A stretch of 64,000 nt of DNA from Aplysia californica. Lineage: Eukaryota. The position numbers and the translations under genes were made by a program. This document shows positions 1 to 64,000 of the stretch, piece after piece (positions within the stretch are counted from its first letter, which is position 1; each line of letters starts with the position of its first letter). The DNA lies in assembly GCF_000002075.1 (NCBI RefSeq), contig NW_004797591.1, positions 671,142 through 735,141 of the forward strand, in the 5' to 3' direction. The notes beneath the pieces were generated by a model, which worked only from the letters and a program-made list of their open reading frames with translations, had not been told where the DNA came from and made no database searches.

Positions 1-43
1 GGGGGGCTCAAGCCCGTGAGCCCTTCACTACCCACCGTCACTG
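1..43 (-). mobile_element. Terminus of a hAT-like MITE, same family as 42085-43042
   Basis: Reverse complement of the CAGTGGCGGTGGGTAGTGAAGGGCT...GGGCTTGAGCCCC terminus at 42085. Confidence 0.75.
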
Positions 44-725
44 AAAGTCACAGGTATATGAGTGATGTAGTAAGTTCAAAGCTGGGCACTTCGATATCAA
101 TGACAAAGTTTACCCAGGATCTTGCTTTTCTGCCAAGACTGAAGACAACAAGAGTCGCGTTAACGAACTTATTCAAACAGACAGGCGCCTAAAAATTTGC
201 GAAATTTGCGAGTCGCTAAACATTTCACAGTCGACTGTCTACAGGATAGAGTTTGATGAGCTGCACTATTGAAAGGCCTCTACTTGATGGGTTGAGGCCG
301 AAAAAGACCAGCGGGGTCATTTTGCAGCATGGCAACACAAGGCCACACACCGCAAACGTCACGAAAGATTGGTTCCAAAGGTTCGGCTAGGAAGTTCTAC
401 TACACCCTCCTCACAGTCCTGACTTGGCCCTGTCAGATTATCACCTTTTTGAACCAATCAAACGCCATATTTCTGGACAGCGATTCACCGACGACGAAGA
501 CCTCGTGGAAGCCGTGACCGATTGGTTGAAATCCCTTGACGAAAGATTCTTCAGGGAGGGTATCTTCTCCCAGATCCAGCGATGGGAAAAATGTGTCCAG
601 CGGGATGGTGATTACATTGAGAAATAAAGCACATGTTGAGGTATGATGTGTTACAGTTTTATTATAATAGGACAAAGATTTTTACTTTTACGGACCTTTT
701 CCGGTTTTCCGTGGGACAGCCCTCG
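44..725 (+). mobile_element. Mariner transposon remnant (deleted, frameshifted)
   Basis: HTH-like start and C-terminal HPPHSPDLALSDYHLF...RWEKCV...GDYIEK (424-627); right TIR ...GACAGCCCTCG followed by TA at 726-727. Confidence 0.9.
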
Positions 726-727
726 TA

Positions 728-960
728 CTACTTGGCTCCTTACTGCTGTCTTTCAGCCACGCCCTGATCTTCTGGTAGGAAAAATCTACACCTAACCTTC
801 TCGGGCAAGGGCGAAAAATCTCGGAGGTCCTAGGTGCAAGTTGCGCATGAAAAAAAAATCCCTTGGAGATCTAAAATCGATAACAGTAGGCGTCGGCCGC
901 CACTTGGGTAAAATTCAAAATTTCTTACCAATTGAAAATGTTTAAGTGTAGAATTCTGTG
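728..960 (+). mobile_element. tRNA-derived SINE family A, 3' fragment
   Basis: Close match to 1735-1910 and 17120-17345; starts immediately after the mariner TA. Confidence 0.8.
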
Positions 961-1042
961 AGCTAAGTTTATTTTGAGTGAAGAACGCACTTGCGCTGTT
1001 CATTCTTCGGACCCTTCGTCTCCCTCTCCCTCACTCCTCCAT

Positions 1043-1043
<1 letters not shown>

Positions 1044-1106
<63 letters not shown>

Positions 1107-1292
1107 TGTGTGTGTGGTTTGTGCGCACGTGCTTGTGTATGTCTCAACCACGACCAGGTCTCTGTCTTTCTACCGCTCTCTCTACCCTTGTCTGTCTGTC
1201 CGTCTCTCTACCCTTGCCTGTCTGTCCGTCTCTCTACACCTGTCTACCTTTTCAAAGAGATATGCCATCCTTCCCCCTCTCCGCCCCCCTCC

Positions 1293-1330
<38 letters not shown>
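1044..1330. repeat. (TG)n, degenerate CT-rich and (CT)n(CA)n microsatellites
   Basis: Visible directly; this is the source of the spurious CV/TH-repeat ORFs. Confidence 0.95.
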
Positions 1331-1487
1331 TGATACGGTACACATCTCATAATTATTTGACATAGACATACCCGTGCGTTCTTTAAAGGAAATTTCGCTA
1401 AAAATATACGGATGTGTGCGCGCTTAGCTTGTGGGTCAAGACATGATCAAATCCGTTATAACAATTTTGTTTAAAAAAAGTAATTTT

Positions 1488-1970
1488 GGGGGCTCTCGTG
1501 GCCTTAGAGGTGGTGTTCGCCTCTCATTTAAAGTCAAAGGTCCCAGGTTTGAATCTGGGTAGCGAAGAAAAAATGTTCTTCTCTTCTCTAAAATTATCTC
1601 CTTTCACAGCCTTTCCTGCTCTCTAGCAATAATTCAGTCGTCTGCTTTCGTCTCCACTTTCTGCCCCCACCCCATCACCTCCTTTGCCCCCTCCTCTGGG
1701 CTTCAGACTCATTCTGCAGCCTTTCCACTGCTTCTCCTTGGCTCCTTCTTACTGATGTCTTTCAGCCCCACCCCTGATCTTCTGGTACGGTAGGAAGGAT
1801 CTACACCTAGCCTTCTCCGGCAAGGGCGAAAAATTTAGGAGGTCCCGTGTGCAAGTTGCGCACGTTCAAGATCCCTTGGAGTTCCAAAATCGACAAACTG
1901 AAAATGTTAGGTATGTCCCGTGTGCTTATATGACCTTAGGCAGTTGCGAGCGCCGTAAAACACTTACAAA
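1488..1970 (+). mobile_element. tRNA-derived SINE family A, near full length
   Basis: A-box (TGGCCTTAGAGG) and B-box-like (GGTTTGAATCT) head; body shared with other copies; 3' tail tatgacc..gcagttgcgagcgccgtaaaac; flanked by the direct repeat aaaaaaagtaatttt (1473-1487, 1971-1985). Confidence 0.85.
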
Positions 1971-4900
1971 AAAAAAAGTAATTTTTGTTAACGCCAGCTA
2001 ACAAGGAAATTAATCCAGTTTCGTACAATCATGAATATTATTATTCTTGGTTGCCTCCCCTTACACAAAAATGTGGCTAAATAACCTCTTGTTAACTGGT
2101 TACATCATGATTTCACCTACCATTAAATAGTCCTTTGCAGAATAAATTATAGCCTCAAATGTGTTACATGTACTGTTCTAGTCTAATGGCAACTTCGGTT
2201 TGCAAAATAGTGTGGTACCGTACACATACTAAAAAAACCTCGAGCACCACCAACTACAAGTTAAAAAGCAGAGTAAATTGCGGAATGTGACTTTCCCAGC
2301 ACTCTGGAAATAAAAGACAAGCCTAAGAGCATTTACAAGTGTTTCGAAATGTCCGCTTTGAAAATGACCCGTTGATTTTTGCTCAGAATCGTTTTCAGAC
2401 ATGTTTGAAACTCACTAGCATGCCCCACCCCAATACTTTCAATAATATGCCTTGACCGTCAAATCTGAAGGGTTTTTCATGTACACGTACAACAAATGCA
2501 GAAAATCATCTGGCGTAACATTATAACTAATAATGCTAAATTTAAATTCAAATTAGTGATCAAATGCCTTTGTTTCAAAATAGAAAAATCTGTTACAAAC
2601 GTAGGGGTGGGTGTATTTTCTATATTTCTCTGTCCCAGATTAGTCCTTGATCTACATTCATGTACAACATTTTCTGTCCAGCCCCAGCTCTCTAATCTAT
2701 CACACGCTGCTGACCATCGGTTGGGGATCTACTGTGATGTCAGTAGTCTATTATTAGATTTTTGACTACCAGATTCACAGCCATAAAATTACAGGTCCAA
2801 ATCCCAGTCTGTGCTTGACGAAAAAAACTTGTTCACTTTCACTTTTGTCTGTCCATGGTTAAAATGGGATTTAAAAAATAAACAAATTGCTTTGTTCAAC
2901 CTTCTCATCACTCAATGAGAAGGGAGTAGGCCTACCTGTCTAAGTCTAAGACAGTGAAAGTGAAAAGGTGACACATAGAGAAAGCCTCTCGAGGATGTAC
3001 TTTTAATAGCTGCTTAAGCTTTGGAAAGTGCCTGCTTGACCCCACATAGAGAATGCTGTTACACATGGCCGTTTATCATCAAGTGTATGCATTCTTCATA
3101 AAACATATGTACAACTGTACCATAATAGACAGGGAAAGTGTTGTCCAAAATTTTACTAAAGTGTCGTTCCCGAGATCGGATATGACATGGGAGCTTGCTG
3201 GTAGACCCACTAATCATGCTAAAGGCGTGAGAGACATGTTTACCTGCCTCATGTTCGCCCAGAACCCTCTAGTCTATAACTAGATCACGCTGGACAAATT
3301 ATGAGAGAGAGAGAGTTTAGTACAAGTATTAAGCGTACGGCCCTCAATATCACTGTATTCGTATCCTAGCAGTAAAAATACGTATATACATGTACAATGT
3401 GGACTTTGTTACGTTTGTCCCAAATGGGAGCTCTAACGTATACTGATGGTACGAGCGCATCTGTGTCCATGTTCGAATCACTTGCTCCATCAAACTGTAA
3501 GCGTAAGTAGAAGTAGAAGCACTGCTTTGGTACAACGGTAACGTGAAAACAAGGCCACAGACAGCTTTGGGCGCCTTGGAAATAAAGTAGTAGGATTCCG
3601 CGAGAAACGTCAGTGCGCTCCTCACTGAGAGCTTTTTATGTATGTGGGACGCAACGGTTTTCATTCTTAGGGGAACCTTTTAATTTCACTGCCTCAGGCA
3701 GTGCGCTTACGTGAGCGTGAGTGAACGGCTTTCCCTATGTGGTCACCGTTAGTCATTTAATGGAAGAGTTGCCTACTTCTTTTCATCCGATCAGAGAGAG
3801 ACGAGTAAACCACTTGAGAATGAAGGAACCGCATAAACCTATGATGTGTTGAAAAGGGTGACCAACTCTCAACTTGTCCCAAAACCCCTCAATCCTGTGG
3901 AAGGTCATTTGTGATACAGGACAGAATAAAGCTTCATCAAACAAAAAAGATTGTCTCCAAACATAAAACTGACACGACCTGCGTCATAGTACAAGTGTTT
4001 TAATGGGTGTTCTCAGTACATGTACCAATTAATAAGATACAATAGGGACCACTACAAATTAGTATTTGATGGACTTGAGCTTGCAAAATGTATTGATCAA
4101 ACTGAGCACAAAATAGGTCAATAGATGTTTCTGGTGTGTTTCTGTGCATGCACACACACACACATACACACAGAGTTCTTTTCTTACAATATGCTTCATA
4201 TGCTCTCTTTCCTGAAAAAAACCTCAGTTACCATACTGAAATGAAAGAATTTTGTCGTTTGTGGTTTTGTTAAGGCATTTTAAAAGTACAGCGTAGTTCC
4301 ACATCATAAAAAAGACAAAAGACTCTATTCTTGTGTGTATTCTAGTTCCTACACAAAAAATATTCTGAAGATGGAGTATCAGTTCCTCCAACAGCAGCCC
4401 AGGCTTAAAAGAAATACCCCCCCCCTCCCCCAAAACAATGGTAGATCCCGGTCAGAACTGAACCTGTAACTTCTGTTCGTTGGTCAATAGTATTGTCTGT
4501 ATTACAGCATACTGTTGAGAAAGAGAGAGACCAACTTCTGTGACTTTGTAAATTATTGAAACACATCAGCAGTGTCACCACAATGCAATACCAAGCAAGA
4601 TACTTCAAAATTGTTTATAAAGTTTTATTTATTGCAGTGTAACAGTCAGCCTCTTCACCACTAGGTTATCTCAGACAGCAGTCTCTCCAAATCAAATTTG
4701 AGACACAAAATACGAGAAAAAATACAGGGATGCCACTCAACTTTAAAAAAAAATAGTTGAAGATCCACGCGCCACGGTCTTGCAATTTTAATGACTCATG
4801 AAGCAAAATGGACACAAAAAAGGAAATGGAGTACAGCCCCATGATGGTAATCAAAGAAGTAGGCTTTGACATCAAGTGTTAGAGTTTTTATATTGATGGA

Positions 4901-5217
4901 TATTCTTAAAAAGGTTAAAACTATGGCATTATTAATTTTTTTTAAAACAACAGTATCATGCATGAAGTCAGCCAATGCTTGGAGTAAGAGAAATGCAAAA
5001 CTGGCAACAGCAAAAAATTTTTAAAAAAATGAAGTGCCCATTGGCATTCAGAAACTTGCACCATATTCTTTGACAAATTAATGGGCATCCGTCTTACCAT
5101 TAACTTATTACTGACCTTACCAATGCGACTAGTTTCAAAATAGCCTTCAAATTTTTGCAATTCACCTCTGGCTACAGGTAGAAGTAGAATAAATCTTTTG
5201 TCCAGTCAAACCACATT

Positions 5218-6044
5218 TACTTGAACCTGTAAAAGGTAGAATCAAAGGAAGCCCGAAAAAAAATTAGTCTTAAACATTTTTAGTCCTAAGACAGGGGAAT
5301 TTTACGGGGAGGGAAAGTCCAGAGGGCAAGCCATATGTGGTCGAATCAAAGATCGTCTGCCTGGTTGGTAAGCCGTAGCCAAACTTCACACTTCTTAAGA
5401 GCTATCCTAACCACTCTGATGTATCAGTCTTACTAACCTTTAGCGACTAGTACTTGCATCTCATTAGGACCACTATTTAACCAAATAAAAACAGAAACAA
5501 TTGAACTTCTCTATTTTAACTCTTAGCCCCATCCATGGATATGATAAGCACAGTCAACAAAATTGGGGGACATTTTTTCTTGGCTGACTGTACGATCATT
5601 GCAGCAGGCAGTTGTCAAATTGGACACCTCTGGCCTCCCAGGAAAGTTTCTGTGCCAACATGCTACCTGAGCAGTGGTGAGATTTCACATCCACATGACC
5701 CTGACCAACTGCACCACTCAAGAGTTCACCTGGGTTGGGCAACAACTACCTGGAAACTGCATCTCTTCGTTACCTGACAGCCTGGCATAAATGTTAAACT
5801 TAAAGCCTGTGTAAACAAACTACAGAGTTTTTATTTAAGTCAGGGTTGAGTGGGCAAAGCATTTTCTTACTTTGACAGGTCAAAATCCTTAGAAAGGAAG
5901 GAATTTCTCTGTCCGTTTTCAGATTGTGAATGTTATCATCTTGGACAGATGTATTGCAGAGGAATTTATCAAGGGGAGAGTAGGAAGATCCTGTCAAGAC
6001 AGGTTTTCCGTCTTGGACATATTTTGAAAGGCAGGTCCAACTGC
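5218..6044 (-). mobile_element. Tc1/pogo-type MITE, degenerate inverted copy of 12234-13098
   Basis: 5600-5760 is the reverse complement of 12540-12710, and both ends match the termini of the other copy. Confidence 0.7.
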
Positions 6045-6049
6045 ATTAA

Positions 6050-6346
6050 CTCTTTAAACCATGACTTTTTTCCACAGTTTCCAGGAGTTTTTTCTACAGT
6101 CACCTAAACCTCTGGCGCACTATGTCTCATTAAAACCCCAAAAGCTTGCCTCCAACTTCTAAATGGCGGAAACAAATGCTTAGTCATTACTAAAAGACTT
6201 GGTTCAGGAATAGTTCCGAAAAACAAGCAAAAACTAGCACCAAGTAAAACGAAAATGTTGTTACTAGTATCGGACATTCCCAGAGTCCGATGGAGAACAG
6301 AGTTATTACCGCCGGACGCTCCCAGCGTCCGATGGGGTTTAAAGAG
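6050..6346. mobile_element. TTAA-targeting (piggyBac-like) MITE
   Basis: TTAA|CTCTTTAAACC ... GGTTTAAAGAG|TTAA, with two subterminal palindromes (TCGGAC..GTCCGA, CGGACGCT..AGCGTCCG). Confidence 0.75.
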
Positions 6347-6569
6347 TTAAACATTCTTTTAATACCAAACACAACATGGGCAGCTTTTGTTAATGTTTTA
6401 AACACCATCACGACAACTAATCATCAAACTACTATTTGTTGGAAAAATAATTGCAGAACCACAGAGATAAGGGCAAAAGTATCTTCCTAAAGTGTAAACC
6501 AGGTCATAGCAGCCTGAACGTAATTGATCACATGGATTAGTATGGATAAAGCTCTATCTTTTTTGTCTA

Positions 6570-6575
6570 TTTATT
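6570..6575 (-). terminator. Candidate AATAAA polyadenylation signal of the ADK-like gene
   Basis: tttatt on the + strand about 65 nt past the stop codon. Confidence 0.4.
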
Positions 6576-6639
6576 AGATATCATCACCAATACTCGAATC
6601 AATCCATTTTGTGAAACAAAATGACTGAATTCCATCTGT

Positions 6640-6923
6640 TTAAAACCAATCTTCAACATTGGCACTTTCGTCTCTACCCTCTGAAGTTCTGGGCTTCCAC
6701 GGGCTCGGGAACACAGTGAAGGGCATACTCAAAAGCTTCTTGTTTCCCTTGTTGCCAACGTTGAGCTCTCCGAGTTCCATCCGCCGTTTCCATTCTGTCA
6801 GCGTCTTATCTTCTCCGCTGGCAAAGTCCACACCATACATGGTGGACACCAAGCTAGCAGTAAAGAAGGCACAGTCAATGTTCACCTCAAGTGAGCACCC
6901 TTGGATCATCATTGCCATGAAGC
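6640..6923 (-). CDS. ADK-like last coding exon (GFMAMMIQG...VEDWF*)
   Basis: ctgacag acceptor; GFMAMMIQGCSLEVNIDCAFFTASLV ~ [26 protein letters not shown], followed by an extension of about 55 aa. Confidence 0.88.
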
Positions 6924-9900
6924 CTGTCAGCAGAGACACAGTAGACATTATTCAACCCTTTCATTGCTCAGGCATTTCCATCTACATTTGTACAGGCAAG
7001 ATAAAACAATACTTAAACAAGGCCATAGTATGTCTCCCCTTATTTAGAATAAACTACTTGAAAGTTTCAAACCTTCTACAATGTCCTCTACAAACCAGTA
7101 GTAATAGGGCAAAGAGCCAGTTTGGGAGAACACAAGTGAGTATTTGTCCACACAGCAGTGATGAGGTTAAGGAGGTGTGAAGAGGTCACATCAACATTTT
7201 CATTAAAGTCAGTGGATGAGCTTTCCACTTTCTTTCCAAAATGGTGAGGGAAAATAAAAAAGGGACCATTTCACCAGAAAATCATTTTGTCAGAGTTCAT
7301 TTAAAGCCAAAATTCACTGTAAATTTTCAAGCAGTAATTGTAGTTTGAAAATGCATTCAGATAATGTCAACTTTCAATACTTGAACTTGGAGTTTTAATA
7401 AGTCCTGTACAATAAGGAATTTAAATATAAATTAGATGGCTTTTATAGTTGGGGGAATCTTTCTAGTTCACAACCAATGCATGGTCAAATCTGCAAACGA
7501 AATCACTGAAAAGGAAGAGCAAAAAATTAAGTCTTTTACAAGTTTCCACCACGAGTCTGGGTGACAGTTAGGTGTAAGCACTGGGTGAGCATCTATAGAC
7601 TTATCCGCTATGATGAAACTTGGATACAGCAAACTCAAACTCAATGAAAACTCAAGACTCAACGCAGGTAGGTTCTGCTCTACAAAGCTTGGAGGAAGCG
7701 AGTTGAAAGACAGTTTGAGAGAAAAGGATATCAGGGCATGTTGAGTGTGTAATGTAAAATGGAGAGCAGACAGTTTCCATTCCTGAAAATAAACCAATAG
7801 AGCACCCAAATTAAATATTTTGTCTTGTCTCACCAGCAACAAATGCATAGTTGACTCCATAAAAATCGATGACTTTGTCAGCCTTCAAATATTTTGACCG
7901 GAACTTTGAAGTTTTACCGCTGTGCAGGTCTGAAAGAAATAAAGTCCACAGTAGATTCAACAAAAATTTAGAAGAAAAAATAAGTCTAACCCCCAATTCA
8001 TTTTTCCAGAAAAGTAAAAAAAAATTATTTTAAAAATCTCATAATACAGTTAGTGATTCAGAACAGTGAGTTTCCTATAACATTAGTAAAGAGGGAACAT
8101 TATGCAATGCTTACTCTCTCCCTCTCTGTGCCTGTCTATCCATCAATCTGTATATATGTACCTACCACTTATCTATGGTATCTAAATGTGACACTTGAGA
8201 CAACTAACCAGCAAGAGCATTTATAAAGCAACAGTTTAGACTTAATATTAGCAGAGAAGTCCCAGAAGCAAAGAATGATGTAGAGATGAAGTTTATCCAG
8301 AAAACAGACTGGCCATTACATGTACTAAGACAGGGTGCTTAACCCAGCAAAGAGAGTAGAGAAGAAGAGAGACAAAAAGAATCAGTAGATACACCAAGGA
8401 AAATACTACTATCGAGAATCCACATATGAATATTCATGAGTGTTCTTCTGTAAACTTTAAGTGGGTGTATTTATTCCACCCAGACCCACTGAAGCAAAAA
8501 CCTTTACCCGCATTCTGTCAACAAAAAAAGCAAGACTGACTCACCTGTGTGAACATAGGCAACGTACAGACCATCACTGACAATAACAGTGCATGTTTTC
8601 TTGGAGTGGGATTTGATCCACTTACTGATGGCACGAGCTTGGTGTTCAAAAGAAGAGCATACCTGCAGTGAACGTTTTAGGTAGGGAAAATTCATTTTAC
8701 ATAAAATCATGAAACAGATTCTTCAGCGTACTAAACATAATAGTAATGCAACAGTAATTAAAATTTTGATAGAGTAGGTCATTCCCCTGTCAAGATGGAA
8801 TAAGAACCAAAACGGTGAGGTATCGAGTAAAATTCAACATATTGCAGGTAACAAATCAACAGTGCACAAAGAAAAGCATTGATGAGCAACAGTAGTACAC
8901 GATGTAGCGTGCCAGCAATCATATTTTCAGCCACGGTCAGCCTTCAAAAGGACTTTTGGCCAAACTGAAGCCTTAATGTTACTCTAGCTTGCTTTATATC
9001 TCCTCTCCCCTCTGGTTCGAAAAAGGATACCGTTTAAACGCCCTTGGCTTGTACATGCAGATGCCATAGTGTTTTTTTTATTTGAGAACCTTCACGACAC
9101 TTGTTGAGGGCAACAATCTCTGACCCAACATGTGGATGCACACTGCATTGTCACAACTAGAACTACTACGTATCCTCTTAGTCTGCAAGGCAATACTTCG
9201 TACACTGAAAAATTAACATATTATTAAAGTTATAATATTTTATAAACTCATATTGCAGACAAAAGGTCCCAATATAAGGCTCTTTATTGGTGTTTTGAAA
9301 AAACAATCATGTTGATAAAATGGAAATAGATTCTTATAAATTTTCACCATCTTCTCCGGACAACTTCTCTTGGCTGTGGAGACAAATGGGAGTTGAATCA
9401 TCACACTTTGCACAAAACCTTAGGAGGGGATTGGGATTTTTTTTAAATGCTACATTTTTTGCATTCTGCTGATGCACTGAGATCTACTGCACAGGAAAAA
9501 ACCCAGAGATAATTTCTTTTAAATATATAACGTTTAAAAACCCGAGCAAAAGTAAGTCATGAAGAGTATACTTACGAGACATGAAATCTGAAATAAGAGA
9601 AAAAGAAAACAACATTTAATACTGAGCAAGATTATAAGTCGTTTTAACCCTGTCAGACTTCCCTCTATACCTGGCCTCCAGAGCAAAAGTTAGCAGAAAT
9701 GCATATGGTTCACAAAAGTGGTTAGCACAGGAAAACGAGTCATCAGAAACACATGAAACTTGGTAAAAATACATATAAAAGGCCTACCTTTGAGCTAATG
9801 CCAGTACTCAGATAGGTTTTCAAGAACTTCTTGTGTGGTAAACAGTTGAGACCTAGTCCTCTTTCCTATCGAAGTGTTTGGTCCATCAGCACGTCTCTTC

Positions 9901-12900
9901 ATGACAAAAAAAAATCCAAAACCTAGAAGAGAAACTACAGTCCAACCTCATGGAGTCTACCATTTGCAATGATCAATTCTCGCACTAAAAGCGGAGTTTA
10001 GAGATGATTGGCCAGCTATTTTAAAAATATGACATCGTTTTATGACGCGACCTCCCAATTACCGGTGTGCCAAAAAATTCGGCATAGTTGAAGTTTTGAG
10101 TATTCCCAGGAATAAGGTCTGACAGGGTTAATATGTCTGTACACAGTCTGTTGCAAGATAGCATGAGATCAAATGGTAAAAATGTCTCCATAATAGTGAC
10201 AGCCAAAAGTTCACACAGCTTGAAATGAATTTTGAAAATACAGACGTTGTTTTCTGTTCAAATGTTCAGAGAAATTCTTCAAAGATAAAGATCGGACTCA
10301 CATTGTTGGAAGGAAAGAAAGATGTCTTAACTAACAAGCTAAATATAGAGTTATTGTAAAAAGAAATATTCCCAGCATCAGTGTATATTATGAATACTTT
10401 ATATATATCTTGAACAGTAACTTGCTGTAAACTTCAGACTCTTTCTTACATGATTAAAAAAAATGATATCCTATGAAAACGACTGATAAGTTTGATCCTG
10501 CTAAGCCAATTTAAATCTAAATAACTTTTGAAGTTAAAAGTATTTTACTCCTCCTACTTAACATCAACTAAAAAAAACTTACTGGTATGTTGTACAACTT
10601 TATCAAGCCTTGAGCACACTGAAGAAGAAAGAGGAAAGAAAATTTTGTTTAAATGATTAAAGAATTTAAGAAAGAATTGAATTGTTTCAGGAAAGGAAAG
10701 CTACAATTATACACAGAGGAGCAACAAACTGACATCCCCAATCATGTATGCACAACTATGACCTTCTGGACAGAGAGACATACTAACTTGAACGAGGGCA
10801 TANNNNNNNNNNNNNNNNNNNNNNNNNNNNNNNNNNNNNNNNNNNNNNNNNNNNNNNNNNNNNNNNNNNNNNNNNNNNNNNNNNNNNNNNNNNNNNNNNN
10901 NNNNNNNNNNNNNNNNNNNNNNNNNNNNNNNNNNNNNNNNNNCATGTTGCACTGTATTAAAATTAGAAAATCAAAGTGCCTTAGAAACTACAAACTAACG
11001 GCACCATTCACACGTAGTAAATAGAGGGTTGTTTTCTCTTCTTAGAAAGAAATAATCAGAAACATCAGATATGTTGTAGAAGTTACAGAAATTCCAAGGA
11101 AAATGACAGCATCTGCAACTTTACATAAAATGAGCTGACTAGAATAGAGCAAACAACTTGAATCGACAGTTTGGAACAACAACTACAACGTCAATTTTTC
11201 TCTTCTGACCTCTAAGTCCATGAAGAGCACGTCGGTGTAGGCAAGAGTCTCCATGATAGTCTGCTTGTGTTGGCACACCAAGCCATAGTGAGAAAGACTG
11301 ACACAGAACTGCTTGAAACGGGCGCAGCAGTAGTAGGCCAGTCGCAGCAGCGCCTTTGGCATGAAGCAGATTGTCAAATCCTGCAAGTAGATACATGATG
11401 AGATGACTCATATCTAGGTTAACTAGAAACACATAGGTGCATCAGTAGTCACTGAGAGCTGGGGAAAAGCAAGACAGGGAGACAGAAACAGCACGGGGAT
11501 AACAAAAAAGAAGTGCGACCTCACAGTAACACCCTCCCATCACCTTGCAAAGACACTGCAGCTCTGTGTTTCAAGTCTGAGCATAAGACTGACAACCTTT
11601 CAACTCAAAGTATAAAAAGCATGCAGCCATTAAGCATCTCATTACACAGTCAAAACCTCTTGTTGCACCCATGTCAGATTGGTTAAAATGATAAATCAAA
11701 GTCCACCAATGTTCTTTTGTCATTGTATGACTTTTGACTCCAATAAACCACATCACGTACAAAGCTAACACTTCACACACAGAATTTCAAGCACTGTCTC
11801 TTTTGGAAGATATAATATAGGCTGAGTATTGTAAAAAATATTTCATAAAAATCGAAAAATGGCATATGAACTAGAGAATCATAACAAAGCAACAGCAATG
11901 TTTGCCTCCTTTTAAATGAATGAGCACTCCGATTTGTGTCCTTGAGCATACCTTATTAGTACAGCTGCAAGGTTTTGTGTTCTTTTTTCTTAAATGTTTA
12001 ATCTTTTCACATCCCAGTAACAATGGTAAAAAACAAAAATAAACTTCAAACAGGAAGTTCTGAAATTTTCTTCTCATTTTTTGAAAATTTCTTCTCAAAA
12101 CAAATGAACAAGACCAAGCGCTCCGCTCTAAAAAAATGTTTTTTATTTACCTTATCGGACATTAACCTTTGGCAAATTATACGCAAATGAGAGTTTCTTA
12201 TTTACTCTTGTTTTAAGCACATAAATACAGATACAGTCGAACCTGCTTTAACAGAAACCTGTGCAAAACGGAAACCTCCCTTGACAGAATTTCCTCGCTC
12301 CCCCCTTGATATATTCCTCTTTAATTACCTGTATAAAACGGAAACCTGTTCAACATGGAAACGGAAAGAAAAATCCGCTCCCTTCTGAGGGTGTTACCTG
12401 TTTGAGACGGAAAATGCTTTGCCTGCTCAGTCCTAATTTGAAACAAAACTGGCAAGTTTGGTTCCGCCGGCTCTAAACTTAATGCCATGCTGCCAGGCAA
12501 GGAAGGGGAGTAGGGGAGCATTTTAGGAGTAGATGTTACCCCGTCATGTGAACCCTGAGCGATGCAGATGGTCAGTGTGGTGTGGGTGTGAAATCTCACG
12601 AGTGCCAGTGAAAGTGCTTGAGTAACGAGCCACCACGGAAGCTTTCCTGGGTAGCCAGAAGCCAGAGGTGTGTGTGAAATTACATGTACTTTGACCAATG
12701 CCTGCCGCCCCGATCGTAGGGCCAATCGAGAAAAGAGTTCCTTGAATGGTTGTTACATGGCAGTGAGGGGTGGCATTGGTTGACTGCTTGTTACACCGAT
12801 GGGTGGGGCAAAGAGTGAAAGTAAAGAAGATGTTCAAACGTTTCTGTTTTTAACAGGTCAAACAGTGGTAGCACTGGTGGTAGTTGGATAAGTAAGACTG

Positions 12901-25900: not shown

Positions 25901-28423
25901 AATTTAGTTCTTTTCCTTTTTAGTAGAAGGCTGTTTCCACAGTTCCAGGTTGTTGGGAAACTGGGCCCCAACAGTAAGACTAAAATATCTGATAAAAAAT
26001 CTTCCTTATGTGAACATCAAACTTATTTCTCTTACATACAAGGCTAACTAGGTAACCTGTACACCATTACTTGCTCTGGTAGCTGTAACAGGAATACAAA
26101 TAAAACATAGGCCTAAGCATGACCATTTAATTTTGCTTCTATGAAAAAATTAATAAGACGCCAGACAGACGTAACATTGTTAAGAAGTAAATTATTTCAT
26201 ATTGATTAATGCTTTTATCACACACAAGTACAAACCCACATGTATCTCGAATCATTCCCAAGCACATAGTAGGTGCCAAGGAGAAGGTTGTGCCTGAAAA
26301 AAAGAAAAATTTCTAAACATGCACAGACATTCTTTGTCCTAGATATTTCTTATGACATTATGACATTATCTCATTTTACTCGTCTAAACCAAACAAACCA
26401 AACCTCATGTCTCACATTAAGAACTGGATTTGACAATGGTTTACCTGTTTCCCCTCTCATGCTGTTCACTATTGTCATCACAGAAAGACTGCCAATGTCA
26501 TTTATGTCCATAAATAGTGGGGGGGGGGGGGGGGGAGGATTGGTATTTTTTGTTAACTCACATATATATCAGATGAAAGGTGAAATTCTAGAAATAATAC
26601 ATTTTGTACTTTTGTCTTTTATTGTTGGTAATCACCAAGTAAGATCTAGTTTAAAAGCAGAGCAAAAAAGACTCCTACGATCAGTTATTGAGGCAGACAA
26701 TCTCACTATTATTGAATAGTTTGACTAAACAAAATGCATAAAAAGTGTGAAATCAAGAAGGGAGAGAACGAAAAAAAAGACTATAGATCAAAATAACAAA
26801 AGTATCAGTAAAAAGCAAAACCTAAAACCTAGTGATACTTTTTGAACAAAAATGTGCTCTATTGCGCCTCATCATAAAACTTTCCAGTAACAAATCACTT
26901 ACTTATCAAGGAATTCCTTGGTAACCGTTACATTGTAAGTGAGAAATGGATGTCCGATAACAATGCAGTTCATGAAGCTTGACCTGAGGAGCAGGACAAA
27001 TGACATGGTTTCGGGTGCAGGGAAGCAAGGCCGCCCATTGTCCAGGAGATAGGTGGTCATTTTAGACAGGTGGATGTCTTAGATGGTATTTAGAAAAAAA
27101 ATGCAAGTGGGGAAGAGGGAAGTGGTTATATGTGCAGTTAAGTGTCTTGGACGGGTGGCCCTTAGAGCATGTTCGACTGCATATATATATTCATAATAAA
27201 CATACTATGGCCGATCAGTTAGCTCAGTTGTTATTATACTGGACTATGAAGTGGATGGCCTTGGTTCGAATGCCAACAGGGTGTTCTTGCACTAGAGTTG
27301 TTTCTCAAAGCCCTCAACCAAATTGGCACTGCTTTAAAGGAGATGGACATTACATTTGAAAGTCCAACGTCTTAAATAATCTAAATGTGTTGAAAGGGTG
27401 TTAAACTTAGTTAAATCCTTACATTCAATTATTTAATTGTACATACCATATTAAAGATAAATTGTAAATGCATGAGCAACACTTCTCGCCTTACCCATGG
27501 CGAACAACATGGAAGTCATCTAAAGAGCTTTCACTGTGCTCTGAATCTGCCTGAAACAAAAGAAAGCAAAAATAAATAATAACTGGAACCACAGGCATTT
27601 GATGCGTTGGTAAAAAAAAATAAGTTCCTGATTTCATACATAACCAAAATAAATAAATAACACTTTATTTATCCATAAGGGGAAATTTGGGCTACAATGG
27701 CAGGCACACATGAACGCCAGCCCACATCCACACAAACACACACACATACATTTAAGAACACAAACATACACCATACAATGAATACCAAATACATATAATT
27801 ACACTAATGCAGACAATTTTACAAACATGCCACTGCTGGTTGCCATTAAGTAGCATTCCGTTTTTTTTTAGCAAGGGTTATCATGGCTTGCCCAAGGACA
27901 CACTCAGTGACCACCCATCTAAGCACGATGTCACAGACAATGATTATTTGTGTGTCTGAACTTACTAAACTCTCCACCACTTGAGTAGAACCATGGTTTT
28001 GAAAATATAATTATCACTAAAAATGGTGCCTTTTTCTCTTTTTTAGTTTGCAAAGCCAATTTAGTTTTTTAGTACCATCGAAACAACAAAGTTCTCGAGA
28101 TGCAAGGACTAAGCAAATAATTTGAGCACTTATAATGAAACTGAAAGCGTAAACTGCCAGTCAAAACTACAATCATAAAATTTTTTTAAAGCTTTTAGCA
28201 AAACTTTCAATTTCATTCTATTTAGGGTGGTTCTACAAATCGCTGCACAGGGTAAAACAAACCCTAGTGACACAACCATCAGTCACTAAATTCTGACCGT
28301 GGCCTTCAAATGATATTCTTTGCAATCAGTAAACACTGACTTTACCTGAGCGAAATTGACAGGGCAGTCAACACTTGAATCTGATGGTCCTGAACTTTTT
28401 TTCAGGAAGCTTAATTTCTTCAT
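6640..28423 (-). CDS. Adenosine kinase-like protein (PfkB/ribokinase family), highly divergent, predicted catalytically inactive; 12 coding exons, about 441 aa
   Basis: Hand-assembled exons with GT-AG boundaries and compatible phases: 28346-28423, 27495-27550, 26903-26983, 26240-26293, 21537-21627, 14974-15143, 13139-13229, 11210-11380, 10583-10618, 8545-8662, 7834-7929, 6640-6923 (1326 nt, no internal stop). The translation is colinear with ADK: CIVIGHPFLTYNVTVTKEFLDK ~ [37 protein letters not shown] ~ HAGGSTQNSIKVAQW; YTDVLFMDLE ~ YVDILFGNET; VIDFYGVNYAFVAGF ~ IIDTNGAGDAFVGGF. Exon sizes of 54, 171 and 36 nt match vertebrate ADK as I recall it. Confidence 0.88.
7834..7929 (-). CDS. ADK-like coding exon 11 (DLHSGK...VIDFYGVNYAFVA)
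   Basis: tttctttcag acceptor, gtgaga donor, phase 1->1; contains the degenerate PfkB signature 2. Confidence 0.88.
8545..8662 (-). CDS. ADK-like coding exon 10 (VCSSFEHQARAISKW...VIVSDG...VHT)
   Basis: ctgcag acceptor, gtgagt donor, phase 0->1; ungapped match to ETKDIKEIAKK...IVIFTQG. Confidence 0.88.
10583..10618 (-). CDS. ADK-like coding exon 9 (CAQGLIKLYNIP), 36-nt mini-exon
   Basis: Long polypyrimidine tract + cag, gtaagt donor, phase 0->0; fills exactly the EAATFAREQGFE segment of ADK. Confidence 0.85.
11210..11380 (-). CDS. ADK-like coding exon 8 (DLTICFMPK...YTDVLFMDLE), 171 nt
   Basis: ttgcag acceptor, GAG|gtcaga donor, phase 0->0; frame of ORF 11183..11386. Confidence 0.88.
12234..13098 (+). 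mobile_element. Tc1/pogo-type MITE
   Basis: TA|CAGTCGAACCT ... AGGTTCGACTG|TA. Confidence 0.8.
13139..13229 (-). CDS. ADK-like coding exon 7 (DWWSVPIKLSYMD...ERANLFFAC)
   Basis: ttttcttcag acceptor, weaker gtacga donor, phase 2->0; ILERANLFFA ~ LVEKARVCYI. Confidence 0.8.
14974..15143 (-). CDS. ADK-like coding exon 6 (WLTGQPKSVVFIG...HFNKG)
   Basis: tttcag acceptor, gtatgt donor; aligns with WMIQQPHKAATFFGCIG of ADK; lies within ORF 14955..15140. Confidence 0.88.
16888..17429 (+). mobile_element. tRNA-derived SINE family A, full length
   Basis: tRNA-like head (TGGTCTAGAGG...GGTCCGAGTCC), colinear with 1488-1970. Confidence 0.85.
17921..20236 (+). mobile_element. 5'-truncated RTE-group LINE (degenerate APE end + RT)
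   Basis: Fragmentary RT motifs (APGPDDI, QFGF, FIDQEKAFDRV, VRQGSILSP, FADD, FKYLGS, GRGRPRKRW); TSD attcgtagtt at 17911-17920 and 20237-20246; internal tandem duplications near 18586-18645 and 19840-19960. Confidence 0.9.
21537..21627 (-). CDS. ADK-like coding exon 5 ([30 protein letters not shown])
   Basis: ttttgcag acceptor, CAG|gtaaga donor; retains the PfkB GG motif. Confidence 0.88.
21890..23134 (+). mobile_element. hAT-like non-autonomous element with a degraded 5' end, relative of 31919-33280
   Basis: Shares actgggcaagacc...gttgacaagagatttattgc, the internal ataattagcatttga block and the 3' end aaaccac.agc.gcc.ctg with 31919-33280. Confidence 0.7.
23583..24183. mobile_element. CpG-rich hAT-like MITE
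   Basis: 8-bp TSD gcatacag (23575-23582, 24184-24191), imperfect TIR TAGAGACGGGC / GCCCGCCCAA, many subterminal CGAGA/TCTCG motifs. Confidence 0.7.
24302..25791. mobile_element. Tc1/pogo-type non-autonomous element
   Basis: TA|CAGTAGAACATGACTATAG ... CTATAGCCATGTTCTACTG|TA. Confidence 0.82.
26240..26293 (-). CDS. ADK-like coding exon 4 (HNLLLGTYYVLGNDSRY), 54 nt
   Basis: Strong tttttcag acceptor, gtgggt donor, phase 2->2; same size as the matching ADK exon. Confidence 0.82.
26903..26983 (-). CDS. ADK-like coding exon 3 (SSFMNCIVIGHPFLTYNVTVTKEFLDK)
   Basis: ctcctcag acceptor, gtaagt donor, phase 2->2; aligns with the ADK GNPLLD...KDFLDK exon. Confidence 0.88.
27208..27412 (+). mobile_element. 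tRNA-derived SINE family B, degenerate
   Basis: TAGCTCAGTTG A box, GGTTCGAATGC B box; 3' half matches 60815-60890. Confidence 0.7.
27495..27550 (-). CDS. ADK-like coding exon 2 (ADSEHSESSLDDFHVVRHG)
   Basis: Polypyrimidine tract + cag acceptor, gtaagg donor, phase 0->2 links exon 1 to exon 3. Confidence 0.7.
28346..28423 (-). CDS. ADK-like coding exon 1 (MKKLSFLKKSSGPSDSSVDCPVNFAQ)
   Basis: ATG at 28423 with an in-frame TAA upstream. The exon acceptor ttttaag lies at 28465 and the donor is CAG|gtaaag, phase 0. No ADK homology, so this exon is less certain. Confidence 0.6.
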
Positions 28424-29742
28424 ATTTAAGTCCGCGATGTCAGGTTAACAGAGTTTCATCACACCTTAAAATGAAATTTTAGATGAAAAAATTTCACATT
28501 AAAAGACAGTCNNNNNNNNNNNNNNNNNNNNNNNNNNNNNNNNNNNNNNNNNNNNNNNNNNNNNNNNNNNNNNNNNNNNNNNNNNNNNNNNNNNNNNNNN
28601 NNNNNNNNNNNNNNNNNNNNNNNNNNNNNNNNNNNNNNNNNNNNNNNNNNNNNNNNNNNNNNNNNNNNNNNNNNNNNNNNNNNNNNNNNNNNNNNNNNNN
28701 NNNNNNNNNNNNNNNNNNNNNNNNNNNNNNNNNNNNNNNNNNNNNNNNNNNNNNNNNNNNNNNTGGCATGCAGACAGATAGACAGACAAGTGTACAGAAA
28801 GACAGACAGTACGCAATTCAGTGTCAGTTTGAGTTGAAGAGAAACACATTGACTATAACAATGTTCATTTTGAGCACTAAAAGATCACAGGGAAAAATGA
28901 AAGAAAAATAAACAAAAGTGAAAAAGTAGAACATAGATCTTCCCAAAGCTGTATCAGTCAGAGGACAGGACCTAAGATGTTTTTTAAAGAGAAAGATGCA
29001 GCACAAAAAAAGCAAAAGAAGGCAAGTTTTGCAAAGTGTATTGACAAAATTAACCCATTTCTGCTGAAACATTAAGTTAATTTCATTAAGACAAAAAAAT
29101 TAAAATAGTTGGGTTTTTTTCATTTTTCTTAGTCTATGAATCAGAAGCACTTTCAGTTTAGTGGACCAAAAAACACAAAATTATATTAAAGTTCAGAGGT
29201 CTCTTTTTCTAAAGATTTGGCCATTGGATGACACAGACATTTGGTGGACTTCAAAGGACGCCTCCCAGCTCCTACTGGTTAGCTTCCCGGTTACCACTTT
29301 TGTTTATTCATACATGCACTTGCAATATGATCTATGGGCATTCTTAAAGCTTAAAATAAGATGTATGATGTTTTCTTGCCTTTTTTAATTATGGGAGAGG
29401 AGAAAAGCCCTTCAGCAATTGAACAGCATTGAGCAAATTCATGAGCCTACATAATATGTCCTAAGTGTACACGCAGAGCATATATATCTATATGCCATCT
29501 TCTAGCCTAAGCCACTAGCACCCCTTCCACCCAAGCACCCCTCTTGTATCTCCCTTTTCTTCATTAGGGCAAAGCCAAGAAATTTTAAAGCATAAACATT
29601 ATTACACATCATTACAATGCTTCTGCCTGTACTTATCAAAGGGCTGGTGAGCTTGAAAGTGGACAGGGCAGTGTGAAATTTATACAAGTAGAGGCAGGGT
29701 ACCACCAAAGTGTCTCCATTTATATTATGCATCACCATGCAA

Positions 29743-30957
29743 CAGGGTTGGGTTGATTTTTAAATCAGTTGATTTTTTAAATTTAAATCAACTTGATTTT
29801 TTAAATAAAAATCAGTGATTTAAATCAATTTTTTAAAAATGTATTTTTATTCAGTTTTTACATATTTCAACATTCAGAATTCCTTTCCTTGGTTTCATAA
29901 AACAGATATAAGGTTTAGTAGACTAATATAATCATGCTTAAAAGTCTGCTTTCCCCCCTTTCACTGTAAAATAATACAGTATTCAATTTACTTTTTTTTC
30001 ATAATTGAAATCAGAGCTGGTTTGATTTAAATCAGTTGATTTTTTAAATTTTAATCAACTTGATTTTTAAAATAAAAATCAGTGATTTAAATCACTTTTC
30101 AAAAAATGTATTCAGCTTTTACATATATTTAAACATTCAGAATTCCTTTCCTTGGTTTTATTAAACAGATATAAGGTTTAGTAGACTAATATAATCATGC
30201 TTAAAAGTCTGCTTTCCCCCCTGTCACTGTAAAATAATACAGTTCTCAATTTACTTTTTTTCATAATTGAAAACCAGGGTTGGGTTGATTTAAATCAGGT
30301 CGATTTAAATCAGTTGATTTTGTTTTATTTAAATCCACTTGATTTAAAAAATAAAACTCAGTGATTTAAATCACTTTTTAAAAATGTATTCTGTTTTTAT
30401 ATCTTTAAACATTCAGAATTCCTTTCCTTGGTTTTATAAAACAGATCTAGGTTTAGTAGACTAAAATAATCATGCTTAAAAGTCTGCTTTCACCCCTGTC
30501 ACTGTAAGTAGTAAAATAATGACTGTATTCAATTTACTTTTTTTTTTTCATAATTGAAATTAGCTTTTTCTTTTTCTTTTTATACAAACACAAGCGCGCG
30601 CACACACACACACTGTAATAAAATGCAAGTTTATCTATGCATAATTACCCCCCCCCCTTCCTTTAAGACTGACATTTTCTTCATTTTTTGTCTGTAGCCA
30701 TAATTCACTGGATATAGCAGATTAAGGCTTTCTAAAATTGCAGTTGCTTAAATTAATCATTAGTTAAAATAAAGACAATGCATTTTGCACTAAAAGAACT
30801 TACTTTTAGCCACCAAAAATCCCAAACTGAGTCGGCATTTTTTTAAAAAATAAAAATTTTTTTAAAAATCCGATTTAAATTTTAAAAATCTGATTTAAAT
30901 TTTAAAAATCGATTTTTTAAATTTTTATCAAAAAAATCAAAAAAATCACCAACCCTG
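29743..30957. mobile_element. hAT non-autonomous element with internal triplication of about 270 bp
   Basis: TIR CAGGGTTGG / CCAACCCTG, perfect 8-bp TSD ccatgcaa (29735-29742, 30958-30965), arrays of GATTTAAATC. Confidence 0.9.
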
Positions 30958-31918
30958 CCATGCAAACCTCTTCCCCCCCCCCCCCCCCAACACACCTTTT
31001 ATCAAGCGCAACAATACAATGAGTATTTAAGGATTTTTTTTCCATCCACAATATTAGAGTAAAGTAATCACTGAGAATTTAAAAAGTTTATTTTCCTTAG
31101 GCAAGGTTCCTAAGCATGTTAACCACACAGAAGAAATTTGGTAAACACTGTTAAAGCTGGCTCTTACTCCAGGGAAGACTAACTTTTTCCACAGAGACAA
31201 GAGTAATTTTAAACAAAGAGCTGAATGTTAACTCATTCAATTAGAGCAAAAACGTCTGCACTTCGCTGCTACGCTGAGCAGTGTTTGAGAGAACGGGTTT
31301 GGCTTAGAAATAACACACACTGAAAAGAAAATATATCTCAGTGGAATCCTAAACATCAAGTGCGTTCGCTAACTCATGTAATTTTAGATAAAGGCAGAGC
31401 TACCTCTAAAGTTTTCCTGAACTTTTCACTTGATTAAAGAGATTACAGGATTTTTGTGAGAATTCTCGTTAAACGGGCAGAAACCAGCTGCGCCAGAATT
31501 TTGGTCAATTGCATTGAATGAGTAAAGAGTTATATTATATTATGTTTGTGGTTCAATCCATACGTGGACCATGACATCTTATATTTTTGGGGCTGGGATG
31601 GCTAGTTATTATTTTCACCAATACGTTCATTCCATCCATAAACAACAGAGCCCTTGAGCTAAGGGAAAAGCCACAATAGTATTAATAGGCCTACGCGATG
31701 ACGTGTCTTCATCCTATAGAAATAGATTATAGATCTAGACTAGATTCTAGATCTACAGGCTAGGCCTATTGGAGATTGATCGACGTTGGAAGGCAAACAT
31801 ACAGAAGGCTAGATCTAGAATCTAGTAGGCAACTTAAACTCTGTAAAAGAAAGCCCATTAAATCTGTAAATGTGTCAACAGTCAAATAAAATAAATAAAA
31901 TATAAAGATTATTATGAG

Positions 31919-33280
31919 CAGGGGCGGTTTGTTAACTGGGCAAGACCGGCGGCGCCGGTCAAATTTTTGTCAGCTGGACTGTTGACAAGAGATTTATTGC
32001 TGATGATGATTTTCATTCTCGTCAAGCCGTCACGTCGTGGAACTTCGTACGAGGACAAACGAACACGGCGGGTGGACAAATACATCAACTGCCCTGAGAC
32101 TACTAAAAGCGAATATTATCTCTTGATTGCCAAGTTGGCCTCCGTGTTGCTTACAAAATCGGTAATGAGACTGTCTTGAATCTTGAGCAGCACAGACACA
32201 TGAAATATTTCATCAGCAATACATGTACTTATCATTCAGCCTTTCTCTAACTATCATCAAAACATTTATTGTCAGCATGGCACTAATCTTTTTTGTTTAT
32301 TGAATTTTTAGCCACCTTTAGTTCCTGTTTGGGGACTATTCATCGTTTTCTTCCCACTAATAACGTACCTGGCCCATATGAGTCTAGCCGGCGAAAAGAG
32401 GAATCGTCTAGTGAAGATATATAAGGAGAATTATAACGAGGAGCGACAGGCTCTCGGCTGTCAGAGTCTGGGCCGAAAACAATGGGCCTACCTCCTCACT
32501 TCCCTCCCCTTATCCACCGTCACCCCAGCTAGACACCAAGATCTATAATTAGCATTTGACACGTTTCCCCACTTTGTTACAACAGTGTTCTGAGAACTGA
32601 GAAGTGTGATGAAGAACGTTTGATTACATAATGATGGAAAACTGTTGTGCGCTAACTTTGTCCAGCTTTTTATAGTATCTGATCATAGACTTAATCTGCA
32701 TGGGACAGCGTCATTGGTACAGTATCAATTGACTTTTTGCCATCATACAGTACTGTTCTTATTACATATTTACAGGTCGAGTGCACGTCGATATTGTGTG
32801 TGGGTGTGTAGAAAGTAAAAGTACCGGAGGCCATGACCAGCAGTTTATTGTGCTTCTCACTTTCAGTTTGTTTTTTAGCATAGACTCTAGAAGTGTTTCT
32901 TTTTCTATGCTGTTCAAGTCAGTTTCTATTAACTCAGTAACTTCCATCATACATTAATCATAATATTTTTTCTTGACACTACCATATTTCAGCTCTTTCA
33001 TATTATATTAAAATGTTTACAGTGGTGTGTGTTTGTGAGTGGGGGAGCGGATGGGGATGGCAAAAGTANNNNNNNNNNNNNNNNNNNNNNNNNNNNNNNN
33101 NNNNNNNNNNNNNNNNNNNNNNNNNNNNNNNNNNNNNNNNNNNNNNNNNNNNNNNNNNNNNNNNNNNNNNNNNNNNNNNNNNNNNNNNNNNNNNNNNNNN
33201 NNNNNNNNNNNNNNNNNGGGAGGAAGAAAGAGTCTATGTGAATGATGGCCGGTCAGTTATAAAACCACGAGCCGCCACTG
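31919..33280 (+). mobile_element. hAT non-autonomous element
   Basis: TIR CAGGGGCGG / CCGCCACTG, perfect 8-bp TSD attatgag (31911-31918, 33281-33288). Confidence 0.88.
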
Positions 33281-34169
33281 ATTATGAGTTAAAATACCAC
33301 AGTATTCAGTCAGTGTAATTTATACAATGTATTACTGTATGACGGCTGTGACGTAGATCTAGATCTAGACCTAGATTTAGATATCTAGGCTAACTGTTCT
33401 GAATGATCGCTGTTCAAATGCTACACGACGCACCATCTTCAGTTCGTCGTCACAAAATCACAAAAACAATTGAGTGAGACCCATTAAAATGTGTCTTACG
33501 AGCATAGATCTAATATCATACTTTTTAAGTTGTATCATCTCAGGGACATATCTTTAAACAAATATTTCCAGCAACAAACCAATAGATCAAGAATCTAGAT
33601 TTAGAAATCTAGATCTAGACACTCAAAATAAATCGCACATCAGTCTCTTTTGTATTTCTCCAGCGCCATTCCATTTCCATTCTGATATTGTATTCGTACT
33701 CATGTAACTTCTTGACCAATGAATGAATCCGACTATTCCAAGTGGTGTTTTATCTTTGTTTATAGGCCCTATTGTAGATTTAATTGGAGTATAGGCCTAA
33801 TGAGACATGAAGGTTAGTTTGAGAGGAAATTAGGAACAGGTGGTTTTCCGGGGGTTTTTTTCAGATGCATGAATGTATATTTTGCATTTTGTTTCGAATG
33901 AAACGTGGTTAATTTTGTTCCCGATTTCTTTCAATTATCGATACCACCATTCCCTCATTGACTGGTTATGTGGTTATGTCCCCTCTTTGATGTCCCCTCA
34001 AATATTTGCCTCCCCTATCCCTAAAAATTCGTGTAGACAATGACAATTAGTACATGTATTAGGATTAGGCCTAACCTAAGCCTAGGCTAAAAGTAAAAGT
34101 CCCTAGCCTCGCCTAGAGCCTAGAGTCAAAGTCAAGGCCCCTATTCCGCATGCCACATTCATGCTTCAG

Positions 34170-35060
34170 GTGCTTAGTGAACTGTAATGTAGCCATAGGC
34201 CACATAAGCACTGCAATTATGACAAAGAAGAAGACAAAGATCAGTTCAACAACAAACTTAACAATAAAGATTTCACGACATGATAATATGTTTGTGTAAT
34301 GGGTGGCATGAATTCAGAAGTTGGGGACACAAATCGAGGAACAGATTGAAGATACAATAGGCCAACATGGAAGCATAGATGAAAGATTAATTGAGATGTG
34401 TCACAACTAAACAACCTGATTGAAGTTGTAGGTGGACCGTTTTTACATAATATAAAGGTGTCTATAAACTTGCTTGGTGTCCAGCAGATGGAATTATTAC
34501 AAATCAAATAAACCATTTTTGCACCGGAAAGAAATTCAGAACATCTTTAATTTAATCATTGGTGGCCTTACGCACAGCTTGGGTTAGATCATTAGGTCAT
34601 TTCCTCTGTATATTAACAATCAATTGGAATTGAAACGGCATTTGAAAACAACCACACAAAAGCGTTTTAATTCAACAAAACTCGGAAAACCAGACGTTGT
34701 TATTCAATTTAGAATAAACTAACCTACTATTACAAGCATGAAGGTATTTTATCATAAATTACTTATGGAGATATTGGTGATACTTGCGAAGATCTATGGA
34801 TCGCTGTAAAAATATGAACGTATTTGGTCAATTGTGAAGATGGTGGTGATGCATGCGAAGATCTATGGATCCCTGTAAAGGAGCATAAGCTGAGGAAGCT
34901 CTTGTGTGTGGAACAATATCATCTGAAGAATGAATTCAAGAAGAAACTTGCGAAGCTAGGAAAGAAAGAAAAGGAAGCAAAATTGAAAAAAATTGAAAAT
35001 GCAGCCGAGCTGCAGCAAATGATAAAATGGAGGCTCAGGAGAGATAATTATTTAACGTGT
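34170..35060 (+). mobile_element. Old LINE (RTE-like) endonuclease/linker fragment
   Basis: Degenerate APE motifs (KDQF, VMGGMNSEVG, IGQHG, PADG..NQINHF) followed by a lysine-rich helical linker (ORF 34824..35084). Confidence 0.6.
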
Positions 35061-35814
35061 GAAAGTTCCATACGGGATCTTTGAAATTTTTGTCCTTACT
35101 TTTCTTTCCCCCACCCTCCCATGTTAAAATCTCCAAGCTTTTTCGATTAGACAAACTTTGTAGCACTTTGGAACCTATTGTTATTTTTNNNNNNNNNNNN
35201 NNNNNNNNNNNNNNNNNNNNNNNNNNNNNNNNNNNNNNNNNNNNNNNNNNNNNNNNNNNNNNNNNNNNNNNNNNNNNNNNNNNNNNNNNNNNNNNNNNNN
35301 NNNNNNNNNNNNNNNNNNNNNNNNNNNNNNNNNNNNNNNNNNNNGGACTGCCAGTGGAGGCGTATTGTCAGTTTCATCGCGTACATGATCTGTTCCTACC
35401 CTCTCCTGGTGTCTTTCAGTGGTAGGTGAGGAGCGGGTGGGGTTGTTGTTGTTGTTGTTTTTTTTTGGGGGGGGGGTTGAGCTCTTTTCTTTATCATTAC
35501 TCTCTAATTACTCCACTTCTGACCACACTGTTGTATGTGCCTTAAACTTCTTACAAATACAAACTAAGAATTCCGGATGCGGCTTGTCACTTCACTAATG
35601 TGAGGGGGGTGTTTTAATGTGTGATATTTATCGCATTGATACGATATTGACTGTTTTGTAAAGAGAAAGTACGGAAACTTGACTAGATTTTGTGACGAAA
35701 GTAAAATCGGCCTCTGGGAGGTGAACATATAATACTGTACTCCTTGATCCTATCTAGGCCTACCCTGGGATCAGGGGTGTAGAATAACGTGATTAAGGAT
35801 AAAAAATCAGACGC

Positions 35815-35878
35815 TGGCAGGGATTTAACTCGGAATCTTCGGGTTGACAGGAGAATACCATATCCATTGAATTACTGA
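35815..35878 (-). repeat. tRNA-like SINE head remnant
   Basis: The minus strand reads gtaattcaatgg...ctgtcaa...gagttaaatccc (degenerate A/B boxes); it does not form a complete cloverleaf. Confidence 0.35.
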
Positions 35879-37071
35879 TTCACGTAATGGCTTAGTACGG
35901 AGAGACTTGAAAAAAACTTCAAACAAAAGTTCAACAAAATATTATTTTATTGGATTTACAATTCTATTGTGCACACTTTTTTTATTATCTCCCCAAGCGG
36001 GCTCAAATCGATTGTATAAGTAAAGGGAGTGGGTTTAGTTGGGCTAAAAAATCAATAGTGTTGTCGACAGCTGAGAAAGTGTCATATTTTAAAAATCTTC
36101 CCCAGACCCCCCCCCCCAAAAAAAAAAAGAAGAAAAAAAAGAAGAATCCCATGTATGATTTTTCAAAAGAAGCGCCGATTGAGGGTCTCAAAATAAACAA
36201 TTTACATGATTAGTTCAATATGTTATCTGGTAGGGGAGTTGTTTATACACACGCATGTAACCGAGAGAACCTAGACCTGAAAAGAGCTTTAGCAGAGAAG
36301 GAAACTTCAGGGCTTTTCAAGGTCGTGGCGAAAGAGACTAAGGAAGCTATTTAAGAAAATTTTGGTCAAGAATTGGCAGATGACAAAGCACTCTACAGAT
36401 TCTGGCAGCTGTACAGATCAATGATAAAAAAGAAGCTCGTCAAATGTCAACCAGACTTCAAAAGAAAGGACGAGGTGTGAGTGCGGTCAGACTAGGGGAA
36501 AGGTGGGGCACTGTTTGCCCGATAATTTAGCAGACAGACCAGGGCAACGAAGGAGAACGAAAAAAAGCTCCTCTGTGCAATACGCCAGCGATACGCCAAT
36601 GAACTCTTCATCTACGCTCTCAGTCCCAAGTCCAGATGGTGTACGGTTCTCTCACATGAAAAATTTTGACAAGGGTAGCATCAGGGACCTTACAGAAATC
36701 CTCAACAGGAGTCTGTGGAACGGAGAGATACCGGATGACTGGTTGGACAACCACTTAGTAGCACTCCCCAAGCCTGACAAGGACCAGAGTAAGATAGCTG
36801 CTTATCGAGTAGCCAAGATGCAAAATTGCGTGAGCAAGCTGTTAAAAAAGGAGGTGGGGTAGTCGATCGCAAAGGAGCTAGGAAAGTAAAAGGCACTTCC
36901 AGCGACTCTGGGTAGCTACAGAAGGGGGAAGGAAACGTGAATAAATGCCGCTGTCCTAGCATCAGATCATATTTATAATGGGTTTGAAAGAGGCGAGGAG
37001 ACTCTAATAGCAGCGCATGACCTCGAGGATGCCTACAATAGGGTTGAGTATGATGTCCTTTTGAGAACAAT

Positions 37072-40000
37072 TGATGTTCGTCCTTCGCTGGAGAAGATGA
37101 CCTTGACTTCACATCATTTGAGGGGTGGGGTGTGTGCGGAGATGGCTGATCAGGCCGATCTTCGCTCGGAAATGTCTGTTGCAGTGGGTGCAGGGTATGT
37201 TTGTGGGGCTGAACTAGGCTGGAAGGTAGGGCTCTCTCTGTCTTTTCTCAGCTGCCGTCTCCATTCTTTCTTTCTGACGCGACTTTCTTCGAATTTGGCC
37301 ACTCCCGATCTTATTAAGGAGCGCCAAACTGCGTGATCGCGAGCAGCTTCTTCCCAGGTGGTATGGGGAATGTCACAAATCTTCAGGCCACTTCCTCATC
37401 GATATTGACCGAGTGAGAGAGGGTGCTGCCAAGGTAAATAAACTTATCTGCCACTGCCAGTTTCTCTTCGTAGATGGTACTATGGGGCTCTATGTAAGGA
37501 ACCAATAGGGCTGGCTGGTACAGTACTTCGGTCTTCTTTGTGGAGATAATAAGGCCGACATTTTTGCAGGCTTTAGAAAAACGGTCCAGGCTTCCTTGCA
37601 TGTCTGACTGAGTACTGGCATTAGGCGCGCAGTCGTCTGCAAAGAGTAAATCGCGGGCTATGTCTGCCTGGACTTGAGTCTCCGAAGGTTGAAGAGTTTC
37701 CATCTGTGCGGTAACGAAAACCGACACCGATATCTCCGTCGTGGTAGGCGTCGGTCAGCATAGCTGAGAACATCATGCTGAACAGAGTGGGGGCCAGCAC
37801 GCATCCCTGCTTCACTCCATTGGTGACGGGGAAGGGTTGGGAGTACACCCCATCGTCCTGCACTTTTGCTGTCATGCCATCGTGGGATTGTTGGACCATC
37901 ACAATGAACATTGCGGGGCACCCGAACTTTGCCATGATGTTCTGCAGCCCTTCGCGACAGACAATATCAAATGATTTCGTCAGATCCACAAACGTGGAGT
38001 AGAGTCCAGGGTTCTGCTCTTGGCATTTCTCTTGTAGTTGACGAGCAGCGAAGATCATGTCCAAAGTACTGCGTCCCATGCGGAATCCACACTGACTCTC
38101 AGGGAGCAGGTCGTGTTCCAGATGTGCAACGAGGCGATTGAGCAGGATGCGAGCCAGGATCTTCCCAAACGATGGAGAGCAGGGCGATGCCTCGGTGGTT
38201 GTTGCAGGTGTTCCTGTTTACTTTGCGCTTGTAAAGGTGGATAATCGAAGCGTCTTTGAGTTCCTGTAGCAGCTTTTCTTGTAACCACCTGGCGGTAAAC
38301 AGGCTTGTCAGTTTCTCTATTAGTGTTGGGCCTCCAGAAGCGTAGATTTCAGCAGGAATGGAGTCTGCACCTGGTGCCTTGCCACTGGAGAGGCGTTTGA
38401 TGGAGAGCATTATTTCTTTTTCTGTTGGTGGGTCTGCCAGAGTGTTGTCGAATGGCACTTGTGGTAGTCTTTCAATGACTTATTCACTGTTGATGGATAC
38501 TGTTTAAGTGTTGTGCCCAACGCTTGAGGATTTTCTCCTGGTCTGTTATCAGCGTGCCCCCGTCTGCGCTGAGGAGAGGGGATTGCCCTGACGAGGTGGG
38601 TCCGTAGACGGCCTTGAGAACGCTGAAGAAGTTCTTCATGTCCTTCCTGTCTGAATAGGCCTGGATGGCGTCGGCCTTCTCACTGAGCCATTTGTCTTGT
38701 AGTTGTCGTAGTTCGAACTGGACTCTCCTCCTGGCCGTATTGAAGTTATCTTTCTTTGAGGTGGAGGAGGGGTCATTGAGGAGTGCTCTGTGGAGTCGGT
38801 GTTTCTCCTCTTATATTGTCTGGATGTGACAGGTGTTGTCGTCGAACCAATCTTTATGCTTGCGGGTAGTGGGGCCAATGATATTTAAGGCAACACCATA
38901 GACGGCGTCACAGACTAGACGTGCCCACTCTGTCTCATCATCGGCTTGCGGGTCTATGTCGCTTTGTTGCAGTTTTTTCTCCAGCTCTTCTACCAGCGCA
39001 TGTTTGACAAGATCATTCTTGAGCTTGGAGACGTTCAGTCGCTTGGCCACTTTAATGCCTTGGGGCCTCCTGGGTGGTGTGATTCTGAGGCTCATCTTAG
39101 AGATGAGGAGACGATGGTCCGTCCAACATTCTGCACCGCACATGGTCTTTGTGACTCTCACATCCTGTCTGTCTCTTTGCCTGACGATGACGTAGTCGAG
39201 TAGATGCCAGTGCCTGGAGCGTGGGTGCATCCATGACGTCTTGTTACGATTGGGCAGGCGGAAGACCGTGTTGGTGATGAGAAGATCGTGGGCAGCGCAC
39301 GTTTCCAACAGGAGGAGTCCGTTGCTGTTGCAATTGCCAGCACCGTGTCTCCCTCACACTTCCTCCCACGACTTGAAGTCTCTTCTGACTCGAGCATTGA
39401 GGTCACCAAGGATGATGAGTTTGTCTGCCCAGGGTACGGCTGTGAAGGTCTTCTTTAGGTCCTCGTAGAATTTTCCTTTTATGTCGACTGGGTTGGTCAT
39501 AGTGGGTGCGTTAGCGCTGATCAGCGTGGCAAATCTCTTTTTGGGGAGCGGGAAGTTGTCAGTCATCAGGCCATCGTTGATTCCCTTAGGGGGAGCTGCC
39601 TGCTTGTTGACCAGGTTGGACTTGATAGCAAAACCAACCCCTGCCTCACGACGCTCGTCGAGTCCACGACCGATCCAGACGAACGTGTAGCCGGCAGACT
39701 GCTCTGTGAGTTGTCCTTCCTAAGCGAGGCGAGTCTCACTGAGGGCGGCAATCTGTACTTTATATCGACCCAGTTCGCTGGCAATGAAGGCCGTCCGTCT
39801 TTCGGGACGGTTACTCCCTGATCGATCAAGGAGGGTGCACACATTCCATGCCCCAAGGGTGATGGTCATCTTTGATTTTTTTTAGTTCTTCTTACCGCTG
39901 GTGTGGGACCCTGCCAGTCGCGGCATGCTGGCCAAGGAAGGGTGAGACAGGCAATTTCTAGGACTCCTTTTCTAGTCCCGTCCCCAGGCAGTGGGGGGAA

Positions 40001-40725
40001 GCAGTGCTATCCTGAAGAGAGCTGCTTCGTCGCCCAGGTGGCTGCCGAGTTCCATCGCTGTCTCATTCACCGAAAAGCGACCACAAGGCCTGGACCGCCT
40101 ACGTGTAGAGTTGTGACTACGACTGCCAGTGTGTCCACACCTGTCGCTTGGCCACTCGTCCATCGCCGCAGGACTTGAGAAGTAATGAGGGTGATGATGG
40201 GGGTGGGGATGATGAAGTCATGACTTGCGCTTGAATTTGATTTAAGTGAGGGAGAGTTGTGCCAAGTCGTCAGCCTCAGTCTCTTGTCCCTGTCCATCTA
40301 GTTCTGATGACACGACGAAATCGAGACGGCTGGAGATGGGCCGGGATTCAGCGGATGATCAGCTGTGTTTTCTCGTCTGACTGTGCCCTTGTCGCGCTCC
40401 GCGACGCTCTGCTGGGACCGCCTTTCTGCCCGTTGAACCACCGAGTGGTTTCGTCAGCGCAGTCCGCCTGAGCCAGTCTTTGCATGCTTAGGGAGACGGA
40501 CCCTAATTTACTCACTAGTGGGTTTGAACCCCGACCAGCTACCCTCTACTTGGTTCAGCCCGCCTGCCAAAGCGGTTACCGGGGTGTGGCCGCTGCGCAT
40601 GCTGCAGCTTCGTTTGAGAGTTGAGCGTCATGTGGGATCCAATGTAGAGAGGGCTGTCCGGAAAAGTACATGGCAGGCCTTCCCCATACAGAGGTACTAT
40701 CCCTCCCTGACCCCCCTACACCCCA
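37072..40725 (-). mobile_element. Near full-length RTE-clade LINE (5'UTR, APE, RT, C-terminal Cys/His motif), frameshifted with internal deletions
   Basis: GAWNV, ALSE, GDLNARV, TDHRLL, KAPGADSIPAE, FVDLTKSFD, GVKQGCVLAP, LFADD, YLGS; TSD agaacaat (37064-37071, 40726-40733). Confidence 0.95.
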
Positions 40726-42084
40726 AGAACAATAATTAATCGAAAGATTATCCCCCAACTCGTGATATGGGTAGGTGAGGCATTGCTGAAGAGGAGAGTT
40801 GCAATGCGGCTGGGAAACTGGACATCTGACACGAGAAGCATCACATCGGGGTTGCCGCATGGATCATCACTCTCACCACTGTTATTCAACAAATACACAG
40901 TTGAAATCACTTCTGGACAATTGGAAGACAAAGGGCGTGAGCTGAGCTTTGTGGATGATATCCTTGTATACAGACACGGTAAGGACCGGCGAGATCACAT
41001 TCAGGTAAAGATCACATAATCAGGATCGTCACAAGAGCTAGAAAAGGTCTGATTGCACTGAAAACAATGGTGTTTAGTAGAATGTCACAGAGAATTTAAA
41101 ACATACTGTACAAGACGCTTGTGCTGTCTGTGATAGACTATGGCCTCGGTCTCCTCACCTTGTCAACGTCGCTGCTGAAATTAACGCCGTGAAAGAATTC
41201 AGAACGAAGGTATGCGGACTGTTCTCAGACACATCCTGCGAGGCCATGCGTTATCTCCTGGACCTCCAAGCAATGGTAGAACATCATACGATTGCTCAGG
41301 TCAAAGCATATTTGAGAGTCAGCACCGATGATCAGCACCCACTGCATGACAAAGTTGGTAGAACTGTACCCAGACGTCTGGTTAGAGGGGCTGAGTGGAT
41401 GAATGAGTCAGCGACAACTTTCGCTAAATGCTGTGAAGTGCAAGACATCCGAAGGGGTGGCACATGGGTCAGTATCAGTGACACACTTAGTGGTATACTC
41501 GAGTGGTAGCAACTTTAGGCACAGAATGTCGTGAGTGGCGAGAGGGAGTAACCAATGCCGATAGAGGAGAACAGTGAACAGGACGACGTTGTCATCTTCA
41601 CAGATGGATCAGTACAGCGTGGAGTCAAATCTGGATGGGCTTTCAGCGCCAGTGTAAACAGGGTCATACAGAAAGAGCTGTCAGGCGCCATATAGTACGT
41701 CCAGCATGTGCATGGAGACAAAGGCCATAACAGAAATCCTTAACTGGATTAAGACGACAAGAGTATTAGTCTGCCATCCTCGTCATTGACTTGATGAATA
41801 CTCTCAACAACAAAAAGTTAAGAAACACGTGATCTATGCCGACTGGCGAGAGGTAATACGAAACAGGAGACTCGCACGGTAAGGGTTGTATGGATCTTTA
41901 GCCCGGGTCAGGCAGGAGTTCAAGGCAATGAACGTGCTGATAAGCTAGTCGGCCAGGCTGATACTGTCGACACCGTGCAATTAATTAGATCCAACAGTCA
42001 TGGCAGCATTGGCAGTAATGTTCAACGACCACATAAGATGAAGGCACCACACCACAAAGACTGAATTTTAAGGAAACTGTTGTC

Positions 42085-43042
42085 CAGTGGCGGTGGGTAG
42101 TGAAGGGCTTACGGGCTTGAGCCCCTCACCCCCACCCCCTCCCCACCCCAACTCTATCCCTTACTTAATGAACGTTTCNNNNNNNNNNNNNNNNNNNNNN
42201 NNNNNNNNNNNNNNNNNNNNNNNNNNNNNNNNNNNNNNNNNNNNNNNNNNNNNNNNNNNNNNNNNNNNNNNNNNNNNNCACCCCAACTCTATCCCTTACT
42301 TAATGAACGTTTCTTAAATAACGAAATAAGCAGTTGAAACCGTTATGATCGCACGCAATGAACACACAGTTATCAGCTTGGCGGCTTGCCCGTTTATCCA
42401 ATCATTGTTGTCACCGCTTACAACTCTAGTAACCTAACAGCCAATCAAATGTCGTTAGGGCTCAGGAAGAATAAGCCGGTTCCCACGCCCGTCTTTAATG
42501 AAACTTTTCTTGTAAAAAGGTAGAAGACTTATAAAAAAATAACACTGCACAGAGGGTTCAGGCTCTCCCAGCCCTGACAATGGGGTGAAAGTTTACGACA
42601 CACTTTCCACCAGTGATACAGATACCTATGCGCCCATAGGGCCTTTGTTAGGCGAGTTCTATTTTCCGCAACAACAGGACCCAATCCACCTCATAGACGG
42701 TATGTGTTTGGAGTGCTGTGTGTTTGTGCCGCTGAGAGTTAACAGTTATTAATTACATCAAACCACTTTCGAGGCATCTTTTTCTTCAGATAAAAACTGA
42801 TTAGAGAAATTTGAAGGTGAAACGGCTTCGTCCCCACCACCCAGAGGAGCTCAAATTTAACTAAGAACAAAGAGATGGAAGACAAAGGTGACTCTTCTCG
42901 TTTGAATTGTTCTCAAAATGCCGTGACTCGCCGTGAGTATAGAAGAATCATCACTGTTTTGTTCTTATTGCTTGCTATTTAGTGGTAAAGAAGTGGAAGA
43001 AACCTAAGCCCCACTCAAATCTTGGTCCACCCACCACCACTG
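42085..43042 (+). mobile_element. hAT non-autonomous element inserted in the I-group LINE
   Basis: TIR CAGTGGCGGTGGGT / ACCCACCACCACTG, perfect 8-bp TSD ctgttgtc (42077-42084, 43043-43050). Confidence 0.88.
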
Positions 43043-44590
43043 CTGTTGTCTCTAGAGGGTCGGGGAGGGATAGCAACCTGCGTGGAAAAGCCAGAAGAAT
43101 ATCGAACCAGCTGAAAACTGGCACGATCAGCAAGCAGACCCTTTCATGGATCGTGGAGATGAGGGGGGAGCAGCAATGAGATTGTGCCGCCTGTATGATG
43201 CCTATTCTCCAATCAAGTAACTCTCTTCCTCCTTTTTTGTGCATGTTACTCTCTTCTAACACACCTATTCTTCGGCATTTATATGACCTTATTGTGTTAC
43301 AAGTGCTATAAAACTCTTACTGAAACTAAACAACCAAGTAAGTACCAAGTAAGTAAACACGCTCATACAAACACATACACACATAATATGCACACTNNNN
43401 NNNNNNNNNNNNNNNNNNNNNNNNNNNNNNNNNNNNNNNNNNNNNNNNNNNNNNNNNNNNNNNNNNNNNNNNNNNNNNNNNNNNNNNNNNNNNNNNNNNN
43501 NNNNNNNNNNNNNNNNNNNNNNNNNNNNNNNNNNNNNNNNNNNNNNNNNNNNNNNNNNNTACTGTCTTTGACGAAACTGTTTCTTTTGGGTTTGTGGAAG
43601 AAAATAAAAATGGTACTAAAAAGTAACCAAACACCGTCCGAAATAGACAAGGTTATTCGTCAGGGGAAATGACTCTGGACTAGTTACTTACATACGTGGT
43701 GATTTGAGTTTCTTACTTGATAGAGGAGGCCAAATAAAAATTCTAGATCTAGTGGCCTAGGCCTAGAGCCAAGAGATCTTGTTATAAAAGCAACTGGCAA
43801 AACAGCTTGCACTGTGATGGGACACACTCTACACAAGAATCGTCGGTCATTTTGCAAAAGAACCTTTTGTGTGAACTCGATTGGAATCTTAATCTAGATT
43901 CTAGAGTCTAGATCTCTAGTCTACACAGTTACACAGATACAGAATACAGACAGTGACAGTGAGTGGTGATAATATTAATATACAATCTAGAAGAATCTAG
44001 ATTCTAATCTAGATCTAGAATCTAGATATATATTATATTATATATATCCCTGGAAAATTTATAAGTCAGTTTGGCAGTCACCCTGGCACGGAATTGTCGT
44101 TGATCATCCGGAGTGAGAATAGTGCAGGCGAGTCTTGTGGCTATTCTCACCCGGTGCACGTTCACCAAATTTTGCGTTCACCCTAAACTACAGAATTCTA
44201 CACTGTGATAACAGAAAAATTGTAGAATTCTGTGCCGTGAACAAACGTTCCATTACAATTGTAGCCTACTAAAAGCGTACAATTTTGTCTGTGGGCAGTG
44301 GAGAGAGAGAGAAAGAGAGAGAGGAGTAGCGCGAGAATTTCCGGGCAAAACAAAATGGCGACCCGCGTAGTTCGGCTCGATTCGAAAAGTTAAATAGCCG
44401 TAGCATCTTTGTAGACAACCAAATTTATTTACTTTTGTGTTGTAACATCATTTTTTAACTTTGTTTTGGTCAATTTCATCGTCAACACCGATAGACAGTA
44501 TTCAGAAAGAGACAGAGAGAGAGAGAAGAGGGAAAGAGTTGATCTTGCGAGAACTTCCGTGCGGGTGAGAATAGCCACTTTCTATTTTTT

Positions 44591-46788
44591 CGCAGTGGCT
44601 ATTTTTACGGCGAGCCGTAACGATAGCTTGGGAGGCTATTTTTACGGCGTGCCGTAAAGATAGCCTCCCAGTGAGTTCCAGGCTATTTTTACGGCAATCC
44701 TCGAAAAGTGACCCTACTCTGCCTCTCATGTATGCGACATGCCTCAATCAACTCAATGTATTAGATCTAGGCCTATAGGGGTTGTTCAAAATGTAAACTT
44801 ACACCTCAGAGGGGAAAGGGTGTCTTTGGCTTCTGTAAGGAAAGTGTAAGATTGGGTGGGGAGGTTAACCAAATATGACACTTCTGTGAGATGAACGTTT
44901 TGCTCATGACTGGGAAGAAAAGGTAAAAGAAAAAGTGGATAAATGCCAGTAACAAAACCCAGATCTGCATGATCACTGCAGATCCCCTATTGCATTGACA
45001 AGAGTCTCAATGTCTTCCACATATATGCGTTTCTTTTTAGTCCATATGGTTTGATTAAATTGTTACTGAAATGATTTTTTTTTTTACAAGCTAGATCTAG
45101 TTTAAAAAAAAGCCATGTATAGAATCTAGTACAGGTATCTTTAAAATGATAATTATGGAAGTTGAAGATCGGAAAAAGTACTAATATTAAATTGGTGTAC
45201 GTGGGGGTTGGAGGCAAATGTGAGAAAAGTGGTATTGGGTTTTGTGTTTTAAAAAAGTCCCCAAAAGTGTAAGATTATATTTGAACAGCCCCATAGGTTT
45301 TCCATTTCCTCCTCTTCACCGTCATTCTATTCTCTTCTTCATCTTCCTTCTCCCTTCCTCCACCACCACCTCTTCCTTCTTCTCCCCACCATCATCATTC
45401 ACCTTCTCTTTATCATCACCACCGCCCTCCTGGTCACTATCATTACCATCATCACTGCCACTGCCAGCATCATCATTTCATTCACTGACATCACTACATG
45501 TACCACACCCACAAGAAGAGCAGTCATTTTGGAGTTAACACTTTTCGCCTTGGGAATGCCTTTAAAATGTTCCTCCTTCCTTATAATTTGCACTGAGCAG
45601 ATTTTTGATAGAGGTGTAAAAAAATTTTGTGTGTGTTCACAATGATTAATTTATTAATTATTGTGATGCAATTTCAGGGTATAGGAACACATATATTTTT
45701 TTACATTCAAATATCAAAATTTTGCTCAGTACGATTGACCATAGTATCTGTATCTACCATTCCACCAATTTTCATGCGATTTTGTTAGAGAGAAAGAAGC
45801 CTTCGGTTTTTTTAAATTATTGTTTGTTTTGCATGTTGGTGCTGTTTCCATTCCATGGCAACTTTCATTCTGACTTATCAAAATTTACTTTCTTCATTAT
45901 TTCTTTTGCCCGTATAATTTTTTTTCTCCTAAATATGAATCGGAAAAAGAATCACCCTTGGGGTGAGCTGTTCCCCGTAAAAATGGACAGTAATAATATG
46001 AGCATATCAGGAAACAAAACACAAAAGCTTAAAAAATGCGATCTATTTTATTATTTGAAAGAATCCCACAACAACAAGGTCCTAGTAAAGAACATAAAAA
46101 CATTGAATTGTTTAAGTCCAGAATAAAGACTATAATTATGATAATACTAATAACAGAGGACATTTAATTATAGTGCCTTACTCTCGGTTTTAACCAGCTC
46201 AAAGTATGTTACATTAGTTTAGTCATTTAGTAAAATGTAGTATAAAATAACAAATAAGGTAGTGGCCTACAAGCCAAGACGGAATTTATAAGACTGAAAA
46301 AACGTGTTCTACGTCATCAGTTTGTGACCACCGTAAAAAGAACATTTCAGTTAATACAATTTAATCAAACCATATGAACTAGAAAGAACGCATATATGTG
46401 GAAGACATTGAGACTCTTGTCAATGCAAAAGGTACATGCCTTACAAATAAAAGACATCAAGACACTAAAAGATCAACAAAACAGTTGCAAAGTTACAAAG
46501 AAACATTAAGAAATTAGATGTCCACCTACAGAATTTTCATCATAATTTCAAAATTATTTGTAACCCCCCCCTCTAAAAAAACCAAAACAAAACAAAAAAA
46601 CAACAACAACAGGGATCTGCAGTGATCATGCAGATCTGGGTCTTGTTACTGGCATTTATCCATTTTTTCTTTTACCTTTTCTTCCCAGTTATGAGCAAAA
46701 CGTTCATCTCACCTCCCCACCCAATCTTACACTTTTCTTACAGCCTAGGAGGCTATCTTTACGGCTCGCCTTAAAAATAGCCACTGCG
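44591..46788. repeat. Large imperfect inverted repeat (arms 44591-45073 and 46343-46788)
   Basis: High-identity reverse-complement blocks with arm-specific indels and a spacer of about 1.27 kb. Confidence 0.85.
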
Positions 46789-46985
46789 TTTTTTAAAACC
46801 AGATTCAGATCCCCCCCCCCTCCCCCCTGGGATCCTGATTTTTAAATTTCATAGTGTGGCAGGTCTGAGTTATTGGTATCATCTTCAAGCCTGTTCAATT
46901 GTCTCACGTTTGATGAAAAAGTACCCATCTAGCTTGAATAGAAGTCAAGATATTTGCAATTGAAGGAGGTTGGGGTTTATTTTAA

Positions 46986-47516
46986 GGGAGTGTATACAGA
47001 CCCAGTAACCGGGAACAAAGTCACAAAGTTTACAGACCCGGTAGGGGAACTCTTTAGTGATTTCGGAAAGTTTCAGCGCCCTCTTGGCTCAGGGTAGACC
47101 CAGGTTCTTCTAGATCTATGGCCTAGGTCTAGATCTAGACAGACAGACATAAATCATTGATCTAGTTTCGAGGCTAGCCTAGATCTAGATCTAGATCTAA
47201 AAAAGGAGATTGCGGATGTCTTTCCGATGAACGATCGTTTTTCCTCCGTTTTGGAGTTGGAGGAATCACAATTTGAAGAAAAGAACAATGTCATAATTTC
47301 AATCCCTCCCTCTCCTCCCTCCCTCNNNNNNNNNNNNNNNNNNNNNNNNNNNNNNNNNNNNNNNNNNNNNNNNNNNNNNNNNNNNNNNNNNNNNNNNNNN
47401 NNNNNNNNNNNNNNNNNNNNNNNNNCTGAAACTTTCCGAAATCACAAAAGAGTTCCCCTACCAGGTCTGTATACTTCGTGACTTAGTTCCCGGTTACCGG
47501 GTCTGTATACACTTCG
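46986..47516. mobile_element. MITE with TIRs of about 90 bp (Kolobok-like termini)
   Basis: 46986-47075 is the reverse complement of 47426-47516; flanks ttaa / ttat; interior rich in AGATCT. Confidence 0.75.
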
Positions 47517-49584
47517 TTATTTTAAATGTTCACAATATTTCCTAAAATTGGCGTTGATTGACAATGGTGTTTTGTTACACAGCACCCCATCTTCCATGAT
47601 CCCCTGCTGCTGCTCTTGCACATGTTATTTGGCATCGGTTCGCAAATGGGTCAGAATATTTCGCCGGTCTTGTTGGTGGGTAGTAATGCCTGGGTGACTA
47701 CTTTAAATACTCTCATCTCAACAACATCGACAGTAGTTCTTTTCCGTTCAACCAGCCTTGAAGGTGTGTGCTAGAATTTCAGTTGAGGCTTCAAGTAGCT
47801 TCCCAGTCACATTCCTGATTCCAGAGGGCCGATACGAGTGCCTTATTGTCAGCGGTGCTAAATCTAGACATACTGTTTGGGCGACGCACTGCAAAAGATT
47901 TCAATGAAATTATGTATTTTATTTTAAAAAGTGATTATCAAGTCCATCTCATTTATTTTTTTCTGAATTTTACTCTCCCATACAGTCTCACCGTGAAAAA
48001 AGGCCCTCTTTGCATTATTATGAGATTATCTCAATATCTGGGTTATTTATAGATAACCAAACACAAATCCCTACGAGTACATTTTAGTGATAGGCAAATC
48101 ACATGAAAAAGAAATCAAAATCAAAAGGCTTCTTAGAGTATCTTTAATCCGTGATTGAAAAGTGTTGTTGTGCACCGACTGGCCTTTTATTTCTCTCTGG
48201 AATGACGGAGCGCCCCTCAAGTTTGACACTCGGGATGTCACAGCTAACCATTTAAAAATAGAATTATTCAGAAATTTGAATTGTAATTTGGTAAAAAAAC
48301 TAGTATCGGTTTCATTTTGCTTTTTTCACACAAGTAGGGTAACTGATCAGACTTTCAATTTAGCAAATTAAAAAAAATGGCGCCAAAATTTTAAAAAGGC
48401 GTTCTGTCGGCTTATGGCAGAATACATACGCTTTGTCTTCTTGTCACTGATTGGCTTCCTTCCTGCCCATCCCACCTCCCCACCCGTATTTTGTAGAGAT
48501 TCAGACAATCCTGTGATCTGGCAAAGCATATCTAGTTACAGTTGCTGCAGAATAATTTCCCTTGATAACGATGTTGTGCAGTCTGGCTACCCTAACCTCC
48601 CAAACCCAAACTCAAATCCTTACCGGAACCTTAACCCTAACCAATTGACAAAGCACAGGTAGGCCATGGTCTCTAAGTTGGGATTTATTGGAGAACAGAT
48701 TATCACTGTAGATATATGGTCAAGTGGACTGGCAATAAAAAAGATGAGGAAAATTGCATATGTAACAAACTTTTCAATTGCTTTTAATGTTAGTTCAATC
48801 AGATGGTCAAGTAAGGCTTTACATTCATACCAAGAAAACACTGGTTTCAGCAATTTGTAAGAAATAGAGGGGCAAATTGTCACCAATGTCAGCATGCTAG
48901 TTTGCATAAATCCAGCTATTAGATTAGGTGTGAAATTGCTCAAAATCAAGATATCTAAAGATGTGCACACATTACAAGCTAGTCATTTCTTTGGCAATAG
49001 AAACACAAGTGGTAGGAGGGCTCCAATGGCTGGTCCTACTTTTTTTCTTTCCGTCTGGTGTTTTTGTCTGTCTGTCTACAATCTTACTCTTTCCCAGCAC
49101 AAAATGACCGTTATTGTATTGATGTGTGTCTGTTTACTCCCCCCCCCCCCAAAAAAAAAGAAAGCCATTGAGGCAAAGTGCTCTGTGCTCTCTACCCGCC
49201 CAATATAAAAAAATAGGATGGTCAGCTGGAGTTTAAAAATGTTTCTTTTAACTGTAACAAAATACTCAATCAATGGGTGACCTTAGGCAAGAGTTCAAGA
49301 AACCTGGCTAGCAGTTTATGACCCTGGTAGTTTCATATCGTGCCTATTTTTTACTACCGTATTTGAGTGTTCGCTTGAGGGCAAGGACGAGAAAGGTGGA
49401 GAAGAGTGTTACATTGTATCCTGTGATCCTTTGATAATACGCAAGTGATCAATATATCTGTCCCACTTGATATCGCACCAGATGTGCATGCTGTAGTTAA
49501 TGATGGATGAGTAGTGTAATGTTTGGCCTAGTGTAAATTTCATGGATGCTTAAGGTAGTAAATCTTTTTACTGTAGTGCTATTT

Positions 49585-49985
49585 TATCCGGTTTGACAGC
49601 CGAAAAACCATCAAAATTTCAAGTGCAGCAAAATTGATAATGAAACAAAGGAAATCATCGCATGTAATACCAATTCTGAAAGAACTGCACTGGCTTCCAG
49701 TAAAATAAAGGATCAAATATAAAACAGCCTTTTTCTGTTTTAAATGTACTGCACCTATTTATCTAAAACAATTCCTGGAATTATATCACCCACCCTGAGC
49801 CATTAGATCAGCCACTGACAATCTAATTCTTAGAACCCCAAAACAAAATTACAAAACATACCGCAAGTGTTCTTTTTTATTTGGTCTCCATGTATGGAAC
49901 AAACTCCCATATAAAATAAAAAGTGCCTCTACCATTCACATTTTCCACAAACAGTTGAAGCATTTCTATTCACAAATGCATACCT
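49585..49985 (+). mobile_element. L2/CR1-group LINE 3' remnant
   Basis: Translates to AAKLI...HVIPILKELHWLPVK.RIKYK...APIYL...RS...WNKLP, with stops. Confidence 0.75.
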
Positions 49986-51691
49986 GTCAAAACGATACTG
50001 TTATACATGCATGTGTATGCCTGACTGAGAGACTGAAGAAATAGTGTGTGGGAATGAGAAAGAGAGAGACACACAGAGAGAGGGAGAGACAGAGAGAGAG
50101 AGAGAGAAAGACAAAGACGGAGAGAATGGAAATGTTGTTCTATTTATAGAGAGCGAATGTTTTTATAGAATGTTTCTAACTATTCAAGTTTCATTTTTAT
50201 TATGACCGTTCATGAGTTTTTATTGCGTTCTATATTTTTAGTGAACGCCTGGCCAGGCTCGCTGTGTGACTATTTTTTTAATAGAAATTTTTATAAATAT
50301 AATATACATATATATTTATAATACTATGTTTTATGTACACACATGTTCATTAATTTTTAAGCCAGTTTGACAATCGCAGTTTTCTGCATTGTGTTAGGAA
50401 TCTCTTAATAAAAGTTAATACCTGTATGAAAATGCATTTTATGCCACATATTAATTTACTAGAACAGTTAAGAGTTATTTTGTTTTTGCATACTGTAATG
50501 TATTTTGTTGTGTGACAGCTTGCCATAATCAGGAAAAATGGAAGCTCTAAGAAAATCTATAATGTAATAGCTATGTTATAATATAATATTGTTAATGAAA
50601 AATTAGGCAGTTGTAAACCTGTGTTTTAAGATTTTTTACTGTTTCGCAAAAAGAAAAAGACCCTTTCCTTCCTTTCTGCTCATAGTGTTTTATAGCAACA
50701 ACAGGAAGGGGAGGAAATCTAAACACGAGAACAGCCTTGAGATCAATAGTCCAATAGCCATAAAGTGTTAAAGCTGTGCTACACTTTGCATTAGTTCCAT
50801 AATAATAAGTGCAGTGTGAAATAGGCCAGGTGTTTAAAACAATTATCTGAGAGGAAATTGTAAAGTATTTTTTTTTGTCTGATAGATTAACAAATATCAA
50901 GAGTTTGTGTATTGTTTAGCAAACCCAGGAAATAATTCTAAATATTTTATGCTGTAGCACAATCACAGACAAAAGCATATAAATGTAAACTACATGCTGC
51001 GTGTAGCGTCAACTTTTCAACTATTTNNNNNNNNNNNNNNNNNNNNNNNNNNNNNNNNNNNNNNNNNNNNNNNNNNNNNNNNNNNNNNNNNNNNNNNNNN
51101 NNNNNNNNNNNNNNNNNNNNNNNNNNNNNNNNNNNNNNNNNNNNNNNNNNNNNNNNNNNNNNNNNNNNNNNNNNNNNNNNNNNNNNNNNNNNNNNNNNNN
51201 NNNNNNNNNNNNNNNNNNNNNNNNNNNNNNNNNNNNNNNNNNNNNNNNNNNNNNNNNNNNNNNNNNNNNNNNNNNNNNNNNNNNNNNNNNNNNNNNAAAC
51301 ATATGCTTTGGAAGATTTGAAATGACTTATTTTAGAGAATATAAATGTTTCTCCATGTGTCTCTTTATCTGCTATAGTTGTATAGCAGGGATGTTTTTCA
51401 ACAATAGAGAAAGCTAGGACTAAGATTTTAAACAAGCTGCTCTCTTGTTTTTCTTTCTGTGTTTTCAAGTGATCAATTAAAAAAAAAATAGTTGTTTTAA
51501 TGGGTTTACGTAGCTGTTGGATATATAGATCTATATCTATTTTTTGCTATGCTGTAACACGATGAGAGATCTGTACCAGCAATAGAGAGACTTGAAAGCC
51601 AGCAGAATCTCCTTCAACTGATCAGTATTTTTTTTCCTTCTCATTTCAGATATCTTTGGCATATATTTGTTATCCTGGCCTGCTCATCACC

Positions 51692-53536
51692 ATGGATAAA
51701 AGTAAAACAGTAATCCTGGAGATAAGTTCTGAGGACAGTCGCAGCTTGGAGACGGCCTTCAAAGGCATTGTGGCTGCTGTGTTCTATGGCGTATGCTCTG
51801 TTTCCTCTGCGTTTGTCTCCAAAGCTCTGATGGACACTCTCGACTTTGATTATCCAGTGACTATCATGGTGGCTCAGATGATTTTTACTATCGTGGTACT
51901 GGAGTTGTTGAGCATATTCCGGATCATTGAACTGCAGGCATTCACCCTAAAAAGGGGTTTGTCATTTGCGGCACCCTCGTTTTTTTATGGGACCAATGCT
52001 GTTTTAGCACTGACGGCTCTTTCACACATGAACATTGCGATGTACGGTGTGCTTAAGAGATGTGTTCCACTTTCTACCATGCTTTTGTCTGTGATTGTGC
52101 TTAAAAAAGGCTTTCCGTCTCGAAAAACTACGTCAGCTGTCGTGTTGTTGACAACTGGATGCGTCATAGCAGGTAAGATATAAGAAAAAAAACTGTTGGT
52201 TGGAGCCAAGGTGTTAAAGGTAAGTGATGTTTCCTTTCCATATGTGTATGTTGAAGGCTGGTTGAGAGTAATTTTAAACATGTATTGTTTGAGCTAGTTT
52301 TGTACAAATTGAGATATTGACTTTTAATGGGTGTTGTGCCTACAGTGTTCTATTTCAAGGTACATATATTAAGATTCCTGAATTTTTCCTGTTGAAAATA
52401 TTCCTTCTGTGGGGGTGTGAGGACTTTTTGTCTGGCAGAATTTTAACAAATTGGTTCTTCTAAGTAAACTTCATTGTTGTCCATGCCTCACACCTATTCA
52501 TGTTAATAGAAAACATAGAGTAACAATAATTATTTTTTTGTATAAACCAGAAGCACAGGCCCTGAACACTTATTACTTGCTGTTTATGCATATATTATGT
52601 ATTTAAAAGGGTTGTTAAAATTTGAATGGACCAGCATGCATGAAACGTATCATCGTGTAAGTTGCTGAAATTGTATAATATTGTGAAGGGACTAGAGCCA
52701 CCAGGGAGTGGGCACTATAGAAGTGATTTTTTAATATCATCGTCATCATCGTCATCATCATTAATACATAATTATTATTATTATTTTTATTATTATTATT
52801 ATTATTAATACTATTATTATTATGAAAATATTTAAAAGAATTTTTTTAAAATTTCTTGTACTGGTAGTGATCTTTTCTCTTCTTCCATCATGAAGGTTAT
52901 GGTGACCTTGGCTTCAACTTGACTGCCTATATCTGTGGCATTGGCAGCAACTTCACGCAGGCCCTGTACCTCCTGCTGGTGCAGAAGTTCTCGGAGCGTC
53001 ATGTATCTGTGGTGGAGACGCTTCAGCTCAACAGCTTCAACACTTTGCCTTTGCTAACACTTGTAGCGCTGGTTAACGGGGAACTGTTCGCGGTGCATAG
53101 TTATCCCAAATTGACAGAACTTCAGTTTCTGTTAATGTTCTTCATGGCCATCAGCGTGGGCATGCTGCTGAATTACTCTCTGTTCCTCTGTACCAGTTTG
53201 ACCAGCGCCTTGACCACTAGTGTCGTCGGTGGCCTGAAGGCACTCGTTCAGACTCTTCTTGGCTTGGTGACATTTGGAGGCGTATCTCACAATATGGCTA
53301 CTTTCGTTGGGATCAGCATGAACCTGTCTGGCGGCATCGGCTACATCTGGGCTCGGTACACGGAGAATAAATCTGGGTTGCAGAGCCTCAAAAAGGTCAT
53401 GAGCTTCTCACAAATTGGGAACTCTGGTCTGTCGAATGGTCAAGTTCAAAATGTAGAAAGGAATGGGTATCAAGGGGACGAGATAATGTCCCATCGCTCC
53501 ATAGCCACTCCCTCATCAAACTCTGAAGAGTCATGA
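51692..53536 (+). CDS. SLC35D3: Nucleotide-sugar transporter, SLC35D3-like (TPT/DMT superfamily), about 373 aa, exons 51692-52172 and 52896-53536
   Basis: Good-context accATGg start, GCAG|gtaaga donor, tgaag|GTTAT acceptor, phase 1. About 10 hydrophobic segments; motifs MYGVLKRCVPL, GCVIAG|YGDL, LNYSLFLCT..TSALTTSVVG. The single coding intron falls at AG|xGDL, as I recall for vertebrate SLC35D3. An acceptor at 51649 implies an upstream non-coding exon. Confidence 0.9.
52735..52823. repeat. (CAT)n/(TTA)n microsatellite in the SLC35D3-like intron
   Basis: Visible directly. Confidence 0.9.
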
Positions 53537-55114
53537 CGCACTGTGCTCATATTACATTTGTTCATTCCATTGTGTAGAGCATTATTTGCAATGTATATTC
53601 TTTAAAAAAGAATGAATTAAGGACTTGCTTTATACGTGCATGGCAAAGTAAGAATTCTGTCCTTGTGCTATGTTTAGCAGTAAGTATATAAATTGAAGTG
53701 GCCACAAAAAGTCTTTCTTTACAGCCTCTCATTGTTGCTGAAATTAAATTCTGTCAGATCAGTTCTAATGTCTATGGATTTTAGAAAAACTATTGTTATT
53801 GGGTTCTCTCCAGCCTGTCATTTACATTTTTTGGGGAGTTTACAATTTACCATACACATGTGTAAGGGTGCTTATTGCAGGGATTCTTTCTCTCTGGCTC
53901 CGGACACTGCCTTCTATTGTCTTTGTTATTGATGTTATTCTGATGGCTGAATGAACATGGCTTCCGTATTGTGATGTGCGTCTTGACTGCACTCAATACA
54001 GTGGTACGTCTCTGGTACCAACATAATAGACACTGAGAAACCTGTAGTCCCCCCCTTCCCCGAACTGCATACCAAAAATTCCCTCAAATCAGCAACTTTT
54101 TTTTCTTCAATGGGATCTGCAACACTTTTACATTAAAAAATGTTTGTGCCAACAGGGACAGCAAAAATTAAAGAGTAGTGGAATAATGAGTCTTCTTTAA
54201 TAGTGAAAGAAGCCAACCATGTCTCTGCACTGACTCACCAACTGCTCTTTGTCTGTCTGTACACCCTGCATATTAGTTCACTGAGGCTTGGCTTCTCCTT
54301 CCTTCTGTACACAAACACAATCATTACACTAGTGTTATCTGGGACTCTAAAATGCCACCTATTAACCTTTGGTCTTTTTTTCCTCTTATTTATGTAGCGG
54401 CAAAGTTTTAGTATCAGAATCAGGCTTGGTTATTTTTACCTAATTTCATTGCAGCCTCATCTGTAATCCTTTGTTGTATCATATTTATTTGCCGTAAATA
54501 TTCAAAATGACATTTGGGGTTTTCATGTTTCTGGTTTTCAGGGTCTTAAATGTTTTTATATAAATTTAGCTTTTTGTTTTTCATTTGCCTTCGTAAGTTT
54601 CATGGTCATATTTAGACCTACCCATAATACACTTAATTGGAATGTCAGACTGGATTTTTGGACTGCCTGATGGAGTATATTGTTGGTTATGTTTTTGGGG
54701 ACGGGGATGACATTTTCAACTGTTTCCAGCTTTTGGTTTGTTGAGATATGGAGATATTTTGTGTTTCAGAACTTAAAAGTGTTTTGATTGTTAAAAAAAA
54801 AAAGAAACAATATAACAAACGTATATAAGTTAAACATATCCATTAAAATGTTATGGAATCAATTTTCTATAATGTATTCAGTGTTTTCATTGAGATATTA
54901 AGGATGTTACAGCTTTGGAGGAGACATATATTATTGGTTCTGGTGTGTGACTTTTCATCTAATGTAGCTTGTAATTTAGTTGAAGTGCCAGCTTCCAAGT
55001 TTAATGAATATGTTCCTTAATATGAGCAAACAATCAATATTCCTGTTCCTGAATTCATCATGCTATAGTTTATATAATATGTCGATGTCATTGTGTCTTT
55101 GTAAATCTGACTTT

Positions 55115-55522
55115 GGACCCCCCCTAGGGGCTGTGCTACTGATTGAAGTGTCTTTAAGCCATTCCCAAAGTGGGGACATTACAATGTTCTGTTGCTCAGT
55201 AGAGTTTTAAATGAGCTGATTCATCAATGTCATGCTCATGACTGTGCCGGAATTGCAACAGAGAATTGCTGCTTTTTCTTTCCTCATCCTTACTATTGTC
55301 ATTTTCCTCTACTTCTTTTGTATGTTTGTCACTCTCTTGTGACCCACTATTTCCAGGGTGCCTTGATAGCCAAAGTAGACTTTGTGCTGTTGAACCTAGA
55401 GAGGTGAGCAGAGTAAGCCCAATTCCCTGTAAGGACTTCTCTGTTGACATTCACCCCTTGGCACTCATATGACCGTATGCAGTTGCGAGTGCCGTAAAAC
55501 CTCTACTAAAAAAGTAATTTAA
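55115..55522 (+). mobile_element. 5'-truncated retroelement 3' end sharing the tail of SINE family A
   Basis: 12-bp TSD aaatctgacttt (55103-55114, 55523-55534); ends in tatgaccgtatgcagttgcgagtgccgtaaaac...aaaaaagta. Confidence 0.75.
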
Positions 55523-56095
55523 AAATCTGACTTTAAAGATTCTTTGGGCAAATGCAAGTATAAGTTTAGCTGTTGAATATGGTTGTTTGTATTGCTGTTT
55601 CTAAAGCTAATATAATTTTTTTTAAAGGGTGAAGTTATCTTATTATGTTTGTAAATGTTGGATCAAATAATCTTTAACTGTTTTTGTACAATGTGGAACT
55701 CCCTACAGGAGAGACATTCATGAACAGTTATTGGAGCACAGATTGGAACTGCTAAATCTGCATTACATTTTTAGATAGATTTTGATTTATTTGAATTTAG
55801 GAATGAAGCAAAAGTTAATGTCATATTCTTATAACATCCTTTAATGAATTGCTTTGATCCAAAGGTGAACAGATGAATGTGCTAACACAACACGTTTTTG
55901 TAACATTTTAATCTTTACTCAGCCAGTCTCGATCTCTATGCTAGCTGTGTGACTTTTTCCTGGGGGGGTTCAAGCCATTTTGGAAGTGCGAAGATTTGTC
56001 TTATCTTTTTTCCCGACTAAAGTGGGACTTGGCCTCTTTAATATTTCTGTAATTTCAGTCTGAGTGACTCCTTACAGCAAGCCTTTTTATTGTCA

Positions 56096-56166
56096 ATGAA
56101 AATATTTAGACAATTACACAATTCCATAAAATATAATGAATTGTGTAATTGTCTAAATATTTTCAT
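56096..56166. repeat. Perfect 29-bp inverted repeat with a 13-nt loop
   Basis: atgaaaatatttagacaattacacaattc (56096-56124) / gaattgtgtaattgtctaaatattttcat (56138-56166). Confidence 0.95.
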
Positions 56167-57464
56167 ATGCTTTAATTTCTTATTATGAGACTTTCCAGAC
56201 ATCCTTTAGTTACTGAGTGTCTGTATGAGATTTTTCCTGACTTCCCCTCCCCTTTGAGTGTCTGTGTGTGAGAATTTCCAAATGTCCTCAATTGTTTGAG
56301 TACCTATTTATGATGTATCTGTCATCATGTCATTATTTCCATAAGTGCCGCCTTTTATCATTTCGTTCTTCCAAGGCTCTCCTTTGTTCACAGTATTTTC
56401 AGACATGTGAGGTGAAACACTATATAATGTTCATTCCGAAGCTTTTTAAGAATTAATAACTGCTGGTGTCTGATAGAATGCCTAGGTGGTCACAAGCAGA
56501 AAGTTCGCTTCAAGTTATCAATCTTTTTGCTCTTTCAAAATCGAATACTCATAATATGTAAAGTTCATGAAGCAGAAGAAATAAATAACAAGTTGATGTG
56601 AGGGGTGCTGACGAACTTACTTACTTCGCTGATTTTAGTTGTATGGAAATAGAAGTAAAATATATGGTTTGAGTTTGTACAATTCATTAGTATGAAATGA
56701 TGAAAGACATTATATTTAACTTGCTGAAAGTGGCATCAGTAGAAAATCTACAAATTGCTTTGTTGATTGTTTACCAATATCTCCATTCATGGATAGCGAC
56801 AAATAACTCATTTTGTCAGCAGGCCTGGTGCATATATTATGATGTTTTGTATGCTTTATGCAAATTTAGGGCTCTGTGGCAAAACCCACTATGAATCAAA
56901 CTAACGTTAAAAAAAGTTTTTCACTTATCTCCATCCTGGTTTCGGACTCTCTCGCCCAAAACTCGCTCTGTATCTTTTTGACAGCATCAGGAATCTCCTT
57001 TTCTTGTGTCTGCATCTTTTACTGGAATTGTTTTATCAGTTTTTTGTTCCATTGGGCCATTCAAATGTAGCGATATGGGTGAACTGTCTGTTTAAAGTTT
57101 GCAACTTTTATTTCTGTTATTATGGGGAGCTGTCTCTTGATAAGATGTGGGAGTCACAGTGTGGCTAACATTTTGTACTGCTTATAGGCCTGAAACTACT
57201 AGTGGTTTATTCTCTATTTATTTTCCTACTTCCTTTTGCCGTCCAAGTGGTTTGAAAGTCTAATACAGCTTCAGTATTGTTTTGTTGACTTTAGTTCTTG
57301 ATTTTTAGTAGGTCTTTCTGCTCTGACATTATAACTAAGACTTACAAGCCAAGCTGTTTGACATGTATTTATATGTATTGTAATGAGCTCACAGGCAGCT
57401 CAGTACAGTTTTAGCAGTATAATCATCTCTAGTTATTTAGGGTTGTATACTTTGTTATTATGCT

Positions 57465-57595
57465 GAAGCCACGAGAAAAGCCTGTAAGCAGTGCATCTCC
57501 ATGAGTGGACATGAAGCTTTTAAATGGCCAAAATGTGGCAAACTCTTCTCTTCCAGACTTTTTCTCACAGGCCATATCAGGAGCCACAAGTCATT
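57465..57595 (+). mobile_element. Probable RTE LINE 3' remnant (terminal C2H2-like motif)
   Basis: FKWPKCGKLFSSRLFLTGHIRSHK resembles the CxxCxRxFxSRIGLxSHxRxH end of RTE ORFs. Confidence 0.45.
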
Positions 57596-58912
57596 TTGGC
57601 CCTTATTTCTTCTATTTCCCCTTAAGAAATGCTATCCTCAGCAGATGGACTGGTCATTGTCAGAAAAATATGGACAAATTATCATTATTGTTATTATTTT
57701 GTTTTTGCATCCTGAAAAGTATACATTTTTTCTGTAACTGAAACCCTTTGAGTAAATAATGTGGATGCCTGGGTGAGCGTTACTTTTTTCCCACATGCCC
57801 TGTCGGGCAACCGACATTATAACCATCTACTTGCCGAGAAGGAAAGTCAACTTGCCCATTTCCAAACATGAAAACCGTTAGACTGTCTAGATCTAAATAT
57901 CAAGAAAGGGAAAATTTGCAAATAGTACTGATACATGATATAAAATAATAAAATCATGTGTTGATATGCTAGTACATGTAATCTGCTTTAACATTGAATA
58001 CTTTATTTTTATACTTTTCTTTTTAATTATCTCATGAATATTATGGCCAAACACAAATTCCAAAACGTTCCCTGTCTTCATGATGTGTTTATGTCTGTTT
58101 TATACTCTCCTAGCTCTGTCACCACTTTGCCACCACCTTTCTAAGGCAAGTGTCGCATTGTAGTCCATAATATCTAGCGTCGCATTGTAGTCCATAGTAC
58201 CTAGCCCTTCCATGCCGATGTGCATCAACATGGACAGGACATCTGTGTTGAGCTTTTCCCTCCAGTCAGATCTGATTCGCTTACATGGCTAAAAAATTCC
58301 ATTGCAATCACTTCCTTGTTCTCACACCGGGTATGAAACTGTCGCCATGACCCAGTTTAGACTAGATCTAAAGCAAGGAAGTGATAGTCTAAAGGTCTAG
58401 GCCTANNNNNNNNNNNNNNNNNNNNNNNNNNNNNNNNNNNNNNNNNNNNNNNNNNNNNNNNNNNNNNNNNNNNNNNNNNNNNNNNNNNNNNNNNNNNNNN
58501 NNNNNNNNNNNNNNNNNNNNNNNNNNNNNNNNNNNNNNNNNNNNNNNNNNNNNNNNNNNNNNNNNNNNNNNNNNNNNNNNNNNNNNNNNNNNNNNNNNNN
58601 NNNNNNNNNNNNNNNNNNNNNNNNNNNNNNNNNNNNNNNNNNNNNNNNNNACACAATGACAATTAATAACAATAGGCTTAGCTGTCCTAGAGCGGATTAA
58701 TAGCCTGTGCCAGTGTCATCGATGGATGCCAGCATTAAGAGAATACTCAAAGATAATGACTTCCCCGGTCCTGCAGATTTTAAGCAGCCATTCTACCTGC
58801 CCGACCATGGGTCTCAATATTCCGCTATTTAGCGGATTTCCCCTACCGCCATTTCCTCCGCTAAACTCCGCTACCGCGACAGCGGGCCAATCAGAAAGAG
58901 AGTTGTTGGAAG

Positions 58913-60272
58913 CAGGGTGACTGCCAGGCCCTGGGAATTTTTAAAAAATCGCAGAGACCCGGGTAAATACATAAAAGATCTCGAATATTTGGAAACCAAA
59001 TCCAATAACGTCTTTAAGTTCATTTCTGCCGGTCGCGATTGTGATATTAATTCGTCTCTGAGAGTACGCTTCACGCGAACTAGCGGCTTTGGCGGCAAGC
59101 GGAATTGTGTCACCATGGCTCGACTGACTGGAAAATCAAGATCTTCTTTCGCTTTCGTTACCCCCCAGAAATTTGTCAGTAATTGTCTGATAACCCAACA
59201 ATTATTGTAACATGCAGGTTCGGCATTACAAACGTGGTGTCGCCATGAAATAAATCAATATTTGTCACTGTGTCGTCACTTGTGGGGGCAACAAAAAAAA
59301 AACAAAAAAAAAAAAAGTTGCAGATTCTTGTCGGGCTCGTCATTGTGACCGGTCAATGAACCTACGCGCGTTCTGAGCGCTGCGAAGTACAGGACTCTGG
59401 AATGGGGGGAGATTATTGATTTTAAAAAAAAGACGCACTCAGGGATAGGGCTGGACGCAACACCAGAGGACAAAAAAACATACTGGAAGCAAATGTTTAA
59501 TGTTTAGAATTTGGATTACTACTGTAGTACTACCACAGCTCTCTACAAAGTAAAGTGTGCGTTGGTGCAGGTCTTGTGTGAAATCGGGAACTGTCATAAC
59601 TTGTAAGTGTGTTATGGAACTTGGGGCCTAAGGGTTCGCGTTTCATTGGATTGGTGACAGTAAATTAGATCTCTATATTTTAGCTTTCTGTTCAAGATTC
59701 GCAGATTTTTAGTATCACTGCATCTTTCCCCGCCCGACCCCCCCCCCCCCCCCCCAGTTCTTACACCTTTCACACTGAATAGGTCTACTTGGGCTATTCT
59801 ACTCTACTTTGAGTTTGAGCATTAATGTTTGTCTTTCACGTTCATTATATAGACCTATATATATGATATGAATCATGACGGTCAATATTCTGGTTCTAGG
59901 CACAAAACAAGATTCATTTTTATATATAGTTTATATATACTGGCGAATATGATGAAGGGAAAATATTAATAAGTCGCACAAGACCCCAGGCGCCACCACT
60001 TTCTGTAGGTAATCAAGATTGTAAATATTTGGTACGTGACTCTTATTTGAAATTATCTCCCAAACCCTCAAATTGGTGTGAAATAACCTTGCTTTAATAA
60101 ATTGATGGTTTTTATTTCAGCATTTTAGGGTTCAACAGTATAATAATAATGGGTGTTTCGCGAAAATGGGCTTCTGTGGCGATCACCCGGAAAGTTCCTC
60201 CTTTTTTAGAATTCTGAGTTGAGACCCATGCCAACGGAGGTGGTTACCTGCCCCGGGCAGTCAGGCAGTCCT
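58913..60272. mobile_element. Possible hAT-like element with a CpG-rich interior
   Basis: Starts CAGGGTGACTGCC, the reverse complement of the ggcagtcaccctg terminus near 44073-44085. The right end ggcagtcaggcagtcc is imperfect and no TSD was found. Confidence 0.35.
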
Positions 60273-60677
60273 TAATGTTCTCCCCTGGGATGGTTCTATG
60301 TTTTGATGAGTGGCTTGAAGCTTAATAACAGCAGCATTGATATCTGGCCAGTGTCATTAAGAGACAAGAGAAGGGGTGGGATGTTCACATTTAGTAAAGC
60401 TTCAAACTTTATGCCTTCTACTACAGTAACTGTTTTGCTGTTTCTTGCCAACATGTTTATTGTTAATGTTGCAAATGATAAGTATTTTATGTCACCGTTA
60501 ACTCAGTTTGTCATTTTGGAAACAGGTTGCTTTGATACTGCCTCTTCCCTACATGAAGATAAAAGTCTCATGTTCTTTTGTCTTTACACCACAGATGGAA
60601 GTTTGCCACCTAAAAACTAAAGCTTGTCATTGTAACATGATACATTCTGTTATGTGAAAAGATGTGAAAGAGAGAGT

Positions 60678-60907
60678 GGCGTTGATGCCCTAGTGGTTAG
60701 GCTACCGGGCTCATGATCATGAGATTGCGGGTTCCGGGGTTCGAGCCTCAGCTCGGTCTGATGTTGTGTCCTTGGGAAAGGCACTTTACATGAATTTCCT
60801 GTTTGGCTCGGGCCTTTCGGAGATGGATGTTAAACTCGGAGGTCCCGCCTCTAAAATAACCTAATAGTGTTGATAGGGGCGTTAAACTTACCATTTCACC
60901 ATTTTCA
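60678..60907 (+). mobile_element. tRNA-derived SINE family B
   Basis: A box (CCTAGTGGTTAGG), B box (GGTTCGAGCC), CORE-like ttgtgtccttgggaaaggcactttac, Deu/Nin-like ctttcggagatggatgttaaactcggaggtccc; approximate TSD agatgtga..gagagt. Confidence 0.8.
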
Positions 60908-63900
60908 GATGTGAGAGAGTTTACTAGTGTGTACAAAACTCACCTTACTGATTTTGACAAAAACTTCAGCTAGAAAATATGAAGTTGCTGGGCTTATACA
61001 TATATTACATGTGTAGTGATTTTTTATTTTTGTATATTTCTTTTTTATGTTGTGTTGAAAGGTTGATGATCTTTCAATTGTTCTTTTATGACATGGGCTA
61101 GATGTGACTAATTATTTATAGAATGTACATATTTTTTTTCTTTTTGATATATATGATATGGGCTTGAATTTTTACTTTTACCAAACAGAAAGCCTTGAGG
61201 CAGTCCTGAGGCTTGCACATGGAGGGTGTTTTATGAAGCAAGTGACCTATAAATTTAAGAGTTGGGAGTTTATTTGTTGACAAAAATTGAACAGCCCTTA
61301 TGATTTTAAGATGGTAAGTCTCGCTAAATTGAGATGGATTCTCAGCCTTCTATGATATTTGACTTTCCAATTACGATCCTTTGAAATTAACATACATTCT
61401 GTTATGTGAAAAGATGTGAGAGAGAGAGAGTGGCGTTGATACCCTAGTGGTTAGGCTACCGGGCTCGGCGCCCCCCCCCCCCCCAAAGTTTGAATAAAAA
61501 AATAAAAAAATAAAAGAAATAAAAAAATAAATTAAAAAATGCTCCCTCCCGTGCATTACAATTGTATTTAGAAGGTTTGTTGGTCACAAGGGGCTGAGGT
61601 GATTGTTGAACATGTTTTTGTAATCTCTACATCAGTATTTGATAATAATCCCCCCCCTCCCATTTAAAAAGAAAGAATAACATGCAAAGCTGGTGCCAGA
61701 GACAAACACAAGTATTATTTTATTTGGCTGATGTTGAAGCATTTTTATAGGAGTGAATCTCTTTAAAAAAAATTGTTCTTACATGTCTGTGGTGAAATGG
61801 GGCCTGCTGAGTGTGCAAGTACATTAATTTTGTTTTCTTTTGTACATGAATAAAGCGTTGAGTGCATTGTATGCTACTGCTGAGACTTAATCTTGAGCTC
61901 TCAATGGGGAGTGGTCCAAGGTTGAACGCTCCAGATTTGGAGACACTGGTACCCTGAATTGAGATCTTGCATACACATCTGTTTCAATACAAGTTATGTT
62001 CGTTATTTTTTTACTTCCAGGAAAATAAAAATTCCTCCAGGGATTTCTGAAAGCTGTAGTTTAGAAAATGGAACCAAAGTGCTTGCTGTCCTTCTGTGAT
62101 ATAGTGGAGAAGCCATGACACTGGCAGCCTCTTTTCTCTTGACCCTTCGTCCAGGCCTTGGCAGAGACATAGAGGTAGCCTTCAGACTAGGACTTGTAAG
62201 GGGATGAGCCAAACAGAGCAGGGGGATGCTACTATTTTGGGGAGATGGGGGGTGGGGAGGGAAATGACTGCAATAGAAAAGGGAAGTGCAGCACACAAGA
62301 GTTTGGTCCCATAGCTCTTTGTTATCTAAGATTGTTTTCGAAATTGACCGAAGGAAAAAGAAACTGAGATAAGAAATGAGAGAATGGGTGGGCACTGGGT
62401 TCGTAGGTGGGTCCTGTTATGTTTACAGTGTTTTCAAAACTATTACTGCCCTTATCATTTATTGTTATCGACCAGGAGACCAGGCAAGCTTATTCTCAGG
62501 AAGCATAGTTACATTAAGCAACACTAAGGTAACTCAGCTTCAGAAAGAATTATGGGTTCATGTTTTTCTAATTCTCTCACCATACTAGTACAAGCTGTTA
62601 GTTATTATTTGAATCTGTAGTTATTCTAGAAACATTTTTGTTGCCAGTATGATATGTCAGGTTTTTTTTCGTGTTTGTGGAATTACTGCATAAACTTAAA
62701 GCAGAATATATGGTCATGACAAGATCAAGTTATCCATGTTTGACTGTATTTGATTTGATATCTTAATTCAAATGTGTAAGCAGTCTTAGACTTCCTTTTG
62801 CACACTCAGAGATTTCTACCACTCTAATACTAATATGGCATGGTCTCTTCCTGTGGTGTAGTAAGTATTCCGGACCAGTTTTAGTGAACCACTTGATTCA
62901 GATTTTTAGGTATTTTTATACGTTAGTTTGTGTAATATGTGACACCTGTGACTTGCAGTAACTTGTATTGATGTGGACTGCGATCTGCTGTATTGGTATT
63001 AACTGAATTGGTTACGTAAACGAACATTTTCTGTCATTCTGTAACAGGATGCTTTCTGGACTATTAAATAATTATGTGATGCAATAGGAATATAAGCTCT
63101 TTTTCCTGTCTTCTTTTCAAGTCTTTGAGTAGCTTTTGCTGTAGATTGCTGGCTCAGATAATCTGCCTGTCCATGTTGTCCAGTCCCTAGGTCTTCTTTT
63201 GTATCACCCCTCTCTAGCTCAATATGGCTCTAAGTTGGAACAGATTACAACTTAGAGGAAAATAACTGATAGTAGTGATAGTATTTGTGAGGCTTTCTGA
63301 CAACCTGGGTTACGTTTTGGATGTTGGCCTTATGGAAAAAGATATTAAAAATTTATAGATTGAATGGTTGAGTTTGTACATTTTATTAGTATGAAATGAT
63401 AAAAGACATAAAACTTGGAGAAAATGACATCATTTGGCAATCCACAAATTTGACCCCTGTGTAAATTTTCGGCCAATGCCTCCTTATGTGGATTGCAAGA
63501 AGTAATTCATTTTGTCATGAGGCCTCACATTTTATGACACTGATCAACTAACTGAGTGATTTACTCAGGCCTTGATAATGCAGTCAATTTTCTTTTTAAG
63601 GCCTATGACATATTTTAGCAAATGTTCATTACCTTTGAGGAAAGTTACTTGAAGGTCATATCCGCTAGCTAACATGCCTTGAATCTGTGGGTTTGTACGG
63701 GCCTCAGGGATGGGAAGGTGGATGATATGGAGCACTGGTCATCTTGGAGGACAAATATTTTATCTTTGTCCAAAACCTAAGAAACTAGTCTGAGTTTGGA
63801 AAAAAGCCCCCATATGTATGTAAATGTCAGCTTAAGGGAGATATCTAAGGGGGGATGGGATGGTACGAGTATGAAATATTTTGTCTTTTTATTTCTCTTC

Positions 63901-64000
63901 TTTGTATAGAGCTATATAAAATTTATATATATAGAAGCTGTCTGTGGATATGAGGTTTAGCTACGTAATGAAATATTTTATTTTTGTAATGATTTTTTGT

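Follow-up and report, generated by a model that had tools for sequence, protein, structure and literature searches.

LOC101851748 of Aplysia californica: an adenosine kinase paralog with an intact frame and a replaced active site, probably a pseudoenzyme

When the active-site motifs of a kinase gene have been replaced and its reading frame is intact, is the product still an enzyme, a protein with another role, or a duplicate on its way out? This question is raised by LOC101851748 of Aplysia californica, a multi-exon gene resembling adenosine kinase (ADK) that lies on the minus strand at 28423-6640 of the 64,000-nt stretch analysed here (the window; contig NW_004797591.1, positions 671,142 to 735,141). 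A preliminary description of the locus, made from the letters alone, had proposed 12 exons with GT-AG sites and a product of about 441 aa, hidden from view. The multi-exon open frame and the splice sites stood up to analysis, although the exact model has 13 exons and 451 aa. The gene was not hidden: NCBI lists it as an uncharacterized protein with four protein accessions and two isoforms, the single hint that it is transcribed and spliced, and in UniRef it carries the name adenosine kinase.

Exact mapping of the database proteins showed that isoform X1 (451 aa, 13 coding exons) and isoform X2 (403 aa) match the window letter for letter. The coding exons and two further features are as follows.

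28346-28423, minus strand: coding exon 1, 78 nt, ATG at 28423, donor gtaaag; exact map of P0124 (X1)
27495-27550, minus strand: coding exon 2, 56 nt, ending in phase 2, acceptor ...tttgtttcag, donor gtaagg
26903-26983, minus strand: coding exon 3, 81 nt, with GHPFLT, a degenerate GNPLLD ribose-binding motif
26240-26293, minus strand: coding exon 4, 54 nt, donor gtgggt
21537-21627, minus strand: coding exon 5, 91 nt, with PGGEALV; Gly-Gly hinge retained, ribose-binding Asn changed to Val
14974-15143, minus strand: coding exon 6, 170 nt, 3' end encoding NKG and holding the first two bases of the lid Arg codon
13139-13247, minus strand: coding exon 7, 109 nt, whose 5' base finishes the lid Arg codon, then SEIFFSDWW
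11210-11380, minus strand: coding exon 8, 171 nt, 3' end ...DVLFMDLE, with the first three residues of a degenerate NxxE
10803-10942, no strand: assembly gap, 140 N, within intron 8 (11209-10619), outside the coding sequence
10583-10618, minus strand: coding exon 9, 36 nt, first residue Cys in place of the NxxE Glu
9576-9587, minus strand: coding exon 10, 12-nt microexon (ISCL), from the exact protein map
8545-8662, minus strand: coding exon 11, 118 nt, with IVSDG, counterpart of the ADK TxG
7834-7929, minus strand: coding exon 12, 96 nt, with DFYGVNYAFVAG, a degenerate DTNGAGD anion-hole heptad; catalytic Asp changed to Tyr
6640-6923, minus strand: coding exon 13, 284 nt including the stop, with the last ADK helices and a C-terminal tail of ~60 aa
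6572-6577, minus strand: AATAAA hexamer, a putative polyadenylation signal, ~65 nt past the stop codon

All 12 introns are GT-AG and the frame runs uninterrupted without any correction. The 1356 coding nt contain neither a premature stop nor a frameshift, the 24 splice dinucleotides are all intact, and across the 13 exons and 12 introns the lesions of an unprocessed pseudogene are absent. Exon 1 belongs to X1 only and is preceded by an in-frame stop 8 codons 5' of the ATG; exon 2 codes part of the X1 N-terminal extension, and the X2 start codon lies within exon 3 at 26973. Relative to animal ADKs, LOC101851748 carries an extra N-terminal tail of 48 aa, a C-terminal tail of ~60 aa and the 4-aa microexon insert, which falls where, in the alignment, the protein exceeds ADKs by five residues.

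By descent, the LOC101851748 protein belongs to the ADK branch of the PfkB family, as had been supposed. The PfkB profile (Pfam PF00294) scored 47.9 bits with X2 and 47.5 bits with X1, above the cut-off of 25.8, and the match spans positions 27-296 of the 302 in the profile. A PDB sequence search gave 18 significant matches (E 4e-8 or better), every one an ADK; the 19th, at E 0.43, was a sugar kinase. Alignments to solved ADKs are full-length (E 1e-15 to 1e-11), with identity to any ADK of only 20-28%. Single exons gave no significant match in Pfam or NCBIfam scans and none in a PDB sequence search, so that the homology is visible only collinearly or in the whole protein. An AlphaFold2 model, which leans on an alignment of true ADKs, has the ADK fold with a pLDDT of 82.5 and a pTM of 0.84. 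The three-layer alpha/beta/alpha large domain and the lid domain are present in this alignment-dependent model, while pLDDT falls below 50 for X2 residues 365-403, the last ~40 of the C-terminal tail. When the model was used in a Foldseek search, the top 37 matches were ADKs, followed by other sugar kinases, with TM scores up to 0.92. The preliminary description had held that the fold is kept; the confident ADK-like model, the ADK intron positions and phases, and the hydrophobic residues retained in 66 of 90 conserved hydrophobic columns (73%, against a background of 44%; p 1e-8) agree with this. Of 89 columns in which ADKs are at least 90% conserved, the protein keeps 36, and of 33 conserved polar columns it keeps 11.

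LOC101851748 groups within a molluscan ADK clade, clade B, with SH-aLRT support of 98-99 whether or not the other long branch is included. Its end branch reaches the ceiling of the tree program, 10 changes per column, a length that could reflect either a new function or very relaxed constraint. The nearest relatives by score are clade B ADKs, namely Crassostrea 'adenosine kinase 2' (P0104/P0115; 26% identity and 115 bits to P0104) and the Aplysia gene on C1274 (99.8 bits). These have in common with LOC101851748 the PGG signature of the clade and an intron-rich structure with matching phases, but none of their catalytic motifs is lost, and their end branches measure 0.04-0.5 changes per column. 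Exon lengths and phases of 170/109/171/36/118/96 agree with the paralogs; exon 6 equals its counterpart in both multi-exon Aplysia paralogs in length and phase, and the paralogs also have a 36-nt exon at the position of exon 9.

A search for separate canonical ADKs had been suggested, and intact ADK genes are indeed present in the Aplysia genome, on C130 and C1274, together with a tandem neighbour of LOC101851748 on C321. The neighbour (G000:C321:653257-662741, minus strand) lies on the same contig and strand, ~15 kb downstream, with the same exon plan and likewise a long branch in clade B. DTNGAGD and NxxE are intact in the neighbour, as is the lid Arg, and its one departure is GSPLLD. The neighbour is 39-40% identical to clade B ADKs but only 23% identical to the LOC101851748 protein, and a tblastn search of its exon pieces against the window gave one weak true match, the PGG exon. 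Comparison with animal ADKs (EC 2.7.1.20; mouse 5kb5/5kb6, human 1bx4, Anopheles 3loo) gave collinear full-length alignments (E 1e-15 to 1e-12) and a similar two-domain fold (TM 0.79-0.92, predicted). Intron positions equal those of the Aplysia multi-exon ADKs, and the Gly-Gly hinge, the lid Arg-Ser and the AFVxGF helix are common to animal ADKs and the LOC101851748 protein. Against this background, the identity of 20-28% is accompanied by replacement of the ribose-binding Asn/Asp/Asn, NxxE, the anion hole and the catalytic Asp.

In ADK the catalytic base is Asp316, the anion hole is DTNGAG and the lid Arg is Arg148, and the first Asp of the heptad is a K+ ligand in the mouse enzyme (PMC6086891); the roles of the heptad and of the Gly-Gly switch have also been described (PMC3101181). 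In LOC101851748 (X2 numbering) GNPLLD reads GHPFLT at 26955-26938, with the ribose-binding changes N8H and D12T, and GGATxN reads GGEALV at 21572-21555, with a third such change, N66V, next to the retained hinge glycines G61 and G62. NxxE has become DLEC (N220D, E223C), assembled over the exon 8/9 junction (...MDLE/CAQ...). DTNGAGD reads DFYGVNY at 7867-7847 (T300F, N301Y, A303V, G304N and D305Y), keeping only D299 and G302, and the counterpart of TxG is SDG at 8578-8570, with the Gly kept. Several of the replacements in the lost motifs are bulky aromatic or hydrophobic residues. These five strings were found where the preliminary description had placed them, and the loss of the ribose-binding Asn and Asp, of NxxE, of the anion hole and of the catalytic Asp was borne out by alignments to ADKs. 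The lid was misread: the string GSDW, from which loss of the Arg had been concluded, is not present in any minus-strand frame of the window, and in HMMER and MAFFT alignments to ADKs NRSL aligns to GRSE, retaining R129 and S130. Among the features that mark an active ADK, the Gly-Gly conformational switch and the lid Arg are thus present, and the ribose-binding Asn/Asp/Asn, NxxE and the anion-hole heptad with its catalytic Asp are not.

The gene is nevertheless intact, with an open frame and splice signals despite deep divergence. There are no internal stops in the coding frame, compared to 21 and 26 in the other two frames, and the probability of no stop at the intron stop density is ~1e-11. 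In simulations of neutral, substitution-only drift to 25% identity the mean was 12.7 stops, with at least 4 in every run and no open frame in 400 runs. Base composition at codon position 3 is unlike that of the introns (p 1e-8), with a bias in the direction seen in an intact ADK gene. Because neutral drift to such divergence kept no frame open, we can soundly infer that the coding frame has been under selection. The earlier proposal of selection thus holds: at this divergence, neutral decay cannot account for a frame still open, for intact splice sites or for the bias across codon positions. No ortholog was found for the 170-nt exon among 1.84 billion representatives; word-indexed searches with the whole of X2 and with X1 residues 250-395 returned only the LOC101851748 protein itself, and no second copy was found in the Aplysia genome.

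Could the frame be an artefact, stitched by a gene predictor or dependent on the assembly gap? One gap lies within the gene, a second lies 90 nt upstream of the ATG, and the model includes a 12-nt microexon. However, the exons were found without annotation, through collinear similarity to ADKs, their intron positions and phases agree with two paralogs, and the frame survives omission of the microexon. Between the donor of intron 8 and the gap there are 267 nt, and 184 nt separate the gap from the acceptor; the flanking junction is phase 0/0, and in the ADK alignment no residues are missing there. A coding exon within the gap is not expected because both multi-exon paralogs run from a 171-174-nt exon directly into a 36-nt exon, and we consider an artefact very improbable. 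A dying or functionless duplicate, on which constraint is now very weak or absent, open still by chance, perhaps transcribed at a low level and with no role of its own, would account for the extremely long branch, for the empty ortholog search, for a single copy in one species and for the retention of so few conserved polar columns. It would have to be squared with the hydrophobic pattern that is retained. Taken together, the lesion-free frame, the stops that accumulated in each of the 400 drift runs and the retained biases mean that loss of function, if any, could only be very recent; a duplicate of this kind appears unlikely.

The protein might also still be an enzyme, a neofunctionalised PfkB-fold protein that relies on other residues, on a substrate other than a ribose, or on another chemistry. 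Since the Gly-Gly hinge, the Arg-Ser pair of the lid, the first heptad Asp and the TxG Gly are kept, the domains may still close and the nucleotide site may survive in part, and the GSPLLD of the tandem neighbour shows that variant sites have been explored by this lineage. Yet the catalytic base has been lost together with both conserved residues of NxxE and three of the anion hole's four small residues; Tyr, Asn, Val, Tyr, Phe, Asp and Cys stand in their place. We know of no PfkB kinase that functions without the GAGD anion hole and base, which counts against continued enzymatic activity and makes it, in our judgement, improbable.

We therefore favour, as rather likely, the reading that LOC101851748 is an old and very fast-evolving clade B ADK duplicate that has been kept as a coding gene while its chemistry was dismantled; its product is a probable lineage-restricted, non-catalytic pseudoenzyme, judged from sequence. 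An intron-bearing molluscan clade B ADK would have duplicated long ago, and this copy would then have evolved very fast. It still has the two domains of the ADK/ribokinase fold, along with the hinge, the Arg-Ser pair of the lid and the Asp that opens the heptad. The contacts to the ribose hydroxyls have been replaced (Asn by His, Asp by Thr and Asn by Val), as have the Mg/phosphate motif, the anion hole and the catalytic base (DLEC and DFYGVNY). With these residues the protein should be unable to phosphorylate adenosine, a role that the intact ADKs elsewhere in the genome cover. Its fold may instead serve a role that involves no turnover, such as that of a partner in binding or regulation; the N-terminal tail and the C-terminal tail, which the model shows as disordered in part, are candidate interaction segments. 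The scaffold, regulator or structural role put forward at the outset is conjectural. A more specific version, in which the clefts for nucleoside and ATP were re-lined with aromatics under positive selection, giving a sea-hare-specific, non-catalytic protein that senses a ligand or regulates by binding to other proteins, for example in purine or adenosine handling, seems unlikely. Such a protein, if real, would be the first dead ADK paralog described in an animal.

Adenosine signalling is important in Aplysia, a model animal of neurobiology. A literature search with the gene and protein accessions and with Aplysia plus adenosine kinase returned nothing on LOC101851748, and no animal precedent for inactive or 'adenosine kinase-like' proteins was found in the literature. 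To our knowledge pseudoenzymes are common and seldom documented for PfkB-fold metabolic kinases, with the plant FLN proteins as the main precedent. FRUCTOKINASE-LIKE 1 and 2 (FLN1/FLN2), which belong to the PfkB family, are part of the plastid PEP complex (PMC3409070); a kinase substrate was looked for and not found, and their non-metabolic, complex-bound role is a precedent for a non-catalytic member of the family. They differ from LOC101851748 in belonging to the fructokinase branch and in being plastid-targeted, conserved plant-wide and backed by genetic evidence of function, whereas LOC101851748 is of the ADK branch. The weight of the finding is limited by its restriction to one species. 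Within that one genome, the ancestral type on C1274, the mildly divergent tandem neighbour and the dismantled copy are useful controls, a series with which to ask what remains of the ADK fold once catalysis is lost; here that is the Gly-Gly hinge together with the lid Arg and the leading Asp of the heptad.

The introns had been described as full of transposable elements. Open reading frames resembling reverse transcriptase at 18-20 kb, in intron 5, had no Pfam match; a repeat at ~16840-17360 does have copies at other loci.

The gene under study lies on the minus strand of the window (G000:C321:671142-735141 of a 927-Mb, 4332-contig assembly). When its 170-nt exon (window:14958-15158:-) was searched against a library of 1.84 billion proteins, the single strong match (E 2e-29) was P0001, titled 'uncharacterized protein LOC101851748 isoform X2' (403 aa); later searches used database entries. 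The 90% cluster of P0001 includes isoform X1 (P0124, 451 aa) under three XP accessions, and the UniRef name of the protein is 'adenosine kinase' (ADK). LOC101851748 is already annotated, though uncharacterized. On balance, we favor the view that it is a catalytically dead paralog of ADK that is lineage-restricted and has been kept as a coding gene.

Exact-match spliced mapping placed P0001 on 11 exons, and two upstream exons joined to these gave P0124 letter for letter. The coding sequence comprises 13 coding exons and 1356 nt with one stop, which is terminal.

Coding exons of LOC101851748 (window coordinates), each an exact map of P0124
28423-28346, minus strand, coding exon 1
27550-27495, minus strand, coding exon 2
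26983-26903, minus strand, coding exon 3
26293-26240, minus strand, coding exon 4
21627-21537, minus strand, coding exon 5
15143-14974, minus strand, coding exon 6
13247-13139, minus strand, coding exon 7
11380-11210, minus strand, coding exon 8
10618-10583, minus strand, coding exon 9
9587-9576, minus strand, coding exon 10, a 12-nt microexon
8662-8545, minus strand, coding exon 11
7929-7834, minus strand, coding exon 12
6923-6640, minus strand, coding exon 13

The preliminary description, with 12 exons and about 441 aa, came close to the actual 13 and 451 aa and missed at least the microexon. The uninterrupted ORF with clean GT-AG sites that it reported was borne out: internal stops numbered 0 in the coding frame versus 21 and 26 in the other two frames, and 12/12 introns are GT-AG, with pyrimidine-rich acceptors and 24/24 splice dinucleotides canonical. 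The microexon encodes ISCL in phase 0/0 with good splice signals; it falls within five residues inserted relative to ADKs, and the two multi-exon paralog models lack it. Because a predictor is unlikely to place such an exon without transcript support, it hints indirectly at transcription, as does the annotation of two isoforms under four protein accessions.

Nine assembly gaps are present in the 64-kb window (10803-10942, 28512-28763 and seven further runs of N up to 58650). The first lies inside intron 8 (11209-10619). Exons 8 and 9 meet in phase 0, both multi-exon ADK paralogs have a 171-174-nt exon followed directly by a 36-nt exon, and no residues are absent at this junction when the protein is aligned with solved ADKs. 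DLEC, the degenerate form of NxxE, spans the junction and so depends on the splice, not on unread letters. The start codon lies ~90 nt downstream of the second gap, and the 5' UTR and promoter are therefore incompletely read. An interspersed repeat occupies ~16840-17360 in intron 5, and its translated pieces match several intron copies in PfkB loci on C1274 and C348 (L019, L021, L017, L018). Antisense to the last coding exon is a 173-aa ORF (6659-7180, plus strand) without support as a gene, most likely a by-product of the stop-free coding strand.

Against Pfam and NCBIfam, no single exon of LOC101851748 was significant on its own. The whole protein scored 47.9 bits for PfkB (cut-off 25.8 bits) and aligned across its entire domain with 18 different adenosine kinase sequences of solved structure (E 1e-15 to 4e-8), and its identity to any ADK was only 19-28%. 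The AlphaFold2 model, made from an alignment with 58 ADKs, had a mean pLDDT of 82.5 and a pTM of 0.84, with disorder only in the last ~40 residues; the top Foldseek matches were all ADKs (target TM-scores 0.79-0.92).

Several PfkB loci were found in the Aplysia genome. The presence of a separate canonical ADK, a question raised by the preliminary description, was confirmed at both C130 and C1274.

ADK loci on C130 and beside LOC101851748
G000:C130:1029780-1030667, minus strand, L001, a fully canonical intronless ADK (P0004, 'adenosine kinase 2-like')
G000:C321:653257-662741, minus strand, tandem ADK-like neighbour (L014 + L015), ~15 kb downstream of LOC101851748 and outside the window

Though intronless, L001 seems to be this genome's conserved ADK; P0004 shares 58-75% identity with the ADKs of other molluscs. 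The C1274 gene has multiple exons and encodes an ADK in which every motif is present. The neighbour retains DTNGAGD, NxxE and the lid Arg, and its GNPLLD has become GSPLLD; its spliced model (345 aa, two small 5' exons uncertain) has the exon plan of LOC101851748. The neighbour and C1274 models, used for local trees and identities, are exons joined in this analysis. No second copy of LOC101851748 was found in the genome.

Maximum-likelihood trees grouped the LOC101851748 protein with C1274 and the 'adenosine kinase 2' proteins of bivalves in molluscan clade B (SH-aLRT 98-99), whether or not the neighbour, the other long branch, was included. The PGG signature is common to the protein and clade B, and the best pairwise scores were with clade-B ADKs (Crassostrea P0104, 26% and 115 bits; C1274, 99.8 bits), compared to only 73.6 bits with the neighbour and 60.5 bits with C130. 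Its end branch was at the tree program's ceiling (10 changes per column, median 0.32), so its sister pairing with the neighbour may be long-branch attraction. The neighbour's end branch of 2.1-2.5 changes per column indicates that it is itself a fast-evolving copy. Orthologs were found neither by a full HMMER scan of the 1.84-billion-protein library with the 170-nt exon nor by word-indexed protein searches, with several other heterobranch proteomes in the same database. LOC101851748 either is confined to the lineage of sea hares or has diverged too far for such searches.

In ADK, Asp316 is the catalytic base, DTNGAG forms the anion hole, Arg148 is the lid Arg and K+ is bound via Asp310 (PMC6086891); the roles of the heptad and the Gly-Gly switch are also described (PMC3101181). 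Among the 89 columns at least 90% conserved in 58 ADKs, LOC101851748 keeps 36. The ribose motif GNPLLD reads GHPFLT (N8H, D12T; X2 numbering throughout), GGATQN reads GGEALV (A63E, T64A, Q65L, N66V), NxxE reads DLEC (N220D, E223C), T267 is replaced by Ser, and the heptad DTNGAGD reads DFYGVNY (T300F, N301Y, A303V, G304N, D305Y). The losses of ribose ligands, the GGxTQN Asn, NxxE, anion hole and catalytic Asp reported earlier thus hold against the 58 ADKs. Retained are the Gly-Gly switch (G61-G62), G269, the heptad's first Asp (D299; in mouse ADK this residue is the K+ ligand), G302, the AFVxGF helix and the lid Arg (R129-S130). Apart from its slightly inaccurate exon count and length, the preliminary description was largely right and erred in one motif claim, that the lid NRSL had become 'GSDW'; the sequence contains no such string, and the alignment shows GRSE at this site. 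Since the base, anion hole, NxxE and ribose ligands are lost together, phosphorylation of adenosine is, judged from sequence, very unlikely.

An annotation or assembly artefact is highly improbable: exon lengths (170, 109, 171, 36, 118 and 96) follow those of the paralogs (170, 106-108, 171-174, 36, 115-118 and 87) and the phases also match, so the frame did not arise from exons picked at will. A more serious alternative, though we consider it unlikely, is a functionless gene still free of lesions. At the stop density of the gene's own introns, 451 open codons have a probability of ~1e-11. When an intact Aplysia ADK coding sequence was drifted neutrally to 25% protein identity by substitutions only, it gained a mean of 12.7 stops (minimum 4), and the frame stayed open in 0 of 400 runs; indels would add to the damage. 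As described earlier, hydrophobic core positions are retained (66/90 conserved hydrophobic columns versus a 44% background, p 1e-8, with a contribution from alignment bias). Codon positions 1 and 3 differ from introns in composition (p 2e-7 and 1e-8), and at position 3 C is favored and A disfavored, a bias shared with the intact ADK gene. Taken with the splice sites and exon match, these data show that the reading frame has long been under selection, although all of them are also compatible with a very recent loss of function.

That the protein is an enzyme with altered chemistry seems to us improbable. As a dead paralog, the reading we prefer, it would act via its fold and added tails, not via catalysis, and LOC101851748 would join the pseudoenzymes, a known class with a same-fold precedent. 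That precedent for a non-catalytic PfkB protein is plant FLN1/FLN2 (PMC3409070). We found no paper naming LOC101851748 and no description of a dead ADK paralog in animals.

Elsewhere in the window, a reverse-transcriptase fragment (37621-38076, minus strand; Pfam RVT_1, E 1.1e-10) in a GC-rich block at 36-42 kb is probably a LINE remnant; a nearby ORF (38811-39305) had no Pfam match. Upstream of LOC101851748 is a separate plus-strand gene for a multi-pass membrane protein, with one long open exon at 51656-52180 and probably another at 52919-53533 (both plus strand), which matched the EamA, TPT and nucleotide-sugar transporter families below threshold.
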